64,000 bases of DNA, taken from positions 38,628 through 102,627 of the IMG/VR virus record IMGVR_UViG_3300032304_002264; one strand, given 5' to 3'. This document shows positions 1 through 64,000 of this stretch, one piece after another. This stretch comes from a virus. The notes under the pieces were generated by a model, which did no database searches, was not told the origin of the DNA, and saw only the letters and a list, made by a program, of their open reading frames with translations. How positions within the stretch are numbered: the stretch's first letter is position 1; each line of letters begins with the position of its first letter. The position numbers and the translations under genes were made by a program.

Positions 1-1
1 A

Positions 2-313
2 GAATATGTTTTATCATCCAATGAAACCCATTCTATCAGAGAATTCGTTGAACTGGCATTTAAAGCGGCTGGAATCCAAGGCTATTGGGTGGGGTCGGGA
101 TTAAATGAAATGTTCTTGCAAAAAGAAACGGAAAGAGTATTGATGACGATCAATGAAAAATTTTATAGATTAGCCGAGGTTGAATTACTTCTTGGAGATT
201 CTTCTAAAGCTAGAGCTGATTTAAACTGGCAACCGCAGACATCTTTTAAAGAACTTGTTCAAAAAATGACAATTTACGATATTAATCTTCTCGATTCGCC
301 AAAAAATGTGTAA
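2..313 (+). CDS. gmd: GDP-mannose 4,6-dehydratase, C-terminal part (5' truncated by the window)
   Basis: Frame from nt 2 reads EYVLSSNETHSIREFVELAF...FYRLAEVELLLGDSSKARADLNWQP, the typical Gmd C-terminus. Confidence 0.85.
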   Translation, partial: EYVLSSNETHSIREFVELAFKAAGIQGYWVGSGLNEMFLQKETERVLMTINEKFYRLAEVELLLGDSSKARADLNWQPQTSFKELVQKMTIYDINLLDSPKNV

Positions 314-321
314 ATATCTAC

Positions 322-1179
322 ATGGTCGGTAGATTTGCAATCAATAATAAGTTTGGTACTAAATACGCTATAGATGAATTATCTTTCGCGGAAATCAAAG
401 ACGAAGCTTCTGCTTATTTTTTAGGTTTTCTTTATGCAGATGGAAGTATCGGGCATTATAATGGCGATTATTCAATACGTATAGAACTCCAAGATCAAGA
501 TCGAAAAATCTTAGAAGATTTTAGAGATTTTGTAAAATCTAATCGCCCCATATCAGACTCCTACAAGAAAGGAAAGAAATATTGCGCAATGCGCATTAGT
601 AATAAAACGATTTATACCCACTTAACTAATAAGGGTATAATGCCCAGAAAAACTTTTACAATATCTTTCCCATCAGAAGATATTGTCCCCAAGCATCTGT
701 TGTCTCATTTTATTAGAGGATATTTTGATGGAGATGGTTGTATTACATGTTCAAAAAACAAGCAGAGTTCAATCTCTTTTACAATAACATCTAATTTGCA
801 TTTTTTAGAAGGTTTACAGGAATTTTTAATAAATGAATTAGGTTTTTCAAAAACAAAAATCACAGCAACTAAATCTATAGGTATTGGAACTCTCGTTTAT
901 AGTGGTAGTCTTAATGCAAAAAAGTTTTATAACTTCATTTACCAAGACGCAAAATTTTATTTGACAAGAAAATTTGAAAAATTTTCATCAGTTCTTAAAA
1001 ATATACAAAAATTAAAACAAAAATCCTATAGTCTTATATCTCCAACTGGTCAAGTGTTTGGTGTTTTCAATTTAAGAGAATTTTCATCTCAACACAAAAT
1101 TAGCAAAAAAAGTATTTATGCCTTGGCAAAAGGAGAGAAAGATAGCGTCAAGGGTTGGAAACTTCTTTTCAAAATTTAG
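322..1179 (+). CDS. LAGLIDADG homing endonuclease (two motifs)
   Basis: YFLGFLYADGSI and FIRGYFDGDGCI motifs; preceded by GTGTAA motif. Confidence 0.9.
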   Translation: MVGRFAINNKFGTKYAIDELSFAEIKDEASAYFLGFLYADGSIGHYNGDYSIRIELQDQDRKILEDFRDFVKSNRPISDSYKKGKKYCAMRISNKTIYTHLTNKGIMPRKTFTISFPSEDIVPKHLLSHFIRGYFDGDGCITCSKNKQSSISFTITSNLHFLEGLQEFLINELGFSKTKITATKSIGIGTLVYSGSLNAKKFYNFIYQDAKFYLTRKFEKFSSVLKNIQKLKQKSYSLISPTGQVFGVFNLREFSSQHKISKKSIYALAKGEKDSVKGWKLLFKI

Positions 1180-1215
1180 TTGACAAAATGGTTTCTGCGG
1201 ACATACTATCTCTCG

Positions 1216-1566
1216 ATGGCGAAGAGTAAGATCAGCAAAAAGCAAATACTCGCACGACTCACGCTTGTCCCCGCAAAGGATAAGCGTTTGTTTTACATGC
1301 GAGAAATGAAGTTCTTGAACGACTTGTGCGAACGATACTCGCTTGAGTTCATGAACATTGTTTCTTTTGACAAGAAGTTCGATTCGCTAGCCTATATAGT
1401 CTGCGACAAGCTAGAAGAAACGATGGATAAAAAGTTTCGCGCATTCAATTTTAAGGTTGACTTATCCAAGTATAGCGATTACGATATAGGAGAAAAGGTG
1501 GGTGAAGACTCCACGGTGGAGAAGAAAATTAAATCATTAAAGGACTTTTTAGATGGCGAAAATTAA
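1216..1566 (+). CDS. hypothetical protein
   Basis: ORF; ATG follows a TTGACA-N16-CATACT promoter; overlaps the recA start. Confidence 0.7.
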   Translation: MAKSKISKKQILARLTLVPAKDKRLFYMREMKFLNDLCERYSLEFMNIVSFDKKFDSLAYIVCDKLEETMDKKFRAFNFKVDLSKYSDYDIGEKVGEDSTVEKKIKSLKDFLDGEN

Positions 1567-2695
1567 ACAAGAAAAAAATAAAGAAGTATTGAATTCCAGC
1601 TCCGTTCTAGGCTCGTTCCTAAAACAAAACTCTGAAGATCACTACAACTTTGAGGAAGAGATCGACTATAAAGTTTCCAGCGGTTCTCTGCAATTAGATT
1701 TGCGGCTGGGCGGAGGGCTATGCCCAGGTTTACACAGATTTTGCGGAATGAATGAGGGGGGTAAGACGAGCGCAGCGCTGTCATTCATGAAAAACTTTTT
1801 GACCTCAGTTCCAAATTCGAAAGGCTTTTACATTAAAGCGGAAGGTCGTCTCGGCAAAGAGATGAGAGAAAGATCTGGCATTAATTTTGTTTTTAATGCC
1901 GAAGATTGGCAAGTCGGAACTTGTTTTGTATTTGAAAGCAACATCTATGAAACTGTTGTCGCCGCAATGCGCGAGCTGGTTACTAAAAACGAAGAAGATT
2001 GCCGCTATTATTTCCTGCTTGATTCTGTCGATGGTCTAATCACTAAGGGGGATCTTGACAAGGGTTTTGAGGACTCTAACAAGGTGGCTGGCGGAGCGGT
2101 TATTGCAGCCAATTTCATGAAGCGCCTTTCGATTGCTCTCGCCAAGAGAGGACACATGGCGGTATTTATCAGTCAAGTTCGCGCAGATATTAAGCTTGAT
2201 CCTTACTCAAAAGCTCCAGTGAGACAAACAACCGCTACGGGCGGAAACGCTCTGCTGCATTTTGCAAATTTCATTCTTGAATTTGAACCTAGATACAAGG
2301 GGGACTTAATTCTCAAAAACCCTTCGGACAAAACCATTGACGCTGTAAATAACCCTATCATTGGGCATTTTGCTAAGGTGACTGTCAAAAAATCACCAAA
2401 CGAAAAAACAAACCTAACCATATCCTATCCAATTAAATACGGTCGGACTAATGGCAATTCAGTTTGGATTGAGAAGGAAATTGTTGATTTGCTGCTTCTG
2501 TGGGAATTTCTTGTCAAGGGAGGTTCGTGGTATACTGCCACCGAAGAATTTGAAGAGCTTCTCGCCGAAAACTCTCTTCTTCCTATGGGGAAGGTGCAAG
2601 GACTAGATTCCGTGTTTAGTAAAATCGAACAAGACCAAGCCTTGAGTCAGTTTTTAATAAGCTACTTCAAGAAAGCGATTTGCGATGAAGTTTAA
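1553..2695 (+). CDS. recA: RecA/UvsX-like recombinase
   Basis: SGSLQLDLRLGGG, Walker A GMNEGGKTS, LLDSV, FISQVR, TGGNALLHFA. Confidence 0.9.
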   Translation: MAKIKQEKNKEVLNSSSVLGSFLKQNSEDHYNFEEEIDYKVSSGSLQLDLRLGGGLCPGLHRFCGMNEGGKTSAALSFMKNFLTSVPNSKGFYIKAEGRLGKEMRERSGINFVFNAEDWQVGTCFVFESNIYETVVAAMRELVTKNEEDCRYYFLLDSVDGLITKGDLDKGFEDSNKVAGGAVIAANFMKRLSIALAKRGHMAVFISQVRADIKLDPYSKAPVRQTTATGGNALLHFANFILEFEPRYKGDLILKNPSDKTIDAVNNPIIGHFAKVTVKKSPNEKTNLTISYPIKYGRTNGNSVWIEKEIVDLLLLWEFLVKGGSWYTATEEFEELLAENSLLPMGKVQGLDSVFSKIEQDQALSQFLISYFKKAICDEV

Positions 2696-3092
2696 AACCA
2701 TTAATGGTTCTACTGCGGAACTTAAAAACGCCAAAAGATACTTAATCAAGTGGAGAGGCAAGAGTCGCAGCAAATTTCAACTATCAGTAAAGCGGTTTCT
2801 TTTTCCATATTGGAAAAACGATATTGTTTTTGAGGAATTTAAGCTGGTGGGAACTCGCCTATCTTTTGATTTTTACAACGCAAATAAAAAAGTCGCCGTA
2901 GAAGTTCAGGGCGGACAGCACACCAAATATGTTGAATTTTTTCATGGCAACCGCTTCCAATATCTCCAACAATTAAAAAGAGATGAAAAGAAATTAAAAT
3001 TCTGTGAGGCGAACGAAATCATCCTTGTGGAAATTTATCCCAAGGACGAAATCAACGAAGAGCTTTTTTTATCGTTCGGAACGATTTTGTGA
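2685..3092 (+). CDS. Vsr/DUF559-like PD-(D/E)XK endonuclease
   Basis: FDFY...VAVEVQGGQH...RDEKKLKFC pattern. Confidence 0.7.
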   Translation: MKFKTINGSTAELKNAKRYLIKWRGKSRSKFQLSVKRFLFPYWKNDIVFEEFKLVGTRLSFDFYNANKKVAVEVQGGQHTKYVEFFHGNRFQYLQQLKRDEKKLKFCEANEIILVEIYPKDEINEELFLSFGTIL

Positions 3093-3129
3093 TTGACAGC
3101 TTCGCAAAAAAGCTTATCCTAAGCTAAGT

Positions 3130-4638
3130 ATGATCTATAACTTAGAATTGGAAAAACAACTTTTGGCGGCGCTCATTAAAGAGCCCGAAAGCTACTGTGA
3201 GATTTCGAACTTTATTAGCCATAAGGATTTCTATAGCGAAGACTCTGATCTTCATGGTTCTATTTTCACGGTGATCAAGCAAGCGATTGATACTGGAGAC
3301 CAAATTGATGAGATCATTGTCGCGCAAAGAGTGTCTTCGCTTGGATTGTCTTTTGAGGACAGATTGAATCCTGCTGATTATATCCGTTCGCTTGCCATGC
3401 GCAAAGTTCCGAATGGCAATTTAATCAAGACAGCCAAAGAACTGAAGAAGTTCACCATTCGCAGAGAGCTATATGAATCCGCTCAAGATATTGCGCGGAA
3501 AATGAAGTCTATTGCTCCAGAGTCGAGCTATACTCAGATCATTGGAGCGGCAGACGATTCGTATAATTCGCGCATCAATCTTTATGAGATTGGAAACGAT
3601 ACCCCTGAAAACATCTATGATGAGATGGAGGCATTGATTGAGGAGCGCGGCAACAATCCCATTACCGAATTCGGCATGATGGGTCCTCATGAAAAGATCA
3701 ATGAGATATACGGCTCTCTGCTTAGACCAGGAAATATTACAGTTATCGTAGCGAGGTCTGGTGTAGGTAAGACTCAATGGTGCATGGATTATAGCACCAA
3801 AGTCTCTATGAAATACGGAGTTCCTGTGTTGCATTTTGATAATGGCGAAATGAGCAAAGAAGAGCTTATTATGCGTCAATGCGCGGCAATCTCAGGAGTT
3901 CCCATGCATCTGCTTGAAACTGGCAACTGGAGAAAAGCTGGCGCTGATGTGGTCGCTAAGGTGCGTTCCACTTGGGCGAAGGTTAAAGACCTCAAATTCT
4001 ACTACTACAACGTTGGTGGTATGGATGTTGACGCAATGATTAAAGTCCTCAAGCGATTCTATTATGCAAAAGTTGGTCGCGGCAATCAAATGATTTTCTC
4101 ATTCGACTATATCAAGACGACCTCCGAAGCTAGCGGCGGCAAGAATGAGTGGCAAGTAGTCGGTGAAATGGTGGACAAGTTCAAGAAGTGCATTCAAAAA
4201 GAAATTCTTCACGAAGGCGATCCAATTATCCCGATGATCACCTCTGTGCAATCTAACAGAAGCGGTATTACCAATAACCGCCAATCACAAAACATTGTTG
4301 ACGATGAAAGCATTGTGTCGCTATCCGACCGAATCACACAATTCTGCTCTCACATGTTTATTCTTCGTAATAAAACTGCCGATGAAATTGAAACAGAGGG
4401 TCGCAATTTCGGCACTCATAAAATCATCAATGTAAAAGCCCGACATCTTGGTAAGGATATCGCTGGAGCCGTTGAGCCTGTGCGTATTGGAGACTCTCTG
4501 CGTAAGAACTTTATCAATCTTGAGTTTCATAATTTCTGCATTACTGAAAAGGGAGACCTGCGAGATATTGCTCGTATCGCGGAAGGGGGAATGGACTTAG
4601 AAAATGACGAATCAGACGACACACCGAACTTCAATTGA
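3130..4638 (+). CDS. dnaB: replicative DNA helicase
   Basis: DnaB N-terminal domain, ARSGVGKT Walker A, GEMS, FDYI, QSNR. Confidence 0.92.
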   Translation: MIYNLELEKQLLAALIKEPESYCEISNFISHKDFYSEDSDLHGSIFTVIKQAIDTGDQIDEIIVAQRVSSLGLSFEDRLNPADYIRSLAMRKVPNGNLIKTAKELKKFTIRRELYESAQDIARKMKSIAPESSYTQIIGAADDSYNSRINLYEIGNDTPENIYDEMEALIEERGNNPITEFGMMGPHEKINEIYGSLLRPGNITVIVARSGVGKTQWCMDYSTKVSMKYGVPVLHFDNGEMSKEELIMRQCAAISGVPMHLLETGNWRKAGADVVAKVRSTWAKVKDLKFYYYNVGGMDVDAMIKVLKRFYYAKVGRGNQMIFSFDYIKTTSEASGGKNEWQVVGEMVDKFKKCIQKEILHEGDPIIPMITSVQSNRSGITNNRQSQNIVDDESIVSLSDRITQFCSHMFILRNKTADEIETEGRNFGTHKIINVKARHLGKDIAGAVEPVRIGDSLRKNFINLEFHNFCITEKGDLRDIARIAEGGMDLENDESDDTPNFN

Positions 4639-5677
4639 TCCTGTTTCAATCAGACCGACTCTTGAAAAGATTGGTTATCGCTTGATTGATTGCGGAAATC
4701 ATTGGCGCACAAAAGCTCTATATCGGGGCGGCGACAATGAAAGCGCCGTCTGCATCTATAAAAACACAGGAGTATGGAGCGATTACGCGCAAGGCAGTCA
4801 AAAATTTCCTTTTGAAAGGCTTATCAAACTAACCTGTGGATCAGATCCTCAAACAATTAAAAAAATTCTTTCTTCGATTAACAAGTCGGAAGAATATGTA
4901 TACGTCGAAAAACAAACAATCGAAATGGACGCAATCTATCCAGAATCAATACTAAACAATCTATTTCCAAATTTCTCTTTTTACAAAAAAAAGGGATTGT
5001 CGGAAGATACTTTAAATTTTTATAAAACTGGACTGGCTCAGTCTGGCAAGATGTATCGCCGAATGGTCTTTCCAATTTATAATGAATACAGTCAAATCGT
5101 TGGCTTTAGCGGTAGAAAGACTGACCTCGATAATGATAAAATCCCCAAATGGAAGCATATCGGTAAAAAAAGAAACTGGATTTACCCAGCGTTTATTCCA
5201 GCCGAAGAAACTGTCGATTCTATTATTCGCAAAACGGGAGAAGTTGTAATTGTCGAAAGCATTGGAGATAGCATGGCTCTTTTTGAATCTGGAGTTAAAA
5301 ACTCGCTAGTATCTTTTGGTTTAGGATGTCAGCCTGTCATGCTATCGTATCTAAGCTCTTTTTCAGTCAAGAGGATTGTCATAGCTGGCAATAACGATTC
5401 GGATGGAGAGAACCATGGTTACTTAGGTTGCGTTAAAACGCTATTGAATCTTTTGCCGTATTTTGATTTTAATTGTATTGAGATTAATCTTCCGCCAGAA
5501 AATCATAACGATTTCTCAGATGCATTTACTTCTGGATTAGATCTTAAAAAATGGTATCATACGCCAGTAGACCGATCTCAATTTATCAAACAGTTAGTGA
5601 CTTTCGTTGCTGCTAATAAGCAGAAATTTAAAGAAAAAGAGCTTTCTACATTACGAAAGGTCTTAAAATCCTCATGA
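4604..5677 (+). CDS. dnaG: DNA primase (Toprim)
   Basis: RRMVFPIYN..IVGFSGR, IVESIGD, GNNDSDG, NDFSD; follows helicase. Confidence 0.85.
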   Translation: MTNQTTHRTSIDPVSIRPTLEKIGYRLIDCGNHWRTKALYRGGDNESAVCIYKNTGVWSDYAQGSQKFPFERLIKLTCGSDPQTIKKILSSINKSEEYVYVEKQTIEMDAIYPESILNNLFPNFSFYKKKGLSEDTLNFYKTGLAQSGKMYRRMVFPIYNEYSQIVGFSGRKTDLDNDKIPKWKHIGKKRNWIYPAFIPAEETVDSIIRKTGEVVIVESIGDSMALFESGVKNSLVSFGLGCQPVMLSYLSSFSVKRIVIAGNNDSDGENHGYLGCVKTLLNLLPYFDFNCIEINLPPENHNDFSDAFTSGLDLKKWYHTPVDRSQFIKQLVTFVAANKQKFKEKELSTLRKVLKSS

Positions 5678-6690
5678 GTGAGCCGAAAAATTCATTATCC
5701 GCAAGCAGAATTAAAACACTACAGTCTTGTAGCTGGATGTATTATGCGAAGTATGTTCTGGGCGTTCCAGATAAATCAAATGACGGCGCTAGTCGAGGCA
5801 CAGTCTGCCACCTAGTATTCGAAGTTCTTGGTGATCGTCGTAGAAAAAAAACCTACGATAAAATCATTAAAAAACAAGACCCTTTCGCGGTCAAGTCAAT
5901 TGAAAAACTAATCATTAAACATGCGAAGCGTCTATCTGTAGATGATGATGACAATATTGAGTTGATTAAAAAAATGATACTCAATGGACTCATGTATGAC
6001 TTCTTCGGTCTGACCGCTGGCAAACCATCGCTAGCCGTATCAGAACAAGACTTTGATATTGTCGTCAATGACGGCAAATTTAAATACAAAATCAAAGGAT
6101 TCATCGACAAACTTTTCCTTTACAAGAATAAAAAATTCGCATTAATTCGCGACTTTAAAACCAGCCGCGAAACATTTAAGGGGAAAGAGGTCAAAGACAA
6201 CTTGCAAGATTATATGTATAGCCTTGCCGTGAAACATTTATTCCCCGAATTCTCGAATAGAGCAAGCGAGTTTTTATTTTTAAAGTTTGATTTGGACGAC
6301 TCCAAAAATTCAGGAGTTGTTAAAATGGCTCCGATTACCGATGACGACCTAGAAGGTTTCGAGCATCAGCTTACAGCGATTCAAGAATATCTAGATAACT
6401 TTTCAGAAAAAGATGCTCGTTCTAATTTTGCCGCGAGACAGCCCTATCCAACAGACAAGACGTTCAGCGGGCCATTGTTGTGCGGATTTGCAAAATATCC
6501 AGATCAACTAAAGCTTGACGGAACGCCTATGTGGGCCTGTTCCTGCAAATGGCCTTTTGATTATTTCGTCGCCCTCGATGAGAATGGCAAGCAGTTAAAA
6601 TCATATTTTAATGAATCGGATGTTCCAGAGGGGCAGAAATACGAAAAACGACACTACCAAGGTTGCCCTAGCCATATAAAAAGAGCTTGA
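5674..6690 (+). CDS. RecB/AddB-like PD-(D/E)XK exonuclease
   Basis: LSASRI..C, RGTVCHLVFE, GFIDKL, DFKT, C-terminal cysteines. Confidence 0.8.
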   Translation: MSEPKNSLSASRIKTLQSCSWMYYAKYVLGVPDKSNDGASRGTVCHLVFEVLGDRRRKKTYDKIIKKQDPFAVKSIEKLIIKHAKRLSVDDDDNIELIKKMILNGLMYDFFGLTAGKPSLAVSEQDFDIVVNDGKFKYKIKGFIDKLFLYKNKKFALIRDFKTSRETFKGKEVKDNLQDYMYSLAVKHLFPEFSNRASEFLFLKFDLDDSKNSGVVKMAPITDDDLEGFEHQLTAIQEYLDNFSEKDARSNFAARQPYPTDKTFSGPLLCGFAKYPDQLKLDGTPMWACSCKWPFDYFVALDENGKQLKSYFNESDVPEGQKYEKRHYQGCPSHIKRA

Positions 6691-6722
6691 CAACCGAAAG
6701 AAATCCTGTCATCATTTGTTCG

Positions 6723-7490
6723 ATGACACCAGTTTTCACAAGCCACTTTTCCATAGGCAAGTCAATTCTTACGCTGGAGCATCCAGATAAAGAAACATCG
6801 GATGGCCCCGACAGCATCTTTTCAATTGCGAAAGAAGGCGGACTCCAGCATTTGTTCCTAGTGGAAGAGTCAATGATAGGCTTCTTTGGAGCTTTTAAAA
6901 CTGCAAAAGAGCTTGGTATTAATTTGCATTTTGGATATAAATTCATATGCTGCAATTCCGACGCTAATAACAAATCCAATCACAAACTCATAGCGTTTGC
7001 TAAAAACGATGATGGTTGCAGAGCTTTAAATAAATTGTATTCGTTTATCAACACTGGGCAAAATGGAGCGATTTCGAATGATGACCTCATCGCTCATTGG
7101 AGCGACGATTTAATGTTGGCTGTGCCGTTTTATGATTCGTTCATATTTAATAATCAAATGATTATGGGTAATTGCATTCCGAATATCGCACCGCTTAATC
7201 CTGTGTTTTTTGTTGAAGACAACGGATTGCCATTCGACGATCTTGTTAAAAGAGCTGTGCATCGGTATGTCACCGAGAGAATTCCAACCGCTTCCATCGA
7301 ATCGGTAAATTCTATTTTTTACAAATCTAAACACGATTGCGATGCATTTCAAACTTATAAAATTCTCAGCAATCGTAAGTTCGGACGACAAGCTTCTCTT
7401 TCTTGCCCTAATTTAGATCACTTTGGCAGTGATGAATTTTGCTGGGAATCCTACTGCGAAAAACGTGACGCGATGCTTAATAAACCATGA
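6723..7490 (+). CDS. stand-alone PHP domain of DNA polymerase III alpha
   Basis: SHFSIGKSI and HKLIAFAKNDDG resemble the DnaE N-terminus; ATGA overlap with next gene. Confidence 0.75.
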   Translation: MTPVFTSHFSIGKSILTLEHPDKETSDGPDSIFSIAKEGGLQHLFLVEESMIGFFGAFKTAKELGINLHFGYKFICCNSDANNKSNHKLIAFAKNDDGCRALNKLYSFINTGQNGAISNDDLIAHWSDDLMLAVPFYDSFIFNNQMIMGNCIPNIAPLNPVFFVEDNGLPFDDLVKRAVHRYVTERIPTASIESVNSIFYKSKHDCDAFQTYKILSNRKFGRQASLSCPNLDHFGSDEFCWESYCEKRDAMLNKP

Positions 7491-8116
7491 ACGACTTACT
7501 AAGATTCAAAAAACAACAGAACTACATCACCATTGATGTAGAGACCGAAGGCTTAAACCTTATATCATCTAAACCTTGGCAAGTATCATGGATTATTTGT
7601 CGCGGCGATAAGATGATATCCAAACACGATCATTTCATTCGCTGGGACAACATCAATGTCTCTGCTGACGCTGCGCGAATTACGGGTTTTAATAAAAACC
7701 ACTATTATGAAAAAGCGGAATCTCCCATCGAAGTTTTTAAACAGCTATCAAAGTATCTTTACGATCCATCGTTTTTAGTGATCGGGCAAAATCTTCTTGG
7801 GTTTGATGTTTATATGATCAATGTTTGGCGCAAGCTAATGGGGATGAAAAGCGATAATTCTTATGTCAATAGAGTAATTGATACCAAGTCTATCTCGACA
7901 GCCATCTTCAAGAACATTCTGCCCGACAAAGAAAACTTTTTATCATGGCAATATAAGATGTTGCATATTCGCGAAAAAGGTCTAAAAACCAATCAAGCTT
8001 TCATGCTTAAATATTACGATATTCCCCATGACCCCAAAAGACTACATGACAGTCTTTATGATGTCGAAATGACTTTTGAGATTTTCAAAAAACAAATTTT
8101 TAACATTGATTTATGA
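7487..8116 (+). CDS. DnaQ-like DEDDh 3'-5' exonuclease
   Basis: DVETEG, GQNLLGFD, IDT, HDSLYD motifs. Confidence 0.88.
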   Translation: MNDLLRFKKQQNYITIDVETEGLNLISSKPWQVSWIICRGDKMISKHDHFIRWDNINVSADAARITGFNKNHYYEKAESPIEVFKQLSKYLYDPSFLVIGQNLLGFDVYMINVWRKLMGMKSDNSYVNRVIDTKSISTAIFKNILPDKENFLSWQYKMLHIREKGLKTNQAFMLKYYDIPHDPKRLHDSLYDVEMTFEIFKKQIFNIDL

Positions 8117-10671
8117 TCCAACAATTTTCTAATTACGAATCTCCATTTCCAGCGGGGGTTAAGCTCCCTGAAATTAAAATTGAGCAGCGCCATTATCAAA
8201 GCTTGGGTATCGCCAACGATACTTCCAACTTTGAGTTTTTGCGCCGCCTCTGCTTTGAGGGCGTTAAGAAAAGAGGCATTCTAGATAAACCCAACAAAGA
8301 AAAATATTTCGAACGCTTAAAGATGGAGCTGTCGGTCTTTGAGGAGCTGGGATTCATTGACTATGTTTTGCTGAATTGGGATGTCATTAATTTCTGTCAT
8401 GAAACAGGCGTTCCTACAGGCGCGGGTCGCGGTTCAGCCCCTGGAAGTTTAGTGCTATATGCCATTGGCGTAACCAACATTGATCCAATTAAACACGATC
8501 TATTCTTCGAGAGGTTTGTCTCGAAAAGCCGTGCGCGAAAAATCGAACATAATGGAGAGATCTTTTTGGACGGCTCTCTTTTGTGCGATGTTGATAACGA
8601 TATTAGTTATGACAGACGACAAGAGGTGTTGGATTATATTAATAAAAAATATGCTGGCAGAACTTCTAAGATTCTCACGCTGAACACTCTCAGTAGCAAG
8701 CTATGTATTAAAGAGTGCGGCAAGATTGTCGGCGAAATGTCGGAATCGGACGTTAATATTATTAGTGATTCCATCTCCAAAAAGTTTGGCAAGGTCGCTA
8801 AGCTTGGAGCGGCATACGAAGATAGCGAAGTCTTCAAAGAATTCGCGGACAAAAATAAGAGAGTCTATCGCGTTGCTAAAAAAATCGAAGGACTCAACAA
8901 GAACGTGGGAGTTCATCCTTCTGGTATTGCTATCAGCTATTACTCGATCCAAGAAGTAATGCCCGTGCAAACCACTGGGGAAGAGGCTCTTGTTTCGGGG
9001 TATGACATGAACGACGTTGCCGAGTTGATGGTCAAGTTTGATATTCTTGGTCTGCGCACATTGTCGGTAGTTAATGATGTTTGCCAACAAATTGGTTTAA
9101 ACGCGCACGATATTGATGTAGAGCATCCATCTATTTACGCCGCTCTTCAAGTGCTGCAAGCTCCCATGGGACTTTTCCAGATCGAGGCGGACACAAACTT
9201 CAAGGTGGCTCAAAAAGTCGCGCCACGTAATCTAGAACAGCTTTCGGCGGTAGTGGCTATTGCAAGACCAGGAGCATTGGATTTCCTTGACAAATACGTG
9301 GAATACGCAAGAACAGGAGAGTCTCAGTCTATCCACCCTTTCTTCGATGATGTTCTCTCCTACACTGGCAACATTCCTCTGTTTCAAGAGCAGTTGATGA
9401 AGATGGCTGTAAAAGTCGGATTCAGTTTGGATGAATCAGAACAATTGCGTCGAATTGTCGGCAAGAAAAAAGTTGATAAAATGGCTGAGTGGAAAGATAA
9501 GATCGCTCAAAAAATCAAAGAAAATAATCTCGACCCGATCATTGGAGATGTTTTATGGAAGGTCGCCGAAGACTCTGCAAATTATTCGTTCAATAAATCG
9601 CACTCGATGGCTTATGCGTATCTTGCCGCTACGACGGTATATCTTAAATTCAACTATCCCCAGCAATTCTTTTTGAGTCTTTTGAAATTTGCTCAATTTG
9701 AGCCGAACCCCCACGAAGAAATCCTGAAAATTTCACAAGAGCTATCATCGTTTGGAATCAAACTGTTGCCCCCCAGTCTCACAAAGTCGCAAATTGATTT
9801 TTCTATCGAAGGCGAAGATATCCGTTATGGTCTTAATACGATCAAGGGCGTTTCTACGAAGTCTTTAGAGTCGTTGCTAGAGTTCCGCCAGAACGCATTT
9901 GAAAACAAGTATGAGGTGTTCTTGGCGGCAAAACAGGCGGGTGTCAATATTGGCCTGATGTCTGCATTGATTCAAGCAGGTTTGCTTGACCACTTTGTTG
10001 AAAAAGACCGATGCCGATTAGTTCTAGAAGCTCAAACATTTAATATTCTAACAGATCGAGAAAAAAGAAATTTAATCATCTTGGGAGAAAAATACAATTT
10101 CAATCTCTTGGATTGCATTAGCGATTGCGTTAAGACAAAATCTGTCGCAGACGACAATAAAGCCGTTTTTTCCGATAAGCGCTTTGAAACATTTAAAACT
10201 AAATATAAACCATATCGACAAATCTATGACCAAAACAAACAACATCTCAAATATGCTAATTGGTTTTTTGAGAGTAAATTATTGGGCTACAGTTATTCAC
10301 AAAACATCCGAGATGTTTTTAAGGAAGCTGGCAGGTCTCATTTTGTTTCTTCACAAGACTTACATTCAGTTGATAACAACACTTCCGTATGCTCTGTCGG
10401 GTTTGTAATAGACTCTATTTGCAGAACGAGCGCAAATGGCAACAAATACGCCCGTATTGATATCGCCGATGAATGTGGAAACATTTCAATGCTGCTTATG
10501 GATAATTCGCGAGAAGAAAAACTAACAAGCTTCCTTAATTCTGGTAAAAAAATTCCTAAAAAGGGGGCGGTGGTGATCGGTATCGGCAGAAAAAATAACG
10601 ACATCATTATGCTTGACAAGATGGTGCTTTTGGAAGATAAAATATATATGAAGCTCTCAGAGCTTAAATGA
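8113..10671 (+). CDS. dnaE: DNA polymerase III alpha core (lacks PHP N-terminus)
   Basis: GAGRGSAPGSLV, FERF, DVDND, HPSG, KFDILGL, YSFNKSH. Confidence 0.95.
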   Translation: MIQQFSNYESPFPAGVKLPEIKIEQRHYQSLGIANDTSNFEFLRRLCFEGVKKRGILDKPNKEKYFERLKMELSVFEELGFIDYVLLNWDVINFCHETGVPTGAGRGSAPGSLVLYAIGVTNIDPIKHDLFFERFVSKSRARKIEHNGEIFLDGSLLCDVDNDISYDRRQEVLDYINKKYAGRTSKILTLNTLSSKLCIKECGKIVGEMSESDVNIISDSISKKFGKVAKLGAAYEDSEVFKEFADKNKRVYRVAKKIEGLNKNVGVHPSGIAISYYSIQEVMPVQTTGEEALVSGYDMNDVAELMVKFDILGLRTLSVVNDVCQQIGLNAHDIDVEHPSIYAALQVLQAPMGLFQIEADTNFKVAQKVAPRNLEQLSAVVAIARPGALDFLDKYVEYARTGESQSIHPFFDDVLSYTGNIPLFQEQLMKMAVKVGFSLDESEQLRRIVGKKKVDKMAEWKDKIAQKIKENNLDPIIGDVLWKVAEDSANYSFNKSHSMAYAYLAATTVYLKFNYPQQFFLSLLKFAQFEPNPHEEILKISQELSSFGIKLLPPSLTKSQIDFSIEGEDIRYGLNTIKGVSTKSLESLLEFRQNAFENKYEVFLAAKQAGVNIGLMSALIQAGLLDHFVEKDRCRLVLEAQTFNILTDREKRNLIILGEKYNFNLLDCISDCVKTKSVADDNKAVFSDKRFETFKTKYKPYRQIYDQNKQHLKYANWFFESKLLGYSYSQNIRDVFKEAGRSHFVSSQDLHSVDNNTSVCSVGFVIDSICRTSANGNKYARIDIADECGNISMLLMDNSREEKLTSFLNSGKKIPKKGAVVIGIGRKNNDIIMLDKMVLLEDKIYMKLSELK

Positions 10672-10685
10672 CAGTGTAACTACAT

Positions 10686-12989
10686 ATGATGGAACTAGAT
10701 CAACAAAATTGGACATTTAGCGCTTTAGAATCTTGGCTGGAGGTCTCTAAGATTGCCAGATCCAAAAATCACAAAATCACTAATATTTATCATCTTTTTG
10801 TTTCTCTGTGGGAGAGAAGCAGCTCTAATTTCTTAGAATTTATAGACAACAGGGGTCTCGCGATTAAGCCGAGGACTATACACGCCATTGTTGACAAATT
10901 CGCCAAAAAGAATCCAGACATGTTTTTGAACTCCCAAATGGAGTCGATTATTCAAAAAGAAATTGAAAATTGCGTTGATAAAGCTTCCCTCTTAGCCAAC
11001 AAGCATGGTAATTTATTTATTGGAACCGAGCATTTTATTTGGAGCATTCTCGAATGCTCAGAAAAGTTTTGCGAATGTTTGCTAGAAAACGGGATAGATA
11101 CGGAGCATTTTAAAAATTGTATTGAAGCGTTTTTAACAAGCGATGCTTTGTCGATTGAAGAGGATGAGGACTTTGATGAATCAGGCGAAGTTGCTCATAA
11201 AGATGCAAACGAAGAGCAGCAGCGGCTTAATGAATCTCAAATCAAGAGATTTTGCACTCTCTTGAACGAGACGGTTACAAAGAGCGACTTTGGCGTGATT
11301 TCGGGACGAGATAAAGAAATCAGCGATCTTGAAGAGATATTAAGCTGCAAAATTAAAAGCAATTGCATTCTAGTGGGAGAAGCTGGCACGGGAAAAACTT
11401 CGGTGGTTGAAGGTTTGGCTCAAAATATTTCTTCTCCAAAATATACAGGATCTCTTAAAAATAAAAAGATCTATTCGCTAGATATATGCGCCCTAATCGC
11501 TGGTAGCAAATATCGAGGTCAATTTGAAATGAGGCTCAACAAACTTCTGGAAGAGTTAAAAGCAGATCCGAATGCGATATTATTTATAGATGAAATTCAC
11601 AATATCGTCGGAGCGGGATCAGGAAGAGACAATTCCCCCGATTTATCCAATTCGATTAAGCCAGCGTTAGCTCGCGGTGAAATCAAATGCATAGGAGCTA
11701 CGACATTTTCAGAATACAAGAAATATATTGAAAATGACCCCGCTTTAGCTCGAAGATTTTATACTTTAGAGATTAAAGACCCCGATATAGATCGAATGAA
11801 AGATATCGCTCTTAAAGCTTTACCAAGTTATGAAAATTACCATAAGATAAAATTCCCCAAAAAACTGTTGAAAACATCAATCGACATGTGCGAAACCTAC
11901 TTGCCGCACAAAAGATTCATCGACAAAGCTTTTGATGTGATTGATCGCTCTTTTGCTAGAGCAAAAATTAGAATTTTAAGTTCCGATGATCAAGTGCAGG
12001 AAGAAATTCCTCAAACAGTTGTTCTCGAAGATCTATTGCAAGCTGTTGCTAATCTGTCAGGAATCAGTGCAGATATTCTAAAAAACAATTTAGAAAAAAA
12101 GTTTTCCAATTTGGCCACTAATTTTAAAAAAGAAATTTTTGGACAGGACAAGGCTATTGATAAAATATATAATTGCCTCGCTTGCGCCAAGGCTGGACTG
12201 AACTCCGAGAACAGACCTCTTTCTAGCTTTTTGTTTGTTGGTCCAACAAGCGTTGGTAAAACCTATACCGCTAAAAAAATCGCCAAAGAATTCTTCGGCA
12301 ATGACAGAAGTTATCTTCAGCTCAATATGAGCGAGTATCAAGAGCCAGCGTCCATATCGCGCCTTCTAGGAGCTAGCGCGGGATACGTTGGATTTAGCGA
12401 TGGAGGAACCCTCACCGAGTTTGTTCGCCAGAATCCCAATAGTCTTATTTTGTTTGATGAAATTGAGAAGGGAGATTTCTCCGTTTTGAATGTTCTTCTC
12501 CAAATTTTAGACGAAGGCAAATTACGAGATGGGCAGGGTCGCGAAATTGACTTTTCGCGCACGATTCTTGTTCTTACCAGTAATATTGGAGCGTCAGAAG
12601 CGGGTAAATCGTCTATGGGATTCATCTCTAATCCAGATGACCCAGTAAACGTTTTTGAATCATCCGTCAAAAGAACACTGTCTCCAGAAATGCGGTCGCG
12701 TATTGATGAGACTATTGTGTTCGAAAAAATCAATGAAGAGGCTATCTCTAAAATCTTTGATCGACACGTTGCCGAAATGAAAGAAAAAGCGCATAAAAAA
12801 GGAATAAAAATTGACTGCCAAATTAAAATATCCGATCTGGTAATCGACAGCAGCAAGCTTCACGCCCGCGAAATTAAAAATATATTTAGAAACGAAGTTC
12901 AGACAAAAGTTGCACAATTCATCGCTTCTGGCAAAAAAAATCGCAATTTGAAGATAAAAGTTGTTGACAAAAAGGTTCAGTTGTCTTAG
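10686..12989 (+). CDS. ClpA/B/C-family AAA+ ATPase
   Basis: Clp-N domain; two NBDs (GEAGTGKT, GPTSVGKT); FIDEIH, FDEIEK, YRGQFE. Confidence 0.93.
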   Translation: MMELDQQNWTFSALESWLEVSKIARSKNHKITNIYHLFVSLWERSSSNFLEFIDNRGLAIKPRTIHAIVDKFAKKNPDMFLNSQMESIIQKEIENCVDKASLLANKHGNLFIGTEHFIWSILECSEKFCECLLENGIDTEHFKNCIEAFLTSDALSIEEDEDFDESGEVAHKDANEEQQRLNESQIKRFCTLLNETVTKSDFGVISGRDKEISDLEEILSCKIKSNCILVGEAGTGKTSVVEGLAQNISSPKYTGSLKNKKIYSLDICALIAGSKYRGQFEMRLNKLLEELKADPNAILFIDEIHNIVGAGSGRDNSPDLSNSIKPALARGEIKCIGATTFSEYKKYIENDPALARRFYTLEIKDPDIDRMKDIALKALPSYENYHKIKFPKKLLKTSIDMCETYLPHKRFIDKAFDVIDRSFARAKIRILSSDDQVQEEIPQTVVLEDLLQAVANLSGISADILKNNLEKKFSNLATNFKKEIFGQDKAIDKIYNCLACAKAGLNSENRPLSSFLFVGPTSVGKTYTAKKIAKEFFGNDRSYLQLNMSEYQEPASISRLLGASAGYVGFSDGGTLTEFVRQNPNSLILFDEIEKGDFSVLNVLLQILDEGKLRDGQGREIDFSRTILVLTSNIGASEAGKSSMGFISNPDDPVNVFESSVKRTLSPEMRSRIDETIVFEKINEEAISKIFDRHVAEMKEKAHKKGIKIDCQIKISDLVIDSSKLHAREIKNIFRNEVQTKVAQFIASGKKNRNLKIKVVDKKVQLS

Positions 12990-13001
12990 TATATCGGCGC
13001 A

Positions 13002-13223
13002 ATGAAAAAACAAATTAAGCAATCAGCATTTGATGTAATGAAGCAAACACAAGGACGATTCTTCGGACTTTATCTAAAGGATGGAGAAACAATCAACGCT
13101 CAGTTTCGGCAAGAAACTGCGAAGACTGTCCTAGTCTATGATAGGAATAACGGTATCGACAGACGAATCAATAAGTCGAAGATTAATTTTATTTACTCCA
13201 AAAATACGCCGTTTTTCGCATAA
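13002..13223 (+). CDS. hypothetical protein
   Basis: ORF between a TTGACA promoter and a terminator. Confidence 0.65.
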   Translation: MKKQIKQSAFDVMKQTQGRFFGLYLKDGETINAQFRQETAKTVLVYDRNNGIDRRINKSKINFIYSKNTPFFA

Positions 13224-13246
13224 ACTTGGCATCTCGCATCAAACTC

Positions 13247-13277
13247 AAAAACCCAGTGGAAACACTGGGTTTTTTTT
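13247..13277. terminator. intrinsic terminator, probably bidirectional
   Basis: aaaaacccagtg-gaaa-cactgggtttttttt. Confidence 0.85.
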
Positions 13278-13289
13278 ATACAATATAAA

Positions 13290-14360
13290 GTGCAACCTAA
13301 AGAATTAACCAATAAGCCCTACGTGTTCTCTTCAGATAACAAAGATTCTGAGGCGGCTCTATTTGCGGAAAAAGTTCTTAAAAAGATTGGGTTCGCTTCG
13401 GTTGAGGACGTTTGCTTTTTAGATTCACAGATGGACTTCGACTGCTTGAAAGCGGTGATTGATGGCGAGCCTAGATATTTTAAGTATTCGCTGGATGGAG
13501 AAGGTTCTTTTTTCGCTCACGAGTTCGATATTCTTAAACAGCTATCTCCATTTGCGCCAGTTCCTCATAAGCACGGAAAAATCAAATATGGAGACTCTTT
13601 GCAATACATCATCACTTCTCTTGAAGTGGCGGAAACCGTTGCGGAATTCGGAACAGCTTCCATTTTAGAACATAAAGATTCTTTTCTATTTTCTTTTGAT
13701 AAATTGCGCGGCGTGTCAGTTGATAGGAATTTTTCTCATCATATAAATGATATTTTTGATCGCTGTGATATAGACAAACTGCCCGAACACTCAATAGAAG
13801 CTATCAGCAGCAATTCCGATATAAACATTTTGCGCTCAATCGTTGCCATTCTAAAAGACGAAATCAATTATCTTTCGCGGCAGAGTTTATGTAAAAGCTC
13901 TGATTTTTGTCATGGAAACTTGACTCCAAATAACATTTTAATAAAAAACAATCTATTTAAATTTCAGCACCTACAAGCTGGCTACATGGGAAATCAATTG
14001 TTCGATCTGTGCTATTTGTTTATTAATATGGGAATCCCCCTAGAATATCAGCGACAGTTCGCGATGGACTATAAATCTCTTTTCCCCGATTTTAATCAAG
14101 AGAAATTCACCGAAGAGTATAACTTTTGCTTCAATTTAATGCTTCGGCTGTTTGTTTTTGAAACGATTTTTAATTATCTGTGCGAAATATATCTATACGA
14201 AAATTCGCGCCCTTTAAAAATTCTACAGACTGTCAGCGTTTTTCTACGCAATGAAGAAGCTTTGACGATGATACCAAGCCTTAATCAATACACTTCGTTT
14301 TTAGTTAGAGATATCATGGAGCCTTTGATTGGTTCTGGTCGAAACAACGCAGATTCGTAA
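13290..14360 (+). CDS. APH/choline-kinase-like phosphotransferase, degenerate catalytic motif
   Basis: FCHGNLTPNNIL (HGD replaced by HGN), FDL, N-lobe K and E. Confidence 0.65.
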   Translation: MQPKELTNKPYVFSSDNKDSEAALFAEKVLKKIGFASVEDVCFLDSQMDFDCLKAVIDGEPRYFKYSLDGEGSFFAHEFDILKQLSPFAPVPHKHGKIKYGDSLQYIITSLEVAETVAEFGTASILEHKDSFLFSFDKLRGVSVDRNFSHHINDIFDRCDIDKLPEHSIEAISSNSDINILRSIVAILKDEINYLSRQSLCKSSDFCHGNLTPNNILIKNNLFKFQHLQAGYMGNQLFDLCYLFINMGIPLEYQRQFAMDYKSLFPDFNQEKFTEEYNFCFNLMLRLFVFETIFNYLCEIYLYENSRPLKILQTVSVFLRNEEALTMIPSLNQYTSFLVRDIMEPLIGSGRNNADS

Positions 14361-14367
14361 GAAAATC

Positions 14368-14718
14368 CTATTCGTCAGGGAAAATCTCTTCCTCCACCAC
14401 TGGCGGTGTATAAACAATCTCAGCACTGCCATCTTGTGCAAATGATACGCTATATCCTGTTGGAACACCCAGCGGCACATATCCATCAATTTTGCTGGCA
14501 AGAAACGCCTGTGCTTCCGCCGAATCGGTAAACACTTTGAGTGCTTGTGTTCCAAGCAAACCGACCTTGACGCTTGGGCTTGCCTCTCCATACCAAAAAG
14601 CGTCATACGCTTGTTGGGTGAATGATTGTAGTTGTCTCAGTGCATTTTCAGCATGAGTGTTCATGGCGTTGACTTCTGCAATCGCTTTTAGTTCTTCTGT
14701 TTTTATTACGTTATACAT
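14368..14718 (-). CDS. hypothetical protein, possible fibre chaperone
   Basis: directly downstream of the fibre gene. Confidence 0.6.
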   Translation of the reverse strand: MYNVIKTEELKAIAEVNAMNTHAENALRQLQSFTQQAYDAFWYGEASPSVKVGLLGTQALKVFTDSAEAQAFLASKIDGYVPLGVPTGYSVSFAQDGSAEIVYTPPVVEEEIFPDE

Positions 14719-14722
14719 AATT

Positions 14723-17212
14723 TCAGTATCTGTTTGTCATAATATACGGGCTATTGAAATTGATCCCTAAAAATCCAAGACCAGTGATATCCGCTCCTGC
14801 CATAATCCCAATTTGAGGTCTTGTTCCCAATTGATAGGTGGTTGCATTAGTTCCTACTCCAAGTCCAGTAAGCGTTAATGATGCGGTGGCTGAAGGAGTG
14901 CCAAGATGCAAAGTAATTGTTCTGCTTGTGAAGTTGTATTTAATAAAAAATTTGTAAAAAGTATATGGATTAACTTCAACAATTGCTGAAGATATTTTTT
15001 GACATCCCCCACCTGAAGTATAAGCGCCGTTTCCAGTGCTTCCATTTAATATGAATGTATTTGTGGTGACTCCAGATATTGTAAAAACACCGTTTGCCGC
15101 TGTATTTCCACCAACTCCCGTTATTTCAACTAAATCTCCGTTTTGGTGATTATGACCATTGTATGTTATGACAATAGGAGAAGCATTTGTCGCGTTGCTT
15201 ATGTTTGTATTATTTAAATTACATGTTCTTCCAACAAGTTGAATTTGATATGTATTGTTGACAGGATGCTTGGACATTTTTATACCATATCCAGAGGACG
15301 AAATCAAGGAGCCTAATCTACCATTAAGAGTTCCGCTAGTGGCTACGTTTCCGAGAACAACTCGCAAAATTGCGTCTCTGGCGGTATTGTTGCTAAACGT
15401 CATTAAATCAAATCCTAAAATATGATTTACTCTCCAATCTATCATAGCTCCACCTCCAGCATTATTGCTTGATAAATTGTTGCCGTGTGCGCTTATAGTC
15501 GGGAAATTGAATATCGCGTGTGCGCCTGCATCATTAGCTACTGGAGCAGTGCCGAAACCAATACTTCCATTATTCATAAAAAATTGGCCATTAGTTTGTG
15601 TTCCGTTTGCTGCAAACACAGATGTTTGAGCGAAACACTGTCTTATTTCCATCATTCTTTCATCAAACAATTCGTTTGTAACGACACCTTTTGCCGTTGA
15701 AGCATTCAATGATGGTTGAGCCGTAGCAGTAACAGGGTTACTAAAAGCAAACGCAGCACCCGAACCAACAGCATCTAGAGTAACCAGACCAGACGCATTG
15801 ACTGTGGTGCTTAAATAGTTTGAAGCATCATAGCCTAGACGCAATTGTTCCGTAGTAGATACTGCGTGGAGTTTGGCAGAAGGCGATGTTGTGCCGATGC
15901 CCACATTATCTGCAAATGTTTTTACACCCGATATATTTTGATCTCCAGTCGTATAAACAATATTATTTATTCCTGTAATGAAACCGCTGGGGTTACTCCT
16001 TGGGTAGAATTGACCAGTCTGCGATTGAGCGATAAATACTCCTGTTTCGCTTGGGCGAACTACCTCGCCAGTTACATATCCAGACAAATCAACGCCCGTT
16101 ATGAATCCAGAAGGATTACTAGCGGCATAGAACTGCCCCGTTTGAGATTGAGTAACGAACACTCCTGTTTCGCTGGGGCGCACAACACTTCCAGTCACAT
16201 AAGAACCTGTTTGATTATTTAAATTAGTGATTTGCGGTTGTAAATATCCGCTCAAAGCTGCAATCTCCTCAACTGAACCTATTGTCGCCAGAGGAGACAA
16301 ATCGCTAGCTCTCGTAGAGATTCCAAATTTAAATTTATTAGAGTGGTCGAAACCAATAATTGCGCCAGAATCATTTATTCCAGTTAATCCTGAGCCAGTA
16401 ACAAAAAATAAACCGCCATCAAATGCGCCGCCTGTTAAATTTAATAATAAGTATGGACTTTGGACATTCGAAACAGTGGAATTCGCTACTGTCTGGGTTC
16501 CAGTGACAAATAAATGATTAATATAAACATCATTAGAGAAAGTTTTATTTCCATAAATTGTTTGATTGCTATTGAAATCGACGTATCTATTATCTGCTGC
16601 GCCAGTTGTTAAAAACTTACCAGTATTATAATTCAAATCAGTGATTTGATTTTGGATAGACCCACTTATTCCCGTAACAAATCCTATGGTAGCATAAGAA
16701 GAAAGATCTACTCCCGTAATGTATCCCGAAGGGTTATTTCTTGGGTAATAGCTTCCCGTTTGATTGTTTAAGTTGGTCACTTGATTTTGCAGATGACCGC
16801 TAATACCAGTTGAGAAAGAAATGGTGGAATAGTTAGATAAATCAACTCCCGTGATATATCCAGAAGGATTACTTGTGGGATAAAACACTCCCGTTTCATT
16901 TGGGCGAATCACGCTACCAGTAGTTAAATTAAAATACTGACCAGACGACAGATGATAATATTGATTAGCGGCTCCACCCTGTAAATCGCCGAAAGTGTTG
17001 TGCAGAAGCTCTCCACTTACGCCGCTCAAATAAACTATATTGATTCCATTGTAAAAAACAGACGGATTCAACAGCACGTTGTTAACGTCGTCTTCAATTG
17101 TTATTGAATTTTGTTGATTCTGGCCTATATCCAGCGACACAGCGCTATCTGAATTATTTATATTAATAATTGTCGATGGATCTTGCGCTACATTTATTAC
17201 AAATTCATTCAT
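14723..17212 (-). CDS. tail fibre-like virion protein
   Basis: repeated TGxFYPxSNPSG(F/Y)ITG and QxIxGxKTF motifs, NVGIGTTSP, C-terminal ATNASPIVIT beta domain. Confidence 0.75.
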   Translation of the reverse strand: MNEFVINVAQDPSTIININNSDSAVSLDIGQNQQNSITIEDDVNNVLLNPSVFYNGINIVYLSGVSGELLHNTFGDLQGGAANQYYHLSSGQYFNLTTGSVIRPNETGVFYPTSNPSGYITGVDLSNYSTISFSTGISGHLQNQVTNLNNQTGSYYPRNNPSGYITGVDLSSYATIGFVTGISGSIQNQITDLNYNTGKFLTTGAADNRYVDFNSNQTIYGNKTFSNDVYINHLFVTGTQTVANSTVSNVQSPYLLLNLTGGAFDGGLFFVTGSGLTGINDSGAIIGFDHSNKFKFGISTRASDLSPLATIGSVEEIAALSGYLQPQITNLNNQTGSYVTGSVVRPSETGVFVTQSQTGQFYAASNPSGFITGVDLSGYVTGEVVRPSETGVFIAQSQTGQFYPRSNPSGFITGINNIVYTTGDQNISGVKTFADNVGIGTTSPSAKLHAVSTTEQLRLGYDASNYLSTTVNASGLVTLDAVGSGAAFAFSNPVTATAQPSLNASTAKGVVTNELFDERMMEIRQCFAQTSVFAANGTQTNGQFFMNNGSIGFGTAPVANDAGAHAIFNFPTISAHGNNLSSNNAGGGAMIDWRVNHILGFDLMTFSNNTARDAILRVVLGNVATSGTLNGRLGSLISSSGYGIKMSKHPVNNTYQIQLVGRTCNLNNTNISNATNASPIVITYNGHNHQNGDLVEITGVGGNTAANGVFTISGVTTNTFILNGSTGNGAYTSGGGCQKISSAIVEVNPYTFYKFFIKYNFTSRTITLHLGTPSATASLTLTGLGVGTNATTYQLGTRPQIGIMAGADITGLGFLGINFNSPYIMTNRY

Positions 17213-17544
17213 GGATAAGTTGCGGATTTAACGACATCAACAGTGCCATACATAAGTTTGTCTGGGCATTCTCCAGATTTGTCCGCATATAAATCCCAAT
17301 AACATGGCGACAAATCAAGATTCGACGTTTGAGCGGAGCTTAAACTGATCTTTGCGATGCCGCTTGGTATGCTGATAATTTGAGTGGTCAGCACAGCCTG
17401 TAAAGCATCATCAAAATTTCTGCGAATCTGCCCAGTTAAAGTGACTCCGCTTAAATTGTAAATACCATTATTCCGCTGAATAGTAAGCGTCAAATCGTAG
17501 CAGGATCTTTGTTCGATAGTTATTCCAGTGAAAGCAGCACTCAT
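17209..17544 (-). CDS. BppU-like fibre/baseplate accessory protein
   Basis: YNLSG..LTGQIRR, ISLSSAQT..L, YWDL, GTV pattern. Confidence 0.6.
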   Translation of the reverse strand: MSAAFTGITIEQRSCYDLTLTIQRNNGIYNLSGVTLTGQIRRNFDDALQAVLTTQIISIPSGIAKISLSSAQTSNLDLSPCYWDLYADKSGECPDKLMYGTVDVVKSATYP

Positions 17545-17553
17545 CGAAGACTA

Positions 17554-17964
17554 TTACACCCAATCAATCTCGTCTAGAGAATATTTACACGTAAGCTCTT
17601 CCCCTATTTCGATTTTTTTTGCGGCATAATAAATATCCCGCTCTCTATCGTGGATTAAATTTGGCTCGTCGGAATGGTTTACGAAATAAGCCGCGCCAAT
17701 GTCGTTTATGTAGCAGTCTATCCAAAAGCCGTATTCATTATTGTTGCAGATTTTTTTAATATAGTTTATCACATCACTTTCAACACTGAGAAGTTCGCTC
17801 CAACGCACAAAATGAGTGTCTTTGGGAGCGAAAACCACTTCGCCTTTATCAATTTCCGTGATAGCTTCGACACCTACGCCAGCGCCGACAATAGAGCTGG
17901 GAATGAGTTTCACCAACGCACCACTGCGTATTTGGCTAATTAATTGATGTTTATTAAACAACAT
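17554..17964 (-). CDS. SET-domain lysine methyltransferase
   Basis: GVGVEA..EIDKGEV, FVNHSDEPN, IEIGEELTCKY. Confidence 0.88.
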   Translation of the reverse strand: MLFNKHQLISQIRSGALVKLIPSSIVGAGVGVEAITEIDKGEVVFAPKDTHFVRWSELLSVESDVINYIKKICNNNEYGFWIDCYINDIGAAYFVNHSDEPNLIHDRERDIYYAAKKIEIGEELTCKYSLDEIDWV

Positions 17965-18601
17965 CTTTGGCTTCTTGGGGTTTTTCTGTAAATTCGGTCA
18001 TGTAGCTATAGTCGGTAAATAGAGTCCGTTTATTTTCCACGCTATATACAGTCAAATCAATTTTATATCCAGGATTTTTGTCAATGGGGCTATCTACCCA
18101 CGCATTGTCGTGCCACACAATTCGGTTATTGGGATAAGCATAAAAGTTACCATTGTCCATTTTGAACACATGAGCGCATTTATGCTCTGATGTTTCAGAG
18201 AAATTAGTGTCCAAGATGCTTTTATTCTCCCAGCCCCAATCTAGCGTAAACATGTATTCTCCAGCCTCTTTAGTGTTTTGCGGTGTGATGAGCAAAGCTC
18301 TAAGCCCTTTCATGCGAGCGCGAAATTGAACGTCGATATATGGACTAAAGCAATCCCAATACATCGCATGTTCAAGCGGAACTGGATCGCACGGCTTCCA
18401 ACAAAATGCCGTGATGGGTCTGCGCGTCCAATTAACCCCATTTGTTAAAAACGCCTCAAATAAAGGAACCCTTTTTTCAATAGATGCCACGGAATGAACA
18501 TCGCATGAAGTGTATTCGCCATGCCCCTTTTCATGATTAAAAAGATATTCGTTGCGCAATAAGCAGGTAATCGTGGGAATATTATGATTTAAGTATGGCA
18601 C
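17954..18601 (-). CDS. phage hypothetical protein
   Basis: GTG start 8 nt after GTGTAA; WDCFS, HKCAH, YPNNRI. Confidence 0.7.
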   Translation of the reverse strand: MPYLNHNIPTITCLLRNEYLFNHEKGHGEYTSCDVHSVASIEKRVPLFEAFLTNGVNWTRRPITAFCWKPCDPVPLEHAMYWDCFSPYIDVQFRARMKGLRALLITPQNTKEAGEYMFTLDWGWENKSILDTNFSETSEHKCAHVFKMDNGNFYAYPNNRIVWHDNAWVDSPIDKNPGYKIDLTVYSVENKRTLFTDYSYMTEFTEKPQEAKDVV

Positions 18602-18655
18602 ATAATATCTTACACTTTGGATGGAAAAATTCAACTATGTATTTAAAATCAGAAT

Positions 18656-19138
18656 ATGATTCAACTTTACAAGCCCAATTCAAAAAATAGTGGTTGCGCA
18701 TTCTCCTTTCGTTTCGGAACGTCTGGCAAATTCAAAGAACCGTGTCTTTATGTCAATGCAATTATGCAGCATTCTTGGAACGAGAAAACCAAGAACGGTT
18801 CTTTTTCGGAGAATGTCAAAAACCCCGAAAAAACTGCAATCATTAAACTCAACGAGTTTGAAGTGGGAGGCATCATCAATGCAATTGAAAACTACTGCGA
18901 ATACAAAGCATTCCACAGCCACGAAACCAACAAGACCGCCATCTCTTTTAAACCATACGCGAAAAGCGATGGATCTAAAGCGTTCTCATTTTCAATTACC
19001 AAAAACTCAGCTTTAAAATTCGGTATCGGTATCGAACCTGGGGAAGCTTATGCAATTCGAGAATTCTGTAAAATGATTTTGCAGAAACTTTACGAAGCTC
19101 GCACAAACGCTCAAACACAAAATCGCAGCGATGACTAA
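18656..19138 (+). CDS. putative Whirly/PC4-like ssDNA-binding protein
   Basis: two repeats of a beta4-alpha pattern; KLNEFEVGGII..KAFH resembles plant Whirly. Confidence 0.5.
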   Translation: MIQLYKPNSKNSGCAFSFRFGTSGKFKEPCLYVNAIMQHSWNEKTKNGSFSENVKNPEKTAIIKLNEFEVGGIINAIENYCEYKAFHSHETNKTAISFKPYAKSDGSKAFSFSITKNSALKFGIGIEPGEAYAIREFCKMILQKLYEARTNAQTQNRSDD

Positions 19139-19157
19139 AAGTTAAATTATCAATAAA

Positions 19158-21053
19158 ATGGATTCTACTAGAAAAAAAAGAGTGCTTTGTCATTCAAATT
19201 TTTGCAAGGCTTTTACAGGCTTCGGCAAGCATAAAAAGAATATCTTGCGCTATCTGTTTAATACGGGTAAGTATGAAGTCTTTGAACTTGCCAATGGGCT
19301 AATGAGAAGCTGTCCAGAGGCGAGCAGCACTCCATGGACTACCTACGGCTCTTTGCCTGATGTTCAAAAGATGGCGGAAATTAATCAAGATCAACATCAG
19401 CAGCGCCAAGCTGCATATGGAGCTTTTGGTATAGACGATGTTATCAATACTGTGCGCCCTGATGTCTATATCGGTATCGAGGATATTTGGGCATTTGATG
19501 GTTTTTATGAAAAGCCTTGGTGGAATAGAGTGAATTCAATGATTTGGACTACGCTTGATAGCTTGCCTATTCTGCAATCAGCTATTGATGCCGCGCCGAA
19601 AATCAAACATTATTATGTGTGGTCTTCTTTTGCGGAAAAAGCGTTCCAAAAAATGGGCTACAATCATATCAAGACTCTGCACGGAAGCTTAGACGTTAAT
19701 CAATTCTATCGGATGGACGATCATAGACGCGCAGCATTGCGCCAGAAGTTTAATCTTTCCGACGAGTTTATCGTAGGCTTTGTGTTTAGAAACCAACTGA
19801 GAAAAAGCGTTCCCAATTTGCTGGAAGGTTTTAAAATTTTTAAACAGCAAGTCCCAAATGCCAAACTTTTGCTTCACACTCACTGGTCGGAAGGGTGGGA
19901 TATCCCAACGCTTCTACAAGAAAAAAATATTGATAGCAAAGACGTTCTAACTACTTACTTTTGTCATCAATGCAAAAGTTATTTTGTTTCTCCATTTATC
20001 GGTCAAGATCGCGACTGCCCTTCGTGCGGCGGCAAAAAAACAGTAAGCACTACGAATATCAGCAACGGAGCCAGCGAAAGCCAATTGAATGAAATCTACA
20101 ACCTCATGGATGTATATTGCCACCCATTCACAAGTGGTGGTCAAGAAATTCCAATTCAAGAAGCGAAACTGGCAGAGCTGATTACTCTCGTCACCAACTA
20201 TTCATGTGGCGAAGAATACTGCACGGAAGAAAGCGGCGGCTTGCCTCTTAATTGGGCGGAATACCGAGAGCCAGGAACTCAATTTATTAAAGCTTCTACC
20301 GATCCTAATCATATCGCCGAACAGTTACTTGCTGTTTATAATATGCCTTCGATTGAGAGAGCGGCAATCGGCATCAAGGCTCGTCAGTTTGTAATAGACG
20401 AATGTTCGATTGAAGCAATCGGCCAAGAGCTTGAATCAATTATTGATTCTATGCCCGAAGTCGATTACGACTTCGACAATCCTCCTCCGCGATTCAATTC
20501 TGAATATCAGCCCGATTTCCAAGCGGATGAAAAAGACTTTATTATTTCTCTCCACAAAGAAATGCTGGGAGAAACAATAGATGAAAATCACACTTCATTT
20601 AAAGTATGGAGAAGCAAATTGCAGCAAGAAATCAATCGAGAACAAATGCATCACCATTTTCGCCAAGTGTGTTTACAGCAACAGCATAAACCAATTGATT
20701 TTGAAAGCGTTTTGGAAAAAGACGACGAAGGCAGACGCATTTGCGTTTTGGTGCAAGGCGGAGAATCGGACGTTCTTTTATTGAACGGTCTGATGGAGAA
20801 TCTGCACAAGCAATATCCGAATTACAATATTTATTTCGCTACGCGACAAGAATATTTTCCGTTGATTGAAGACAATCCTTTTATTCACAAATGTATTTTA
20901 TATTCTGAAATGCTAGAAAATTCATTTATTTTAGAGGGAGCGGGTGATCACAAGGGATACTTCGACATAGCCTTCATGCCGACCACTACAACTCAAAAAA
21001 ATATTTGCTATATTCATGGTGGCAAAGATAAAATTCAATTCAATTTACAATGA
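19158..21053 (+). CDS. GT4-type glycosyltransferase with Zn ribbon and GT9-like C-terminal domain
   Basis: RNQLRK, YNLMDVYCHP..GGQEIPIQEA, CxxC..CPSC. Confidence 0.8.
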   Translation: MDSTRKKRVLCHSNFCKAFTGFGKHKKNILRYLFNTGKYEVFELANGLMRSCPEASSTPWTTYGSLPDVQKMAEINQDQHQQRQAAYGAFGIDDVINTVRPDVYIGIEDIWAFDGFYEKPWWNRVNSMIWTTLDSLPILQSAIDAAPKIKHYYVWSSFAEKAFQKMGYNHIKTLHGSLDVNQFYRMDDHRRAALRQKFNLSDEFIVGFVFRNQLRKSVPNLLEGFKIFKQQVPNAKLLLHTHWSEGWDIPTLLQEKNIDSKDVLTTYFCHQCKSYFVSPFIGQDRDCPSCGGKKTVSTTNISNGASESQLNEIYNLMDVYCHPFTSGGQEIPIQEAKLAELITLVTNYSCGEEYCTEESGGLPLNWAEYREPGTQFIKASTDPNHIAEQLLAVYNMPSIERAAIGIKARQFVIDECSIEAIGQELESIIDSMPEVDYDFDNPPPRFNSEYQPDFQADEKDFIISLHKEMLGETIDENHTSFKVWRSKLQQEINREQMHHHFRQVCLQQQHKPIDFESVLEKDDEGRRICVLVQGGESDVLLLNGLMENLHKQYPNYNIYFATRQEYFPLIEDNPFIHKCILYSEMLENSFILEGAGDHKGYFDIAFMPTTTTQKNICYIHGGKDKIQFNLQ

Positions 21054-22219
21054 GTCACTTAGTAGAAGAGTATGCCAAAAATCTTGGCGTAAAAATTGGC
21101 AAGCCTGTTTTGGCGGAGCATTTTTTTCCAGTCATCCCAGATAAGTATATCACCGTATCTGTAGAGTCTCAAATTCAATCGAAACAATACAAATACTTTG
21201 ATGTGGTTTTCGACAGCATTCGCTCGACGCTACAAAAGCAGTCAATCAAAATTATTCAAATCGGCTCGTCAAAATCGCCAAAGCTTTCATCGGTTGATGA
21301 AATGATTTTTGATCTTGATTTCAAAAAACAAGCGTATATCGTTCAAAATAGCTTGTTGCATATTGGGTGCAACGACGCTCTCATGCACTACGCGAGCTTT
21401 AACCAAGTTCCCGTTGTCGCATTGTTCGGAGATTCTTATGCCGCCTGTTGCGATGGATATTGGAGTTCTCCTGAAAATAAAACAAATATCGAAGCTCCTT
21501 GGAAAGTCAAGCCAAGCTTTAACGTCGTGGATCAACACGATTCAATCAACAAAATTCTACCCGAAGACATTGCCAACGCAATTATCAAAAAATTCGCGCC
21601 AGATAAATCTATTCCGCTTAAAACTCGTTTTATTGGAGATTTTTATCATCATCCTGTTTTCGAGTTGGTTCCAGACTTCTTCGAACAAATTCCAGGAATG
21701 TCGGAAAAGCATTGGTTTATGAGACTTGATTATCTCGATTCTCATTCATATGTTGAAACGTGGTGCGAATATTTGCCGTCGTTTTCATTCTTTGCTGATA
21801 AAATGATACCCCATCAATTCATTCAGAAAGTTCGCGGCAAGCTAAAGAGCATTTCTTTTTTCGTGGATGAGCAGAGTTCCATTTCTAATGATTATCTGAA
21901 CTATATTGGCGGCTTAGGAATCGTCGTCAATTTGCTGGTGAAAGACAGCGCCACTCTTCCGAAGATTCGAGACAAGTATTTTGATTTTAATGTGCAGGTT
22001 TATGTTAGTGCGGATAAGTCTATTTTAAAAGATAAAAAAATTAATTTTAATAAATCCTCATTTCACTCGAACAAAACAATCTTATCGCGTGGTAAAAAAT
22101 ACCCAAGCACCTATCACTGGAAAAAAGATAAAAATGTTGTTGACAAAAACCTCATCATAGAAGATAATGAGCTGCTGCTAAGCGAATTAAATCATTTTTA
22201 TCTTTATGACACAAAATAA
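21050..22219 (+). CDS. GT9 (heptosyltransferase-like) glycosyltransferase
   Basis: IIQIG, LHIGCNDALMHYASFNQVPVVALFG, INKILPEDI. Confidence 0.7.
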   Translation: MSHLVEEYAKNLGVKIGKPVLAEHFFPVIPDKYITVSVESQIQSKQYKYFDVVFDSIRSTLQKQSIKIIQIGSSKSPKLSSVDEMIFDLDFKKQAYIVQNSLLHIGCNDALMHYASFNQVPVVALFGDSYAACCDGYWSSPENKTNIEAPWKVKPSFNVVDQHDSINKILPEDIANAIIKKFAPDKSIPLKTRFIGDFYHHPVFELVPDFFEQIPGMSEKHWFMRLDYLDSHSYVETWCEYLPSFSFFADKMIPHQFIQKVRGKLKSISFFVDEQSSISNDYLNYIGGLGIVVNLLVKDSATLPKIRDKYFDFNVQVYVSADKSILKDKKINFNKSSFHSNKTILSRGKKYPSTYHWKKDKNVVDKNLIIEDNELLLSELNHFYLYDTK

Positions 22220-22970
22220 AATTACAAGAGACCAAGACGGACTAATCAACGAAAAAGAATACAAGTTCACTTCAGAAGGATTTGTGGATTGGCGGGCGAT
22301 GATTGATCCTCAGTTTTTGTATCCGAACAAAGATTACTTTGAACTGCGAAAGCAGCAGATGCCCGCTTCAATTGAAGGATTGGATGACAAGCAGCTATTG
22401 ATTATGCTTGGCGGCATCAAAGAATTAGCTCGTCTTCGAGGCTTTACCAGCGTCAGCTATAAAGTCGATCATGTGTCTCCGAATTATGTTGTGGCGCACT
22501 GTTCAATTGATTGGCTGGGCAACTTTGAAACAAGCAATCAGCCCGTTCATTTTGAAGATATCGCAAACGCTACAGAAGCAAATACAGACAGTTTCTGTTT
22601 AAAGTTTTTGGAAACTATCGCGTGTAATCGAGCGTTTGTGCGTTGCGTTCGCAACTTCCTCAACATTCATATTGTCGGGGCAGATGAAATCGACAAATCC
22701 AAAAACAAGGCGGTTGATATTTCTGAGTTGATTCAATCAACGGCGATTCCTATTACTCCTCAAGGAGCTTTAGAAAAAAATGTCAACGACAAGCTGAAAA
22801 TCTTTTCGTTTGAAGACTTTAAGGCGTATCTCCGCAATATGTGGACTGTCGCTTCGGAAGCTAGCGATGAATCTACTCTAAGTCTTTTGGCAGATGCCAA
22901 GGATTGGAAGAGTTTCGCCGACGTTCCCGCGAAGACTGCTAGGGTTTTGATCAAAAAAATTAATGATTAA
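22206..22970 (+). CDS. putative Rad52/Sak-like single-strand annealing protein
   Basis: LGGIKELARLRG...ETIACNRAFVRCVRNFLNI..GADEI. Confidence 0.5.
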   Translation: MTQNKITRDQDGLINEKEYKFTSEGFVDWRAMIDPQFLYPNKDYFELRKQQMPASIEGLDDKQLLIMLGGIKELARLRGFTSVSYKVDHVSPNYVVAHCSIDWLGNFETSNQPVHFEDIANATEANTDSFCLKFLETIACNRAFVRCVRNFLNIHIVGADEIDKSKNKAVDISELIQSTAIPITPQGALEKNVNDKLKIFSFEDFKAYLRNMWTVASEASDESTLSLLADAKDWKSFADVPAKTARVLIKKIND

Positions 22971-23418
22971 ACGGATTTCCAATCCCGCAGAGTTCGAAAA
23001 GCTTATCGACGACATGTATGAGCTTTTCGAACAGCATGATTCTCATGAAGGACACGCCTTGTTAGCTCATAGTCCAGAGACTATCAAGGCGAACTTCGCA
23101 CATCCATCTATTTTGGCGTGGGACTTTTTGGTGTGGGGCAATTATACAAACGGAAAATTCGACGCTATGATCGCTTTTCAAAAAGTTAGATGCCCGAAAT
23201 TTAATCAACAAATAATTCACGAATTCCTCTGGTTGTCCAAGAATCCTGCGGCGGGATATAAACTGTTTAAGGCGGCGATTGCCGCTGCTAGAAAAATGGG
23301 TTGCAAATACATCTCAATGTCCACAGTTGTCAACAATCCTTCTCATGAAAAATTAAAATCATTCTACAAAAAAATGGGATTCCTTAAAGATTCCGAAACA
23401 TACATTAGTAAATTATGA
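22963..23418 (+). CDS. GNAT acetyltransferase
   Basis: GYKLFKAAIAAARKMGC...FYKKMGF. Confidence 0.7.
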   Translation: MIKRISNPAEFEKLIDDMYELFEQHDSHEGHALLAHSPETIKANFAHPSILAWDFLVWGNYTNGKFDAMIAFQKVRCPKFNQQIIHEFLWLSKNPAAGYKLFKAAIAAARKMGCKYISMSTVVNNPSHEKLKSFYKKMGFLKDSETYISKL

Positions 23419-23573
23419 ATAATAAAAAAGCAAAAAAACTGAGAAAAATACTCAGCCCCGAAAACCCGATTTCTAAACGAGCATATCGTAGAGCCAAGAG
23501 AATCTACTCTCGCCTTCCAGAAGAGAGCAAGGTGGACTTCTTGATGGGATTAGAAGCGATGGTCGCGAATTAG
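23415..23573 (+). CDS. small basic protein (52 aa)
   Basis: ATGA overlap with GNAT gene; MNNKKAKKLRKILSPENP... Confidence 0.5.
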   Translation: MNNKKAKKLRKILSPENPISKRAYRRAKRIYSRLPEESKVDFLMGLEAMVAN

Positions 23574-25513
23574 ATCATAGTAGCTTGCAACTTGTATGAG
23601 TAGTCGGCGTAGCCGCTTCCACTTGCAAATAAGCCGCACTGCCCGCTTGAAAAACCCGTAAGTCGATACTGTGTAGTGGTATCGTTTACGGATTCTTTTG
23701 TTAAATCGAAACCCGTTGTATTGACAACGCCTTTCAACTCGGAAAGTCTTCTTTGTCCGCTGCCAGAGACTTCTATAAAATATTTTACTGAAGTGAATTG
23801 TCCAGATGAGAACTGGTGCAATATGCCTGTGTTGCTTAAAAATCTTCCTGTTTTATAGACAGTCTGACCAAAAGAGTTGCCATCGTATAAATTTAAGGCG
23901 CTAGAATTAGTTTCGGAGAAAACAATAATGTTTTCGACAGTAACAAACGTAGCAGGTCCAAACGTGAATGAGCTTCCAGAGCCTAGCGTTCCGTAGGGAA
24001 CGACCGTGAAGTAGTGTGGAACGTCTTGAGCCAACGTCCCCCTGTTGATTGTGAGGGAGCGAGCGTTTACAACGTCTGCTGCGCTTTGAGAGAACAAGTA
24101 GCCTTCTTGAGCGAATGGATTTAAATAGGTTAATTCGTTCACTGCTGAACCGCTGCCAGTCAAAGCGTAAACATCATACCGATCCATTTGTGTGAAGTTC
24201 AAATCGTTCTGCAATACAATCTCGGCGTTAATCAACTCTGTGGCTTGCGCCGCTCCAGAGAATTCTGTATAATCTGGCACAATGTCCAAAATATTCGGCA
24301 CGTTGCCATAGACATAAAACTCTCCCGTAAAAATAGAACCATCGAAAGTATTTGGCAGCTTGCACCTTACTCCGAAGTCTTTTTGGTAAGATCCAAAAAC
24401 ATTTTCATTATCTAAAGCTGAAAAGGCTAGCGAGCGAGAGTATTTTCCAGTGAAGAAGTTTTCGGAAGCAGTCGTTCCATTTGCATTTAAAATATCGAAT
24501 ACGCATCCGCTAATTAGGGGGTTTTCTAAAAATTGTTGATTAGAAGAAACCGCGTTAAGCTGTTGATCTAAAATGTCAAAGAAAAGTGTGACATCTTTTT
24601 TCAAATGAACGCCGCTTCCTATGAATACTTGATTTAAGTTACCAGTGTCAACATTAAAGACGGGGTAAATTTCAAACAATGGAACTGATAGTCCCGTAGG
24701 ATAGTTTAAATAAAAATTTGATGGCGCTGTCGTCTGGAAATTATTTATGTTAAAATTTGTGGCAGTGTCGTTGGTGAGTTCAGTATACAGTCTAATGCTT
24801 AATTCGTAAGGCGTTTCAGAGACATTAGTATAACTGTAACCGCTTTCGAACGAAGAAGATTCGCTATCGTCTATGCCACCCACAAATACATTATCAATCT
24901 GAAGATTCGATATATTATATCCGTCACCTGCAACTACGGTAGTTATGACATAATCGAATGTAACGCTTTCTTCTGGCAGAAGCGTTACGAAAGTCTCGAC
25001 TGATAACTCCTGCTCTTCCAATCCATAATAAGAAGGCGCTCCTTGAATTATGCTTATCTCAAATCCATCATTGGTTATACTTACTGGGTCTTCCTCTTCA
25101 TCAGATCCAGGACCATAAAATATTGACCAATCCAGCTTCGGCCTCGAATTAATAGAAATCGCACCCCCCCATCCAGGCGTATTATACTTAATCAATGTAG
25201 AACCGCTAATCTGATATAAATCAATTTCAGAGGTGATTAAGCCGCTCTCAACGCTAGGACCAACAAAGGAAAGTTCATTAATTCCAGTGTTTAACAAAAG
25301 ATCGCTAAAATAATATGTCGGCAAAGGAACTCCCCCAGTAATCGGGAAAGCCAATGAATTGTTGTTTGATCCAATCAAATACGCTCCATCACCAATCCCC
25401 GAACCTGTAGAGCTGCCCACATATGCATTATTAAGTAAAATATCGTATAAGCCGCTACTTGCGTTTTGATTTCTTATCTCAATGCCAACTACTTTATTTG
25501 AATATGAAAACAT
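23570..25513 (-). CDS. virion structural protein of the tail-tip region
   Basis: S/T/G-rich beta protein directly after the J-like gene. Confidence 0.65.
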   Translation of the reverse strand: MFSYSNKVVGIEIRNQNASSGLYDILLNNAYVGSSTGSGIGDGAYLIGSNNNSLAFPITGGVPLPTYYFSDLLLNTGINELSFVGPSVESGLITSEIDLYQISGSTLIKYNTPGWGGAISINSRPKLDWSIFYGPGSDEEEDPVSITNDGFEISIIQGAPSYYGLEEQELSVETFVTLLPEESVTFDYVITTVVAGDGYNISNLQIDNVFVGGIDDSESSSFESGYSYTNVSETPYELSIRLYTELTNDTATNFNINNFQTTAPSNFYLNYPTGLSVPLFEIYPVFNVDTGNLNQVFIGSGVHLKKDVTLFFDILDQQLNAVSSNQQFLENPLISGCVFDILNANGTTASENFFTGKYSRSLAFSALDNENVFGSYQKDFGVRCKLPNTFDGSIFTGEFYVYGNVPNILDIVPDYTEFSGAAQATELINAEIVLQNDLNFTQMDRYDVYALTGSGSAVNELTYLNPFAQEGYLFSQSAADVVNARSLTINRGTLAQDVPHYFTVVPYGTLGSGSSFTFGPATFVTVENIIVFSETNSSALNLYDGNSFGQTVYKTGRFLSNTGILHQFSSGQFTSVKYFIEVSGSGQRRLSELKGVVNTTGFDLTKESVNDTTTQYRLTGFSSGQCGLFASGSGYADYSYKLQATMI

Positions 25514-25516
25514 AAA

Positions 25517-28500
25517 TTATTCGATAGAAAAACCAACAACCGCTGGTTTGGTGATTGTTGTAGTGTCCGCGCCAGAGTATGCTACGAACGTCCCCGTGCT
25601 TCCCGCTGACGAGTTTATATTTGGAGACTTCGCCAGCGCTGTAACAGATAGGTTCCAATTTCCGATATTAGTCAATCCAGTGAATTGAACTCCTGTTTGA
25701 TTGACAGTAATAGACTCAAAGTATCCCGCCAAAGAGTTGCTAAGGGAAGCTCTAAAGCCTGTTGCGTTGACACCGCTTGTCCATCTTCCAGTGAGCTTGA
25801 AGCCCGCAGACGTTTGATCAAATCCAGAAAAAGTTACTATTTGCGGCGTAGCAACCTGCTTAACTTGGACATTGCCGACCGTAACGATTCCAGTATAATA
25901 AGTGTTTTCGAGAAAGTCTTGAGTAATAGACTTTTCAATTGTTTCGAACTTTCCAGTGTCGTATCGCGAAGCTGTTATGTTGTATTCGTTTTGAGAGTTT
26001 TCGCGAATAGAAACGATTTTGTAAATTTGATCCGAGGCGGCTGTGCGCTCTATTCTATATACACTTCCCGCTTTTACTGCTGGTAAAAATGCTACATTTG
26101 GATCGTTCTGATTCAAGTATATAAAGCTTCCATAATCAATGGTATTATCGTAACCAGTTAACGACATTTTTGTAATTTGCGAAATGTTGTAAGTGTCAAT
26201 TTCTGCATCTAAAATACCTTTTGTCGGTGGGTATAAATTAGCATTCCAATTGATAGCTCCAGAGATTTGTCCACTTGGAGATCCTCTTTTATTAGATGCC
26301 GCCGAGTCGTAAGTAAATCCAGTATAGTTGCCGCTGTTTCCACTATCAACAATTGCCAAAGGAGAAATATCTGCGCCATAAAACACACCAGTATTGGTGA
26401 TTATTTTATCGTATGTATTATTATTTTGGAATGCCAATCCAGTAGCGAAAACAAATCCAGTAGCGCCCGTGTTGTAATAGCAAAACAGTTTTTGCCCCAC
26501 TGATCCAGTTCCCGTATATAGCGGAAATTGAGACGGATAGCTTGAATTATTGAATCCAGAAGTATAACCAGAAAATTTATATAAGCCGCTGAGAGAAGTG
26601 CCGAATGAGCCAAAAGAGGGATTGGTAATGGAAAATTGTTGAACTCTTGTTCTATTTATTTGAGCGACATCTTCTAATTCTTCGTTTGTCGAATAACCTG
26701 TCGGCGAATAGACGGTAATGAATCCCGTGTATTCGCCACTAATAAATTGATTGTCGATTCTTAGTTTTTTATTCACTGCATCGACCTCTAATATTCTTCC
26801 GTAATTAGAAGCTCGCGTTTTCATTTCGTCTTCGACGATGATTAAATCTCCTGGACGACACAATAAAGATTCTAGCCCAGCATCAAATGACACTGTTTGG
26901 TTTTCTTTTGTGGTTTGATAAATAATGTGCTGACCAATGCGACGAGACATAGCTCTTGAAGTTACGCCTAATGTATTGATTGTGGTTTTAAATACACCTC
27001 TTTTGCGAATATCCTGCTCATCTTGCACATATTCCACTTTTGTTTTATAGTTGTCGAAGCGATCCAAGTATACAACTTCTACAGTATTGAACTGCAAGTC
27101 TCTGCGCACGTTGCCGTAGTTAAATATTCCTTCCTTTGTATTTGAATTATTAAATAAAGCTATTGGCGTTCTGGGCCTGTCATCTAGGAAATGAATTTCT
27201 GAACCGCCGAAAAAGACTATGCCGCGAAACAAATTAGCAATAACATTGATTGCGTCATAAACTTTCGTTAGTTCTTTGAACATAATGTTGCAAGAGAATC
27301 TAGGCTCCAAACCTCCGAATCCATTGCTAACGCCAACGAAATACCCCTCTTCATCAACTGCATCGCAGAATCTAGCGATTTTGTAAAGCTCCCATTTGTT
27401 TACTTGAGACTCGTCGATATAAGCTCCTAAACCGTAACGCTTGCTTGTAAGCAAATCATATAATATCCACGCTGGATTGTCTGTCCAACCGAAAGTGAAT
27501 GTTCCATCCCAGTCTCCTATGTATATTTGTTTTTTGGTAGTATAGTTTGTTGCGCTGCTGACATATCGAATATCGAGAGAAGATGCGGGGTCTTGAGTTC
27601 TGTAATTAGAAGGTATTTGGACTTTTTTTAATTTACAATCGTAACTTCTCTCAGGAACAGAGCCGAAACTTCTAGCGTCGAGTTTGACTCCAGCAATTGC
27701 TGAAAATGGATAAGAAAATCTCTGATCAATTATTTCGGTCACTTTCGCGAGAGCGATATCTTTGTTGATTAATACAGAGTTTGTTTCGGCGGATAATTTA
27801 ACAATTTTAATATATCTTTTAGTAGAAGAAGGCTCTTCGCCGTCAACAAGAGCGGGTAGAATAAAAGGCTGAGTCAGCGGAGCGTCTTTTAAGTTATCGC
27901 CATCAATGAATTTGACAGAATCTTTTAATAAATTTTCCGCTTCACTATAATCTGAGCCGAAATCAATAATACATGACCCCTCAATTAACCCAGCAATAGA
28001 ATAGGTGTAGAATTGTTGCTCTAATTTCTGACCGTTAGTTATTTTTCCAGTTTCGATTCTTACCGCAACAATAGAAGGAACTTTGGAGCCAGCTTGGAGC
28101 TTTCCGATAGTGCCGCCCAAATTTGTATCAATTTCCGTAGTGTCGCTTAAAGAGTTTACAGCAATAGAAACGGACACTTTGTCTACAAAAGGATTCTCAA
28201 TAGTGTGCGTGACAGATAAAGATTCGTAATCTCTTTTTTCATTTTCATCATTCCAATTTGAGTAATTGTCGCTAGTTCTCGCATCTACAGAGCCTTCAGA
28301 TCCTTGGGTTAACTGTGATTGAGCAATGGTTAAAGACATATTCCCAATTCCATTCGCAAATTTGCTGTCTAATATAATTCTCTGAATATTTTTCTGTTTA
28401 TCGAATGGTCCATATAGTCGAGAGTCATATAGGTAGTCGTTAAAAACTTTATCAAAGTTATTCAAAGACCGCTGATATTCTTCACCGTTTTTAAATTGAC

Positions 28501-29554
28501 AAGATACATTAGAAAAGTTAAATAAACCATTTGCTCCATCAGATATGCTTAAGCTCTCCGATGCTTGTAATTTGATATCCAAGCTATTTAAAGATTTCAA
28601 TAAAGATTGAGGAATATAATATTCGGTAGAGTTCTTGGGCCTCACTACAATCAGCGGCACATATAAAACCATCATGCCTCTCAGAGATCCCGTGAAATTA
28701 CCGTTAGAAATTTCTGGCTGAATAAATGTAGACGCAGATTCATTTAGTGCGCCACTTACAAAAAATTTCATTTTATTATTGTAAGGAATATTATTAAGGC
28801 TGCTCATGGCGACTTGCCCCAAATCAATAATAATGAAAGAACATGCCAAACTTCCGACTGGAACCAGAGGAGGATACCGAGATTCCCTCATTAGTGTTTT
28901 GATTTTTTCCAGCTTTTTGATATTTTCATCCGCAAATTTTTTGGATATTGAATCTCCATTATTGGAGAGGTTTTTTACATGAGCTTCAAATGAGGTAAAA
29001 ATTGGAGATTGGTTGTCGGGCGGTGAGGCGCTATGTATTTCTATTTTGCCGTCAGATATTTTCCAATAAGTAGGGATCTTAAGCGCGTTTAAAAAAATAT
29101 CTCCAATCCTAATAGATTGCAAGAATGGAGCATACTTGGCAATTTGAAGCGGGCCAAAATTTAATGATAAAATCAATAAGTTTTGTTTACCATCAATCGT
29201 TTTAAAATTCCCATTCTCATCCATCCAAACCCGTGCGATGGGATTGACTTTTTCCGCTATAGACACGCTGCCATATATGGCGGAGGAGGCGGGATCATTT
29301 AATTGTTCGGTATTTTGTATCGGCGTATTGTCTAAATAAACGCCCTTGAAAACTTCATCGCTTAGTAATTGGCCGTTTTGGTCAACCAATCCCTCAATAG
29401 GCCCATCAGATATCAAATCGACAATTTCTGCAACGCTAAAAGAGGAAACAGATTTGAATCCCCCTAGTTTCGGCGGTCTCAAAATCGCTGGTTGCGGCTT
29501 GGGCTTGTCTTTACCAGACCCTCTAATTGATTGTTTTTTATTGAGATGCTTCAT
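25517..29554 (-). CDS. tail tip / host specificity protein J (TipJ)
   Basis: DLISDGPIEGL, WTDNPAWILYDLLT..RYGLG, EPRFSCN, PGDLI. Confidence 0.93.
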   Translation of the reverse strand: MKHLNKKQSIRGSGKDKPKPQPAILRPPKLGGFKSVSSFSVAEIVDLISDGPIEGLVDQNGQLLSDEVFKGVYLDNTPIQNTEQLNDPASSAIYGSVSIAEKVNPIARVWMDENGNFKTIDGKQNLLILSLNFGPLQIAKYAPFLQSIRIGDIFLNALKIPTYWKISDGKIEIHSASPPDNQSPIFTSFEAHVKNLSNNGDSISKKFADENIKKLEKIKTLMRESRYPPLVPVGSLACSFIIIDLGQVAMSSLNNIPYNNKMKFFVSGALNESASTFIQPEISNGNFTGSLRGMMVLYVPLIVVRPKNSTEYYIPQSLLKSLNSLDIKLQASESLSISDGANGLFNFSNVSCQFKNGEEYQRSLNNFDKVFNDYLYDSRLYGPFDKQKNIQRIILDSKFANGIGNMSLTIAQSQLTQGSEGSVDARTSDNYSNWNDENEKRDYESLSVTHTIENPFVDKVSVSIAVNSLSDTTEIDTNLGGTIGKLQAGSKVPSIVAVRIETGKITNGQKLEQQFYTYSIAGLIEGSCIIDFGSDYSEAENLLKDSVKFIDGDNLKDAPLTQPFILPALVDGEEPSSTKRYIKIVKLSAETNSVLINKDIALAKVTEIIDQRFSYPFSAIAGVKLDARSFGSVPERSYDCKLKKVQIPSNYRTQDPASSLDIRYVSSATNYTTKKQIYIGDWDGTFTFGWTDNPAWILYDLLTSKRYGLGAYIDESQVNKWELYKIARFCDAVDEEGYFVGVSNGFGGLEPRFSCNIMFKELTKVYDAINVIANLFRGIVFFGGSEIHFLDDRPRTPIALFNNSNTKEGIFNYGNVRRDLQFNTVEVVYLDRFDNYKTKVEYVQDEQDIRKRGVFKTTINTLGVTSRAMSRRIGQHIIYQTTKENQTVSFDAGLESLLCRPGDLIIVEDEMKTRASNYGRILEVDAVNKKLRIDNQFISGEYTGFITVYSPTGYSTNEELEDVAQINRTRVQQFSITNPSFGSFGTSLSGLYKFSGYTSGFNNSSYPSQFPLYTGTGSVGQKLFCYYNTGATGFVFATGLAFQNNNTYDKIITNTGVFYGADISPLAIVDSGNSGNYTGFTYDSAASNKRGSPSGQISGAINWNANLYPPTKGILDAEIDTYNISQITKMSLTGYDNTIDYGSFIYLNQNDPNVAFLPAVKAGSVYRIERTAASDQIYKIVSIRENSQNEYNITASRYDTGKFETIEKSITQDFLENTYYTGIVTVGNVQVKQVATPQIVTFSGFDQTSAGFKLTGRWTSGVNATGFRASLSNSLAGYFESITVNQTGVQFTGLTNIGNWNLSVTALAKSPNINSSAGSTGTFVAYSGADTTTITKPAVVGFSIE

Positions 29555-29555
29555 T

Positions 29556-30182
29556 TTACAATCTGTTGTTATTTAGAGATTGACCGTCTGATTTCAAAGC
29601 AATTTCTTTTTCAAATCCTTGCGGATATGATTTAATGGTAGATTGTATAACTGCCGAACCTACTCGCAATCTACCGTATCCCACGGGAACGGGAATACCC
29701 TGTTCTGCGACGTTGGCTTTAGAAGAAAAAAGAAAAGATTGTTTCGCGGAGTTAACTACGGATTCGGGTCTCTGCATTTCGGGTTTTGGAGCCAACATCA
29801 TTTGGATACCCATGGTAGCAACACCGATAATCACAGCATTGATCGCTGTCGCAGTAAATGCCGCGAGTCCACCCGCAGCCACTGAGCCCGCACCAAAAAT
29901 TACACCTGCTATAGCGGCTCCTCCAGCGCCAATAATCAAAGGAACTAAATGAATTTCCTGTGATTCTTTTTGTATGTTTAATTCTTGTAATTCAGTAATT
30001 TTTTTGCCGTCCACAAGCAGAGCAAAATGAATGCCTTGGTTAGCTAATTCTGCTATTCTATTGCGAAAATTGCTATGAGCGCACGAAATAGCGTCGAAAA
30101 CCTCTTTGGGGCGTTTAATTGCGAGGCTAAAGTTTTTTCTAAACTCTTTTGCCAATATTCCATGTAGTATTACTTGCGTCAT
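29556..30182 (-). CDS. tail assembly protein I-like
   Basis: ILHGILAKEF, IHLVPLIIGAG, QGIPVPVGYGRLRVGS. Confidence 0.9.
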   Translation of the reverse strand: MTQVILHGILAKEFRKNFSLAIKRPKEVFDAISCAHSNFRNRIAELANQGIHFALLVDGKKITELQELNIQKESQEIHLVPLIIGAGGAAIAGVIFGAGSVAAGGLAAFTATAINAVIIGVATMGIQMMLAPKPEMQRPESVVNSAKQSFLFSSKANVAEQGIPVPVGYGRLRVGSAVIQSTIKSYPQGFEKEIALKSDGQSLNNNRL

Positions 30183-30583
30183 TCAAAATGCTCCTTTAAC
30201 CTTGTAAATGCTTTTACATTCAATTCAGAATGGCTGGGCTCATAAATATGAAATTTTTTAGTATTAAGAGAGTAAATAACAAAAGGAATGCAACAAGCCT
30301 CGGCCATTTTAACGTCAAATTCAGAAGGAGTTTCATCTCCTACAATATGGCTATGAAAAACGGCGAGCATATCATTATTTTCGGCAAACATCAAATAAGA
30401 AACTGGATTAATAGCAAAAAAATTCTTGGGATCAACAGCATCGTTCTTTTCAACTGTAGCGACGTATTCAGAGCCATCATATCCGATAAATCCGCAGACT
30501 TCTTGAGACGCTTGTTCGTTGCAAGAGTTAACTATAAAGTCGCGTATTTTAGAGATCGTTTTGTTTTTTATTTCTTTAGCCAT
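30179..30583 (-). CDS. tail protein K-like, JAB/MPN domain only
   Basis: EVCGFI, FHSH....PSEFD. Confidence 0.85.
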   Translation of the reverse strand: MAKEIKNKTISKIRDFIVNSCNEQASQEVCGFIGYDGSEYVATVEKNDAVDPKNFFAINPVSYLMFAENNDMLAVFHSHIVGDETPSEFDVKMAEACCIPFVIYSLNTKKFHIYEPSHSELNVKAFTRLKEHFE

Positions 30584-32858
30584 ATTTTTCTGTTCCTGGG
30601 AATCCGCCAAACGGCAAATCTATGCTTTGTTTAGCTCTGTTGACAATTTCTGCGATTAGGACGTTACCCACGCTGGAACTTTGAAAGGCAGAGGGAGAAT
30701 CTCCAGAAATAATTAATTTTTTCGATGAATTGTTCATTCCTGAGATGCCCGAAGTTCCATCGTTAATCGCCATTTCCCACCAGCCTAACAAACCTGTGGT
30801 GTTAGCCGACCTACCCGTGAAATCTCCATAGTCTTTAAAAACGCTCTGACTAGCTTCTTTTATTCTAACATCGACACCATTTGCGCCAGTCCAAAAAGCC
30901 GTTGGTCCAAATTTAATTGGGCTAATCAGTTTCATGTTAGCGGCGATTTGATTTGTCGCTCCCAATGGATTTGAGGTGAACTCGCTTCCCGTAGGAAATT
31001 GCCAATCATTTATTCCAAACTTAAAGCGATATTGATTGCTGACAATGCCGCTTTGATAATCGGGATTTTTAAATCTAAAGTATTCTCCAACTGAGCCTGA
31101 TAAAATATAAACACCAGTATGCGATGCACCGTCACTTAATTCGAGATAACCCGCACTTGTGGCGCTGGGCGATGTTCCCGTGGCATTACCGCCAGAACAT
31201 ATTAGATGCAGCGGTCGCAACTCATCGTTGTTCCATGGAATCGTTAAAGTTCTGTTCACCTGTTGAGTTAATGCTCCCGCTCCTGTGGTGCGAGTAGCGA
31301 AATCGAGCAGTAGATTTTTCCCTGAAGCATATAAATTAATACCGCTGTATCTACAGCCGCCGCTAATATTGTTGAATACGGAATAGAGTTCGTTGGGTTG
31401 ACTATTGCGACCGCTAAATCCAATCCATGTAGAAATTTGGAAAAAGTTATTTCTATGCAATGCGGTAGTCTCCAGATCGTTGTAAACTAAATGCGGAGGG
31501 TTTGTTTCGAAAATGGCGACCTCGCTTAAAGAGGGAATAGTGTCTACGCCGCTACCCGAAATAATAATTTTTTTGATTGATTGATTTGCAAATCCAGTGG
31601 TGGCTCGGGTTCCGTTTGTCGGAACAGCTAACGTTCCGCTACGAATCACCACGCCAGATTCATTAAATAAGCGGATATAAGCGTTATTGAAATTATAAGT
31701 CGAAACAGGGTCGTATAAATCAATTCTGTTAATGTTTCGAGGGCTAGACCATTCCAAGCCGAACATAGCGCCAGTTTTAGCAGTGCCAGTGGTGCGCCAA
31801 CTGCTATCTGTCTTTAAATCGACCGCTCGGAAAGTTTCAGACCCAGAAATTTGCGACGATCCCGATAAAGTAGCATTTGCGGCTATGTTATTATATCTTA
31901 GATTCCCAGTTCGAGATGTAAAATCAACAAAATTAGCCGTTCTCTGAACTGTCTTTTCGCCAAATTCAAGAGAGCCTTTGCCAAATCTCAACTGACATCC
32001 ATCAAGCTTTTTATTGCAGCCGTCCCGCTTCCAAAGAGATTGATTTTTGTCTGGTATTGTTAAGCTGGAGCCGCTATGATTTGCTTGACACACATACCAA
32101 ATTTTTGCAAACTCGCTCTGCGATGAATTAGATGGATTAGCGATGGTTATCTTTTTATTTTCAAGATAAGCGGCATCGCCAGAGCTGTAATATCGTTGTG
32201 CCGACCATTCTTTTAGGGCTTGATTCGTGAACCAATCTATCGGGTCTCCGACGATCAAACTTTCTCCCTCTTCCGTTGCAAGAGGAATTCCGTTATAGTT
32301 ACATCCATTGCCTCTATAATGCCACGAACAGTATCTTGACATAATCAAGCGGTTATTCACCTCAAAGTTTTCGAGGTCGAGCGGAGATGTTAGCTCTAGC
32401 TCAATAAAGACTTTATTTTCGGCGGTTTTTTGCCCCACCACGAACGTATCATTGGATAATTCGGCGGACGCATCAGCTTCCCCCCAAGGATTGCCGCCGT
32501 CGAAGTTAACATCGTCCAAGTATTTGACGAAAGTTCTTTTGCGTATAACTTTGGCGAATTGTAGATCGTCGTTATTGAGCAACAAATCGGTTGCGAAATA
32601 ATCCTTGTTGGAAATGCGCATTTTAGGACGAGACAATTGACCGTTAGCATTGACTTCGAAACCATCCGTTTCTACAGGAATGGGTAGATACTCTACGCCT
32701 TGCCATACAATGCCTTGATTATATACAGATCCCCCATGAAATGCAATAAATGCATCTGGCTTATCAACTGTATTGAAATACAGTAAAAAAAGCTCTATAA
32801 TAGCTGTAGGTTCCAGCTCTAATAAACCGCTCGCTATTCTATTTTGTCCTTGTGCCAT
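30576..32858 (-). CDS. minor tail protein L-like with large internal insertion
   Basis: IIELF, RKRTFVKYLD..NF, CSWHYRG..C, CNKKLDGCQLRF, terminal LPFGGFPG. Confidence 0.9.
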   Translation of the reverse strand: MAQGQNRIASGLLELEPTAIIELFLLYFNTVDKPDAFIAFHGGSVYNQGIVWQGVEYLPIPVETDGFEVNANGQLSRPKMRISNKDYFATDLLLNNDDLQFAKVIRKRTFVKYLDDVNFDGGNPWGEADASAELSNDTFVVGQKTAENKVFIELELTSPLDLENFEVNNRLIMSRYCSWHYRGNGCNYNGIPLATEEGESLIVGDPIDWFTNQALKEWSAQRYYSSGDAAYLENKKITIANPSNSSQSEFAKIWYVCQANHSGSSLTIPDKNQSLWKRDGCNKKLDGCQLRFGKGSLEFGEKTVQRTANFVDFTSRTGNLRYNNIAANATLSGSSQISGSETFRAVDLKTDSSWRTTGTAKTGAMFGLEWSSPRNINRIDLYDPVSTYNFNNAYIRLFNESGVVIRSGTLAVPTNGTRATTGFANQSIKKIIISGSGVDTIPSLSEVAIFETNPPHLVYNDLETTALHRNNFFQISTWIGFSGRNSQPNELYSVFNNISGGCRYSGINLYASGKNLLLDFATRTTGAGALTQQVNRTLTIPWNNDELRPLHLICSGGNATGTSPSATSAGYLELSDGASHTGVYILSGSVGEYFRFKNPDYQSGIVSNQYRFKFGINDWQFPTGSEFTSNPLGATNQIAANMKLISPIKFGPTAFWTGANGVDVRIKEASQSVFKDYGDFTGRSANTTGLLGWWEMAINDGTSGISGMNNSSKKLIISGDSPSAFQSSSVGNVLIAEIVNRAKQSIDLPFGGFPGTEKYG

Positions 32859-32891
32859 GTATCAGTTTACACTTTATTATAAATATAAAAA

Positions 32892-33362
32892 ATGAACTTT
32901 CAGCAGTTAAAAAACAATGATCAGATAGTTGAATCAGCGGTAATAGATTTTTGCATTCACTCTAAGCCTTATGATTTTTGCTCGATAAAAAACCACTCTG
33001 TCAAGTTGATACAAATTAAAAAATATTACGAATATCTTTTGCAAGAGTGCGATATTTTTTACGTTACAGAGAATCAAAGGGTTGTATTTTTTATCGCCAT
33101 ATCCGCATACGATGACCGTGTAGAAATGCAGTTTGTTTTTAGCGACACATTCGATTTGATTAAAAACGCAAAAGCTTTTAGGGAATTTTATTGGAAACAG
33201 TTCGATTGCTCCGCACCCTTTGTGGGCGTGGTCAAACGACACCACAAATTAAAAAAATATTTAAATTACATTAAAAAAAGAGACCCTGACGCAAAAATTC
33301 TTCTTGACAATGGTGAGATTTTGGTATTATATACCAGAGATGGCGTACAAAAACAAATATGA
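32892..33362 (+). CDS. hypothetical protein
   Basis: 156-aa ORF divergent from the tail operon. Confidence 0.6.
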   Translation: MNFQQLKNNDQIVESAVIDFCIHSKPYDFCSIKNHSVKLIQIKKYYEYLLQECDIFYVTENQRVVFFIAISAYDDRVEMQFVFSDTFDLIKNAKAFREFYWKQFDCSAPFVGVVKRHHKLKKYLNYIKKRDPDAKILLDNGEILVLYTRDGVQKQI

Positions 33363-33858
33363 TAAAACGGGCGAAGCGAGTCAAATCGGCGAAAAAGCTG
33401 AGTGTTCGTTCGAAACTTCCATTGCTAAAGCTGGCTTTTCTTGTCAAAAATCCTCTTTCCCAGAAGAAATGAGGCACATCGACTTTTGGATCGAGGGCAT
33501 TAAGACACCGCGAACAGCAGTGGATGTGAAATCCCGCAAAAAAGTCAAACGAGCCGACGACAAATTTAATGACGAGGTGGTGTGGATTGAATTCGCCAAC
33601 GTGCAAGGCAAAAGGGGTTGGCTATATGGAGATTCTGACATTATTGCTTTTGAGCGTCCCGAAGACTTTCTACTGGTTAACCGAAAACTTTTGGCGCGTT
33701 TGTGCGAAAAGCTTTGCGACCTCTCGAAACTAAACGTGGATATCAAAATGCCCCTCTACACTGGCTACCAAAGAAAAGGCCGCAAAGATCTTCTTTCTTT
33801 GATTAAAATGACAGACATTACAACTCACATAAAGTATACCGCACTCGCAAAGCAATGA
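33340..33858 (+). CDS. PD-(D/E)XK nuclease-like protein
   Basis: HIDFW...VDVKSRKK, WIEF..GKRGWLYG. Confidence 0.7.
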   Translation: MAYKNKYDKTGEASQIGEKAECSFETSIAKAGFSCQKSSFPEEMRHIDFWIEGIKTPRTAVDVKSRKKVKRADDKFNDEVVWIEFANVQGKRGWLYGDSDIIAFERPEDFLLVNRKLLARLCEKLCDLSKLNVDIKMPLYTGYQRKGRKDLLSLIKMTDITTHIKYTALAKQ

Positions 33859-34100
33859 AAATGCCCAAATTTACAGTCATCGGCGAAAATAGTTTGTTTC
33901 CGTGGAAGCTCGGAGACGAGCCTGTTTGCGAAGAATTCGAACCGCTGCCCGAAAATCTACACAAATTAATTCTTGACAAAATCAAATACGTGATCCAAAT
34001 TAACTCCGCCAAATTTCACAACAATGAAGCGTTCATCGAGTGCTACATTACCAATAATTTTGACACAGGAACTGTCGCTTTTAAATTGACTTATGAATAG
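33855..34100 (+). CDS. hypothetical protein
   Basis: ATGA-coupled ORF. Confidence 0.55.
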   Translation: MKMPKFTVIGENSLFPWKLGDEPVCEEFEPLPENLHKLILDKIKYVIQINSAKFHNNEAFIECYITNNFDTGTVAFKLTYE

Positions 34101-34158
34101 TTTTCAAACTTTTACCGCGATTATTCTTCTCATCATTTTAGAAACAATAAAATAAAAT

Positions 34159-34359
34159 ATGCAATACAACAAATATAGAGTATTTGACAAAAAAAACAAT
34201 TTTCATCAATCGTATGATGAAGCACTACAGGGAGCCGAACAGTTTGCCAAAGACTGCGCTCGCCAAATTAAAGGCTTTGTATTGAAATACAGCGAAACTG
34301 ATTTTTTCAAAAGCGAAAATCCTTTTAAGCTTTACGATTTCACAGATCAGCCGAAATAA
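34159..34359 (+). CDS. hypothetical protein
   Basis: 66-aa ORF. Confidence 0.55.
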   Translation: MQYNKYRVFDKKNNFHQSYDEALQGAEQFAKDCARQIKGFVLKYSETDFFKSENPFKLYDFTDQPK

Positions 34360-35015
34360 AATGAGTGCATTTTTCGTGGGAGATTCGCCCATTTATAAAA
34401 AACATTCATTTTTCTGCGCAATCCAATATCGCTATTAATCAGACTTTCACAAAACTTTTTCTTATTTTCATTTTTTAAAACTTCAACGACAGAGCAGCGA
34501 TGTGTTTTACCATTTCCACTTATCCTTTCTTTTTTATAAATAGCGTATTTTAATCCATATACTTGAAAATGATCTTCTAGGAAATCCCAATTTTGATTTA
34601 TGTCTCCGTTGAAACTGACTCTAAATGAACCATTCTTGTGCAAGGAGATAGATCCATCTCCATCCAGAAATCCCTTGATAAAAAACATCTTCATATTTTC
34701 CGAAAGGTCAAAATATAATTTACATCCATCTAGTTTTTTATGAAAATTGTATGCTTTAAAAAATTCCATAGACTCCTGCTTGCAAAGACTAATAGCGCAT
34801 TGTTTCGTCGTCGAATTTTTTCGCAACCGAGTTCTGTATTTCCAAAACCCTAAAGTCTTCAACAAATCCCATATATTTAAAAAATCCTCTTCTTTAATTT
34901 CAAAAGAAAACCCGTAGCCCTTGCTGGCTGGAGGTTTTCCAAAATAACAGTCAGCCCAAAAATACCCCAAAAGATAGCAATGGATTGGATCGTTTAAATT
35001 AAAATTTAATTTCAT
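34347..35015 (-). CDS. LAGLIDADG homing endonuclease, antisense to neighbours
   Basis: YLLGYFWADC and FIKGFLDGDGSI. Confidence 0.85.
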   Translation of the reverse strand: MKLNFNLNDPIHCYLLGYFWADCYFGKPPASKGYGFSFEIKEEDFLNIWDLLKTLGFWKYRTRLRKNSTTKQCAISLCKQESMEFFKAYNFHKKLDGCKLYFDLSENMKMFFIKGFLDGDGSISLHKNGSFRVSFNGDINQNWDFLEDHFQVYGLKYAIYKKERISGNGKTHRCSVVEVLKNENKKKFCESLINSDIGLRRKMNVFYKWANLPRKMHSFYFG

Positions 35016-35054
35016 CGTGAATTCCTTTAAAATAATTACACACATTATAAAATT

Positions 35055-35585
35055 ATGTCCGTTTATTTCTGTTCAGATTTTCATCTCTCTCATAAAAATA
35101 TTGCAAAATTCCGTCCATTTGTCAAAGATGTTGAAGATAATACTCGACTTCTGCTTCATTATTGGAATCAAACCATTAATAAAAATGATATCGTATATTG
35201 TTTAGGAGACATGGCATTTGACAAAAATGGATTAAATGCGTTGGGCGATTTAAAAGGCAGAAAAATACTTATTCGAGGAAATCATTGTGATTTGGTTTCT
35301 ATTAATGATTTAACCAACGTTTTCGAGGAGGTTCACGGCATGTTGTCGTATAAGAAGCTGTGGCTTACTCACTGCCCAATTCATCCGCATGAAATGCGCG
35401 GTCGAGTCGCTAACGTGCATGGACACGTTCACGCCAAAAGCATTCAAAAGAGAACGTGGTATGGAGCTTGGAAAGACGATCCCCAATACATCAATACTTG
35501 TGTTGATCATGTTTATGAAAAAACTGGCGGGCGAAACATCTTCACCTCTTTAGAAGAAGTTCGAACTCGGCTAAATTTAAAATAA
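35055..35585 (+). CDS. calcineurin-like metallophosphoesterase
   Basis: SDFH, LGD, RGNHC, THCP, HGHVH. Confidence 0.88.
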   Translation: MSVYFCSDFHLSHKNIAKFRPFVKDVEDNTRLLLHYWNQTINKNDIVYCLGDMAFDKNGLNALGDLKGRKILIRGNHCDLVSINDLTNVFEEVHGMLSYKKLWLTHCPIHPHEMRGRVANVHGHVHAKSIQKRTWYGAWKDDPQYINTCVDHVYEKTGGRNIFTSLEEVRTRLNLK

Positions 35586-35603
35586 AATGTATCGTCACAA
35601 CAT

Positions 35604-35888
35604 ATGAAAATCCGCATTAAATATCAGGATATTGTCAATTATGTTTTGGGCTCATGCAGCTATCATCCTCTAGAGCTTGAAATTGACCCCATGAGATATG
35701 AGATAAAAGCCAATAGCATTTTAGACACCAAAGCTCAAATTGAACACCCACAAGAAGAAGACTATTGCAATTTCATTGCGAAAGTCGAACAGCTAAAACT
35801 GGCGGCGCATGATTTTAATCCGTTGCAAGTGCAAGAATTTTGCCGCGAAATAGAAGATTTTTCCCCACTAGAAATTAACTTATTATGA
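35604..35888 (+). CDS. hypothetical protein, paralogue of 57702-57983
   Basis: shared DI..YV.G..SY..LE..DP.RYE...C.EI....P.EI pattern. Confidence 0.7.
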   Translation: MKIRIKYQDIVNYVLGSCSYHPLELEIDPMRYEIKANSILDTKAQIEHPQEEDYCNFIAKVEQLKLAAHDFNPLQVQEFCREIEDFSPLEINLL

Positions 35889-36151
35889 TCTCCACACAAG
35901 TATCACAACTCATTAATGTTAATCTATCTGATTCAGAAGCTAAAGATATTGTTGTCAAATATGTTTGCGCGTCATTTAACTGGCAAGCTTCATATTTTAT
36001 ACGCATAGATGAAAAAAGCGGCGAAGATTGGGTATTTAACAGATCGACCTTCTATTCGTCCCATTCTTTTGATTGTGAAACAAGAATGAGAAAAGCGTCA
36101 GAACGAGACAAATTAGCATATCAATTTCTAAAAGAAATAACAAGCACTTGA
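35885..36151 (+). CDS. hypothetical protein
   Basis: ATGA-coupled ORF. Confidence 0.55.
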   Translation: MISTQVSQLINVNLSDSEAKDIVVKYVCASFNWQASYFIRIDEKSGEDWVFNRSTFYSSHSFDCETRMRKASERDKLAYQFLKEITST

Positions 36152-36174
36152 AAAAATAGTGTAAATATGAGAGC

Positions 36175-36777
36175 GTGAAAAGTTTTTTCTCAAAATTAGC
36201 GAGTCAGTTTGGGTTTAAAAAAAACCTTTCTGGCTCTTCTTCTATTGAATCTAAAACTTTCGACAAAATGCCCAACAAATATCCCGAAAAAATCGCTCTA
36301 TCGCCGCAAACTAATGGCCTTTATGCTCGTAAAATCCAGCCTAAAGCGATTGTAATGCACGATACAGAAGGCAATTACAGCGGATCAATTGACTGGACCA
36401 GTCGGATCAACAATCCGTCAACTGGCAAACGACTTTACGCGAGCTATCACTGCATTGTTGCGCGAGATGGGCGCAGAACAGTCACTAATCGCGACGACAA
36501 TAGAGCGTATCACGCTGGCGCTAGTTCGTTCAAAGGCATGACGAGTCTCAATAATTTCGCCATCGGTGTAGCGTTTGAGAGAAGTTCTTACGGCGAGCCT
36601 CTGCAAGCCGCCGCTATTGAGTCTGCTATTGAATATATCGCGCCTTTAATGAAGAAATGGGACATTTCTATTGATATGGTTACTGATCATAGAACAATCG
36701 CTCCGAACCGCAAAAAAGATCTCAATCCGAAGGAGTTTGCTAAGTTTCACGAAGCGTTAAAAAAGCATTTAAAATAA
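36175..36777 (+). CDS. endolysin, N-acetylmuramoyl-L-alanine amidase (Amidase_2)
   Basis: IVMHDTEG, ASYH, AYHAG, NNFAIGV, DH...RKKD. Confidence 0.88.
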   Translation: MKSFFSKLASQFGFKKNLSGSSSIESKTFDKMPNKYPEKIALSPQTNGLYARKIQPKAIVMHDTEGNYSGSIDWTSRINNPSTGKRLYASYHCIVARDGRRTVTNRDDNRAYHAGASSFKGMTSLNNFAIGVAFERSSYGEPLQAAAIESAIEYIAPLMKKWDISIDMVTDHRTIAPNRKKDLNPKEFAKFHEALKKHLK

Positions 36778-36802
36778 AAAAAAACAGTGTAAATATCTGC
36801 AA

Positions 36803-37120
36803 ATGGAGCCAGAGAAATCACTGATTAAAGAATTTATGGACGGCGGATGGATTATCCCCGTTATTGGCTCGGCGGCGATGCTTGCTCGTCTACTTTCCGC
36901 TCAGAAAAAGATTGGAGTGATTGAATACTTCAAAAAAATAACCGCTGCGGCGATTGCTTCTTCTATTGCTTGGTTTATTTTGGAGCAGACGGACATTTCT
37001 TCGCTTTACAAAGCAATTTGTTACGGCGTTATCGGCGTTATCAGCCCAGAAATAATCAATGGAATCATTAAACTTGGCAAGAAATTCCAAGCAGATCCTG
37101 AAAAATTCATCAAAAAGTAA
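36803..37120 (+). CDS. putative holin
   Basis: about 3 hydrophobic segments and a basic C-terminus, next to the amidase. Confidence 0.7.
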   Translation: MEPEKSLIKEFMDGGWIIPVIGSAAMLARLLSAQKKIGVIEYFKKITAAAIASSIAWFILEQTDISSLYKAICYGVIGVISPEIINGIIKLGKKFQADPEKFIKK

Positions 37121-37225
37121 TTTTATTACTCGCCGCGAGCGTTATAATTATAGTTCTTGCTTATTCTGAATAAGAATGAAGGGTTTTTTAAAAAAAACTC
37201 AACAAAAACTGTGTAAATAACGATA

Positions 37226-37567
37226 ATGCCAAGACACTTACAATCCGAAATACATTCTGATTTCTCATCTGAGAGTGGCGTTTGGGCTAATTATAAAACT
37301 TTAATCCTGAATCTTTATAACGCCTCGACAGATCCATTAAAAACAGATTTCGACAATCATTTAATCAGAGAATACAATAGAAAGATTCACAATCTCGGTC
37401 AAAATGTTTCTTTGTTTATAACGCCTTTCGACGCTGGATATAGGTTCGTCGGTGGTGGAGAAACGCCAGACGCGAATTATGTTTTCGTGTATACTATAGA
37501 CAATGAACAAGTCTTCACTAATACAGATCAAGCCGTTCAAGTTCCAGATGATTACGCTAACTCTTAA
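37226..37567 (+). CDS. hypothetical protein
   Basis: GTGTAA motif upstream; first gene of the LRR operon. Confidence 0.6.
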   Translation: MPRHLQSEIHSDFSSESGVWANYKTLILNLYNASTDPLKTDFDNHLIREYNRKIHNLGQNVSLFITPFDAGYRFVGGGETPDANYVFVYTIDNEQVFTNTDQAVQVPDDYANS

Positions 37568-37579
37568 TATCGAATAAAA

Positions 37580-38713
37580 ATGGCAAAATTAACAGCATCC
37601 CAAGACGTATCCGAATTCTTAGCTTCAGCCAACAAGGTTGATGCTAGGGGCGTTCTTGGTGCTGTAGAAACAGAAGATTTGATTAGTATGACATTAGTTA
37701 CCGCTGCTAATGATACTGTTAAAGGCTACGTCGGGAATATCGGCGCTCTGGCTTTTTACAGTCAATCGACTTTAAAAGGATTGTCGTTAGGATCGAGTGT
37801 CACTTCGATTGGAATGTATGCGTTCCGATACAATACTGGTTTTACAGGCTCTTTAACTATTCCCAATTCAGTGACTACAATAGGAAGCTATGCGTTCGAT
37901 GGCTGCACTGGTTTCACGGGCTCTTTAACTATTGGCAATTCTGTCACTACGATTGGAAGCAGCGCGTTTTATGATTGCAATTTTACAGGAGCTTTAACGA
38001 TTCCCAATTCCGTTACTTCGATTGGAAGCGATGCGTTTCAATATTGTTCTAGTTTCACAGGCTCTTTAACGATTGGCAATTCTGTCACTACGATTGGAAG
38101 CGGCGCGTTTTACGGTTGCACTGGTTTCACTGGTTCTTTAACTATTGGCGATGCAGTGGTTTCGATTGGAAACGGCGCGTTTTACGGTTGCAATTTTACA
38201 GGTTCTTTAACTATTCCTAATTCGGTCACTTCAATTGAGACTTATGCGTTTTACGATTGCAGTGATTTTACAGGTTCTTTGACTATTCCCAATTCCGTTA
38301 CTTCAATAGCAAGCTATGCGTTCATCAATTGCACTGGTTTTAATGGATCTTTAACTATTGGCGATGCAGTGGTTTCGATTGGAAACGGCGCGTTCCAAAG
38401 CTGCAATGGTTTCATTGGTTCTTTAACTATTGGCAATTCGGTCACTTCGATTGGGGACAATGCTTTCCAATTCTGCTCTGGTTTAACGGGAACTTTAACC
38501 ATTGGCAACTCAATTGGCAGTATTGGCGATTATGCATTTAAAGACTGTTCTTCTATAACAGTAGTTAATATTTTAGCTACCTCTGCACCAACTATTGGAC
38601 CACAAGCATTCTATAATATGACTGCCGTTAGCCCAGCAGAAATTCATGTCCCTGTCGGAGCTACTGGATACGACGCAAGTTATAATGGACTAACCGTCGT
38701 TTACGACCTCTAA
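37580..38713 (+). CDS. BspA-type (LRR_5) leucine-rich repeat protein 1
   Basis: about 11 repeats of LTIxNSVTSIGxxAFxxCxGFTGS. Confidence 0.9.
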   Translation: MAKLTASQDVSEFLASANKVDARGVLGAVETEDLISMTLVTAANDTVKGYVGNIGALAFYSQSTLKGLSLGSSVTSIGMYAFRYNTGFTGSLTIPNSVTTIGSYAFDGCTGFTGSLTIGNSVTTIGSSAFYDCNFTGALTIPNSVTSIGSDAFQYCSSFTGSLTIGNSVTTIGSGAFYGCTGFTGSLTIGDAVVSIGNGAFYGCNFTGSLTIPNSVTSIETYAFYDCSDFTGSLTIPNSVTSIASYAFINCTGFNGSLTIGDAVVSIGNGAFQSCNGFIGSLTIGNSVTSIGDNAFQFCSGLTGTLTIGNSIGSIGDYAFKDCSSITVVNILATSAPTIGPQAFYNMTAVSPAEIHVPVGATGYDASYNGLTVVYDL

Positions 38714-38717
38714 TCAA

Positions 38718-39494
38718 ATGGCTAAATTAACAGCATCACAAGACATCTCTGAATTCCTAGCTTCCGCCAACAAAGCTGAAGCCGTAGGAGTTCTTGAAGC
38801 TATCAAAACAGAAAACCTACTTGCTTCAACGCTAATCGTCCAAAGCGATGACACGGTAAAAGCGTATCTTGAGAGTATTGGTGATGAGGCTTTTATGGGT
38901 CAATCGACTTTAAAAGGCTTGTCGTTAGGATCGAGCGTCGTTTCGATTGGACAGGATGCGTTTCGAGACTGCTCTGGTTTCGCAGGTTCTTTAAACATTC
39001 CTAATTCAGTGACTTCAATAGCAAGCTATGCGTTCATCAATTGCACTGGTTTTAATGGATCTTTAACTATCGGGAATTCAGTGACTACGATTGGAAGCTT
39101 TGGGTTCTATCGTTGCGGTTTTACAGGCTCTTTAACTATTCCAAATTCAGTCATTTCGATTGGAGAAGGAGTGTTCCAAGACAGCGATGGTTTTAATGGA
39201 TCATTAACCATTGGAAATTCAGTCGCTGCCATCGCAGCCCTCGCTTTCCAAAACTGCAATGGTCTGACAGGATCTTTGAGTATTCCAAATTCGGTCACTG
39301 GCATTGGGTTTGGTGCATTCGGCAACTGCGCTGGTTTCTCACGAATCAATATAAATCGTTTTACCGCGCCGACCATCGGTGCAGTTGCGTTTGATAACTG
39401 CACAGGAGTATCTCCAGCAGTTATCCACGTTCCATCTGGCGCGAGTGGCTACGCCGCAAGTTATGATGGACTAACCGTCGTTTACGACCTCTAA
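38718..39494 (+). CDS. BspA-type LRR protein 2
   Basis: same repeat; same MAKLTASQD N-terminus and GLTVVYDL C-terminus as protein 1. Confidence 0.9.
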   Translation: MAKLTASQDISEFLASANKAEAVGVLEAIKTENLLASTLIVQSDDTVKAYLESIGDEAFMGQSTLKGLSLGSSVVSIGQDAFRDCSGFAGSLNIPNSVTSIASYAFINCTGFNGSLTIGNSVTTIGSFGFYRCGFTGSLTIPNSVISIGEGVFQDSDGFNGSLTIGNSVAAIAALAFQNCNGLTGSLSIPNSVTGIGFGAFGNCAGFSRININRFTAPTIGAVAFDNCTGVSPAVIHVPSGASGYAASYDGLTVVYDL

Positions 39495-39498
39495 TCAA

Positions 39499-40569
39499 AT
39501 GGCCAAATTAACAACATCACAAGACATCTCCGAATTCTTAGCCTCAACCAATAAGGTCGAGGCTCTAGAAGCTCTTGAATTACCACTAACAAAAGATCTT
39601 GTTGGCATCACTCTAATTGCTGATGCATCCGACAATATAAAAGGATATGTTGGGGATATTGGTAGTGGCGCTTTTAACTACCAAGGAACATTGAAAGGTT
39701 TGTCATTAGGATCTAGCGTCACTACGATTGGAAACACTGCGTTCGAAGGATGCAGTGGTTTAACAGGATCTTTAACTATTGGTAATTCAGTCACTTCGAT
39801 TGGAGACTATGCGTTCTCCTTTTGCTTTGGTTTTACAGGATCTTTAACTATTGGTAATTCAGTCACTTCGATTGGAGACTATGCGTTCCGCAATTGCAGT
39901 GGCTTTACAGGAACTTTAAATATTGGCAATTCTGTCTCTTCGATTGGAGACTATGCGTTCCACAATTGCAGTGGCTTTACAGGAACTTTAAATATTGGCA
40001 ATTCTGTCTCTTCGATTGGAAGTTATGCGTTTTATACGGGAACAGATAACTTCAGCGATTTGATTCTAGGTTCTGGTTTAGTTACCATAGGCGACCGAGC
40101 TTTTAGTGGACAGTCTTTTACAGCCTCCATGCCATCTTTTAACAGTGTAACTAGTATTGGCAGTTATGCGTTTACTTATCCACAGTTTGCGGGTGTATTG
40201 AACCTGCCGTTGATAGAGACCATAGGCAATAACGCTTTTTATGCAGCAGCAAACATTACCTCCATCAACTTTGGAAATAGCCTGACCTCTATTGGAGACA
40301 GCGCATTCAGCGGTTGCTCTGGCTTAACAGGGTCTTTAACAATTCCGAGTTCAGTTACAAGTATCGGTAATAATGCGTTTGGAAATTGCGTTGGTTTAAC
40401 CAATGTCAATTGTAGGACTACTCTCACTGTTCTTGACAATACGAGTGCCTTATCAGGAACTAGTGTAACAACTATTCACGCTCTCACTAGTGATGCTACA
40501 TGGACTGCTGGTGCAGGTCAAACAATCGGAGGAAAAACAGAAATAACTGTAATAAAAGACCTAACATAA
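39499..40569 (+). CDS. BspA-type LRR protein 3
   Basis: same repeat family and N-terminus. Confidence 0.9.
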   Translation: MAKLTTSQDISEFLASTNKVEALEALELPLTKDLVGITLIADASDNIKGYVGDIGSGAFNYQGTLKGLSLGSSVTTIGNTAFEGCSGLTGSLTIGNSVTSIGDYAFSFCFGFTGSLTIGNSVTSIGDYAFRNCSGFTGTLNIGNSVSSIGDYAFHNCSGFTGTLNIGNSVSSIGSYAFYTGTDNFSDLILGSGLVTIGDRAFSGQSFTASMPSFNSVTSIGSYAFTYPQFAGVLNLPLIETIGNNAFYAAANITSINFGNSLTSIGDSAFSGCSGLTGSLTIPSSVTSIGNNAFGNCVGLTNVNCRTTLTVLDNTSALSGTSVTTIHALTSDATWTAGAGQTIGGKTEITVIKDLT

Positions 40570-40605
40570 TCTTGAATCTCATAAATCTGCTCATATTATA
40601 TAAAT

Positions 40606-41403
40606 ATGAAAAAAATACATTTCACATCAGGACTCCCAAGAGCTTGCAGCACATTACTTCAAAATCTTTTGGCGCAGAATCCTCTTGTTCACGCCACCGC
40701 GACAAGCGGCGTTCATGAGATTATGTATCTCAGCAAAGCGTTCTTCAAAACCGAAGAGTTTCGCTCTATCCCCGAACCAAAAGACGGCGAAACGCTTTTC
40801 TCTGATTTTATGCGAGCGGGTATTGCGGCATCATTTGATAACTTAACTGACCGCCCGATTGTTGTTGATAAGTGCCGCAGTTGGATTGGCAGTGCAAATC
40901 TATTGTTTAAATTATTCCCCGACGCGAAGCTTCTCGTTCCAGTTCGCGATATTCGCGGCGTTCTCTCTAGCATGGAAAAGAAATTCCAAAAGCATCCCGA
41001 ATTTCAGCTTGAAATGAGCCAGCAAGACACTGCGCGAATTCAAACCGTCGAAGGTCGCTGCCAATTTTGGCTCGACACCGCTCCCGTTGGAATCGCCGTT
41101 CAGCGTCTGCATGAGCTTGCTCGCCTCCATAAAGATAAAGTCCACTTCGTTCACGCCGAAGACCTTGCAAGCGATCCTCAAGGCACGATGGCGAAAGTAT
41201 GGACTTATCTCGACATGGAGCCATTCGTCCACAACACGGCCAACGTAGAGCAATACACCAAAGAACACGAACTTGGCTGGCCTTACGGCGATCATGAAGT
41301 TCGTTCGCAAGTCAAGCCTCTCGTTCCTGATTGGCACGATACTCTTGGTCGCCAACTTTCCGAAACACTCTCCCAAAAATTCAATTGGATTAACACATTA
41401 TAA
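40606..41403 (+). CDS. sulfotransferase family protein
   Basis: SGLPRACSTLL (5'-PSB) and VRDIRGVLSS (3'-PB). Confidence 0.82.
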   Translation: MKKIHFTSGLPRACSTLLQNLLAQNPLVHATATSGVHEIMYLSKAFFKTEEFRSIPEPKDGETLFSDFMRAGIAASFDNLTDRPIVVDKCRSWIGSANLLFKLFPDAKLLVPVRDIRGVLSSMEKKFQKHPEFQLEMSQQDTARIQTVEGRCQFWLDTAPVGIAVQRLHELARLHKDKVHFVHAEDLASDPQGTMAKVWTYLDMEPFVHNTANVEQYTKEHELGWPYGDHEVRSQVKPLVPDWHDTLGRQLSETLSQKFNWINTL

Positions 41404-41405
41404 TT

Positions 41406-41861
41406 ATGAAATACGCAATTACAGGACCAGCAGGTCGAATTTTTCAAGTCTTGGATGAACCAACAGAAGAAACCAAGCAAATCACAAACGCGCAAGCAAA
41501 TACCGTCAAATCTTCAAAAGACCCAATTTTTTTGATTAATGGCGAATTGAAAACACAAGCAGAGGCTCAAGTTATCAGACGCGCAGAACAGAAAGCTGCT
41601 CGTATCGCGGCGATGACTCCAGAAGAGTTGACAGCGTATCAGCAAAGAGAAGCGATACAAGCTACTTATGCCGCCGCACTCGCAGCTTTTGAAACGATGC
41701 CTTTAGGCAAGCAAGCGCTATGGGAGTCAGTTCGTTCTAAGGTCGCCGAAGCTATTCTTACTGGCAATATTGCTACCGCAGTCGAAATTCTACAAACAAC
41801 TCCTGTTATCTATGCTGGAGCCGAAGCTGATCGAGACATGTTTCTCGCTCTATTTCAATAG
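41406..41861 (+). CDS. hypothetical protein
   Basis: 151-aa helical ORF. Confidence 0.6.
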   Translation: MKYAITGPAGRIFQVLDEPTEETKQITNAQANTVKSSKDPIFLINGELKTQAEAQVIRRAEQKAARIAAMTPEELTAYQQREAIQATYAAALAAFETMPLGKQALWESVRSKVAEAILTGNIATAVEILQTTPVIYAGAEADRDMFLALFQ

Positions 41862-41871
41862 AGCAGCAGCC

Positions 41872-42486
41872 TTATCGTTTTCTTTTGCGTTCGAAAAAAT
41901 CAAAGAAGCATTTCATCGCTTCCATATTGATATTATTGAAATGACTCGCTGGAAGCAGTTTCGGCGGCATAAGATTATACAAATCTTCGCATTCATACGG
42001 GCTCTTCTTTTGTCCCCAGTTCCCAGTCATAAACACATACTGATAATAGTATAAATATATATTAGCGTTGCGAGCATAGTTTTCGGGGCAAGTGATATTA
42101 AATTTCTTGATGAAATTCAAAGATCTGCGCTCGCAGTCCCTCTCTACCGCTATCGTTTTCATAAACTCTCCCCACTTCTTTAAAGAGACTTTGCCCTTTT
42201 CCATATCGCTCCAAATATCTCCAGAGTCAGCCCATTTAGCGGCGGAATCCACCATCTGCGTCAAATGAGAGAACTCGTGAATAAAAACGGTATGAAATCT
42301 TGGGCTTTTTTTTGCCACAACCATCTCATATCCATCGCAAAAACCAGAACACTTAAACTGCTTGAAGCCGTCTTGATATACGGTTTTTTTGGGGACAAGC
42401 GTAATTATTTTGTCGTGTTTAGCGCAATAGTTTCTCGCATATTCTTCGAACTTTTCGAAGTTTTGAATATTTATTTTTGCTTTCAT
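41872..42486 (-). CDS. HEXXH Zn-metallopeptidase-like protein
   Basis: VFIHEFSHLTQ followed by downstream ERDCE. Confidence 0.6.
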   Translation of the reverse strand: MKAKINIQNFEKFEEYARNYCAKHDKIITLVPKKTVYQDGFKQFKCSGFCDGYEMVVAKKSPRFHTVFIHEFSHLTQMVDSAAKWADSGDIWSDMEKGKVSLKKWGEFMKTIAVERDCERRSLNFIKKFNITCPENYARNANIYLYYYQYVFMTGNWGQKKSPYECEDLYNLMPPKLLPASHFNNINMEAMKCFFDFFERKRKR

Positions 42487-42758
42487 GTCAAGATATCTAA
42501 AGCGAGAAGGTCTCCCAACGACATTGGAGTTAAAAAACATGGCGTAGATTCGCCGACATAAGCGCCTATTTGATTATATTCGAAATACTCCTCCGCTTCT
42601 TCGTGAGAAGCGCCATCTTCAATCATTTTTTGAATCACTAGAAGTTTATTGTAGCATAAAATTGGAGGCTTGCCAAACTGCTCGACAACTCCGACGATGC
42701 AATCGTCGTATCCGTCCATAGAAATCAATTCGTCTTGTTCGTCTGTATTAAGATTCAT
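42483..42758 (-). CDS. phage hypothetical protein
   Basis: DGYDDCIVG...EAEEYFEYNQIGAYVGESTP. Confidence 0.7.
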   Translation of the reverse strand: MNLNTDEQDELISMDGYDDCIVGVVEQFGKPPILCYNKLLVIQKMIEDGASHEEAEEYFEYNQIGAYVGESTPCFLTPMSLGDLLALDILT

Positions 42759-42948
42759 AAATTGTTTCATCGTCTTCGTTAGCAACCACAACAGAGGCTT
42801 TGCTTTTCTTTTCCGCCCACTGACTGTAACAAACGGCTGCTCGCTGTTTATTATCGGGGTAATCAGTATTCATGGTATTATCTCCCATACAAGAATTAAT
42901 GAATTCTTTTTTGGATTGTCCTTTTGATTTTGGAGTTGGAATAGGCAT
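42748..42948 (-). CDS. small phage hypothetical protein
   Basis: MPIPTPK...FINSCM...QRAAVCYSQW. Confidence 0.65.
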   Translation of the reverse strand: MPIPTPKSKGQSKKEFINSCMGDNTMNTDYPDNKQRAAVCYSQWAEKKSKASVVVANEDDETIYES

Positions 42949-42994
42949 CTTTGTTTTATTATAAGTTTTTTGAGAGATTTGTCAACCTATCAAT

Positions 42995-43021
42995 TCATTG
43001 TTTTAAATGATTAAAAATATC
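42995..43021. repeat. 27-bp direct repeat, copy 1 (copy 2 at 45166-45192)
   Basis: tcattgttttaaatgattaaaaatatc is identical at both sites; equals the glutaredoxin 3' end. Confidence 0.85.
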
Positions 43022-43111
43022 ATCTGTTGAAATATTATAGTCTTCTTTGATTTTCATTATATTTTTCTGTAATGCAAAGTAGTATTTTGAGACGAGCTTG
43101 TCAAGCTTTTT

Positions 43112-43765
43112 TTAATTGACAGCTGTTTTTACAGCATGATGTATACCCTTTTGCATCGGGATATCCACCTTATCGAAACTCACAAAAGGCAATTCCATTT
43201 GTCCAACTTTGTAATTTAAAGCACTCGCAATCGTTGAGAATCTTAATTCGCTTATTATATCCAATTCATAAACTGAATCCCAGATAGGCTTAGCAACCGA
43301 ATCGAGTATTTCTTTTTTAAAAAATAATGCCCCAAAAGATATTAATCCCGTAGCGAATTTTTGATCTTGTATTCCCATTTGTTCAAACTCTCTCCACCAC
43401 ATCCAGTTTTCGGGTTTCCATAGTGGATCTGCCATTCTTCTCGGAACGCCAAAGAATTCTGACTTGATGAGTTTAGCGCCAGCCAAATCAAGCTCATCTG
43501 GCAATTCTGGGAGCTCCGTATTGACGAAAGTATCCCACTCTGCTAGGAAAATACAATCTCCGACATTTGCGTAATTTTGTTTCCACCATTCTCTTAATAC
43601 GCGGTCGCTGTTTCTCCAGTTATATCTCTTACCTTTGGGAGAGTCTTCTCCTACAACTACATGAATTTTTACATTTTTATTATACAGTCGCCACTGATTT
43701 GCGTGAGGCAATTTAACCTCACCATTCTCTATATGAGTCATTACTATAACGTCAGTTACTTTCAT
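43112..43765 (-). CDS. hypothetical protein, possibly glycosyltransferase-like
   Basis: FLAEWDT (DxD-like) motif, terminal HHAVK; lies in GT cassette. Confidence 0.55.
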   Translation of the reverse strand: MKVTDVIVMTHIENGEVKLPHANQWRLYNKNVKIHVVVGEDSPKGKRYNWRNSDRVLREWWKQNYANVGDCIFLAEWDTFVNTELPELPDELDLAGAKLIKSEFFGVPRRMADPLWKPENWMWWREFEQMGIQDQKFATGLISFGALFFKKEILDSVAKPIWDSVYELDIISELRFSTIASALNYKVGQMELPFVSFDKVDIPMQKGIHHAVKTAVN

Positions 43766-44423
43766 TTTTATTAAAATATTTTGTTGTGGCGGCGGATCTT
43801 GATTCGCGATGATCAGGCTGTTTAAACAAACTAAATTCACCCTGTGGTAATTCTATCAATCTGTTGGCTAAAAAAGTTGGTATGATCTTTTTGTTAATAT
43901 AAGAAGACACGAATATATCATCCTCAAATCTTGGAGCTTCGTGGCTTATTGGATCTGAACTAATCAGCGGCACATTTTTTAAAAAGTGTTTCGGGGTGAA
44001 GAGGAATCTTCCTTTTATAATGTTTACTTCAAAAGACGTTTTGCTATTTGTCTCCACATGACGAGATTTCCAATAATTAAAATTATTTAATAATACAACT
44101 CCAAAACCTCCAACCGCGCACTGGTTTTCTTTTGAATATTGTATGCAATCAGCGATTACATTATCATCCGAAAACATTAGATCATCATCGAGTGAAAAGA
44201 CATAAGGAGAACTAGCATAGTTACAGGCGAACCATCTAGGAAAGCACATTAAGTTTTTTGAAGCATCTATCTGTAAATCAACTTCATACTTATCTTTAGT
44301 GTCGCTGTTATTAATCATTATTATTTCCACCGAAACTGTTTGATTGCGCAAACAAGATATAATTTTCTCGATATTGTCTGGTCGAGAGTAGTTTGTAAGA
44401 ATTGCGGTGGCTTCGTAGTTCAC
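43752..44423 (-). CDS. GT-A fold glycosyltransferase
   Basis: ILTNYSRP, VFSLDDDL, FEDDIF. Confidence 0.75.
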   Translation of the reverse strand: MNYEATAILTNYSRPDNIEKIISCLRNQTVSVEIIMINNSDTKDKYEVDLQIDASKNLMCFPRWFACNYASSPYVFSLDDDLMFSDDNVIADCIQYSKENQCAVGGFGVVLLNNFNYWKSRHVETNSKTSFEVNIIKGRFLFTPKHFLKNVPLISSDPISHEAPRFEDDIFVSSYINKKIIPTFLANRLIELPQGEFSLFKQPDHRESRSAATTKYFNKNESN

Positions 44424-45169
44424 GGTATTTGCTTATTTTGATTAATTAATCCGAAGTCTTCTACAGCATTCATTCGTTTGCTATTTTTTTTAAAATAATA
44501 TTCTGTATGCCTATTTTTTCCCGCTTTAGTGCAGTTAGCGGTTCCACGAGGAATCACTAAATTAGTCCATCTTTCTAGGCTTTGTAGTTTGTAATGGTTT
44601 AATTTTAGCCGATGTTCGTCTATAATGCGTTCGCCGACAACTTCACAAAGATGCGTGTGCATTAACGATAAGCGCGAAACCCTACATATGGATTTTAAAT
44701 GATATAGCGATGGGTTTTCAATATTTCTCGCTCTTTTAGTAAAAGAGTTGACTATTTCTTCTGGTTGAGCAATTAATCCGTTGTCGCCGAAATCGGACAT
44801 GACGACATTCACCATAGATATTTCTTCGGAAATATTAGACAAGTATTCGGGCAGAAGCAAACCTTCACTATCCCACAAAAACTCATCTGCATCCACTATA
44901 GCCACCCAATCATAATCACCTATCAGTGGCATTATATACTGATTGTATGCAGCATTTTGGCGGTCTATTTCTCTAGGTATCTGCGGATTAATCACAGTTA
45001 AATAGCCCAAGCTTTCATGCTTCTTTAATATCTCATAGCAGCCATCGTCACTGCCGTCGTCAATGATAAAAAAATGAGAAACACCTCTCACCAGATAATG
45101 ATTTATCCATTCTTCTATTCCTGCTGATTCATTACGCACAATGGCGCATACGGCTAAACTGGGAATCAT
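44420..45169 (-). CDS. glycosyltransferase (GT2_4/GT92-like)
   Basis: AIVRNE..IEEWINHY, IDDGSDD, VDADEF, LNHY. Confidence 0.82.
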   Translation of the reverse strand: MIPSLAVCAIVRNESAGIEEWINHYLVRGVSHFFIIDDGSDDGCYEILKKHESLGYLTVINPQIPREIDRQNAAYNQYIMPLIGDYDWVAIVDADEFLWDSEGLLLPEYLSNISEEISMVNVVMSDFGDNGLIAQPEEIVNSFTKRARNIENPSLYHLKSICRVSRLSLMHTHLCEVVGERIIDEHRLKLNHYKLQSLERWTNLVIPRGTANCTKAGKNRHTEYYFKKNSKRMNAVEDFGLINQNKQIP

Positions 45170-45408
45170 TGTTTTAAATGATTAAAAATATCTTCTGAGC
45201 CCGAAATACGATCCAATTCAACGCCTTGATCGTCTTCAACGATAAGAACGGGAACTGATTTAATATTTTTTTCGCGAAACCAAGGAATATTCTCTGGGTC
45301 ATTCATGCTTTTGATGTTGACTGATATTTCTGATTTTTCCAATCGCGCTTTGAGAGCGTGACATGGACCGCAGGTTTTACTTGTTGCTAATACGAAATTT
45401 TTATTCAT
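45166..45408 (-). CDS. glutaredoxin/thioredoxin-like protein
   Basis: CGPC and SVP motifs. Confidence 0.85.
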   Translation of the reverse strand: MNKNFVLATSKTCGPCHALKARLEKSEISVNIKSMNDPENIPWFREKNIKSVPVLIVEDDQGVELDRISGSEDIFNHLKQ

Positions 45409-45474
45409 TTTTTATTTATTTGTTTCATGGAGTTTGACTCTCATAGTAAAAATATAATACACCACATTCAAAAG

Positions 45475-46014
45475 TCAATAATAATCGTCCCCATAACCAT
45501 CGCAAATTCCGTCAATGATTCCGTGTTTTTCGGCGACGTTCATAAAATGGTGTTCAAGCGGGTTATTTATGGCAAATACCGTGCGTCTGTTTAAGTCTGG
45601 CATCATGCCAGCCTCACGCACAAAAGAATCAAAATCCTCAACCACTCCCCAAGGAGTTCCTTTGGTTTTGGAGCGTTTGGAACACTCCTCCCAATGTGTT
45701 TTATTGGAACTTCCTTTTACAACCTGATCAGCCATGAATAGTGGAGACCCAAGCGGATCTCGGATTCGTGATTTACAACCCTTTTTCACAAAATATCCCG
45801 ACGCTTTCCATTCTTCATATTCCAAGGCGGTATCCTCTATTTTTAGATTATTAACTGTTTCATTCTTGAGCTGGTTTCTTCTGGCGTATTCTTTTTTTAA
45901 CGCGTTTAGGGATCTGCGGTCGCCTCTACGCTTGGAATATGCCAGCGCGTTCTCTAAATGCGAATCTGTCATATCTGAAAGAGACATGATTTTGCCGTCT
46001 TTTGTGCGCCACAT
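45475..46014 (-). CDS. hypothetical protein
   Basis: WRTKDG..SDMTDSHLENA phage-type motif. Confidence 0.65.
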   Translation of the reverse strand: MWRTKDGKIMSLSDMTDSHLENALAYSKRRGDRRSLNALKKEYARRNQLKNETVNNLKIEDTALEYEEWKASGYFVKKGCKSRIRDPLGSPLFMADQVVKGSSNKTHWEECSKRSKTKGTPWGVVEDFDSFVREAGMMPDLNRRTVFAINNPLEHHFMNVAEKHGIIDGICDGYGDDYY

Positions 46015-46081
46015 AATTATTGTTTCAATCTATCTGAAAATCTACGACTGTCAACTTAAATATGCTTTCGCGGCAGATTTC

Positions 46082-46822
46082 TTACCTATTTACAACCAAC
46101 CCTACGATATCACAGCACGATTTCTTTTCTACGCTCAGGCAAATTCGATAGATTCTATCTATTTTCTGAACATCCAAAACGCGGATTTCTCGCTTGTGCA
46201 TGAATGCGTAGTCTGTCATTCTTTTGATAACCAAATCAATGTATTTATCTTTGTCGTTTAAAGAAACGCCCCAGAACGCATCAAGATGTCTTATTGTGAT
46301 TTTATTCATTTGCGCCACGCCTATCATCGGTAGAGTCACAAATAAAACACCTTTGTCAATCAGTGAAAAAACATGAGGAAAATATCTGCTGGGCATTCCG
46401 TATGGATCAAGGTCGATGATATCATACTTACGCTTATTGGCGACCAAGCTATAAAGTTCTTTTTCGCTGTCTCCGTGTATAGCAGTTACGCCTTCCATTT
46501 CTAAACTGTTGATAAACTCGACTCTATCTTTTTTGATATCGTAACACTCGACTTTGCCTATTTGATTATAAAATTCAGTCATGCCGCCAAAGCCCGAATT
46601 TGTTTCTAAAATATTATTGCCAGCGGCGGAGAGATACTTTTCCGCCTGTTGAATTTTTTCGGCGGTGTGTTTGTAGCGATCTTCATTCGCGCTCTGCTTT
46701 AACCGTCTGACTTTATGCTTAACGCTGGTGGCGCTGGTCCCTATCTCCGCCGCGATTTCTTCGTAAGTCCTTCCAGACTCTCTCATTTCCAAAACGCTTG
46801 CTTCCAGCTTTTTATTCCACAT
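46082..46822 (-). CDS. HTH fused to SAM-dependent methyltransferase
   Basis: N-terminal HTH (TYEEIAAEIGTS); ILETNSGFGG; YDIIDLDPYG. Confidence 0.7.
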   Translation of the reverse strand: MWNKKLEASVLEMRESGRTYEEIAAEIGTSATSVKHKVRRLKQSANEDRYKHTAEKIQQAEKYLSAAGNNILETNSGFGGMTEFYNQIGKVECYDIKKDRVEFINSLEMEGVTAIHGDSEKELYSLVANKRKYDIIDLDPYGMPSRYFPHVFSLIDKGVLFVTLPMIGVAQMNKITIRHLDAFWGVSLNDKDKYIDLVIKRMTDYAFMHKREIRVLDVQKIDRIYRICLSVEKKSCCDIVGLVVNR

Positions 46823-46863
46823 AATACTTGGACGAACATACCGCAAAAAAAGGCGTTGTCAAT

Positions 46864-46899
46864 AAAAAAACGAGCCAGAGAGTTTGATTCTCTGGCTCG
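46864..46899 (-). terminator. intrinsic terminator
   Basis: cgagccagaga-atcaaac-tctctggctcg-ttttttt on the minus strand. Confidence 0.85.
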
Positions 46900-46925
46900 A
46901 TGAATGCTGAATTGTTTTTTAAAGA

Positions 46926-47123
46926 TTATTTATCTTTGGCTTTGCCGACGTTTAAAGCGAAAAGATCAATCACTTTGTAAAGTTTCGCCCACACAGTTCC
47001 CGCTTTGGGAGTCGGAGTTGCGGCGGCGATGGCGGAAGCTAGCGTTACGACGCTAGTTACAACTGGAAACCACGGATAAGCTTTAACCAGTTCGATGATG
47101 ATGGGGATAATTGTATCTGTCAT
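46926..47123 (-). CDS. small membrane protein (holin-like)
   Basis: hydrophobic helix, ATPTP, LALNVGKAK-type C-terminus; GTGTAA upstream. Confidence 0.6.
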   Translation of the reverse strand: MTDTIIPIIIELVKAYPWFPVVTSVVTLASAIAAATPTPKAGTVWAKLYKVIDLFALNVGKAKDK

Positions 47124-47177
47124 GACTATTTTTACACTTAAAGGCGGCGAACCGAACTTTTTTATTAAAACGTCCGT

Positions 47178-47336
47178 TTATTTCGTTGGCTCGACAGGCT
47201 GTTGAGATTGCGAGTAGAGTTGAAACGCTTTATTGATTGCATCAAGTTGAGCGGCGTTCTGATTCAGTTCGCTAGGAGCGCAAGAAAAAGAAGCGAGAGC
47301 AAAGAAAGAAATCGCGAGTAGTTTGATTGTTTTCAT
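47178..47336 (-). CDS. small lipoprotein (52 aa)
   Basis: MKTIKLLAISFFALASFSC signal with Cys; GTGTAA 8 nt upstream. Confidence 0.6.
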   Translation of the reverse strand: MKTIKLLAISFFALASFSCAPSELNQNAAQLDAINKAFQLYSQSQQPVEPTK

Positions 47337-47369
47337 ATGTTTATTTACACATAGCGCGAAGTGTTAGAC

Positions 47370-48026
47370 TTAAAAAGTGTATTTTAATGCATCAATATCC
47401 TTTTCGAATACTTGTTTGATTATTTTTTTTGTATTGCTGTTGAAGTATTCTTGATAGAATTTGTGGTCGGTGCTGTTTTTGTGAGGAAGTTCGGTTCTGA
47501 TGTGAGATATGTTATACTCTTTCAGCATCCGAGAGAATTCTTCTTGAAGATTTTCAAATCTTAGCGTCTCATTCGGCGGATAAAGCCCCTCCATCCATTG
47601 TGTTTGCTTGTGAGAAGCTATGAAATATGGATCATTCTCGTAATCCTTCAGCAATTCGCAGAAAACTTCAAAAGTCATCTCTGTTTTGATGCCATACAAA
47701 CGCCCCAAATCGTTTTTTTGGGCAAAGTGATACATTGAAACAGCTCGATCCCAAGGATTTCTCACTATGCAAAAAGAAAAATAATTAGCCATTTCTCTTC
47801 TAAAAACATTGTAGACTTCAGTTGGTTTGGCGTGAGTGGGATCGAACCAACCTTTATAGAGCTTTCTGTCAGCTAGTTCGTAAAATCTTTTTTCGTGTTT
47901 TTTAATCAGATTAAATTGCCCCAAATGTTCAGACATTGAAGTGCTGGCATTTTTAGGTATGCGATAAAATATAAGATGAAAAATCCATCGTTCGCGGCTT
48001 ATCAATTTTGAAACATAATCTTCCAT
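47370..48026 (-). CDS. sulfotransferase family 2 protein
   Basis: RIPKNASTS, VRNPWDRAVSMY, RFENL. Confidence 0.85.
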   Translation of the reverse strand: MEDYVSKLISRERWIFHLIFYRIPKNASTSMSEHLGQFNLIKKHEKRFYELADRKLYKGWFDPTHAKPTEVYNVFRREMANYFSFCIVRNPWDRAVSMYHFAQKNDLGRLYGIKTEMTFEVFCELLKDYENDPYFIASHKQTQWMEGLYPPNETLRFENLQEEFSRMLKEYNISHIRTELPHKNSTDHKFYQEYFNSNTKKIIKQVFEKDIDALKYTF

Positions 48027-48139
48027 TATTTGTTTTTTCTTTGCGGGGTTGCGCCGCTGATATGCTATTCTATAAATAATGCGCCGAAAATCAAATTTTT
48101 TCCGTAAAAAAAGTGTAATTAGCTTTAACGCATTAAAGC

Positions 48140-49465
48140 ATGTCCGCTGAATACACTTTCAATAACCTTGGGCAGCTATCCCATACAGCGGCAAATATGC
48201 CTTGTATATATGATCGCGCAAACGATGTGTATAGACCTGTGGAGAAAAGCGATTTAAGTCTTGCTAATTCAGAAGGATCTACATCTTTTGATGCTTTTGG
48301 GCGTTTAAGAACTTCTTCTCCATTGACTTTGTTTGATTCTAGCCATAGATACGCTGATAACAATCTATGGTCAACAACAAGTGGAGTTAGTGGTAGTGGT
48401 TCATTTAATCAAAATCAAGGATTGATGGAACTAAACGCAACAAACGCTTCTGGTTCGTTCGTTACTAGAGAAACAACAAAAGTTTTTGCTTATCAACCTG
48501 GAAAAAGTTTACTTAACTTAAACACATTTGTAATGTCTCCAGCGAAAACTGGTCTTAGACAAAGAGTTGGTTATTTTGGTGCTGATAACGGAATATATTT
48601 GGAACTTGTAGATTCGACATTGAATTTTGTTGAACGCTCATTGGTTAATGGTAGTCCAGCAACAGAGATAAGAGTGCCGCAATCATCTTGGAGCGGAGAC
48701 AAACTAGATGGAACTGGTGCATCTGGATTTACTTTAGATATGACCAAAGCGCAGATTTTGTGGATGGACATAGAATGGTTAGGTCTTGGATCAGTAAGAA
48801 TGGGTTTTGTTATTAATGGCAAATTTGTTTTGTGTCATACGTTTCATCACGCCAACATCATCGACTCGACTTACATTACTACCGCTTCTTTGCCGCTTAG
48901 ATATGAAATAGCAAATACCGCCGCAACTTCTGGCGCTAGTAAGCTAAAACAAATATGCTCTTCTGTAATTTCAGAAGGTGGTTATGAATTGAGAGGCTCG
49001 CAACAAGCCATAGCTACTCCCATCAACTCCCCAAGAACTCTTGGAACTATTGGAGTAAAATACCCTGTTATAAGTATTCGTTTAAAATCCACTAAATTAG
49101 ATGCGATTGTTATTTTAACAGCACTATCTATAATGGGCGATACAGCAGGAAAGTTTAATTGGTCTTTAGTTGCTAGTGGTGTAACAACAGGTGGTACATG
49201 GCAATCTGCTGGAGGCTCTTCTGCGGTTGAATATAAACTTGATGGCGTTAGCTTTAGCGGTGGAAGAGCATTGGCTTCTGGTTTTTTTACCTCTACAAGC
49301 GCGGTATCAACTAACTTAGATATTTTGAAAGAAGCCTTGTTTAAATTCCAACTAGAAAGAAACGGTTTAACTGGAGAAGCTTACGAATTAACATTAGTTC
49401 TTGCATCAGACAGTTCCAACGACAGAGTTTTTGCTTCTATGGATTGGGAAGAGATCAGCAGATAA
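48140..49465 (+). CDS. phage protein, probably virion beta-rich
   Basis: DAFGRLR, YQPGK, WLGLG.VR.G, terminal WEE; GTGTAA upstream. Confidence 0.7.
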   Translation: MSAEYTFNNLGQLSHTAANMPCIYDRANDVYRPVEKSDLSLANSEGSTSFDAFGRLRTSSPLTLFDSSHRYADNNLWSTTSGVSGSGSFNQNQGLMELNATNASGSFVTRETTKVFAYQPGKSLLNLNTFVMSPAKTGLRQRVGYFGADNGIYLELVDSTLNFVERSLVNGSPATEIRVPQSSWSGDKLDGTGASGFTLDMTKAQILWMDIEWLGLGSVRMGFVINGKFVLCHTFHHANIIDSTYITTASLPLRYEIANTAATSGASKLKQICSSVISEGGYELRGSQQAIATPINSPRTLGTIGVKYPVISIRLKSTKLDAIVILTALSIMGDTAGKFNWSLVASGVTTGGTWQSAGGSSAVEYKLDGVSFSGGRALASGFFTSTSAVSTNLDILKEALFKFQLERNGLTGEAYELTLVLASDSSNDRVFASMDWEEISR

Positions 49466-49486
49466 ACAGAAAAATTCTTTGTGAAA

Positions 49487-49569
49487 TGGATCTGGAAGTG
49501 AGATTCGAACTCACGGTGTTGTATCCCATATTACAAGTATGGTGCTTTCGACCACTAAGCTACTCCAGA
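49487..49569 (-). tRNA. tRNA-Thr(UGU), 11-nt variable region
   Basis: ccata-CTTGTAA-tatgg; TTCGAAT; CCA. Confidence 0.85.
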
Positions 49570-49694
49570 ATTAAAAATTAAACACTAGACCTTTGTTATG
49601 TTTCTTAGCCGTTCTAGAAACGGCAACTAGCGTATTATTTTATTTGCTTTGGCGGGTAATTAGTCCATTACTGGCAGATAAATAATAAAAAAAA

Positions 49695-49785
49695 TGGCGG
49701 CTAGCATTGGGATTGAACCAAAAGGCTGTTTAGGCCTCCCTCAGTTTAGCAAACTGTGACCGTCACCAAGACGACATTACTAGCC
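49695..49785 (-). tRNA. tRNA-Ser(GCU)
   Basis: cagt-TTGCTAA-actg; long variable arm; G73; CCA. Confidence 0.85.
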
Positions 49786-49792
49786 ATGAAAA

Positions 49793-49867
49793 TGGATGCC
49801 CAACAGAGAGTCCCACTCTGATTTCTCCCATACCAAGGGAGCGTGTCTAGTTTTACACTTTTGGGCA
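49793..49867 (-). tRNA. tRNA-Thr(GGU), atypical T-loop
   Basis: ctccc-TTGGTAT-gggag; T-loop TGGGACT; CCA. Confidence 0.8.
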
Positions 49868-49876
49868 ATTGAAAAT

Positions 49877-49959
49877 TGGTAGCCGTAGAGAGACTTGAAC
49901 TCTCAATCCCGAAGGCGACAAGGCTTAAACTTGTAGTGTATGCATTCCACCATACGGCC
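49877..49959 (-). tRNA. tRNA-Leu(UAA)
   Basis: acaag-TTTAAGC-cttgt; variable arm; CCA. Confidence 0.88.
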
Positions 49960-49960
49960 A

Positions 49961-50752
49961 TTAAAGATTATAAAATTTCATCCACTTACGAATTGAATTA
50001 TCTGATACTTGGTATTTTCTACCAATAGCGCAAAAGTTACCATCCAACTCTTCGAAATCTTTTTCTAGTTGTTGTTTTGGAGGTCTTCTTGAAAAGAAAG
50101 ACGATTGATAAATTCGGGCGCACGATTTACATCTATCAGCAACCTTAGAAATCTCTTTTTTACAATCTATACATAAATTTGGTGGGGTAAGAGAGACTCC
50201 AACTCTCATGCTTTTTAAAGCGTCTGGTTCTAAGCCAGATGTGTATAGCGTTCCACCATTACCCCCAGAATTACCCCAAGTTTCTGTCTGTTGATGACAG
50301 TTGGGGCAAATTATTCTTAAATTTTCTAAACGGTTATCGTTTGGTTTTCCGTTAATGTGGTCAACATGAAGTCTGATAGGATTATTTAACCATTCGGTTA
50401 TTCCGCAAATAGCACAAGTATTTTTATAACCCATTTTTAAAAGTTTGGGGAGCAATCGACTATGTTGACTGTAAGGAGAATTTTCTTTGAAAATTTCTTC
50501 ATTAGAAAAGGAATTTTTAGCTACGTTAGCGGCTACTTTAGAACAAGATTCCGCCGTTTTCCCTTTAGCCCAATTCTGACCTAGAAAATGATCGGTTGGG
50601 ATTCTATATTCTAAAATCCGAAATTGAATTAGCCTAAAGTTTCCTCCAGTCATTTTCAACCCTAGTTTTTTAATAACCTCTGAGAATGATAGACTAGATT
50701 CTACTAGGGGAGTCAAAGACTCTTTTGTATGTTTTCTTTTTCTTTGTTTCAC
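49961..50752 (-). CDS. HNH endonuclease with C-terminal Zn finger and HTH
   Basis: CAICG..HVDHING..NDNRLENLRIICPNCH; CIDC..RCKSC; AIGRKYQVSDNSIRKW; likely GTG start. Confidence 0.85.
   Translation of the reverse strand: MKQRKRKHTKESLTPLVESSLSFSEVIKKLGLKMTGGNFRLIQFRILEYRIPTDHFLGQNWAKGKTAESCSKVAANVAKNSFSNEEIFKENSPYSQHSRLLPKLLKMGYKNTCAICGITEWLNNPIRLHVDHINGKPNDNRLENLRIICPNCHQQTETWGNSGGNGGTLYTSGLEPDALKSMRVGVSLTPPNLCIDCKKEISKVADRCKSCARIYQSSFFSRRPPKQQLEKDFEELDGNFCAIGRKYQVSDNSIRKWMKFYNL
50180..50265 (-). tRNA. tRNA-Leu(UAG), nested inside the HNH ORF
   Basis: ggggtaa/ttacccc acceptor; tctgg-CTTAGAA-ccaga; variable arm; ACCA. Confidence 0.85.
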
Positions 50753-50806
50753 ATAAATCTTTACAGATAAAGTGGTAAAGGGGAGAATTATACTTTGAAA
50801 TTTTGT

Positions 50807-50882
50807 TGGTGCGAATAGAAAGATTTGAACTTTCACTGTATTGGCTCTCGACCAATTATCTCTGCCGTTGGATTATATTCGC
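50807..50882 (-). tRNA. tRNA with GAG (Leu) anticodon, short variable loop, C33
   Basis: attgg-TCGAGAG-ccaat; CCA. Confidence 0.75.
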
Positions 50883-50890
50883 ATAAAAAA

Positions 50891-50965
50891 TGGCGGTTCA
50901 TAGGGGGAACGATCCCCTTCCTCAAGATTGACAATCTAGTGATGCTACCTTTACACTAATGAACC
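50891..50965 (-). tRNA. tRNA-Asp(GUC)
   Basis: loop TTGTCAA; G73; CCA. Confidence 0.82.
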
Positions 50966-50974
50966 ATAAAATAA

Positions 50975-51184
50975 CAGACGGCATAATCCGAAGACCGCTA
51001 ACACTTCACAGTCCTTTCGAACTCCATGCTTCGCGCCGTTATCGCTGCTGTTCCAGCGGGGATTTACCCACAGTGTTTTGCGGGAGTAACTCCGCTTCAA
51101 TCGTAGGTTCTATTTCCTCCTACTAGCCATTTACTAGATGGCATGGTTCTTAGTATCCCGCGAATCCAATATAATCGTCTTCGG
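50975..51184 (-). ncRNA. unidentified multi-helix structured RNA
   Basis: CCGAAGAC/GTCTTCGG closing helix and at least 5 internal hairpins. Confidence 0.5.
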
Positions 51185-51323
51185 GAACTTCTACAATATT
51201 AAAAGCTACTACAAATTTTCCATCAATGATACCTTTAACTTTGAAGCTGTATTCTTGATTGGCCGATTCAAGGCAATCATTTAAAAGATCAGTGAGAATT
51301 CCTATTTTTTCGTCTTCGTCCAT
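51150..51323 (-). CDS. small acidic protein (57 aa) within the tRNA array
   Basis: MDEDEKIGILTDLLNDCLE...IGFAGY*. Confidence 0.45.
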   Translation of the reverse strand: MDEDEKIGILTDLLNDCLESANQEYSFKVKGIIDGKFVVAFNIVEVPEDDYIGFAGY

Positions 51324-51340
51324 ATTTGTTATGTTAAAAT

Positions 51341-51417
51341 TGTGCGCCAGAGTTGGATTCGAACCAACACCCTATTTCCTTCACGGAAGTCTTGCTACCA
51401 TTACACTATCCGAACGC
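51341..51417 (-). ncRNA. tRNA-like element with aberrant anticodon arm and no CCA
   Basis: canonical D and T arms; ttcc-gtgaa-ggaa arm; bulged acceptor. Confidence 0.55.
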
Positions 51418-51426
51418 ATTGAAAAT

Positions 51427-51501
51427 TGGTAGGGGATCACAGAATCGAACTGTATTCTTAGGAATGTAAAACCTCTGCATCACACTTAATGCTTATCCCC
51501 C
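51427..51501 (-). tRNA. tRNA-Val(UAC)
   Basis: loop TTTACAT with weak stem; CCA. Confidence 0.75.
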
Positions 51502-51514
51502 GTTTGAAAATTAA

Positions 51515-51713
51515 TTAGTAAATGCTAGTCGCTACTCTAGCTAGAAATGAAGTGTGTCTCATCAATGGGATATTACCATTTGCTTGCCATGCACGGCTCT
51601 TCTCTTCGGTCAGTTGTATATTATACTCACAAGTTTTTTCTCGGTGCATCTCCTTACATGTTTTCTGCAACAACGATATTCCTGCGTGTCTGCTTTCCAC
51701 GCCGATTTACTAA
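51515..51713 (-). ncRNA. about 200-nt tRNA-like RNA with a greatly enlarged anticodon-position domain
   Basis: 9-bp terminal helix; D-like arm GCGTG-GAAAGCAGA-CACGC; T-like arm GCTAG-AGTAGCGA-CTAGC. Confidence 0.6.
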
Positions 51714-51716
51714 AAC

Positions 51717-51790
51717 TGGACACACCTATGGGTAACTCTCCCATTTAGCTAGTTTTGCAGACTAGAGCCTCAATTTTCGGCCAAGGTGTG
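51717..51790 (-). tRNA. tRNA-Cys(GCA), atypical T-loop
   Basis: ctagt-CTGCAAA-actag; U73; CCA. Confidence 0.85.
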
Positions 51791-51797
51791 ATGAAAT

Positions 51798-51871
51798 TGG
51801 TGGAAATACAGAAACTCGAATTCTGACTAAAAGAGTGCAAATCTTTTGTGCTACCATTACACTATATCCCC
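51798..51871 (-). tRNA. tRNA-Ala(UGC)
   Basis: G3:U70; aaaga-TTTGCAC-tcttt; CCA. Confidence 0.9.
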
Positions 51872-51879
51872 ATTGAAAT

Positions 51880-51955
51880 TGGTAGTCCGTCCCCGTATTG
51901 ATCGGGGTATCTCCCGTTTATCGAACGGGTGCAGTTACCAGCTTGCTCACGGACT
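51880..51955 (-). tRNA. tRNA-Ile(GAU), C33
   Basis: cccgt-TCGATAA-acggg; CCA. Confidence 0.82.
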
Positions 51956-51965
51956 ATTTGAAAAT

Positions 51966-52088
51966 TGGAGCGGCGGCGGATCGTCACTTCCGCCTTGCTA
52001 GGGACTCCGAAATACCCCGTGATCTCCTTCTTCTAGGACATTCCGAGATTTAATGTCTTTTAATTCGGGTTTCTTTTGACTATGCCGC
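51966..52088 (-). ncRNA. expanded tRNA-like RNA with Gly-type acceptor and CCA
   Basis: GCGGC/GCCGC-TCCA acceptor; T-like arm; no canonical anticodon loop. Confidence 0.55.
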
Positions 52089-52097
52089 ATTGTAAAT

Positions 52098-52177
52098 TGG
52101 TGAGCCAGAGAGGAGTCAAACCTCCATGCATTCAATTATCCTTTCAACTCGTTCGTAGCGAGAGGGAATACTGACCC
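52098..52177 (-). tRNA. D-armless tRNA-Arg(ACG)-like RNA
   Basis: ctcg-CTACGAA-cgag; 8-nt D replacement; 22-nt variable region; CCA. Confidence 0.65.
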
Positions 52178-52190
52178 ATGTTATAAAATT

Positions 52191-52266
52191 TGGTGGGGGC
52201 GACGGGAATCCAACCCGCTATCAACCGTTTATGAGACGGTGGCATCTGGCATACTGCTCCACCCCG
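52191..52266 (-). tRNA. tRNA(CAU), Met or Ile2
   Basis: accgt-CTCATAA-acggt; CCA. Confidence 0.8.
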
Positions 52267-52280
52267 ATTAAATACTCAAA

Positions 52281-52355
52281 GTCCGCGAGGTCAGGGTTGA
52301 ACTGACATTATACTCTTTCACAAAGAGGACTTTTACCATTAAAGTTACCCACGGA
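52281..52355 (-). tRNA. tRNA-His(GUG), 8-bp acceptor, CCA not encoded
   Basis: ctct-TTGTGAA-agag. Confidence 0.75.
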
Positions 52356-52365
52356 TGAAAATAAA

Positions 52366-52518
52366 TCCCCACTACCGAGATTCACAGAGGTAAGATATCT
52401 CTAAGAGCGACCAAAGCCTTACTTACTTGTGTCGGATTACGAATACAGACATTGACGGAGCAACCGTGTATTCCTGTATCACGCTCATATTAGTTCTTTT
52501 GGTCTAATATGGCGGGGA
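52366..52518 (-). ncRNA. unidentified structured RNA
   Basis: TCCCCGC/GTGGGGA closing helix; CATATTAG/CTAATATG hairpin. Confidence 0.5.
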
Positions 52519-52522
52519 AAAT

Positions 52523-52606
52523 TGGTGCAGATGGCGAGATTTGAACTCGCGTGTGGTATTCCTCATTGGAAGTGAGGCGCAATCGACCAAGCTATGCGAC
52601 ATCTGC
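52523..52606 (-). tRNA. tRNA-Gly(UCC), 10-nt variable region
   Basis: cctca-CTTCCAA-tgagg; CCA. Confidence 0.85.
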
Positions 52607-52616
52607 TTTAAAATAG

Positions 52617-52728
52617 TTTGATTAGTTGGATTCCTTACTCATGGATAGAAGACTCACAAATGAAGTGGCAATGCATTGCGTTCATAGGTTCCAACGTGGA
52701 TGATACACGCCTTACGGTCTAATCAAAA
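52617..52728 (-). ncRNA. unidentified structured RNA
   Basis: TTTGATTAG/CTAATCAAA 9-bp closing helix with internal stems. Confidence 0.5.
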
Positions 52729-52729
52729 A

Positions 52730-52804
52730 TGGCCCCAACTAGAGGTATCGAGCCTCTCTTTCGAATTTTTCAGATTCGCGCTAATCCGTCTCAGCTAAGT
52801 TGGG
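52730..52804 (-). tRNA. tRNA-Phe(GAA)
   Basis: cgaat-CTGAAAA-attcg; CCA; 5' end overlaps the HNH stop region. Confidence 0.85.
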
Positions 52805-53365
52805 ATGATGAAATGTTCCATGACAATTAGGACAAAGATATTCTAAATTGTCTATTGTGTTATTTGTGGGGTCTTCGTCTTTATGGTGGATATGCAATAA
52901 AATTAAATTCCCCATCCAGTGTGACAAGCCACAACATTGACAACGATATTCTCTACCAGCACGATCTAAAGCTGCTTTCAACGCTGGCCTTCTTAATCTT
53001 TTCTTTTGTTCAACTGACTTAGCAAACAATTTGTTAGCTGTGGCTTGCCCTCCTAACGAACGGCTGTTTTCTTTGCCGTCTTTAAAAAAGACTCCCAATT
53101 GATTTAATCTTTTTTTATAGTGAAAAAATGAACCTCCAGATGTTTTTAATCCGAGATTTCTCAAACACTCATTCATATAAGAGCTTTTAGCTGCCGCTTC
53201 TAATAATTGTTGATCGGAAATTTTATGTTTGCATCTTCCAAAAGTTTTTAGCTTAAATTTCCGCAGCCAATAACGAGTTGTGCCAATAGGCATATTTAAG
53301 GCTTCTGCAATTTCTTTAATTGTTTTCCCTTCGGAAATATATTGTTGGAGTATTTTTTGTTCCAT
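52781..53365 (-). CDS. HTH fused to HNH endonuclease
   Basis: TIKEIAEAL HTH; CQCCG..HIHHKD..NN..DNLEYLCPNCH; GTGTAA 8 nt upstream. Confidence 0.85.
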   Translation of the reverse strand: MEQKILQQYISEGKTIKEIAEALNMPIGTTRYWLRKFKLKTFGRCKHKISDQQLLEAAAKSSYMNECLRNLGLKTSGGSFFHYKKRLNQLGVFFKDGKENSRSLGGQATANKLFAKSVEQKKRLRRPALKAALDRAGREYRCQCCGLSHWMGNLILLHIHHKDEDPTNNTIDNLEYLCPNCHGTFHHPNLAETD

Positions 53366-53446
53366 ACCCCTTTTTACACGAAAAGAGTAAAGCGGGGAAC
53401 AATATGCAAGCGCAATGTCTCCAGACCTGCCCACAAGCGTAAAAAT

Positions 53447-53523
53447 TGGTGACTCATGTAGGATTCAAACCTACAACCTAGACGGTAGAAACATCTTGCT
53501 CTATTCGATTGAGCTAATGAGCC
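53447..53523 (-). tRNA. tRNA-Arg(UCU)
   Basis: agatg-TTTCTAC-cgtct; CCA. Confidence 0.87.
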
Positions 53524-53531
53524 TTTGAAAA

Positions 53532-53606
53532 TGGCTGGCCATTTAGGATTCGAACCTAACTAAATCTCCTTAACAGGGAGGTGTCGCGCCTAGCGACCTA
53601 TGGCCA
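53532..53606 (-). tRNA. tRNA-Asn(GUU)
   Basis: ctcc-CTGTTAA-ggag; G73; CCA. Confidence 0.87.
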
Positions 53607-53614
53607 TTTGAAAA

Positions 53615-53689
53615 TGGTCAGGGTTTGGGGTAACGATCCCCATTCTACTCGTTAAAAGCAAGTTGCTTCACCATTAAAGCTTAACCCCG
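53615..53689 (-). tRNA. tRNA-Lys(UUU)
   Basis: acttg-CTTTTAA-cgagt; CCA. Confidence 0.85.
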
Positions 53690-53698
53690 TTTGAAAAT

Positions 53699-53769
53699 TG
53701 GATACCTTTGGGGATTCTAGCCCCTCTTCTACGCCCATGCGTAGTATGCTGTCATTACATCATCAGGTA
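53699..53769 (-). ncRNA. tRNA-like element with shortened anticodon loop
   Basis: D and T arms and CCA present; ctacgc-ATGG-gcgtag arm. Confidence 0.55.
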
Positions 53770-53772
53770 AGA

Positions 53773-53851
53773 TGGCCCACACAGGTCGGAATTGAACCGA
53801 CTATTTAACTGGATTTGGAGTTCAGTTGCAACCGCCACTTGCTGCTGCGGG
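53773..53851 (-). tRNA. tRNA-Trp(CCA), bulged acceptor
   Basis: loop CTCCAAA; CCA end. Confidence 0.75.
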
Positions 53852-53859
53852 ATGAAAAT

Positions 53860-53933
53860 TGGAAGCCCCGCCCAGAATCGAACTGGATTAAGTATGTTCA
53901 AAGCATACGGCCTTACCAATAGGCTACGGGGCA
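53860..53933 (-). tRNA. tRNA-Gln(UUG)
   Basis: gtatg-CTTTGAA-catac; CCA. Confidence 0.87.
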
Positions 53934-53940
53934 ATTAAAA

Positions 53941-54032
53941 TGGCGGAAGATAAAAGGATCGAACTCTCACCCGTGGATCACACGCATGGCACAGTTTTCG
54001 AGACTGCTTGACCTCCATTGGTCGCTACCTCC
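53941..54032 (-). tRNA. tRNA-Ser(CGA)
   Basis: gcagt-CTCGAAA-actgt; long variable arm; G73; CCA. Confidence 0.87.
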
Positions 54033-54046
54033 CATATAAAGAAAAA

Positions 54047-54240
54047 CAAATCAAAAGTGCGTTGTTACACCAAAGGGGTTACTATTTCTAGTCCTATGAA
54101 ACGTAATTCACAATCATCGCAGCACCTTTTGCAAGGGTGTATGTCTTCTTGGAATTATATACATACGAATTACCTCTTCTCTACGTCTAGTCCCATTCTT
54201 TAAAAGGTGGCTACTTCTAAGCCTACTTCCTTTTGATCTG
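54047..54240 (-). ncRNA. mimic of the 23S rRNA GTPase-associated centre (H43/H44, L11 site) with an insert of about 125 nt
   Basis: GGAAGUAGGCUUAGAAGUAGCCACCUUUUAAAGA ... GUGUAACAACGCACU inside an 11-bp closing helix. Confidence 0.8.
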
Positions 54241-54244
54241 AAAA

Positions 54245-54327
54245 TGGTGTGAGTCTGAGGTTTCGATCCTCGCCCCGAAGGAGAAGTTTTACAGACTTCT
54301 TGCTAGAGCCACTAGCTTTAGACTCAC
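54245..54327 (-). tRNA. tRNA-Tyr(GUA), apparent 8/4 acceptor/T-stem
   Basis: gaagt-CTGTAAA-acttc; GTGAGTCT/AGACTCAC acceptor; CCA. Confidence 0.8.
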
Positions 54328-54341
54328 ATAAAAAAGAAAGA

Positions 54342-54420
54342 GACGCGCTGTTTTACCTGACTAAACTACAATGCAGTATTATCTCCGCACCAGCGGACTT
54401 CGAACCCGCCTCTTCGCATC
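54342..54420 (-). ncRNA. circularly permuted tRNA mimic (YrlA-like), copy B
   Basis: order T arm, looped acceptor, D arm; closed by GATGCG/CGCGTC. Confidence 0.65.
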
Positions 54421-54430
54421 AAAATAAATA

Positions 54431-54498
54431 GGGGTATTCTGCCACTGAACTACCCAGAGATTGGAGCCTCTGAGACGGAATCGAACCGATGCCTCCCC
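54431..54498 (-). ncRNA. circularly permuted tRNA mimic (YrlA-like), copy A
   Basis: GGTTCGATTCC, CTCAGAG-loop-CTCTGGG, TAGTTCAGTGGCAGAA; closed by GGGG/CCCC. Confidence 0.7.
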
Positions 54499-54511
54499 AA
54501 CATTTGTAAAA

Positions 54512-54567
54512 TGGTCGCTCCCCGTCATCGACTCATAAAATCGACTTCGCTGGCCAGCAGGGGAGCG
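54512..54567 (-). ncRNA. 56-nt mini-RNA with 8-bp acceptor-like stem and ACCA end
   Basis: CGCTCCCC/GGGGAGCG-ACCA enclosing two small hairpins. Confidence 0.55.
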
Positions 54568-54593
54568 TTTGTTTTTTATGCTGGCATTAGAAA

Positions 54594-54670
54594 TGGTAGG
54601 AACGGAGAGGGTCGAACTCTCACTGATACAAGGAATGAGCTTGTGCAACACCAATATTGCTTGCGTTCCA
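54594..54670 (-). tRNA. tRNA(CAU) with U1:U72 mismatch and U37
   Basis: acaag-CTCATTC-cttgt; CCA. Confidence 0.75.
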
Positions 54671-54677
54671 ATTGAAA

Positions 54678-54702
54678 TGGTTGCGGACTAAAGACTCGAA
54701 TC
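54678..54702 (-). pseudogene. orphan tRNA 3' end (T-loop to CGCAACCA)
   Basis: GATTCGAGTCTTTAGTCCGCAACCA abutting the promoter of the endonuclease gene. Confidence 0.65.
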
Positions 54703-54717
54703 AGTGTAAAAGTATTT

Positions 54718-55677
54718 ATGCAATACAATAAAGACCAATACGAGACAAAAAAGCACCGCGAAATGATAGACTGCATCTGTGACGAATGTGGTTCTGAGTG
54801 TCAGAGACGAAAGAGAGATATTAGAATATCAATTGGCCGAAATCAGGAAAAGCTTTTTTGCTCAAAAGAATGTTCTGCCAAACACTCGCGATCCGAAGAG
54901 AGAAATAACCACTCAGGCGAATGCAAAAACTGTGGAAAAGAAGTAACCTACCCAAACTTGTTTTGTTCGTCTTCTTGTTCTGCTATCTATACCAACCAAT
55001 TTAAATTGAAAAGGGGCAAAATAGTGTCGTGTCATGGATGCGGAGAAGATTGCTATAAGGAACCAAATCAGCTACGAGATAATATTAGTGGGTTACACTT
55101 TTGCAGTCGTGATTGCAGCGACAAATTTAAGGTAAACAAAGCGGCTCGTCAAAATAGAGATATCACATGTTCTCAATGTTTATCTGATTTCCAAAGATAT
55201 TCGACCCAAAAGAGTAAGCACGGCAAAGAGTTTTGTTCTCGTTCTTGTAGAATGAAATATTTCAATATACATCACAAGATTAATGAAGGTTCGGGAGCCA
55301 GCGTTAGTTATCCAGAAGAATATTTGAATGACCGACTGGCCACTTCGTTTCAAGACTTAGAAATTTCCAGAAATAATAGAACCTTTCTTGAATGTGGTTA
55401 TGAAATGGATTTTTTCTTTCCTAATCTTAACTTCGCTATCGAAGTGAACGGCCCAATTCATTATATGCCTATTTTCGGAGAGACTCGTTTGGATAATGTC
55501 CAAGCTAAGGACTTAACAAAATATGCTGAAATGAATCACAAGGGCATCTCTTTTCTTATAATCGACGTAAGACAAAGTATGAGTAAAAAGAAAATGGCAA
55601 TGTATTTGGACGGACTTTTTGTTGATAAAATCCAACCTATTATAGAAAGCAAATTGCGCCGCCTAGATTCGAACTAG
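54718..55677 (+). CDS. multi-Zn-finger, Vsr/DUF559-like endonuclease, antisense in the array
   Basis: four CxxC...FCSxxC units; EMDFFF..FAIEVNGPIHY...KD. Confidence 0.8.
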   Translation: MQYNKDQYETKKHREMIDCICDECGSECQRRKRDIRISIGRNQEKLFCSKECSAKHSRSEERNNHSGECKNCGKEVTYPNLFCSSSCSAIYTNQFKLKRGKIVSCHGCGEDCYKEPNQLRDNISGLHFCSRDCSDKFKVNKAARQNRDITCSQCLSDFQRYSTQKSKHGKEFCSRSCRMKYFNIHHKINEGSGASVSYPEEYLNDRLATSFQDLEISRNNRTFLECGYEMDFFFPNLNFAIEVNGPIHYMPIFGETRLDNVQAKDLTKYAEMNHKGISFLIIDVRQSMSKKKMAMYLDGLFVDKIQPIIESKLRRLDSN

Positions 55678-55739
55678 GAACAGGATTTAACCTTTCTCCA
55701 ACTTATGAGGATGGCATGTTACCATTACACTACGGCACG
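55654..55739 (-). tRNA. initiator-like tRNA(CAU), C1:A72, long variable arm, no CCA
   Basis: ccatc-CTCATAA-gttgg; TTCGAAT; overlaps the endonuclease 3' end. Confidence 0.7.
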
Positions 55740-55752
55740 ATTTGAAAATGAA

Positions 55753-55907
55753 TCAGCTATACCCTTTGACCGAGGGGGCGTATTGTTGTCTCAAAGTTTG
55801 GTATATCCATCCCAAACCGCATGGCGGCTCCTTAAATAACTTCTTCCTCCTCTTGGATAGAATGAGGAAATAGATGGAGAAGTTACGACAACATTAACTC
55901 TAGCTGA
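55753..55907 (-). ncRNA. unidentified structured RNA
   Basis: nested helices TCAGCTA/TAGCTGA, TGTTGTC/GACAACA, TAACTTCT/AGAAGTTA. Confidence 0.55.
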
Positions 55908-55911
55908 AAAT

Positions 55912-56021
55912 TGATCCCCAACCATCCACCTTCTCAGTTGGTAGGAATTTGGCCGCTTGCGGCGACCTTACCTATTTGAACGCCTAATCGTCATTAGACT
56001 GGGTGGTTCTGACTGTTGGGA
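55912..56021 (-). ncRNA. unidentified structured RNA
   Basis: CCCAAC/GTTGGG closing helix; GGTCGC-cgcaa-GCGGCC hairpin. Confidence 0.5.
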
Positions 56022-56025
56022 AAAT

Positions 56026-56102
56026 TGGTTAGGCATGTGGAATTTGAATCCACAATCTCTACATCCCAAATGTAGCGCGATACCAAGTTACGCTAATGCC
56101 TA
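56026..56102 (-). tRNA. tRNA-Pro(UGG)
   Basis: ctaca-TTTGGGA-tgtag; CCA. Confidence 0.88.
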
Positions 56103-56110
56103 ATTGAAAT

Positions 56111-56185
56111 TGGTCATGCATACGGGGGACGATCCCGTAGTCTCTTGAGTGAAAGTCAAGCGTGTTACCATTACACTAATGCATG
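56111..56185 (-). tRNA. tRNA-Glu(UUC)
   Basis: cttga-CTTTCAC-tcaag; CCA. Confidence 0.87.
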
Positions 56186-56281
56186 TTTGAAAATTTATCC
56201 GCTGACCAACCCAACCCGAATCCTGAGACTCAAGGGCAAAGTTAGCCTTCTGGCGAGCGGAATGTCGCCAAAGAATTTTTC

Positions 56282-56296
56282 TGTTTATCAAAGATC
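56282..56296 (-). promoter_or_regulatory. boxA-like antitermination element
   Basis: GATCTTTGATAAACA in the leader of the RNA array. Confidence 0.5.
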
Positions 56297-56366
56297 GAAA
56301 ACCCAAACCAAGCTCACTTTGGAGTTGGCCATCTTGCAGAGCATTGCTGCGCTGGTCGATGTGGGT

Positions 56367-56394
56367 AGTATGTAGTATTTTTGGAATTTGTCAA
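56367..56394 (-). promoter_or_regulatory. sigma70-type promoter of the tRNA array
   Basis: TTGACA-N16-CATACT. Confidence 0.65.
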
Positions 56395-56424
56395 CCTGTT
56401 TTTTGATAAATCTTTTCGGGCTAA

Positions 56425-56453
56425 CAAAAAACCCAGCTTTTTCAGGGCTGGGT
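56425..56453 (-). terminator. intrinsic terminator (attenuator 3:4 hairpin)
   Basis: ACCCAGC-cctgaaaaa-GCTGGGT-TTTTT. Confidence 0.8.
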
Positions 56454-56483
56454 CGAAAGGGAAACACGCTATTCGACCCAAGA

Positions 56484-56546
56484 CTACACCCCGCCCTCGC
56501 AATTCTGCGTGGATTTCGGGCTGAGTGATGTAATAAAATATCGCAT
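56484..56546 (-). CDS. putative leader peptide MRYFITSLSPKSTQNCEGGV
   Basis: GTGTAA 12 nt upstream; stop codon 3 nt before the antiterminator arm. Confidence 0.65.
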   Translation of the reverse strand: MRYFITSLSPKSTQNCEGGV

Positions 56547-56576
56547 TGTTAATTGTTCTTACACTAATTATAAAAA

Positions 56577-57152
56577 TTAAAAAACATTTTTCAAGAAATT
56601 GTTCCATTCAGGACGAATAACTGGAGCGTTCAACATTAACGCTGGAATCGGTGTCGGCTTGGGAACTTGCCCGTTTTTGTCATACCAAGGTGTTATATTG
56701 CTTTTTTCACGATTACATTTGATACAACAAAGCGCAAAATTTTCGTGTTCATTTTTTCCTCCTAAACTTTTCGGGTAAATATGGTCAATACTTAACTGTT
56801 TCAAAGGAAATTTCTCAAAACAATACTGGCAAGTGTATTCGCACAGCTTGGCAAGATCAAACAAAGTGAGCTTTTTCTTTTTCGGCTTTCTAAAGAATTT
56901 ACTGTTTACAACAATCACAGTAGGAATCGGCCATCCAGCGTGTGCGCTTCTTAGGAACGGCTGATCGTCATAATACGCTGCCAAACTGTTCCAAGTGTCG
57001 AGAGAATGAAAGACATTGCTATCCTTATCCAACGCTGAAATTCGACGCTTGTGCAAGTGGCTGAATGCTGCCCGTGCGGTGACAACTGTAATTGGTTGCC
57101 ATGCATTGTTTAAAAGCAAGGTCGTTTTAGTGTTTGCGGTTACTGCGTTCAT
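56577..57152 (-). CDS. HNH endonuclease (McrA-like)
   Basis: LLLNNAWQP, CQYC, SIDHIYPKSLGG, CCIKCNREK. Confidence 0.88.
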   Translation of the reverse strand: MNAVTANTKTTLLLNNAWQPITVVTARAAFSHLHKRRISALDKDSNVFHSLDTWNSLAAYYDDQPFLRSAHAGWPIPTVIVVNSKFFRKPKKKKLTLFDLAKLCEYTCQYCFEKFPLKQLSIDHIYPKSLGGKNEHENFALCCIKCNREKSNITPWYDKNGQVPKPTPIPALMLNAPVIRPEWNNFLKNVF

Positions 57153-57508
57153 TTTTCTACTTTTATTTTCATGAATAAAGGGTATCTCCTAATCTTCTGC
57201 ATCGCAACAGCTCTGCTTGAACAAAAAACATCAACAACAATAGCATCTGGACGGCCAAGTTTCTTTGCGGCGGTTCTTGCCACAACGCTCGGACCAGTAT
57301 CAGCAGCCTTAAAAGACTTGCCCATCTGAGGTATTACAACTTTCGAGCCATACGGAATAATCTTAGGATCAACCGCAATTGTTTTGCCGCAAATTGGTTT
57401 CGCGCCAGTAGAGGTGATAGTATCTCCCCAATAGTATGTTACTCTCGCTATCATTTCGCGAGCTTGGATGGGGGCTAGTAGGAGAAGTGTTAATAGTATT
57501 GCTTTCAT
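57149..57508 (-). CDS. secreted 3D-domain (MltA-like) protein
   Basis: signal peptide; TIAVDPKIIPYGS, ADTG, VDVF. Confidence 0.85.
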   Translation of the reverse strand: MKAILLTLLLLAPIQAREMIARVTYYWGDTITSTGAKPICGKTIAVDPKIIPYGSKVVIPQMGKSFKAADTGPSVVARTAAKKLGRPDAIVVDVFCSSRAVAMQKIRRYPLFMKIKVEK

Positions 57509-57701
57509 GTGCGTTACAATACACGCTTCTCCCGCTTAGTCAAGGAGATTGTGCCGAAATATGCAAAAAAAGACGAAAAGCGTCTGATTTTCAATCTTTC
57601 GGCACTAGCGAAAACCACCGTCTTTCTTGAGCTTTTCAAGAAAATAGTCTATCTCGCATATCCAATACGTGATCCATCCCAATACGAGTTGATATAATTC
57701 T

Positions 57702-57983
57702 TTAAACATAGATTTCTTTTGGTGCGATTTCTGCGATTTCTTCGCACAGTCGGCGGATTTCGTTCACTTGCATTTTCGGCGCAAATTCCTTTAGGCTGTG
57801 GACTTGTGAATAGTAATACACGTAGTCCGATTTTTGACGAATAAACTCGCCGCTCTTCTTGTCCCAAATGCAATCTGGATACAGTTCGTATCTAGTAGGA
57901 TCGAGAATTCTTTCTAAAGCATCATAGCTCGAAATACCAGTGACGTAATAGAAAATGTCTTCCTTGGCGATTTTTATTTCCAT
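57702..57983 (-). CDS. hypothetical protein, paralogue of 35604-35888
   Basis: aligned motif pattern over about 90 aa. Confidence 0.7.
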   Translation of the reverse strand: MEIKIAKEDIFYYVTGISSYDALERILDPTRYELYPDCIWDKKSGEFIRQKSDYVYYYSQVHSLKEFAPKMQVNEIRRLCEEIAEIAPKEIYV

Positions 57984-57984
57984 A

Positions 57985-58170
57985 TTAATAATCTTCGTTA
58001 GCTTCGAAAAATTCGAATACCTGTTGTTCGGTGAACGTTTCAAAAATAAGAATTGTTTTAAATGCGGTCTTCCAGTCGTTGAGAGTAGATCCCCAAGGTA
58101 TTGAAAGAGTAATATTACGATCATCACCGTTTGAAATAGTTATTTTTGTTGGATTGAATTGTTGTTGCAT
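57985..58170 (-). CDS. hypothetical protein
   Basis: ORF in a tightly packed operon. Confidence 0.55.
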   Translation of the reverse strand: MQQQFNPTKITISNGDDRNITLSIPWGSTLNDWKTAFKTILIFETFTEQQVFEFFEANEDY

Positions 58171-58171
58171 T

Positions 58172-58567
58172 TTATTTTTCGAGTAGGATTTTAATAATGT
58201 TTTCGGCGTTTTCTTGGATGGAGGGATATTCAAGCGTATTGAATTCTTTTCCATTACGAGCGATAAACCATTCCCAATCAGCTTTGGCTTGTTCGGAAAG
58301 TGGAATGGATTTTGGTCGAGCCTCGCTCGCCTTGCGAATTACGTCCATGATTTGATCCTCTTTGTCTCTAATGGCTGCTTGCAGTTCGGCCTTAGCTGGA
58401 TACACACAGCTTCTGATGCTTGTGCTGCCACTAGCCACCTTAACTAACCACCAGCCCTCTCTGAGTCCGTCGTAAGCCCAAGGATCATTATCCTGCACAT
58501 ACTTTTTGCCAACTTTCTTGTAGCGTATTTGATTTATTTTTTCGTAAATTCTTTCTTGTGCGTTCAT
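58172..58567 (-). CDS. hypothetical protein
   Basis: ORF in a tightly packed operon. Confidence 0.6.
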   Translation of the reverse strand: MNAQERIYEKINQIRYKKVGKKYVQDNDPWAYDGLREGWWLVKVASGSTSIRSCVYPAKAELQAAIRDKEDQIMDVIRKASEARPKSIPLSEQAKADWEWFIARNGKEFNTLEYPSIQENAENIIKILLEK

Positions 58568-58598
58568 TGGAATAGTTCGGTTAGGGTTTTTGTTAACT

Positions 58599-59111
58599 TC
58601 ATTGCGCGATATTAACTTCACATTTTCGTTTGTCAATCAAATATTCAATCACTTCGCGAGTTCCTTCGTGAAGATGCGGCACGTTATTTAAAATGTTTTT
58701 TAAATGATCCAGCGAACAGCCTTTCAAAAGAATATATTTGAGTTCGTCTTTACCCCAAGAGCCGCGAGTTCCCCAACAGAACGCTTCGCTCTTTTCTTCA
58801 ATAGAGTCAACATCTGGATATTCTTCTTTCGGCAAAATTCTAACGTCTTCGATATTCCAAACTCCGTATTTGCGGACTCCGTATTTGCGGGTTTCGTTGA
58901 ATTGATAGTCCTCAAATAATTCGGCGAATGTCTGCGGAACTTCGAACCATACTGTTTCACCTGCGCCTCTTGAGTAACCAGCAAAATGATTTGTATGAGG
59001 TTGTCCGCCATCGTGCATGATGTAATCCGCGCCTTCTCCTGCGCTAACGCAGTCGTAATGAGAAACAGAAGCGACTACTTGCTTTTGATTTGTTCGTCCT
59101 AAAAGTTTCAT
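58599..59111 (-). CDS. phage hypothetical protein
   Basis: SHYDC, HDGG, WGTRG..G motifs. Confidence 0.65.
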   Translation of the reverse strand: MKLLGRTNQKQVVASVSHYDCVSAGEGADYIMHDGGQPHTNHFAGYSRGAGETVWFEVPQTFAELFEDYQFNETRKYGVRKYGVWNIEDVRILPKEEYPDVDSIEEKSEAFCWGTRGSWGKDELKYILLKGCSLDHLKNILNNVPHLHEGTREVIEYLIDKRKCEVNIAQ

Positions 59112-59113
59112 TG
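59083..59113. repeat. 31-bp direct repeat, copy 1 (copy 2 at 59331-59361)
   Basis: ttttgatttgttcgtcctaaaagtttcattg is identical at both sites. Confidence 0.9.
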
Positions 59114-59323
59114 GTTTTCTTTTTCTTTCAAATCGTTTGCACGGCGCAATTCCTCAACCATTTCTCGCTGGTATTTCGCTTTTGTCGGTTCGGGGAACAT
59201 CCATTCTTCGGCTGCATATCCGCCTCCAGATACAAGAGCTAGGCTACCCCAGATGACAGCCGCGAGGATACAGCAAAAGATGATAGCAACCAAAAGTTCG
59301 ACCAGTGTAAATGCTTTTTTCAT
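59108..59323 (-). CDS. short prepilin-like protein
   Basis: MKKA/FTLVELLVAII class III signal followed by a hydrophobic helix. Confidence 0.75.
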   Translation of the reverse strand: MKKAFTLVELLVAIIFCCILAAVIWGSLALVSGGGYAAEEWMFPEPTKAKYQREMVEELRRANDLKEKENQ

Positions 59324-59355
59324 TATGGTTTTTTGATTTGTTCGTCCTAAAAGTT

Positions 59356-60000
59356 TCATTGTTTTGCTAGTGTGTATCCAAATTCGTTCATCTTTTCTTC
59401 GCTCAATGTTCTATACCATCCTTTTTTGAAGCATCGAACTCCTTTTTCTCCAGTTTCTTCGCAAATGGAAGTGGATAATGTTTCTGCGAAAATAACCATG
59501 CCGCGAATCGTTTCGTCGCCGCCGTCATAATAGAATCTAAGATCCACCTTCTGTTTAATCTGTCCGATAGCAACAGGGGGGACAGGAATCTTTCTGAATG
59601 CAGCTTTCGGCATAATGCTCCATTTGAAACGCTGAAAAGATTTAAGAAACGCGGTTCTTTTCGGGCAATCTTTTCTGATCTTATCAACGTCAGAAGATAG
59701 CCAAGACTTTTGAAGTTGCCAATCTACAGGATCAATTGAACGCTCGATGCTATTCAAAAGCTTGCTGATCTTCAAATTGTTCCAAATAAAACGATGAACG
59801 CCTAAACTAATTTTATTAGTGATTTCATTCTTACCGCCGTTTTTAACGTGCCAATCTATACTGCCGCACAACTTGTCAATCAAATCTTGCCATCCGACAG
59901 GGCAGCTAACTCCACAATCACTGTGTCGCGGTTTGCCGTCAGCATTTTTTGGGAAAAGGTTTGGATATTTTTCTATTAAATAATCTTCAAAGTCTTGCAT
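59356..60000 (-). CDS. phage hypothetical protein
   Basis: GW..LI..L, QIKQK..LRFYY, ICEETG..GW.RTL. Confidence 0.7.
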   Translation of the reverse strand: MQDFEDYLIEKYPNLFPKNADGKPRHSDCGVSCPVGWQDLIDKLCGSIDWHVKNGGKNEITNKISLGVHRFIWNNLKISKLLNSIERSIDPVDWQLQKSWLSSDVDKIRKDCPKRTAFLKSFQRFKWSIMPKAAFRKIPVPPVAIGQIKQKVDLRFYYDGGDETIRGMVIFAETLSTSICEETGEKGVRCFKKGWYRTLSEEKMNEFGYTLAKQ

Positions 60001-60052
60001 GGCACTAATATACAGAAAGCTTTAGATAAGTCAAGAAGTTTCTGCTGCGATT

Positions 60053-60709
60053 TTAATAACCCCAGCTTTTAATAGTATGCTCGAAAGGATTGCCGTCTAT
60101 ATTCTTAACCAATTCAAGCATTTCTTGCGCGATTTCTCGGATCTCTAATTGAGCGTGTTCGCTGTTTCTGAGTTTTAGGAAATTCGCAAACGAGCGCATA
60201 TTAAATGAAATGTCCGCTTGAATTTGAGAATTGTATGTTTTAAAGAAACGCGCAGATTCTTTTGCTCTTTTGCGGCCAAGAGTAGGCTCAAGGTCTTTTA
60301 AACATTGATGATACAACCGATTGCCTTCAATCGTATAGTCGATAAGAACCTGCGCCCAATTTTCATATGAACCTAATCCATGAACTGGTGATATTTCAAC
60401 ATCGTTCCAGTCTTCGGGAATATAATACTTATCTTCTTTTAGCTCTTTATATCGTGCGCTCTCAGCGTTCATGCTGCTGATTCTATGTTTTAACAAATGA
60501 ATATGACTAGCAATTTCACTGTTTACTAAGAAATGCACCATACCTTTTTCAAACGGAGTCTCATGTCCATCGCGCCAAAGCATATTGATTAACTTTGGAA
60601 TGCGCGATTTTTTGTCTTCGCTAAGATCTCTGGAGGTAGAGGTCCAAGCTGAACATGCTATTAGGGTGTCACTTCCGTAATATCCAAGTAATTCGACTTT
60701 GTTCTTCAT
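60053..60709 (-). CDS. thyX: flavin-dependent thymidylate synthase
   Basis: GHETPFE, KHRISSMNAESARY, NMRS, HAQLEIR. Confidence 0.92.
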   Translation of the reverse strand: MKNKVELLGYYGSDTLIACSAWTSTSRDLSEDKKSRIPKLINMLWRDGHETPFEKGMVHFLVNSEIASHIHLLKHRISSMNAESARYKELKEDKYYIPEDWNDVEISPVHGLGSYENWAQVLIDYTIEGNRLYHQCLKDLEPTLGRKRAKESARFFKTYNSQIQADISFNMRSFANFLKLRNSEHAQLEIREIAQEMLELVKNIDGNPFEHTIKSWGY

Positions 60710-60711
60710 TT

Positions 60712-60927
60712 TTATTTAATTTCTTTTAAGAATTCAATCATATCCAAAACATCCTTTCTGTCAAGATTAATATGTATCACATTCTTGCGGTCAAATAAAG
60801 CCTCCCAAGCCGCCTTCAATCTGGCGCGGAAACCATTTCGGCGCGATTCAAGGATAACCACCAGCCAATTCTCATCGAAAGATTTTAGCCAGAGGGTTTT
60901 GTTGTGTCTGTGGAAGTTTTTAGTCAT
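60712..60927 (-). CDS. hypothetical protein
   Basis: ORF in operon. Confidence 0.55.
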   Translation of the reverse strand: MTKNFHRHNKTLWLKSFDENWLVVILESRRNGFRARLKAAWEALFDRKNVIHINLDRKDVLDMIEFLKEIK

Positions 60928-60932
60928 TTTTT

Positions 60933-61334
60933 TTATTTTAAAAGTTCACTGTTTTCAAAGATGTTGCCAACTATTTCATACTCACGATCTTTATGAAGAT
61001 CTAGATAATCACCATACTTATCATCAAACAAATGTCTTCCGCTTGTGTCCAATACAAATGCAGAACTTGTTGGCGAAAATACAATTGGTGCTTTATAATC
61101 TATACCGTTATTGCTTGTGTAAGTTACTACATCACCTTCATAAATGTCAACGCCATTCTTATCTTTTAAGCCAGTATATTGTTGCACGACGCATTCCTTG
61201 CCACCAGATCCATTTTGAAGATTGTGAAATTCACCTTTCAATGAAAGAACATAATGTCCTTGGTATCCTTCATCGCATTTGATGAATTTTTCATCAAGCG
61301 TATCATACACTCTAAATTTTAGTTCTCTTTGCAT
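60933..61334 (-). CDS. YopX-family protein
   Basis: RELKFRVYD, QYTGLKDKNGVDIYEGDV, IVGNIFEN. Confidence 0.88.
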   Translation of the reverse strand: MQRELKFRVYDTLDEKFIKCDEGYQGHYVLSLKGEFHNLQNGSGGKECVVQQYTGLKDKNGVDIYEGDVVTYTSNNGIDYKAPIVFSPTSSAFVLDTSGRHLFDDKYGDYLDLHKDREYEIVGNIFENSELLK

Positions 61335-61508
61335 ATTATTGTTCTACGCTATGATATTTTACTGCTTTTGTTTGTAGGTTTCTGATAAAGTTTTCCGCTT
61401 CATGTTTGCTTGGCCGTTGGATACAGTTTTCCCACCACCAGAAAAGTTTAAATTGAACTGTAAATGTGCTGTCGCCATTGCCATCAATTGTTTCTTTTAT
61501 TCTAAATT

Positions 61509-61748
61509 TCATAATTCCTTGATCACTTCGTCTTTTAACTTATATGAAAGTGTTGCAATTTTAACAGCATCTTCCGCTTCCTCCACAGATTTAAATTTCA
61601 CATAATCCATATACGCAGTTGTTATCGCAAATCTCAACCTACATAATACGTCATGTTTAGGAACACCCCACCTCAATATCTTTTTCTGTTGAACTATATA
61701 GTATGAGGTGTTGTCCGTGTAATATCTTTTGACTATTCTAAATTTCAT
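61509..61748 (-). CDS. hypothetical protein
   Basis: KFRIVK..YIVQQK..W pattern. Confidence 0.6.
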   Translation of the reverse strand: MKFRIVKRYYTDNTSYYIVQQKKILRWGVPKHDVLCRLRFAITTAYMDYVKFKSVEEAEDAVKIATLSYKLKDEVIKEL

Positions 61749-61959
61749 ATTTGTCCATCAATTTATCATATTCGTTCTTATAGTCAAGAATCATTTCTCT
61801 TGCACCCGCAGAACAATCCATACTGTTCATCCAAAGCACCACAGCTTCCGCCACGCTATAACAGCCTGAGCCGAAAAACATGCGTATCATTTTTTGCTGA
61901 TGTTCTGGCAGTAGATCAAATCTTTCGTCAAAAACGGCGTTGTGATATTCTTTTTTCAT
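61738..61959 (-). CDS. hypothetical protein
   Basis: coupled ORF. Confidence 0.55.
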   Translation of the reverse strand: MKKEYHNAVFDERFDLLPEHQQKMIRMFFGSGCYSVAEAVVLWMNSMDCSAGAREMILDYKNEYDKLMDKYEI

Positions 61960-62165
61960 AACTCAAATTTTGGAAATTCTGTCCAATGTGTCACTTGCTC
62001 AAAATCATATCCACATGTTTGGCCGTAATAAGGTTCTGAAAAAGATTTATTCTGTTTGAAAAACGTGGTTTCGTTTACTCCATGAAGATGTTTACAAATT
62101 ACGTTTTGCCCGTCGTCTGGTAATTTCTCATCTACCGAATACCATTTATATTTTATCGTTTTCAT
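61956..62165 (-). CDS. DUF551-like protein
   Basis: WYSVDEKLP...VTHW...P. Confidence 0.75.
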   Translation of the reverse strand: MKTIKYKWYSVDEKLPDDGQNVICKHLHGVNETTFFKQNKSFSEPYYGQTCGYDFEQVTHWTEFPKFEL

Positions 62166-62304
62166 AATTTAGCTTTCGCGTCTCTGATTAACCTGTTGAT
62201 TGTTTCCCCAAGGTCAACCCTGCTATATTCGGGCTTTGTGATGCATGTATGGCACATGTTTTCAATCACCTTGAGCAAGTCTTCGTAAATCTGTATTTTG
62301 TCAT

Positions 62305-62568
62305 TCATCTGACCCAAATCGCCGTTACTTTTTTATCTTCTACCGTAAAGAAGAATGTCCTGCCCCAACCATTGTTGTCCTTGTAAATATACTTTTCGTA
62401 GGTTGAATTGGCTTCCGCCAAAAGCACATGTTGTTTGTTTGGGTTTGACCAAATATCCCCAACGCGAATCTCTTCAATCGCGTCAATCAGCAGCCTTGGT
62501 TCTGGTTTCTTTTCTCCGCAGCTTTGCAGGGAAAAAAGACAAATAATTGCGAGTATAGTTTGTTTCAT
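62305..62568 (-). CDS. putative lipoprotein
   Basis: MKQTILAIICLFSLQSC lipobox. Confidence 0.65.
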   Translation of the reverse strand: MKQTILAIICLFSLQSCGEKKPEPRLLIDAIEEIRVGDIWSNPNKQHVLLAEANSTYEKYIYKDNNGWGRTFFFTVEDKKVTAIWVR

Positions 62569-62708
62569 GTTTTTGTTTTTAGATAATTTTCGGCCATTTC
62601 TTTTGATGGGAATGATACGACGGTATAAAAGCCGCCCAACCAGTTTTTTCTTTGAACGTTGAAGACTTCTGTTCCATCCCCTAATTTCATAACATCTATC
62701 CTATACAT
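62565..62708 (-). CDS. small hypothetical protein
   Basis: coupled ORF. Confidence 0.5.
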   Translation of the reverse strand: MYRIDVMKLGDGTEVFNVQRKNWLGGFYTVVSFPSKEMAENYLKTKT

Positions 62709-62710
62709 AT

Positions 62711-62989
62711 TTAAAATTCGTAATAAGTTGTTACTTGATTGTCGCCGCAATGAAAGCAAGTCTCGGAATAATGAGTGTCCTTAATTTCAAGCAATTCCAC
62801 CAAATCATTGATGCATATTTCGTTGTCGTCAAACCTGCGGCGAATTTCCGCAAACAAATCATTATGAAACTGCTCGCGCTGTTCTGCGGATAGTTCATAT
62901 CGCTTGTCTTCACAAGAATAGGATTTGCCGTTGACTTCCAAATATCCACTTGCTGTGCATCCGTTGGATATGTTTAGTTTGTATTTCAT
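62711..62989 (-). CDS. hypothetical protein with CxxC
   Basis: ORF with CFHCG. Confidence 0.6.
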   Translation of the reverse strand: MKYKLNISNGCTASGYLEVNGKSYSCEDKRYELSAEQREQFHNDLFAEIRRRFDDNEICINDLVELLEIKDTHYSETCFHCGDNQVTTYYEF

Positions 62990-63309
62990 TTTTGTTTTTC
63001 AAAAAGTTTAAATTGTTGATCTACAATAGCTTCTTTGATTTTTTTGGCATAGTGCGCTGGATCAAATTCAACAAACCCAACATCATTGTAACCACCACAA
63101 CTCATAAAACATGCAATATCTCTGAGCGCGTTCTCTGCCGCCTCTCGTTTTCCTAGCAGAACAGCGACTTCCTGTTCAGAATCGTGCAGAATTTGTCTGC
63201 TCACCATGCCACAAATGGAATATTTTGTATGCCCAAGTTCAGTCATGATCTTCTGAGCTTTTTCAACGTGTTCCATTGCTTCAATTAGTTTTGGTTCAAT
63301 TTGATTCAT
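62986..63309 (-). CDS. hypothetical protein
   Basis: coupled ORF. Confidence 0.55.
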   Translation of the reverse strand: MNQIEPKLIEAMEHVEKAQKIMTELGHTKYSICGMVSRQILHDSEQEVAVLLGKREAAENALRDIACFMSCGGYNDVGFVEFDPAHYAKKIKEAIVDQQFKLFEKQK

Positions 63310-63746
63310 ACGTTTGGGGTTAGGGATTGGAGGGCTTGTTCGGCATTTTCGGCGTCCAGTAATTCTTCGTCTCGTTGCTTATCCTGAACACAATCACCTG
63401 CGATTTGTCGGAAGTGTTTCATGACGCGGTCTAAAGCCTCCGCCAGCCTGTCGCGCTGTGCGGTGACGGTGGCGAGTTCACGCTCTAGTTCTTCGCTTAC
63501 ATATCGAGGAACCCAAGTGTCGGCAATTTCTTGGAGCGTTGGCTCAACCTGTTTTGGTCGCCTGTCAAAGACAACTCCATCGGAGGTTTCCCGATAGATT
63601 TCATTGCCATACGCATCGTATTCACTTTTGCTCCATTTGCTCCAAAGACCAATGGAGTCTTCGTAATAAATTTCATTGCCATATTTATCTTTAATGAAGA
63701 ATGGAAAGTCTTTGATTTTTAATTGTTGTGCGATTGTCGTTTTCAT
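63306..63746 (-). CDS. GNEIYYE-repeat protein with coiled-coil tail
   Basis: repeats of WSKSEYDAxGNEIY. Confidence 0.7.
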   Translation of the reverse strand: MKTTIAQQLKIKDFPFFIKDKYGNEIYYEDSIGLWSKWSKSEYDAYGNEIYRETSDGVVFDRRPKQVEPTLQEIADTWVPRYVSEELERELATVTAQRDRLAEALDRVMKHFRQIAGDCVQDKQRDEELLDAENAEQALQSLTPNV

Positions 63747-63747
63747 A

Positions 63748-64000
63748 TTAGTCTTTGATTCGGAGTTGTGTTACGTTAATGCCCATCTTATCTGCGATTT
63801 CTTGGAGTGTTACTTCCACCACTTTTGGTCGATTATCAATGATGTGTCCCTTGGAGGTTTCGTAATAAATTTCTTTGCCTTGAGCATCATATTCTCTTTT
63901 ACTCCAAAAACCAGTGGAGTTTTCGTAATAAATTTCATTGCCATGCGCGTCATATTCACTTTTGCTCCAAAAATTATTGGAGTCTTCCCAATAGATTTCA
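63748..64000 (-). CDS. GNEIYYE-repeat protein paralogue (5' truncated by the window)
   Basis: FWSKSEYDAHGNEIYYENS...RPKVVEVTLQEIADK. Confidence 0.7.
   Translation of the reverse strand, partial: EIYWEDSNNFWSKSEYDAHGNEIYYENSTGFWSKREYDAQGKEIYYETSKGHIIDNRPKVVEVTLQEIADKMGINVTQLRIKD

Follow-up and report, generated by a model that had tools for sequence, protein, structure and literature searches.

A conserved four-way-junction RNA among the non-tRNA cassettes of a freshwater phage tRNA array

What lies between the tRNA genes of a long phage tRNA array, and does any of it encode RNA with a structure of its own? The stretch of 64,000 nucleotides analysed here (the window; positions 38,628 to 102,627 of IMG/VR record IMGVR_UViG_3300032304_002264) derives from an uncultured freshwater (lake) phage and contains such an array. 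A first-pass annotation had proposed that nearly every ORF-free gap of about 100 nt or more in this array is end-paired, that seven non-tRNA stretches (here E1 to E7) are end-paired RNAs, and that these are released by processing of the flanking tRNAs and make up a library of decoys or mimics. The array and the promoter-like site that precedes it are as follows.

49487..56185, minus strand: tRNA array, its cassettes parted by NCCA and AUUUUCA(A) spacers
56367..56394, minus strand: promoter-like match of the sigma-70 type (TTGACA-16-CATACT), upstream of the leader and the array

ARAGORN found 20 tRNAs in the array, Rfam gave extra tRNA matches, and many aberrant or degenerate tRNA-like sequences are also present. 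The AUUUUCA-type spacer said to be common to tRNAs and non-tRNA units is real: 15 of the 28 minus-strand ATTTTCA sites of the window fall within the 7-kb array, the plus strand of which has a single site, and at the 3' boundary of the non-tRNA units the helix is followed by 3-4 nt (UCA, UUC or UUU) and then by the AUUUUCA spacer. The same spacer and cassette grammar recurs in other arrays, among them L001, which is likewise preceded by a similar promoter-like site. Upstream of the array of the window there is also a 20-codon leader ORF with a terminator at 56484-56546. Within the window every cassette is single-copy, without repeats. The cassettes common to lake metagenomes are shared one by one, i.e. 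their inheritance is mosaic, and in one variant array a segment of some 1.33 kb (54687-56016, holding E5, E6 and an antisense Zn-finger ORF) is missing or replaced. Searches using the neighbouring genes 57149-57508 and 54718-55677 returned distant relatives only. Taken as a whole, the explanation that we favour, and regard as likely, is that the array forms an operon of mosaic make-up, in which every cassette is a tRNA, a degenerate tRNA-like or a non-tRNA RNA followed by the same A/U-rich spacer, with homing-endonuclease genes interspersed. Lake phages swap spacer-delimited cassettes piecemeal, whether these are tRNAs or not.

The proposed elements, with the boundaries used here (for E2 those of the conserved core), and the features that go with them are listed below.

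49573..49689, minus strand: E1, AT-rich cassette of 117 nt, no structure signal
50966..51126, minus strand: core of E2, conserved in other arrays, not end-paired, z = -2.4
52363..52520, minus strand: E3, conserved four-way-junction RNA
52523..52606, minus strand: tRNA-Gly(UCC), conserved 5' neighbour of E3
52615..52729, minus strand: E4, 9-bp terminal helix (UUUGAUUAG/CUAAUCAAA), then AUUUUAA
55750..55908, minus strand: E5, 7-bp terminal helix (UCAGCUA/UAGCUGA), then UUC and AUUUUCA
55757..55822, minus strand: mini-ORF of E5, 21 codons, Shine-Dalgarno UAAGGAG 5 nt before the AUG
55912..56022, minus strand: E6, 8-bp terminal helix on a 5-bp helix, two hairpins, then UCA and AUUUUCA
56198..56275, minus strand: E7, two leader hairpins between the promoter-like site and the first tRNA (Glu)

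When the terminal helix of each element was tested against 1000 dinucleotide shuffles, E3 (p=0.019), E4 (0.001), E5 (0.016) and E6 (0.007) passed the 0.05 level and kept their place as end-paired units; E7 (p=0.09), E2 (0.13; core 0.085) and E1 (0.48) were not significant in the same test and lost it. The probability of the closing helix in context, computed with 100 nt of flank on either side, was 0.84 for E3, 0.88 for E4, 0.68 for E6, 0.23 for E5, 0.002 for E7 and 0.0 for E2. The folding energy of the whole element beat that of shuffled controls for E3 (z -2.7), E5 (-2.5), E6 (-2.2), E2 (-2.15) and E7 (-2.65 for 56198-56261 as first delimited, -2.95 for 56198-56275), and was no better than that of shuffles for E1 (z -0.98) and E4 (z -0.44). 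When 44 gaps of 60-260 nt between tRNAs, in 10 arrays sharing the spacer grammar, were scanned without selection, 11 were end-paired at p<0.05 against about 2 expected; an excess of end-pairing does exist, but it does not extend to nearly every gap. The statement that the elements cannot be assigned to known families agrees with our Rfam scan (E<=5, permissive filters), in which E1-E7 matched no family, tmRNA, YrlA, Y RNA, 6S, RNase P and SRP included. No tRNA signal was detected in E1-E7 by ARAGORN or by the Rfam tRNA model RF00005 at E<=5, and blastn and nhmmer searches of 368 loci (about 4 Mb) found no homologues of E1, E2 and E4-E7.

The clearest answer to the question comes from E3, which is a bona fide structured RNA kept by selection and belongs to a new family without Rfam match. 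Ten distinct members, 155-192 nt long, are present in related lake-phage arrays. In their alignment the paired fraction of pair cells is 94.4%, and compensatory double changes occur at 27 of the 46 pairs, a result that none of 500 shuffles equalled, and slid alignments collapse. Since E3 covaries across phages, the array does carry a real non-tRNA structured RNA, as had been claimed. The structure consists of a terminal helix of 7-8 bp (P1), a 7-bp hairpin (P2), a long hairpin (P3) with an apical loop of 7 nt in most members, and a long arm (P4) with an invariant closing CCGA/UCGG, from which UAGUG returns into P1. The P3 loop is anticodon-like in look, with its 7 nt, a U at position 2 and a central triplet that is often NGC. 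In eight of the nine members with known neighbour, tRNA-Gly(UCC) precedes E3 by 3-6 nt. The E3 pattern had no match in 185,579 prokaryote genomes, and the E3 profile found nothing in E. coli rRNA; mimicry of rRNA, Y RNA or tRNA by E3 was considered and is unsupported by the Rfam or rRNA comparisons.

The G.U pairs of E3 are invariant across the family and would be A.C if read from the opposite strand, which shows that the RNA has the sense of the array strand. This bears on the idea that end-pairing is a feature of the DNA, i.e. that the helices reflect inverted repeats at the ends of mobile cassettes, or else recombination sites. Precise gain and loss of cassettes (E1 is missing in one variant) would fit such an origin, as would the folding energies of E4 and E5, which are alike on both strands. 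We nevertheless consider it very unlikely, given the covariation of the internal helices of E3, its conserved G.U pairs, the better folding of E6 (z -2.2 versus -1.2) and E7 (z -2.95 versus -1.15) on the array strand than on the opposite one, and the absence of repeated cassette copies in the window.

It is instructive to compare E3 with known systems. The closest precedent is the pair of T4 RNAs, RNAC (species 1, 139 nt) and RNAD (species 2, 119 nt), which were detected by Northern blot (PMC9697503) and whose function is still unknown (PMC3014915). In the T4 annotation rnaC and rnaD are small stable RNAs in the tRNA cluster beside segB. Like E3, they are encoded among the tRNA genes of a phage cluster, share the strand of these genes and lie a few nt away from them. 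The gene that they adjoin, segB, encodes a homing endonuclease, and homing-endonuclease genes also occur in the lake-phage array; moreover, the T4-like tRNA order Gly-Pro-Ser recurs in E3-bearing arrays. The E3 model, however, reaches only 12.4 bits in T4, where the match is out of register and spans the rnaC/rnaD boundary, RNAC has a canonical T arm whereas E3 has none, and E3, unlike the T4 RNAs, folds into a four-way junction and is linked to tRNA-Gly(UCC). To our knowledge, RNAC and RNAD have stood nearly alone of their kind, with their function unexplained for about fifty years. E3 represents a second, unrelated family in the same niche, clearly under selection and known from ten diverged members with a fixed tRNA partner; non-tRNA passengers now appear as a recurring feature of phage tRNA clusters, and the conserved loops, the invariant CCGA/UCGG-UAGUG core and the linkage to tRNA-Gly(UCC) offer a comparative handle on function.

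Other parallels are more distant. In tRNA punctuation (the mitochondrial model, and bacterial tRNA operons whose transcripts RNase P, RNase Z and RNase E cleave) non-tRNA units likewise sit flush between tRNAs; what would differ here is that some of the punctuated units, although not tRNAs, carry terminal helices of acceptor length and end in a pseudo-CCA tail. A previously described long tRNA array is also mosaic and mobile, with interspersed homing endonucleases and pseudo-tRNAs, but the parts of its description that we consulted list only tRNAs and three pseudogenes; a conserved structured RNA other than tRNA is not mentioned there. Pairing of the 5' and 3' ends, as in the end-paired elements, is known from tmRNA and YrlA/Y RNA, and related arrays carry tmRNA genes, although E1-E7 are unmatched by the Rfam models of these RNAs.

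As the non-tRNA units directly adjoin tRNAs, apart from short A/U-rich spacers, tRNA processing would define their ends. They also share the spacers of the tRNAs, so that co-transcription and release through processing of the flanking tRNAs may reasonably be expected, and excision by this route is, by analogy with T4 RNAC/RNAD, plausible. E3 would be transcribed together with the tRNAs, its 5' end would be generated by 3' maturation of tRNA-Gly (by RNase Z, or by RNase E and exonucleases), and its 3' end by RNase P cutting at the next tRNA. The E3 junction, with zero unpaired nt between P1 and the 5' hairpin, is unlike the acceptor/T-arm stacking recognised by RNase P, and release would therefore depend wholly on the neighbouring tRNAs. 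Protected by its terminal helix, the released molecule could accumulate as a small stable RNA, as RNAC and RNAD do. Our best guess at its function is that it might bind a protein, of the host or of the phage, that is connected with translation or tRNA metabolism.

E4 and E6 probably share the E3-type cassette grammar as lineage-specific units, and we treat them as candidate RNAs only. E4 has the strongest terminal-helix p value, yet its interior folds no better than shuffles, and it has no cover among the matching metagenome DNA contigs. A single-sequence covariance model of E6 run against 54 array loci and the window matched only E6, and the exact anchor pattern of E6 gave three chance coding matches in IMG/VR. 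In metagenomes E5 and E6 were seen only on low-depth DNA contigs, seemingly of the same strain, and no RNA run was among the sequencing runs that matched. It is possible, though we lean against it, that E4, E5 and E6 (and also E1 and E2) are non-functional debris, either decayed tRNA genes or scars of endonuclease-driven exchange, with helices that are relics of acceptor stems. The lengths of the terminal helices (7-9 bp), the 3-4 nt that follow at the place of the tRNA NCCA, the abundance of degenerate tRNA-likes in the array, the position of E5 and E6 within the replaceable 1.33-kb segment and the failure to find homologues in the 368 loci all point that way; on the other hand, ARAGORN and the Rfam tRNA model detect no tRNA signal in these elements, they measure 110-160 nt and have no T-arm motif, and E3, which shares their grammar, is clearly under structural selection.

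E1 is an unstructured indel, found in one other metagenome contig and precisely missing from another. E2, first delimited as 50975-51184, is a conserved cassette that had been given wrong boundaries: its closing helix is lost once the flanks are included, its 5' arm falls within the last part of a 57-aa ORF, and three other lake metagenomes share only 50925-51126 of the region, skipping this ORF. Further conserved non-tRNA cassettes do exist within the array coordinates. The exact anchor patterns of E2 and E7 had no match in IMG/VR.

E7 is a conserved leader structure. It is not end-closed in context, and the module to which it belongs (56193-56400) is kept in three other lake metagenomes. E5, with its weak closing helix in context, may instead be a small unit that is translated or has a regulatory role: the 3' strands of its two outer helices coincide with the last codons and the stop of the mini-ORF. 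One could then regard E5 and E7 as cis-regulatory leader or mini-ORF devices, in which translation of the E5 ORF would remodel the helices and affect the downstream tRNA-Met. The Shine-Dalgarno sequence of the mini-ORF, its overlap with the outer helices, the leader ORF with its terminator and the location of E7 in the leader after the promoter-like site speak for this; but no terminator follows E5, no E5 homologues were found in the 368 loci, and a general enrichment of mini-ORFs with Shine-Dalgarno and ATG in the array gaps was rejected (27 sense, 27 antisense, 45 in shuffles), and we think this reading unlikely.

The claim that the elements are decoys or mimics finds no support, as E1-E7 match nothing in Rfam and no significant match (best E 0.09-0.15) was obtained with the 16S, 23S and 5S rRNA of E. 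coli, which may differ from the rRNA of the host. Nor can one speak of a seven-member library when E1, E2 and E7 fail the end-pairing test and E4-E6, unconserved in everything searched, have no homologues. That all seven elements and more constitute a co-regulated set titrating host factors is for these reasons improbable in our judgement, even if the array is rich in aberrant tRNA-likes and one cassette indicates that mimicry does occur there. A related reading, still rather doubtful, is that lake-phage arrays are expression platforms for unrelated structured RNAs (E3, a look-alike of the rRNA GTPase centre, oversized tRNA-likes). Processing of the tRNAs would set these RNAs free, and each would bind to a host factor of translation or anti-phage defence, E3 being a specific partner or decoy tied to tRNA-Gly(UCC) biology. 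The cassette that prompts the comparison with rRNA, 54047-54240, is none of the seven; it matches E. coli 23S rRNA 1054-1089 at 31 of 36 positions (E=1e-7), is the sole rRNA-like cassette, and is kept in other phage arrays.

The first-pass annotation had proposed seven non-tRNA elements (E1-E7) of the minus-strand tRNA array as end-paired RNAs, an observation that was partly confirmed. E3 is a new, well-supported RNA family, the sole one of the seven; E4, E5 and E6 are plausible but unproven as RNA units, and E1, E2 and E7 are not end-paired.

End-pairing and folding tests of the seven elements, all on the minus strand. Helix p, terminal helix against 1000 dinucleotide shuffles; in context, closing-helix probability with 100 nt of flank added on each side; z, folding z-score of the whole element.
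E1, 49573-49689: helix p 0.48; z -0.98
E2, 50975-51184 as first proposed: helix p 0.13 (core, 50966-51126, 0.085); in context 0.0; z -2.15
E3, 52363-52520: helix p 0.019; in context 0.84; z -2.7
E4, 52615-52729: helix p 0.001; in context 0.88; z -0.44
E5, 55750-55908: helix p 0.016; in context 0.23; z -2.5
E6, 55912-56022: helix p 0.007; in context 0.68; z -2.2
E7, 56198-56275: helix p 0.09; in context 0.002; z -2.65 (56198-56261), -2.95 (56198-56275)

The apparent closing helices of E7 and E2 were, as their values in context show, artefacts of boundary choice. In an unselected scan of ten arrays with the same grammar, 11 of 44 tRNA-tRNA gaps reached p<0.05, about 2 being expected, thus end-paired units are over-represented yet occupy a minority of gaps, not nearly every gap as had been claimed.

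Partial matches to E3 were found by blastn in three related arrays, an exact-pattern scan added two further contigs, and a four-sequence covariance model recovered diverged members, giving a family of 10 distinct sequences of 155-192 nt. In the 10-sequence alignment, which was fitted to its covariance model, 94.4% of pair cells hold standard pairs (74% in shuffles) and 27 of the 46 pairs show both-sided changes; no measure was equalled in any of 500 shuffles, and pairing fell to 28-43% when the partners were slid by 1-3 columns. An independently made MAFFT alignment led RNAalifold to the same structure; 17 of the pairs were compensatory among the four sequences. E3 is under structural selection. 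Its invariant G.U pairs (in 10/10 and 9/10 sequences) show that the RNA strand is the array strand. E3 lies 3-6 nt downstream of tRNA-Gly(UCC) in eight of the nine members with a known 5' neighbour, whether or not the array encodes CCA. No match was found in Rfam or in prokaryote genomes, and there was no similarity to E. coli rRNA or to rnaC/rnaD, the small stable RNAs of T4. The predicted fold is a four-way junction:

P1: terminal helix, 7-8 bp
P2: 7-bp hairpin, stacking directly on P1
P3: long hairpin; most members have a 7-nt apical loop whose second position is U
P4: long arm, variable in length, with an invariant CCGA/UCGG closing it; UAGUG connects back to P1

The P3 loop resembles an anticodon loop. 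Where it is 7 nt long (nine members), the U is always present, and the central triplet reads AGC, UGC or GGC in seven members and AAC or CAC in two.

E4, E5 and E6 had no homologues in the 368 loci searched, and a model built from E6 matched only E6. E5 and E6 lie, together with an antisense Zn-finger ORF and tRNA-Met, within a ~1.33 kb block (54687-56016) that is absent or replaced in a high-depth variant array of another lake. E5 also contains UAAGGAG-N5-AUG and a 21-codon ORF (55822-55757), the 3' codons of which supply the 3' strands of the E5 helices; because array gaps show no enrichment of such mini-ORFs, a functional role of this one is no more than possible. E7 is part of the leader that separates tRNA-Glu from a promoter-like site (56394-56367), and the surrounding 56193-56400 recurs at 94-97% identity in three other metagenomes, joined to different downstream units. 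E2 is common to other arrays only across 50925-51126; they skip the 57-aa ORF that provides its proposed 5' arm, and the core has z = -2.4 without end-pairing. E1, an AT-rich cassette, occurs in one foreign contig, and another lacks exactly this segment.

The claim that tRNAs and non-tRNA units have AUUUUCA-type spacers in common was borne out. The array tRNAs end in encoded CCA followed by AUUUUCA(A); the listed non-tRNA units end in the terminal helix, 3-4 nt in the position of the tRNA NCCA (UCA in E6, UUC in E5, UUU in E3) and the spacer. Inside the array are 15 of the 28 minus-strand ATTTTCA sites of the window, and one plus-strand site. The closest related array (L001) has the same CCAAUUU(U)CAA spacers, sigma-70-like promoter matches and end-paired non-tRNA units of its own. 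In other lakes (runs X2, X3, X4, X6) single cassettes are 90-97% identical to window 49480-56400 but joined differently, with joints at or near spacers (e.g. 49572>49690, 51126>51422, 54686>56017). The arrays are organised in cassettes with shared spacers, and the cassettes are exchanged piecemeal between phages. This looks like shuffling of cassettes, perhaps driven by endonucleases. The array is interspersed with endonuclease-like ORFs of the HNH and Zn-finger types. An intact tRNA-Leu(UAG) gene (50180-50265) lies within the HNH ORF 49961-50836 (-), which reads through it in the same orientation.

By analogy with established tRNA-operon processing, the non-tRNA units would be co-transcribed with the tRNAs and released when RNase P, together with RNase Z or RNase E, cuts the flanking tRNAs, and the terminal helix would then stop 3' exonucleases. 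T4 RNAC and RNAD presumably arise by the same route of tRNA cleavage and terminal-helix protection. In the T4 annotation they are small stable RNAs in the tRNA cluster, adjoining the homing endonuclease gene segB. Their function is still unknown (PMC3014915; PMC9697503). Our results extend this known, still unexplained feature, non-tRNA passenger RNAs in phage tRNA clusters, with E3 as a new family.

The proposed comparisons with Rfam, rRNA, tmRNA, SRP, RNase P and 6S were negative for all seven elements. For the array overall, mimicry may still apply, given one clear rRNA look-alike, 54047-54240 (-). Its 5' part agrees with the hairpin of the L11/GTPase-associated centre in E. coli 23S (1054-1089) at 31 of 36 positions (E=1e-7). 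Over its full length of ~180 nt the element shows ~74% identity to segments of five other phage contigs (L051, L040, L055, L044, L031), lying upstream of tmRNA in L051, the only contig checked; L001 2855-3125 keeps its outer shell around a larger insert. Another non-tRNA stretch, 51513-51720 (-), has homologues in L329 (415-624, E=2e-15), L355 (5261-5390, E=8e-12) and three lake metagenomes. At 51961-52106 (-), a tRNA-like unit ending in CCA, ~125 nt long and oversized in its body, is 92% identical to L001 3872-4017; little else is common to the two arrays. A short ACCA-ended unit with an acceptor-like stem and two small hairpins occurs in both (54505-54580 (-) and L001 6953-7010 (-)), with weak sequence similarity (nhmmer E=0.17).

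Gene content (tail protein L, tail-tip domains, DnaB-like helicase, family-A DNA polymerase, ClpB-like ATPase) indicates that the window comes from an uncultured tailed phage. Its virion protein (48140-49465) is 60-90% identical to proteins of lake-metagenome viral contigs and ~66% to T4-like cyanophage proteins, and parts of the array occur in DNA runs from freshwater or lake metagenomes. Its tRNA and tRNA-like genes are:

49487-56185 (-): tRNA array, 20 tRNAs by ARAGORN
51430-51501: additional tRNA in the array, by Rfam
49699-49785: class-II tRNA in the array, added by Rfam
~54246-54335, 53942-54040, 51727-51797, 51880-51958, 49794-49869 (-): CCA-ended tRNA-like genes missed by ARAGORN, read by eye, coordinates approximate

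Reading by eye suggests several aberrant tRNA-likes beyond the ARAGORN and Rfam calls. The five listed have anticodon loops with GUA (Tyr), CGA (Ser), GCA (Cys), GAU (Ile) and GGU (Thr), and in several the D or T arm is unusual. The array has no tmRNA gene, unlike related arrays with full ones (L005 1058-1434, L014 7897-8273, L051 17418-17833; ARAGORN, Rfam 122 bits). Downstream of a strong promoter match (56594-56567) is a 20-codon ORF of varied amino acids (56484-56546, -), followed by a terminator-like hairpin and U-run that precede the second promoter-like site of the array. Like the E5 mini-ORF, the 20-codon ORF starts with M-R-(Y/F).

Follow-up and report, generated by a model that had tools for sequence, protein, structure and literature searches.

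The nuclease ORF and the tRNA gene within it

The window, the 64,000-nucleotide stretch of DNA analyzed here, belongs to an uncultured freshwater phage. ARAGORN recognized 20 tRNA genes in it, all on the minus strand and spanning positions 49487 to 56185, and among these genes lies an ORF for an HNH homing endonuclease that encloses a complete leucine tRNA gene. The features of the locus are as follows.

49877..49959, minus strand: tRNA-Leu(UAA), beginning 1 nt past the nuclease stop codon (ARAGORN and sequence)
49961..50752, minus strand: HNH homing-endonuclease ORF, with a GTG start at 50752, 263 codons, and a TAA stop at 49963-49961; its protein is P0001
49964..50179, minus strand: C-terminal zinc ribbon (CxxC...CxxC) and HTH (..VSDNSIRKW..), codons 192-263 (homology, AlphaFold2)
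50180..50265, minus strand: tRNA-Leu(UAG), 86 nt including CCA; codons 163-191, the interdomain linker (ARAGORN, Rfam)
50273..50752, minus strand: N-terminal helical (HTH-like) region and HNH core (CxxC...DH...N...CPNCH), codons 1-160 (Pfam, alignments, AlphaFold2)
50807..50882, minus strand: tRNA-Leu(GAG), directly upstream, with its 3' end 54 nt before the nuclease start (ARAGORN and Rfam)

The open frame at the locus extends from 49961 to 50836 (minus strand), a reading of 291 amino acids that is uninterrupted across the tRNA, and the GTG at 50752, taken as the start by gene callers and in agreement with homologues, gives the 263-amino-acid P0001. The HNH endonuclease profile phrog_10822 matches both halves of the protein (E value, 1.4e-54), with residues 31-287 of the 291-amino-acid reading aligned to positions 3-243 of the 245 in the profile, and the PADLOC "homing endonuclease" model also matches the ORF (E value, 1.3e-12). 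The Pfam HNH model PF01844 scores 21.5 bits over residues 141-183 of the longer reading, barely above its cut-off of 21.4; L004 and L339, two relatives, reach 26.7 and 25.8 bits, respectively. Alignments of 46 and 71 sequences show little or no variation at residues C113, C116, D131, H132, N144, C149, C152, and H153 (numbered as in P0001), which make up two CxxC zinc pairs and the catalytic D-H, Asn, and final His. A Foldseek search against the PDB returned nothing at an E value of ≤0.001, the best weak rows being McrA-type and Cas9-type HNH and Fis-like HTH structures, and when PDB sequences were searched with a profile, the sole match was a weak one to a Cas9 HNH domain (E value, 8.5e-4). 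A promoter scan of the upstream region found one -35/-10-like site, at 50815-50787 on the minus strand; such sites are no more common there than in shuffled sequence. The window holds a second, distant member of the HNH family at 52781..53434, the stop codon of which lies inside a tRNA-Phe gene.

An earlier, sequence-only reading of this DNA had described an intact tRNA-Leu(UAG) with an encoded CCA on the same strand inside the HNH ORF, and ARAGORN, Rfam, and the open ORF at 49961..50752 confirm it. With Infernal, positions 50180-50265 score 51.7 bits against the Rfam model RF00005, for which the gathering score is 29. Its cloverleaf combines an acceptor stem of 7 bp, the long variable arm of class II tRNAs, an A73 discriminator base, and an encoded CCA, and the stretch appears to form a working-looking class II leucine tRNA. 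It is the sole UAG isoacceptor among the 20 tRNAs that ARAGORN recognized in the window.

The tRNA gene is read without stops as codons 163-191, and the resulting peptide is exactly the one quoted in that reading. AlphaFold2, supplied with 71 homologues, gave a mean pLDDT of 87, with values above 90 in both halves and of about 51 to 54 for residues 161-190, so that the tRNA-coded residues are modeled as a disordered linker joining two confidently predicted domains. The C-terminal zinc finger and HTH that had been thought plausible proved to be a conserved zinc ribbon and HTH, cognate to the C-terminal domain of the tRNA-free long forms of the family, such as gp460 of Agrobacterium phage Atu_ph07, with which it is homologous. 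Atu_ph07 gp460, P0007, P0009, and P0010 all possess both halves of the protein and lack the tRNA; their linkers vary from 11 to 24 residues and are unrelated in sequence, which argues that the linker places no particular demand on sequence. Disorder and tolerance of varied sequence and length would enable this part of the protein to host a tRNA gene.

Conservation of the nested layout and constraint on both readings

A survey of phage and metagenome sequences yielded 174 loci of the family, 166 of them unique and 163 with a complete ORF; the metagenome scan for loci recovered neither the contig of P0002, the closest protein relative, nor that of the window itself. The order of HNH core, tRNA(UAG), and zinc ribbon with HTH is found in three DNA loci besides the window.

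L004 (equal to P0006): nested tRNA(UAG) of 51 Rfam bits; zinc ribbon and HTH intact after the tRNA
L163 (N-terminally shortened): nested tRNA(UAG) of 53.2 Rfam bits; zinc ribbon and HTH intact after the tRNA
L012 (35% identical; short-arm tRNA without CCA): nested tRNA(UAG) of 42.1 Rfam bits; zinc ribbon and HTH intact after the tRNA

The same layout was recognized in P0003, P0004, and P0005, judged there from the protein sequence only. The nested-layout relatives are 35 to 50% identical to the window protein; P0003 through P0006 are the closest full-length proteins, at 47 to 50% identity, and have linkers that resemble a translated tRNA-Leu(UAG). In the phylogenetic tree, the window protein, P0003, P0004, P0005, and L004 form one group (SH-aLRT, 98). 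A quick tree placed L163 and L012 outside the clade of the window and L004, but a single clade is not rejected by the AU test (p, 0.61). The sister of the window protein is P0002, a short form of 164 amino acids that is 78% identical over the N-terminal half and stops just after the HNH core, so that at least one close lineage can do without the C-terminal half. A 442-nt contig of metagenome run X3 that covers the C-terminal half aligns with three gaps and could represent a near relative with a frameshift.

The nested tRNAs of the four DNA loci differ in length (86, 85, 82, and 76 nt), and the 5' end of the tRNA, read in three of these loci, falls at codon phase 1 in the window, 0 in L004, and 2 in L012. 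All of these ORFs are open, and the anticodon region is translated as TTA-Gnn in the window, L004, and L012 alike. That the frame is always open despite these differences in length and phase indicates that it has been restored by compensating indels. The same lengths bear on the idea that the tRNA is excised and the mRNA halves are ligated, leaving a mature message without the tRNA: removal of 86, 85, 82, or 76 nt, none of which is a multiple of three, would shift the reading frame of each of the four loci, whereas the frame is intact with the tRNA left in. Intron-like excision was thus ruled out as extremely improbable.

Passage through a tRNA gene without a stop codon is not rare in itself, and the nuclease gene might be decaying, or might encode only the HNH half, with the open frame across the tRNA being a coincidence devoid of function. 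Among frames through tRNA-Leu(tag) genes, 168 of 438 (38%) are free of stops, and there are clear incidental cases: the ORFs of L007 and L011 read through a tRNA-Leu(gag) and stop 6 codons on, that of L113 continues for 48 unrelated codons, and in many Streptosporangiaceae ORFs the frame crosses the tRNA and enters a distinct ParD-like gene with a Met codon of its own. The existence of a short form as close as P0002 fits such a view as well. What follows the tRNA in the nested loci, however, is the family's own zinc-ribbon and HTH domain. Multiplying the 38% of open frames by one-third for the phase of the downstream segment gives a chance of about 0.13 per independent lineage, yet the frame is open and the C-terminal domain is in phase in seven of seven members with the nested layout, despite the indels in the tRNA. 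Across the nested clade, amino acid identity is 50 to 61% in the N-terminal half, 37 to 49% in the C-terminal half, and 24 to 38% in the linker, and the four zinc cysteines and the HTH motif of the C-terminal domain are kept. The C-terminal segment, moreover, has no start of its own. By these comparisons of frame and sequence, the nested arrangement is not due to chance, and a functionless read-through of this kind is quite unlikely. A search behind the tRNA in short-form loci for out-of-frame remnants of the C-terminal domain found none.

A separate start for the C-terminal domain had been named beforehand as an observation that would refute dual coding. The zinc ribbon begins 2 to 8 residues past the tRNA in all four DNA loci, and the stretch separating the two contains no in-frame ATG, GTG, or TTG in any locus; in L004 and L163 there is none anywhere in the post-tRNA segment. 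The C-terminal domain would therefore be made only by translation through the tRNA. This start-less gap also weighs against an enzyme in two pieces, in which processing of the tRNA is obligatory and the HNH and DNA-binding halves are separate, cooperating polypeptides. The punctuation of polycistronic transcripts by tRNAs is established biology, and the many HNH-only short forms evidently function without the C-terminal domain, both of which speak for such an arrangement. The 3' fragment, on the other hand, would have no in-frame start before the zinc ribbon (and no start at all in L004 and L163), the 5' fragment would have no stop codon, and separate translation offers no reason to keep a frame that is nonetheless kept. 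We regard a two-piece enzyme as unlikely.

The tRNA reading appears to be constrained as well. In a comparison of ten tRNAs from relatives, compensatory changes were found at 19 of the 23 base pairs of the tRNA, and within the nested clade itself the window and L004 differ by swaps of acceptor, anticodon, and T-stem pairs. Were the tRNA a relic that no longer works and survives merely as a tRNA-derived protein linker, neither these compensatory changes, which keep each stem, nor a score well over the Rfam threshold would be expected; A73, the long variable arm, and the CCA are all present, and the gene provides the only UAG isoacceptor of the array. The linker peptides, moreover, are only 24 to 38% identical and are read in shifted phases, which indicates that the constraint falls on the RNA and not on the peptide. 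Two features do point toward a relic, namely, the short-arm, CCA-less nested tRNA of L012, with just 42 bits, and the noncanonical T-loop of the window tRNA (TTGGAGT, with G56), which is shared by the window and L004 and is rare, occurring in about 5 of some 900 distinct tRNAs of the surveyed loci. G56 is matched in both the window and L004 by C19 in the D-loop, a swapped 19:56 tertiary pair. A pattern search found G56 in 15 of 20 tRNAs having C19, the swap being common in one lineage of phage tRNA-Leu genes that are free-standing. The 19:56 swap, as this co-occurrence indicates, is real covariation in one phage tRNA-Leu lineage, and loss of tRNA function is very improbable. The possibility that the odd T-loop marks the tRNA for self-immunity against the nuclease was considered and dropped, since the C19:G56 pair is found in many free-standing phage tRNA-Leu genes.

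The view that this segment is dual coding, put forward in the sequence-only reading, is thus supported by a conserved layout, a frame kept despite tRNA indels, compensatory changes in the tRNA, and conservation of the C-terminal half. On this comparative evidence, positions 50180-50265 are constrained both as a tRNA and as the open, in-phase linker of a two-domain nuclease.

Association with tRNA genes and probable mobility of the block

The proximity of this nuclease to a tRNA extends across the family. A tRNA lies at or inside the end of the ORF in 86 of the 163 complete phage or metagenome loci: the stop codon falls within a same-strand tRNA in 43, a tRNA starts ≤30 nt past the stop in 26, an opposite-strand tRNA abuts the stop in 11, and a whole tRNA lies within the ORF in 6. 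The tRNA is Leu(tag) in 38 of the 86 and a leucine tRNA of any kind in 55. The stops are often supplied by conserved letters of the tRNA, either at nucleotides 8-10 (12 loci) or as the TAG or TAA of the anticodon region (about 7 loci). Of the 79 bacterial loci, which are mostly from Actinomycetes, 72 have an ORF that ends at a tRNA, which is Leu(tag) in 69. The T5-like Salmonella phage SIA3lw carries an unannotated member of the clade with its stop inside a tRNA-Leu(tag), and in Atu_ph07 a tRNA-Leu(tag) stands tail to tail with the HNH gene. Seen against these counts, the nested tRNA is one extreme of a habit of this HNH clade, the ORFs of which end in, or abut, tRNA genes. Omission of tRNA-overlapping HNH ORFs, which are often not called, as in SIA3lw, points to systematic gaps in annotation.

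Contigs from metagenome runs X2, X3, X4, and X6, which belong to the same study as the likely source of the window, were compared with the locus, and a related phage population was found to lack the following block.

49876..50817: nuclease with its nested tRNA, tRNA-Leu(UAA), spacer, and 11 nt from the 3' end of tRNA-Leu(GAG)

In a 7,907-nt contig of X4 (depth, 33.5), position 49875 is joined to position 50818 with 13 other letters between them. This block-less contig is diverged and rearranged, and it shows presence and absence of the block rather than a clean insertion site. In contigs of X2 and X6, the break in likeness to the window falls exactly at 50806 and 49874, which are tRNA 3' ends, and likeness resumes at 49874/49875. 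The nearest relative by neighboring gene, L174 (90% identity), has another order of tRNAs and no HNH gene. A megablast search of the locus against public phage records matched 66 nt of a tRNA only, with no near-identical phage, and an exact search of IMG/VR for the block-less junction gave no matches. This sporadic presence and absence, in the contigs and in L174, is what one would expect if a homing element took the tRNAs at its flanks along with it. It is plausible that the nuclease is kept through its tie to a useful tRNA, and the presence or absence of the block as a unit is consistent with this.

A broader reading, which we hold as possible but short of probable, is that a mobile cassette of nuclease plus tRNA-Leu(UAG) occupies both phage arrays and bacterial chromosomes, with the tRNA acting as cargo, as neighbor of the target site, and as a switch for expression; whether a given transcript yields tRNA or nuclease would then depend on RNase P acting on the tRNA that is nested in, or overlaps, the ORF. 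If this were true, such cassettes would be one route by which phage tRNA arrays have been built up and exchanged. The association also connects two facts, that homing endonucleases crowd phage tRNA clusters and that these clusters vary greatly among related phages, and the connection suggests that nuclease-tRNA units move together. The welding of the nuclease to tRNA-Leu(UAG) in particular, including in Actinomycete chromosomes, points to a specificity that has gone unrecognized.

Proposed expression mechanism and relation to known systems

The explanation that we favor, with a probability of roughly 0.7, is that the gene encodes a free-standing HNH homing endonuclease of a tRNA-dwelling clade and that here, as in a small group of its relatives, a tRNA has replaced the interdomain linker, with both readings under selection. 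The clade would live at tRNA genes, above all at tRNA-Leu(UAG), and the tRNA gene would stand in for the variable linker that joins the nuclease half to the zinc-ribbon/HTH half, which is presumed to bind DNA; in the protein reading, the 29 tRNA codons would serve as a disordered tether.

Because the whole array is on one strand, the tRNA and the nuclease probably share one precursor transcript. RNase P cleaves at the mature 5' end of a tRNA, and tmRNA rescues mRNAs that lack a stop codon, the products of which are degraded. Ribosomes that load before processing would read through the tRNA and make the full-length nuclease, whereas cleavage by RNase P and 3' trimming would free the tRNA and leave a stop-less 5' fragment, destined for tmRNA, and a start-less 3' fragment. 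Maturation of the tRNA and translation of the nuclease would in this way compete for one transcript, and since only the unprocessed precursor can yield the full nuclease, nuclease output would be low and limited by how efficiently the tRNA matures. The same logic of processing may extend to the 43 relatives with a stop codon inside a tRNA. The nuclease and its tRNA or tRNAs would be gained and lost jointly, the selfish gene traveling with useful cargo.

Should both products be made, the locus would be a clear prokaryotic example of DNA on which selection acts simultaneously for a folded RNA and for a segment of protein, and each transcript could be either matured into tRNA or translated, but not both. 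The arrangement would also provide a simple means, open to test, of restraining a selfish nuclease that may be toxic.

The closest precedent is the tRNA-Sec gene selC of Alphaproteobacteria, which is nested in the selB ORF on the same strand and is translated (Mukai 2021, PMC8124441). The nesting of selC in selB is conserved in relatives, with partial overlaps and remnants in other lineages, and it has been proposed that processing of the tRNA leaves a stop-less mRNA, so that the tRNA and the protein are alternative outputs; the paper describes selC in selB as the first report of a tRNA nested within an ORF of bacteria (PMC8124441). Our literature search for nested tRNAs in bacterial ORFs likewise found selB/selC only, with no case from a phage or a homing endonuclease. 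As in selB/selC, an entire coding-strand tRNA lies inside the ORF of the window, and the arrangement is conserved in relatives. In selB, however, the tRNA codes for a C-terminal extension after a complete protein, whereas the tRNA of the window lies between two functional domains, so that only read-through of the tRNA would give a complete protein. The host genes differ as well, selB encoding the cellular factor that uses that very tRNA and the window ORF encoding a selfish nuclease that lies within an array of phage tRNA genes.

In their modular build, the homing endonucleases I-HmuI and I-TevI consist of a nuclease domain, a flexible linker, and then a C-terminal HTH. The window protein resembles them in having a catalytic module, a sequence-tolerant linker, and a small DNA-binding module, and it is this build that would let the linker absorb foreign sequence; membership in either family is not claimed, and the Foldseek search of the PDB had no match at an E value of ≤0.001.

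In genomic setting, the nearest counterparts are free-standing homing endonucleases of phage tRNA clusters, namely, the GIY-YIG enzyme SegB of phage T4 (PMC2330249) and the HNH enzymes F-TflI, F-TflII, and F-TflIV of phage T5, as these are cited in the same paper. Like SegB and the F-Tfl enzymes, the nuclease of the window is a selfish gene wedged among tRNA genes and sporadic among related phages, and its flanking tRNA genes would be expected to be dragged along by co-conversion. The nuclease fold of SegB differs from the HNH fold of the window protein, and the segB and F-Tfl genes lie between tRNAs and not around one, none being described, as that paper presents them, with a tRNA as interdomain linker. 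The occurrence of homing endonucleases in phage tRNA clusters is itself well established.

HNH genes and other features of the tRNA array

Two features of the window lie on the minus strand with the tRNA array, and a third lies on the opposite strand:

50787-50815, minus strand: sigma-70-like site, TTCGCA-17-TATAAT, immediately upstream of the start of the nuclease and overlapping tRNA-Leu(GAG) at its 3' end
52781-53434, minus strand: second HNH endonuclease ORF (217 amino acids) within the same tRNA array, a distant member of the family
54718-55677, plus strand: ORF of 319 amino acids

The stop codon of the second HNH ORF falls inside tRNA-Phe(gaa) (52730-52804), so that the final 24 nt of the ORF are the initial 24 nt of the tRNA. 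The 319-amino-acid ORF may be another mobile nuclease within the array; it contains numerous Cys-rich repeats, and its C-terminal segment appears endonuclease-like by eye. Around the promoter-like site, no excess of sigma-70-like sites was found relative to shuffled sequence.

The contig from metagenome run X4, representing a related phage population, carries about 370 nt of other sequence in place of tRNA-Asp (50891-50965) when compared with window positions 50889-51142, and it skips positions 51143-51429. Because this population differs at these places also, the tRNA array is mosaic at many points.

Exchange of the tertiary pair 19:56

In one phage tRNA lineage (the window and loci L255-L317), the tertiary pair G19:C56 is exchanged for C19:G56, with a T-loop of TTGGAxT or TTGAAxT together with a D-loop containing TGC. 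Within the window, this exchange was seen in the nested tRNA-Leu (50180-50265) and in tRNA-Met(cat) (52191-52266). Several phage tRNAs have U56 with A19.

Termination and read-through of HNH reading frames in tRNAs

Where HNH-clade ORFs stop inside tRNAs, the stops cluster at tRNA nucleotides 8 to 10, at which the conserved U8-A9-G10 reads as TAG (12 loci), and, in about 7 loci, around the TAG or TAA anticodon of Leu(UAG) and Leu(UAA). Individual phage and metagenome loci include the following:

L003:1474-1935 (Salmonella phage vB_SalS-SIA3lw, T5-like): unannotated HNH-clade ORF of 153 amino acids whose stop codon falls within tRNA-Leu(tag) (1929-2013)
L007:102-737 and L011:2450-3085: HNH ORF through the entire tRNA-Leu(gag), with its stop 6 codons beyond
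L113:2462-3193: HNH ORF through tRNA-Leu(tag), followed by 48 codons unrelated to the C-terminal domain of the family

In the record of vB_SalS-SIA3lw, the tRNA is the sole feature annotated there and the HNH ORF is left out.

HNH clade in bacterial genomes

The bacterial set comprised genome contigs (L324-L403; e.g., L339:1492-2298), mostly of Actinomycetes, with genera including Streptosporangium, Micromonospora, Nonomuraea, and Actinoplanes. The HNH clade was found at a tRNA in 72 of the 79 bacterial loci, and in 69 of these the tRNA was tRNA-Leu(tag). In 17 loci of the Streptosporangiaceae, the HNH ORF stays open across the tRNA and runs on into a segment with a Met of its own, which matches ParD antitoxin weakly (E value, 2.8e-4).

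Follow-up and report, generated by a model that had tools for sequence, protein, structure and literature searches.

A phage RNA family, often found in tRNA arrays, that copies the GTPase-associated centre of 23S rRNA

The leaders of ribosomal protein operons, such as the L10 and L1 leaders, imitate rRNA binding sites; they are cis-regulatory 5′ UTRs and loose mimics of the sites they stand for. The usual view of phage tRNA arrays is that they serve codon supply or anti-defence, and two large structured RNAs not known to resemble rRNA, GOLLD and ROOL, are often encoded near phage tRNAs. As for the GTPase-associated centre (GAC) of 23S rRNA, crystal structures of its RNA with L11 exist, and the activation of RelA depends on uL11. 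The isolated RNA spanning 1051-1108 is reported to be the high-affinity uL11 site (PMC1802607). Mimicry of a host RNA by a phage RNA, with a host protein as the target, has also been described, namely for the ToxI-like pseudo-antitoxin of phage PhiTE (PMC3475682).

The DNA analysed here is a 64-kb stretch, hereafter the window, from an uncultured freshwater phage. One slot of its tRNA array is taken by a noncoding RNA element of about 195 nt, encoded on the minus strand at 54047-54240, whose 5′ and 3′ ends fold as a stand-alone copy of the GAC (Table 1). A closing helix of 11 bp, with ten Watson-Crick pairs and one G.U, encloses in this order a 34-nt stretch, an insert of exactly 125 nt and a 16-nt stretch. 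When E. coli K-12 rrlH (locus label L121) is taken as the 23S reference, the 5′ stretch shares 29 of its 34 bases with 1055-1088 and the 3′ stretch shares 11 of 16 with 1090-1105, and the closing helix adjoins G1055 and C1104 directly. The substitutions include A1058-U1080, A1061, and U1072 together with U1092-A1099. The A1067 loop, the A1095 loop and U1060/A1088 are unchanged, the G1087-C1102 pair is kept, and 1090/1101 is G.G, where E. coli 23S has A and U. The helix P-ins is GGG/CCC, followed by UUU and GG, and AAAGAAU is found where the family consensus reads AAAGAGU. A preliminary description, made from the sequence alone, had claimed the 11-bp helix, the core matches to 23S with the named substitutions, an insert of about 125 nt and intact A1067 and A1095 loops. 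All of these are confirmed, except that the strings it gave for the helix and the cores overlap by one or two bases. Taken as a single sequence, the element has a folding energy that is not significant (z -1.85, or -0.29 with flanks).

Table 1. Features of the element and its neighbours in window coordinates, followed by the RNA-library contigs that cover it
Feature	Position	Strand	Evidence or remark
tRNA-Tyr(GTA) with its CCA encoded; next upstream as transcribed	54245-54327	-	ARAGORN, relaxed threshold
UUUU spacer; with the tRNA terminal A and the element's first CA it makes the AUUUUCA boundary motif	54241-54244	-	
Closing helix, 5′ strand; replaces the H42 tip, last base = G1055	54230-54240	-	R1 match, covariation
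H43 equivalent (23S 1057-1081), with A1067 loop and U1072	54204-54228	-	Compensatory changes
Junction equivalent to 1082-1089 plus one U; U1082/A1086, G1087, A1088	54195-54203	-	
Inserted domain, grafted into the H44 bulge (1089/1090)	54075-54194	-	Subfamily alignment, pair counts
P-ins	54192-54194 with 54075-54077	-	
P2, second short helix	54188-54190 with 54094-54096	-	
Helix a, long-range, 10-pair	54167-54177 with 54099-54109	-	
Hairpin b (inside helix a)	54139-54166	-	
Hairpin c, GCAA loop (inside helix a)	54125-54136	-	
Small hairpin (inside helix a)	54110-54120	-	
Hairpin d, GAAA loop	54081-54092	-	
UUU linker before H44, conserved family-wide	54072-54074	-	
H44 equivalent (1090-1103): A1095 loop, U1092-A1099, G.G at 1090/1101	54058-54071	-	
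Closing helix, 3′ strand; starts at C1104	54047-54057	-	
U-rich spacer, 13 nt, ahead of the next tRNA	54034-54046	-	
tRNA-Ser(CGA), immediately downstream	53941-54033	-	ARAGORN, relaxed threshold
X16 contig, 262 nt; also spans tRNA-Tyr	54060-54321		1 difference
X17 contig, 165 nt	54057-54221		1 difference
X19 contig, 186 nt	54091-54276		1 difference

Is this copy peculiar to one phage? A scan of viral contigs with the 15-base core of H43 gave at least 120 loci. About half of those listed are chance or coding matches, and the other half carry the entire 5′ half of the ribosomal domain; 70-300 nt downstream, these family-like loci have an H44-like 3′ half and the complement of their own 5′ flank. 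A covariance model, R1, was built from nine viral loci, with the window left out of the seed. In the 64-kb window R1 has one match only, the element (54045-54242 on the minus strand, 79.4 bits, full length over model positions 1-149), with E 2e-20, and it also detects the authentic E. coli site (L121:1102-1175, equal to 23S 1043-1116) at 50.7 bits and E 2e-12, both E-values being approximate after a shortened calibration. Since the same model finds both, the element is related to the phage family and to the ribosomal domain alike. Of the 120 viral loci listed, 58 score 30 bits or more with R1, nine of the 58 being seed sequences. The search of phage loci with a covariance model, which the preliminary description had proposed, thus recovers the element from a model that never saw it, together with a wide phage family.

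Members from unrelated sources have in common a UUUGG lead-in, A1101 (that is, G.A at 1090/1101) and a helix-closed insert after AAAGAGU, traits that are absent from the three 23S sequences examined. The G.A combination is found in 29 of 30 aligned members, with G.G in the window. Such traits, common to unrelated members, suggest one origin and not repeated capture. The element is one member of a large and apparently undescribed family of phage RNAs. No Rfam 15 family matches it, either in the 64-kb window or in a permissive scan of 53900-54400, and on 20 family loci the Rfam entries that touch the element stay far below the gathering score (DUF805b at 21.3 bits in L064, with RNase P at 15.6 bits beside L004). 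Likewise, no description of such a phage RNA was found in the main text of openly accessible papers.

The fold of the copied domain is maintained by compensatory change. From the 48 loci with a canonical H44 (among the matches listed), 19 were dropped before counting as having inserts longer than about 200 nt, as near-duplicates or as variants, and the remaining 29 were aligned with the window. In these 30 sequences a structure of 23 pairs is formed in 91.0% of cells, compared with 65.4 ± 1.3% in shuffles, and the covariation score is 0.664, compared with 0.173 in shuffles and at most 0.18 in slid controls; none of 500 shuffles reaches the observed pairing or score. Both-side changes are seen in all ten pairs of the closing helix, all four of P-ins and two of three at the base of H43. 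In the subfamily alignment described below, the closing helix has them in seven of nine pairs. The locus filter required 1091-1100 and 1092-1099 to be pairable, so that neither of these pairs counts as independent evidence; selection made no use of the other helices. Compensatory changes are also found at 1058-1080, 1062-1076 and 1064-1074. The latter two, in upper H43, show them in three subfamily rows each, changes that were invisible in the first scan because its pattern fixed those bases.

The tertiary signatures are maintained as well. In the ribosome, C1072 contacts C1092 and G1099 (PMC2952862). In the phage family, base 1072 agrees with the 1092-1099 pair in all 48 loci with a canonical H44 among the matches listed (42 with C and C-G, 6 with U and U-A), the filter having demanded any standard pair at 1092-1099 and no particular one. 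The same rule applies to 17 of 17 subfamily rows (3 C.C-G and 14 U.U-A), which were collected through an insert motif and are therefore unbiased for the core, and the window obeys it with U and U-A. The U.U-A form is presumably the known rRNA covariant of the C1072.C1092-G1099 triple. U1060/A1088 is invariant (U/A in 30 of 30 sequences), and 1082/1086 is UA in 17 of these sequences, CG in 9, AU in 2 and unpaired in 2. As for G1087-C1102, it is not kept in 11 of the 16 distinct subfamily relatives, where G1087 is A and the 3′ strand has an extra A. The earlier claim that the differences from 23S preserve structure, including a U.U-A triple, fits these results: the helices covary, the triple switches without exception, and both are retained across the family and the subfamily.

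Another question concerns the insert. An 18-mer from it led to 29 metagenome loci, 18 with an R1 match, and the subfamily alignment consists of 15 of these 18 together with the window and one viral locus (L122). Two loci cut by a contig end (L207, L214) and one with a weak partial match (L222) were left out. Among viral contigs, a 17-mer from the insert has one relative only. In the subfamily, a structure of 51 pairs is formed in 97.7% of cells, compared with 89.8% in shuffles; 18 pairs have both-side changes, compared with 8.4 ± 1.8 in shuffles (0 of 500 reach the observed number), and the covariation is 0.245, compared with at most 0.053 in slid controls. Seven helices are found in the insert, five of them with both-side changes, and in the relatives hairpins with GNRA caps are longer or have been exchanged. 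The insert of 125 nt is a domain of several helices that covary, and it is specific to this subfamily. A pairing proposed by RNAalifold, between CAUAGG and the 3′ strand of P-ins, was rejected: P-ins covaries family-wide, and both P-ins and P2 are compensatory in the subfamily. One relative from a DNA run (X2) seems to skip 70 nt of the insert, from 54081 to 54152, but was set aside, as one side of the gap has no more than 21 nt behind it.

The preliminary suggestion that the insert may be a second domain is thus supported for the subfamily. In the wider family, however, insert length is 37-162 nt in the 30 aligned members and more than 200 nt in others, no insert motif is common to all 30, and some members have no insert at all. 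Such compact members are that of Paenibacillus phage Pd_22F (74 nt, 59.2 bits) and L025. In some members a further hairpin after 1077 marks a second insertion point. Since the inserts vary or vanish, the ribosomal copy is the constant, and presumably the functional, part.

The setting of the element is equally characteristic. With default settings ARAGORN finds 20 minus-strand tRNAs in the window (49487-56185) and none on the plus strand; a relaxed threshold adds tRNA-Tyr(GTA), tRNA-Ser(CGA), tRNA-Val and tRNA-Ile(tat). The tRNA-Tyr and tRNA-Ser that had been named as the flanks of the element are therefore there at the relaxed threshold, at 4 nt and 13 nt, respectively, and on the same strand, but both are missed by default. 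The motif AUUUUCA marks the boundaries of array units, with 15 minus-strand sites in 49787-56194 against 12 on the same strand in the remaining ∼57 kb, and its presence at the 4-nt spacer indicates that the element fills a tRNA-like slot. Other gaps of the array hold other end-paired non-tRNA structures, and several HNH endonuclease ORFs lie inside it. The neighbours of the element are tRNAs and HNH ORFs, with no ribosomal protein gene nearby, and neither a promoter nor a terminator of its own was seen, promoter-like and terminator-like sites being at chance level. The genome around the array belongs to a large tailed phage and encodes a DNA polymerase, a primase-helicase, a Lon-like protease, a relative of tail protein J and ThyX.

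This association extends to the family. A nearby tRNA is found in 29 of 60 family-like loci and in none of 60 control loci of the same scan (among the matches listed, within the fetched flank), and in all 29, on inspection, the tRNA and the element run in the same direction. In many loci no more than a few bases separate the element from a tRNA on one side or on both (e.g., L016, L146 and L183). The identity of the neighbouring tRNA differs even between close relatives, which makes the element an independent module. In Pseudomonas phage pf16 it lies between tRNA-Asn and tRNA-Pro, and in GAP32 and XacN1 no tRNA is found within 700 nt.

The family is widespread. A family-specific 18-mer gave 57 loci among species-representative bacterial genomes, 31 of which are confirmed by R1; the number left over is about that expected by chance in such a collection from 17 fixed bases. 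Isolates are among the confirmed loci, which belong to Bacillota, Bacteroidota, Pseudomonadota, Bdellovibrionota, Chloroflexota and others. When the 49-nt 5′ half was compared with INPHARED by blastn, carriers among cultured phages were found, together with real 23S contamination in short records. The cultured carriers include (i) Pseudomonas phages pf16, Astolliot, Milchi and UNO-G1W1, Aeromonas phage 4_4572, a Vibrio phage and Paenibacillus phage Pd_22F, and (ii) the jumbo phages GAP32, CBB, Serratia phage BF, several Erwinia phages, XbC2, XacN1 and Yersinia phage fHe-Yen9-04. All five phage records that were tested match R1, with scores of 45.0-87.5 bits. Most INPHARED matches have no annotated feature beneath them, and the element is unannotated in the five cultured-phage records examined. 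The 501 nt around the element in the window have no INPHARED match by blastn at E 1e-5, and Megablast of 20 kb of the window returned one 66-nt match only.

Among 15 near-complete carrier genomes, 14 have one copy of the element and one has two. No protein gene that co-occurs with it points to a pathway. A gene for uL11 is found in none of 40 carrier records, 15 of which are at least 90% complete; carriers thus encode no uL11 of their own, and any uL11 partner would be that of the host. A bL12 gene above the cut-off is likewise found in none of the 40.

Is the element expressed? The 1.5-kb stretch around it is found mainly in freshwater metagenomes, and three metatranscriptome runs each have a contig with one difference over 165-262 nt of the element region; the runs are from three studies of one year, possibly from one campaign. 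In X16 and X19 the rest of the 1.5-kb stretch is uncovered, and X17 adds no more than two parts of tRNAs. That the contigs are limited to structured RNA genes points to a stable RNA more than to carried-over DNA, in a supportive but not conclusive manner: contigs from RNA libraries give no strand, ends or level, DNA carry-over is possible, and uncovered parts prove nothing alone. High-depth RNA contigs that match at 54196-54231 only were rejected as genuine 23S rRNAs of other organisms.

What, then, would a phage do with a copy of the GAC? The simplest and most likely reading, although it could fall either way, is that of an off-ribosome mimic that binds the uL11 of the host. The family keeps exactly those features that build the fold and leaves the closing helix and the inserts free, which makes a uL11 mimic the simplest reading, and the spread over phages of many bacterial phyla fits a universal target. 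In such a scheme, the element would be transcribed together with the tRNAs of the array as a stable noncoding RNA and released by the tRNA-processing enzymes, with the RNase P cut at the 5′ end of tRNA-Ser probably freeing its 3′ end. Its ends would fold to a self-closed GAC copy, in which a plain helix stands for H42 and is followed by H43 and H44 with their tertiary contacts. This copy could bind host uL11, the protein that recognizes that fold. During infection, either uL11 or the partners of the uL11-RNA surface (RelA activation, translational GTPases) would be diverted from ribosomes. The gain for the phage may be less uL11 on ribosomes and thus reduced activation of RelA, or a uL11-RNA surface that competes for factors. 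Several points count against a uL11 mimic. The insertion in the H44 bulge and the purine pair at 1090/1101 could each change the protein surface, most subfamily relatives have lost the G1087-C1102 pair, the folding energy by itself does not single out the element, and no co-occurring protein gene suggests a pathway. Moreover, cells probably have little free uL11, which makes the benefit of a sponge doubtful.

Alternatively, the RNA may act as a decoy or sponge for an effector aimed at the GAC (an RNA ADP-ribosyltransferase of the Tre23 type, a nuclease or a thiopeptide-like compound), so as to spare the ribosomes that the phage needs. A similar idea exists for phage tRNAs, which would replace or outcompete those that host defences attack. 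A decoy is an unlikely explanation but a serious rival, with several points behind it: the loops of H44 and A1067 are conserved across the family, and tRNA arrays, where the element lies, are phage regions that have been linked to countering translation-directed attack. To our knowledge, however, no anti-phage defence system is directed at the GAC. The RNA would also need to be very abundant to compete with tens of thousands of ribosomes, and the wide spread over phyla favours a universal partner over a sporadic toxin. Effectors that modify the GAC do exist, and Tre23 is the example at hand: within the 1043-1123 arm, its ADP-ribosylation target is H44, at about 1095-1098 (PMC8661411). Tre23, on the other hand, is an interbacterial toxin.

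Direct binding of other ligands of this arm (the uL10-bL12 stalk, EF-G or other GTPases, RelA) might lead to derepression of rplJL-rpoBC or to a changed availability of factors. The fold and the factor-facing loops are conserved, EF-G binds oligonucleotides of the thiostrepton domain, and L10 autoregulates through an rRNA-like leader. This proposal is nevertheless distinctly improbable, as the closing helix, free in sequence, is a plain duplex that lacks a kink-turn, and uL10 probably needs more of H42. Moreover, no equivalent of the sarcin-ricin loop was found, the listed loci aligning to E. coli 23S at the GAC only, and the absence of bL12 above the cut-off from all 40 carrier records counts against it too.

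One may also ask whether the insert is what matters. The ribosomal copy would then be a sturdy or nuclease-resistant handle, perhaps with uL11 as a chaperone, and the insert, which differs between lineages, would be the functional part. The inserts are indeed lineage-specific and structured, five of the seven helices covary in the subfamily, and the second insertion point after 1077 would suit a handle. But there are insert-free members (Pd_22F, L025), and the inserts of 37-162 nt have no common motif, the conserved part being the GAC copy; little probability is therefore left to a handle. Even less can be given to a role in cis alone, in the processing or spacing of the tRNA precursor, which is very improbable. 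Such a role would suit the tRNA-like slot bounded by the AUUUUCA spacer motif and the other end-paired non-tRNA structures in other array gaps, but it leaves unexplained why the ribosomal tertiary fold and the triple are kept over many phyla, and why some members (GAP32, XacN1) have no tRNA within 700 nt. These points against the other-ligand, handle and processing explanations are the reason why all three are graded as less likely than a uL11 mimic.

Captured host rRNA debris or an assembly chimera, which the high identity to 23S rRNA over 34 nt might recall, is refuted by the missing rRNA flanks, the recurrence in independent assemblies and the family-specific traits, and has a negligible probability. 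As had been claimed, no rRNA flanks the element: at the gathering score Rfam finds tRNAs only in the 64 kb, a permissive scan of 53900-54400 gives nothing at E ≤ 10, neither scan has a match to large-subunit rRNA, and none of the viral loci listed (at least 120) has an alignment to E. coli 23S longer than 62 nt or is an rRNA gene. A chimera with host rRNA is ruled out by other assemblies, namely a metagenome locus of identical sequence (L202), another with one change (L196) and an independent contig from a DNA run that covers 53937-54276 with four differences. UUUGG, A1101 and P-ins are common to members across phyla. Nor is a host copy in sight in the one example available, a prophage of Flintibacter muris DSM 110149, whose element differs from the 23S of its own host at variable positions and is without the extra base that the host has near 1078-1081. 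The view of the preliminary description that this is a selected rRNA mimic, and not debris, is hence strongly supported by the compensatory helices and the triple, by the independent assemblies and by the tRNA arrays. The roles it proposed, titration of L11 or of the L10 stalk, dampened RelA signalling and a decoy for ribosome-targeting proteins, are candidate functions.

Returning to the uL11 mimic, a broader proposal can be put forward tentatively, as a possibility that falls short of probable: a trans-acting GAC copy and host uL11 may form an off-ribosome particle with which the phage counters the host over translation, either by silencing the RelA alarm or by absorbing effectors that modify or cut the arm. 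If this is true, the element would represent a new class of factor for host takeover or anti-defence, one that is made of RNA and delivered through tRNA arrays. To find a ribosomal centre copied, conserved and expressed in such arrays would show that phages imitate rRNA itself. The family thus offers a testable handle on the manipulation by phages of uL11, of the stringent response or of attacks on the GAC, and its natural variation (inserts at two sites, switches of the triple) is a ready-made mutational map of an RNA tertiary fold that is among the best studied.

How does the element compare with the systems known so far? Like the leaders of ribosomal protein operons, it is an RNA outside the ribosome that copies the binding site of a ribosomal protein; unlike them, it is a faithful copy, lies between tRNA genes and matches no leader in Rfam (e.g., L10_leader). 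The small stable RNAs rnaC and rnaD at the end of the T4 tRNA cluster have the same setting, co-oriented beside phage tRNAs, but they are unrelated in fold, since R1 with filters off gives them at most 5.6 bits. With GOLLD and ROOL the element has in common that it is phage-borne, tRNA-adjacent and structured; however, neither model matches the window or the 20 family loci, and those RNAs are much larger. The ToxI-like decoy targets the toxin-antitoxin system of one host, whereas the element imitates a universal ribosomal domain. As for the ribosome itself, a bacterial large-subunit rRNA gene (RF02541) has continuous 23S flanks, which the element lacks, having tRNAs on both sides instead. The closest relative remains the bacterial GAC (H42 tip, H43 and H44; E. 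coli 1051-1108), the domain to which uL11 and thiostrepton bind, which has the same secondary structure, loops and tertiary signatures. In contrast to it, the element is free-standing, is closed by a plain helix of arbitrary sequence, is encoded by a phage among its tRNAs, and has a domain at 1089/1090 and a purine-purine pair at 1090/1101.

The ribosomal fold copied by this phage RNA has a second permissive insertion site, located after position 1077 (E. coli 23S numbering, as for the other core positions), where an extra hairpin occurs in the 3' strand of H43 in family loci L009, L037, L055, L064, L084, L115, and L116. A different change characterizes the relatives carrying the window's type of insert: in 11 of the 16 distinct ones (L122, L197-L200, L205, L209, L210, L215, L216, and L220), G1087 has become A and the 3' strand has gained an additional A, so that the G1087-C1102 pair is lost. 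The element of the window retains the rRNA-like G1087-C1102 form.

The tRNA cluster in which the element lies is larger than default settings suggest. The genes for tRNA-Ser, tRNA-Tyr, tRNA-Ile, and tRNA-Val in the table were detected neither by ARAGORN with its default settings nor by Rfam, and were recovered only with relaxed ARAGORN thresholds; the array therefore holds at least 24-25 tRNAs instead of 20. The motif AUUUUCA is repeated at the boundaries of its units, usually as the terminal A of CCA, then UUUUCA, and then the next gene. On the minus strand it occurs 15 times within the array (49787-56194), compared with 12 times across the other ∼57 kb of the same strand, and could represent either a signal for processing or a signature of the spacers. 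Several gaps between tRNAs contain other end-paired structures that are not tRNAs, and none of the four listed matches an Rfam family at the gathering score.

Features in and around the tRNA array
Feature	Coordinates	Strand	Remarks
Tandem paralogous ORFs (377, 258, and 356 aa)	37580-40569	plus	each matches phrog_35892 and phrog_18805
ORF just outside array	46082-46846	minus	weak TRM (tRNA m2,2G methyltransferase) Pfam match; sigma-70 region-4-like helix-turn-helix
HNH or homing-endonuclease-like ORF	49961-50836	minus	
End-paired gap structure	52355-52522	minus	z -2.7 vs mononucleotide shuffles
End-paired gap structure	52607-52729	minus	z -0.5, same shuffles
HNH or homing-endonuclease-like ORF	52781-53434	minus	
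End-paired gap structure	53690-53772	minus	z -2.0, same shuffles
tRNA-Ser(CGA)	53941-54033	minus	relaxed ARAGORN
tRNA-Tyr(GTA)	54245-54327	minus	relaxed ARAGORN
tRNA-Ile(tat)	54386-54460	minus	relaxed ARAGORN
tRNA-Val(TAC)	54466-54539	minus	relaxed ARAGORN
HNH or homing-endonuclease-like ORF	54718-55677	plus	
End-paired gap structure	55741-56025	minus	z -3.2, same shuffles
HNH or homing-endonuclease-like ORF	56577-57152	minus	

As for protein genes, the four HNH or homing-endonuclease-like ORFs are scattered through the array, and the one on the opposite strand bears a zf-FCS motif. The ORF just outside the array may encode an RNA-modifying enzyme. Further away, the two families matched by all three tandem paralogues are of unknown function. 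In cultured phages, the element of Xanthomonas phage XacN1 (L227) comes directly after a gene whose annotation is 2'-5' RNA ligase, and a gene annotated as tRNA amidotransferase adjoins the array of Pseudomonas phage pf16 (L225); by annotation, both neighbouring genes are concerned with RNA repair or modification.

How near does the copy come to its model? In the freshwater metatranscriptome runs X16, X17, and X19, contigs of very high depth (as much as about 2000) agree with the element solely at 54196-54231, differing at 2-3 of 33-36 bases; beyond that stretch their sequence is genuine 23S rRNA. They were rejected as transcripts of the element, because they are rRNAs of other organisms; they illustrate the closeness of the mimic to the real ribosomal site.

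Follow-up and report, generated by a model that had tools for sequence, protein, structure and literature searches.

What sets the transcription of the tRNA genes that a phage carries for itself? To our knowledge, the control of phage tRNA-array expression is largely uncharted. The arrays themselves have been explained as codon compensation or as a replacement for host tRNAs destroyed by defence nucleases (PMC10264068, PMC11464382). The question is raised by the window, by which we mean the whole 64,000-nucleotide stretch of DNA, from an uncultured lake phage, that was analysed. On its minus strand lies an array of tRNA genes that opens with tRNA-Glu(UUC) at 56111..56185 (ARAGORN, Rfam), extends down to about 49487 and covers all 20 amino acids, with 20 tRNAs at the ARAGORN default and about 29 at a relaxed threshold. 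Upstream of the array is an HNH endonuclease gene of 191 aa (56577..57152, minus strand; Pfam HNH_5, HNH and HNH_4), and between the two sits a compact unit composed of a promoter, a 20-codon reading frame, alternative hairpins and an intrinsic terminator. An earlier note had proposed that this unit is a leader-ORF attenuator placed before the tRNA array. Relatives of the locus support the core of that proposal and leave three of its parts unsupported; from the comparison of sequences and predicted folds, we conclude that the element between the HNH gene and the array is probably a ribosome-mediated leader-peptide transcription attenuator.

All features are given here on the minus strand. The unit begins inside the HNH gene, whose final codons overlap the -35 element of a sigma70-like promoter, P1 (TTGAAA-16-TATAAT, 56567..56594, 11 of 12 consensus matches). 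This strong promoter-like site was absent from the earlier description, and relatives carry an equivalent -35/-10 pair ahead of their leader ORFs. The components that the description did name, a GTGTAA motif, a 20-codon ORF, a hairpin and a terminator, are all present where it had placed them. The GTGTAA motif (56559..56564) directly follows the -10 element, 12 nt before the ATG, and is kept as GTGTAAGAA within the window's class (L183, L186, L187, L189 and L200). The leader ORF (56484..56546) starts with ATG, has 20 sense codons and a TAG stop, and lacks a Shine-Dalgarno sequence; a recount upheld the claim that its 20 codons are all different and that they encode 16 different amino acids. 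In the MFE fold, codons 7-20 and the stop form a stem-loop (56483..56526), which may act as a pause or timing hairpin; its inner stem, CGCA/TGCG in the window, is CCCA/TGGG in L186, with both sides changed.

The antiterminator hairpin that follows (56448..56482) comprises 9-10 bp. Its 5' arm, 56481-56472, begins 3-4 nt past the leader stop codon, its 3' arm is 56458-56449, and within them TGGGTCGAA (56480-56472) could form a 9-bp pairing with TTCGACCCA (56458-56450). The intrinsic terminator (56426..56453; arms 56453-56447 and 56437-56431) has the stem ACCCAGC/GCTGGGT, a 9-nt loop and a T6 tract. ACCCA is common to the 3' arm of the antiterminator and the 5' arm of the terminator, and the sequence thus bears out a hairpin 3 nt past the stop that overlaps the terminator's left arm. 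The terminator was found by a custom scan; a consensus scan with a loop limit of 8 nt missed its 9-nt loop. About 35 nt downstream of the terminator, the consensus scan located P2, confirming as TTGACA-16-CATACT (56367..56394) the separate downstream promoter that had been posited, and every relative of the window's class retains the TTGACA of P2. The tRNA-array leader of about 180 nt (56186..56366) contains a boxA-like CGATCTTTGATAA (56297-56285) and a hairpin (56270-56251) and is conserved in L183 and L186, the hairpin included. Rfam cmscan of 49000-58000 at E<=1 returned only tRNAs and a weak match on the terminator hairpin (E=0.17), and among the Rfam leader, riboswitch and T-box families no curated covariance model matches the element.

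The window by itself is weak evidence, with diversity P values of about 0.02-0.05. Sixteen distinct amino acids in 20 residues correspond to P=0.008 against phage-protein 20-mers and to P=0.02 against nucleotide shuffles, and the 20 distinct codons to P=0.047; two of the 59 ATG ORFs of 20-21 codons in the window reach 16 amino acids, and the energy of the 145-nt fold is unexceptional (z=-1.45). The element owes its significance not to the window alone but to its relatives, because it is there that the architecture is conserved.

Judged by its sequence, the phage is novel: the PolIII alpha subunit shares about 28% identity with known phages, blastn in distant mode with a 400-nt region found no match among 50,697 GenBank phage records, and an exact 35-nt pattern found none in IMG/VR. 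Relatives in IMG/VR and lake metagenomes were reached with sequence patterns (one for tRNA-Glu and one for other DNA) and by searching with the HNH protein and with an alignment of HNH sequences. A degenerate pattern made of the first 8 codons of the leader ORF matched 86 metagenome stretches, 9 of them true members and the remainder chance; L093 was rejected as such a chance match. The HNH alignment search brought in 80 further loci, and in nearly all loci a tRNA array comes directly after the HNH relative, whose identity is 32-81%. A search through a neighbouring 3D-domain gene covered 80 loci and found the element in none. At L224 and L254, small ORFs with 19 distinct amino acids stand ahead of strong terminators; these two loci were not kept as members, because they lack the alternative pairing (P=0.3-0.4) and neither contains a tRNA.

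The loci occur in two states. In one (L190-194, L202 and L228-238), a TTGACA promoter and the tRNA leader come immediately after the HNH gene; in the other, a promoter, a small ORF and a terminator stand between the HNH gene and the tRNAs. All 16 well-formed terminators in the HNH-tRNA interval have an ATG ORF ahead of them, 20-37 codons long and ending 24-35 nt before the terminator 5' arm, and selection by an ORF filter therefore does not explain the association. Nine lineages are represented among the 13 attenuator elements, whose ORFs have 20-30 codons; from lineage to lineage, the sequences of peptides and stems are for the most part unrelated. The window's group consists of the window, its variants L099, L115 and L127, L186, L183 and L184; L187 and L189 are further carriers, and the full element is found in the lineages of L188, L195, L200 and L217, in that of L221, L223 and L230, and in that of L227, L225, L242 and L249. 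The ORFs of L183, L184, L186, L187 and L189, 20-21 codons long, are homologous, those of L188, L195, L200, L217, L221/223/230 and L227 analogous. The proposed combination of an ORF, a stop-anchored antiterminator and a terminator thus recurs, in different sequences, in nine diverged lineages, and the element is a real and conserved regulatory element.

The switch itself was assessed by folding duplexes for each sequence separately, because the MAFFT alignment is out of register at the antiterminator of L183, L184, L187 and L189. RNAduplex was used to find the best alternative partner of the terminator 5' arm anywhere in the ORF and spacer, and in all 13 elements this partner lies at or just past the stop codon. 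In the window it is the antiterminator, at -16.0 kcal/mol against -9.1+-2.1 for shuffles (P=0.003). Six of the 13 elements beat all or nearly all of their shuffles (P<=0.007) and L183, L184 and L227 reach P values of 0.02-0.04; L186, L187, L188 and L189 are non-significant (P 0.06-0.12). The arm starts 2-7 nt past the first base of the stop in the window's class, with L189 as the exception (4 nt before it), and is made up of the last 3-6 codons and the stop in a second class (L217, L221/223/230 and L227). Across lineages the antiterminator arm varies along with the terminator, giving CCCAGC, CCTCTGGAC, CCCTTAAGT and CCTCTGGGC types, and in each lineage it resembles the terminator's own 3' arm. 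The terminator keeps its position, and in L183 and L184 both sides of its stem have changed. Within the window's class, the inner half of the antiterminator helix, G-C in the window, is A-U in L186, L183, L184 and L187.

Partition-function folding indicates which of the two hairpins would prevail. In the free RNA of the window the antiterminator is the MFE structure and P(terminator) is 0.07; values of 0.1 or less are likewise obtained for L186, L183, L184, L223, L230 and L227, and the antiterminator is the more stable fold in seven elements. When the RNA is masked as far as 12 nt beyond the first base of the stop codon, P(terminator) is 0.95-1.0 in every element (0.99 in the window), so that a ribosome mask converts the predicted antiterminator fold into the terminator fold as the earlier note had proposed. 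In the window's group, the antiterminator persists when a simulated ribosome sits at codon 8. Some observations count against an attenuator. The terminator wins at equilibrium in L188, L189 and L200, and antitermination there would therefore be kinetic; in trp, too, the terminator is the stabler fold and antitermination is kinetic. In addition, three natural variants (L115, L131 and L174) have a G>A in the antiterminator 5' arm that no second change compensates. The predicted fold contains no pairing that would force termination without translation, the free RNA consisting of the ORF-internal hairpin and the antiterminator.

Translation of the leader ORF is plausible without a Shine-Dalgarno sequence. 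A Shine-Dalgarno 4-mer is present in only 7 of the 57 long ORFs of this phage, so an ORF that lacks one is normal here. GTGTAA occurs 34 times in the window, against 21+-4 in shuffles, and is the top hexamer at -20..-4 of ORFs of at least 80 aa (8 genes versus 0.29 expected), where it lies 6-10 nt from the ATG, intercistronic gaps included. It is a general gene-start signal of the phage, one with which the leader ORF is therefore also equipped. In L188, L195 and L200 the ATG is 6-7 nt past the -10 element, which implies that their mRNAs are leaderless. Close relatives have ORFs whose lengths vary in steps of whole codons (20 versus 21; 25, 26 and 27), and the conserved N-terminal part shows synonymous swaps (Arg CGA/AGA, Ser TCC/TCG). 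The L227 group has about 6 non-synonymous and 5 synonymous changes, counted by eye; the leader peptide is not under clear purifying selection, and a non-coding RNA could look alike.

What, then, do the leader peptides have in common? Little in sequence: peptides of different lineages share hardly any, and many use nearly every amino acid once. The numbers of distinct amino acids are 19 in 20 residues for L186, 18 in 21 for L183, 17 in 21 for L184, 16 in 20 for both the window and L195, 18 in 28 for L217 and 19 in 30 for L227. A 20-21-mer is expected to hold 11.7-12.2 (sd 1.6), and none of 58,744 phage-protein 20-mers reaches 19. Combined over eight groups, which take in the later-rejected L224/L254 pair and leave out L195, Stouffer Z amounts to 4.8 with protein k-mers as the reference, to 5.2 with spurious ORFs and to 4.0 with nucleotide shuffles of the same ORFs; recomputed by hand from the nucleotide-shuffle group values without that pair, Z is about 3.4. 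All of these values are upper bounds because the groups share ancestry. The expectation that the short ORFs of relatives would be more diverse than controls is thus borne out for amino acids and fails for codons, whose distinctness is non-significant beyond the window's own group; 'all codons different' is not a property of the family. Nor is the peptide broad throughout, since L188, L200 and the L221 group show ordinary diversity (three or four lineages).

Narrower readings of the codon content were set aside. No single amino acid and no cluster of cognate codons is enriched in the leaders. The phage tRNAs can read 18 of the window's 20 leader codons, which is uninformative because 48 of the 61 sense codons are readable anyway (hand count, standard wobble rules). 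The leader does not mirror the array, the window's peptide having no Ala, Asp, His or Trp and the array having those tRNAs. A single Trp codon is present in 11 of the 13 leaders; a Trp-specific sensor was rejected, as a ribosome stalled at the Trp codon in the second class would cover the antiterminator arm. Rare-codon enrichment in the leader, at the 1.25th percentile, is not decisive because it is confined to codons within GC-rich stems.

In the mechanism that we propose, P1 would yield a short transcript with almost no 5' UTR, and a ribosome would translate its 20-codon leader ORF. A ribosome that stands at the stop while the polymerase copies the next ~50 nt would cover the antiterminator 5' arm with its footprint; with this arm covered, the terminator would fold and the transcript would end at the T tract. 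Were the ribosome to lag, to stall at any codon or to be missing, the antiterminator would form first and sequester the terminator 5' arm, and with the terminator blocked, the polymerase would continue past P2 and the boxA-like leader to transcribe the tRNA genes. The mini-gene and the RNA switch would thus probably let extra tRNA transcription through under slow translation; translation of the ORF, conditional termination in vivo and tRNA supply as the signal are all three what we infer. It is likely, in our judgment, that the attenuator couples tRNA-array transcription to the decoding speed of a compositionally broad leader. Because many amino acids are sampled and no regulatory codon is repeated, such a gauge would report overall decoding speed or aminoacyl-tRNA supply. 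More tentatively, the element could be a closed-loop gauge of decoding capacity, widespread in freshwater tRNA-array phages, in which any limiting aminoacyl-tRNA would raise transcription of a near-complete tRNA set and restored decoding would lower it again. Host tRNA decay after takeover and tRNA-cleaving defence nucleases are possible triggers of such a loop; anticodon nucleases and tRNA depletion are the candidate triggers that the earlier note had put forward.

The attenuator could be real and its signal a different one, namely ribosome loading on a near-leaderless mRNA without a Shine-Dalgarno sequence, not the supply of tRNA or aminoacyl-tRNA. Loading could depend on ribosome availability, initiation-factor state, phage takeover of translation or infection time, and a phage or host factor might bind the GTGTAAGAA 5' end. 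Since the free RNA folds into the antiterminator, the absence of a ribosome gives the same output as a stall, and the very short or absent 5' UTRs, the conservation of GTGTAAGAA at the 5' end and the three or four lineages without broad peptides are also in keeping with a loading signal. A pure initiation sensor, however, needs no particular peptide composition, whereas the amino-acid breadth is significant family-wide despite the divergence of the peptides, and we regard loading as an unlikely signal. An attenuator that responds to decoding speed remains the preferred reading.

What such an attenuator would gate differs between classes. The earlier picture of a switch that turns the tRNA array on does not hold for the window's class: the conserved P2 follows the terminator, so the switch is not the sole route to array expression and would only add transcription. 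The companion suggestion of basal expression from P2 fits well, with the switch adding P1-derived transcription to the basal level. In L227 and L230, the HNH-tRNA interval has no sigma70-like promoter other than that of the leader ORF, and these arrays depend on read-through. A freshwater metatranscriptome contig of 379 nt, which matches the window at 96%, begins 7 nt into the leader ORF, passes through the terminator and extends 217 nt beyond it, and may derive from library DNA; other RNA contigs, which may also derive from DNA, cover the P2 leader and the tRNA-Glu/Pro region. For the existence of read-through molecules that start near P1, the contigs are no more than a weak hint.

The placement of the promoters also bears on a simpler reading, in which an ordinary small gene or leftover ORF is followed by a constitutive terminator that ends the HNH and upstream transcript and insulates P2, the hairpin being incidental. 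P2 does follow the terminator in the window's class, G001 has a 57-aa lipoprotein-like ORF in the same transcription unit, and the fold z-score of the window's element is unremarkable. A constitutive terminator would, however, sever the L227 and L230 arrays from their sole nearby promoter; the alternative pairing is stop-anchored in 13 of 13 elements with unrelated stem sequences, an ordinary small gene is hard to square with a peptide sequence that is not conserved between classes, and an incidental hairpin with an antiterminator that is the stabler fold in seven elements. Taken together, these points make a constitutive terminator a poor candidate, behind the loading signal. Least probable is a non-coding small RNA of about 130 nt, with a single-stranded 5' seed, three hairpins and the reading frame as a by-product, which would suit the independent promoter-plus-terminator unit, the ORF-internal hairpin changed on both sides, the lack of a Shine-Dalgarno sequence and the relaxed amino-acid substitution pattern, but which is at odds with an ATG no more than ~20 nt from the -10 and a frame open for 20-30 codons in all nine lineages, with a frame, start codon and stop position kept across lineages where a trans-acting sRNA should have no conserved reading frame, with a stop always within ribosome-footprint reach of the antiterminator arm, with length differences of whole codons, with an amino-acid breadth beyond that of nucleotide shuffles of the same ORFs, with the absence of Shine-Dalgarno sequences as the norm in this phage and with the lack of an Rfam family match.

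A ribosome-mediated attenuator ahead of phage tRNA genes, the reading that we favour, has counterparts of several kinds among known systems. The enterobacterial leader-peptide attenuators include trpL, hisL, leuL, pheL, thrL and the ilv leaders. Like the trpL type, the phage element has a short leader ORF whose stop lies a few nucleotides before the antiterminator 5' arm; its antiterminator and its intrinsic terminator have bases in common, and where the ribosome stands selects the fold. Unlike the trpL type, it has a broad peptide in place of a run of codons for a single amino acid, and the genes regulated are phage tRNAs, not biosynthetic enzymes. It also has no 1:2 (anti-antiterminator) pairing, and an untranslated phage leader is therefore predicted to read through, not to terminate. 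The phage element has no sequence or Rfam similarity to the trpL type, and the resemblance is to the general leader-peptide attenuation model (PMC1183508).

Two further known systems are close. The cryptic tRNA operon of Anabaena PCC 7120, the L-array, is kept low and is induced by impaired translation (PMC8421152). It resembles the phage locus in being a long array of extra tRNA genes and differs in its control by a promoter-bound repressor, TrcR, and by direct repeats, which overlap both the -10 element and the transcription start site (PMC8421152, PMC10272220); the text of PMC8421152 contains none of the terms 'leader peptide', 'attenuat' or 'terminator'. The bmrB leader of Bacillus subtilis bmrCD is reported to subject an antibiotic-induced ABC transporter to ribosome-mediated transcriptional attenuation (PMC4191407). 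It responds, as the phage element would, to a general impairment of translation and not to one amino acid, and, unlike the phage element, it has no known link to tRNA genes or phages. A full-text literature search found no published leader-peptide control of tRNA genes.

The closest logic, and the closest precedent in print, is that of the whiB7/wblC uORF of Actinobacteria, an antiterminator/terminator switch in which the amino acids of the uORF decide the starvations that are sensed (PMC10274678). The Mycobacterium smegmatis whiB7 uORF encodes all amino acids but Cys, whiB7 is activated by hits for 18 of the 20 amino acids, and deleting the residues of one amino acid abolishes that sensitivity; loss of the uORF start codon raises read-through, and the uORF sequence is highly variable between species (PMC10274678). 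The phage leaders likewise sample most amino acids, the window itself modestly so (16 of 20, P about 0.01-0.02). The whiB7 uORF differs in being cellular and alanine-enriched and in controlling a transcription factor of a stress and resistance regulon; no homology or synteny connects it with the phage element, whose downstream genes are tRNAs. If our reading is true, a phage measures translation itself and adjusts its tRNA supply accordingly, a reporter of about 150 nt makes it directly testable when and why phages require tRNAs of their own, and the element offers a compact natural part that turns decoding speed into transcription. It would extend trp-style attenuation, combined with a breadth of sensing like that of whiB7, to RNA genes and to viruses.

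On both strands of the window, many start codons, including those behind short intercistronic gaps, are preceded by the hexamer GTGTAA at a distance of 6-10 nt, most often 8 nt; it is the top upstream hexamer (8 genes vs 0.29 expected); a Shine-Dalgarno (SD) 4-mer is present in only 7 of the 57 long ORFs. Copies occur, for example, at 308-313, 10674-10679, 36787-36792, 37211-37216, and 54704-54709 on the plus strand and at 53379-53374, 32872-32867, and 47350-47345 on the minus strand. The hexamer could serve in ribosome binding as a non-SD signal, or it could be a -10-like element yielding near-leaderless mRNAs. In L184, a locus in a 147.7-kb relative (IMGVR_UViG_3300042549_009011, the same contig as L082/L085), a 57-aa ORF with a signal-peptide-like N-terminus and a lipobox-like sequence (L184:2131-2304, plus strand) separates promoter P1 from the leader ORF, in front of which the 5′ motif is still present as GTGGAAGAA. 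Natural variants of the window's element, L115 (5539-5659), L131, and L174, carry an uncompensated G>A change in the antiterminator 5′ arm (TGGATCGAA) together with a synonymous AGC>AGT change in the leader ORF, and may be weaker-switch alleles.

In the tRNA-array region (49000-56400, minus strand), ARAGORN run at a relaxed threshold calls ~29 tRNA genes covering all 20 amino acids, among them the Val-UAC, Tyr-GUA, Cys-GCA, Arg-ACG, Ile-GAU, Ser-GCU, and Ser-CGA genes missed by default. The leader of the array (56186-56366, minus strand), 3′ of the second promoter, P2, is conserved in L183, L186, L187, L189, and L190 and contains a boxA-like CGATCTTTGATAA (56297-56285), a hairpin (56270-56251), and a CAGCGGAT box, all on the minus strand; a different leader core, with GGTCCGAAAGGGAGATT and AAACCTACTAA, is common to other lineages. 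These features point to a leader with an rrn-like role in antitermination or processing. The HNH endonuclease gene (56577-57152, minus strand) belongs to a family (members in L183-L262, 32-81% identity) that is a conserved left neighbor of tRNA arrays across a wide IMG/VR phage set, an unusual pattern given that genes of this homing type are supposedly mobile.

Loci L224 and L254 contain mutually homologous small ORFs (L224:2951-3064, 37 codons; L254:3251-3349, 32 codons), each encoding 19 distinct amino acids and followed 30-31 nt beyond its end by a strong terminator; no competing hairpin was found at these ORFs and no tRNA inside either locus. A TATAAATA(A) motif occurs at L224:2935-2950 and L254:3235-3250, at L217:2160-2182, around 2195-2205 in L221/L223/L230, and immediately 3′ of the HNH stop in L226/L251/L253. 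Located 5′ of the leader ORF and of other genes in these more distant relatives, the motif resembles T4 late promoters.
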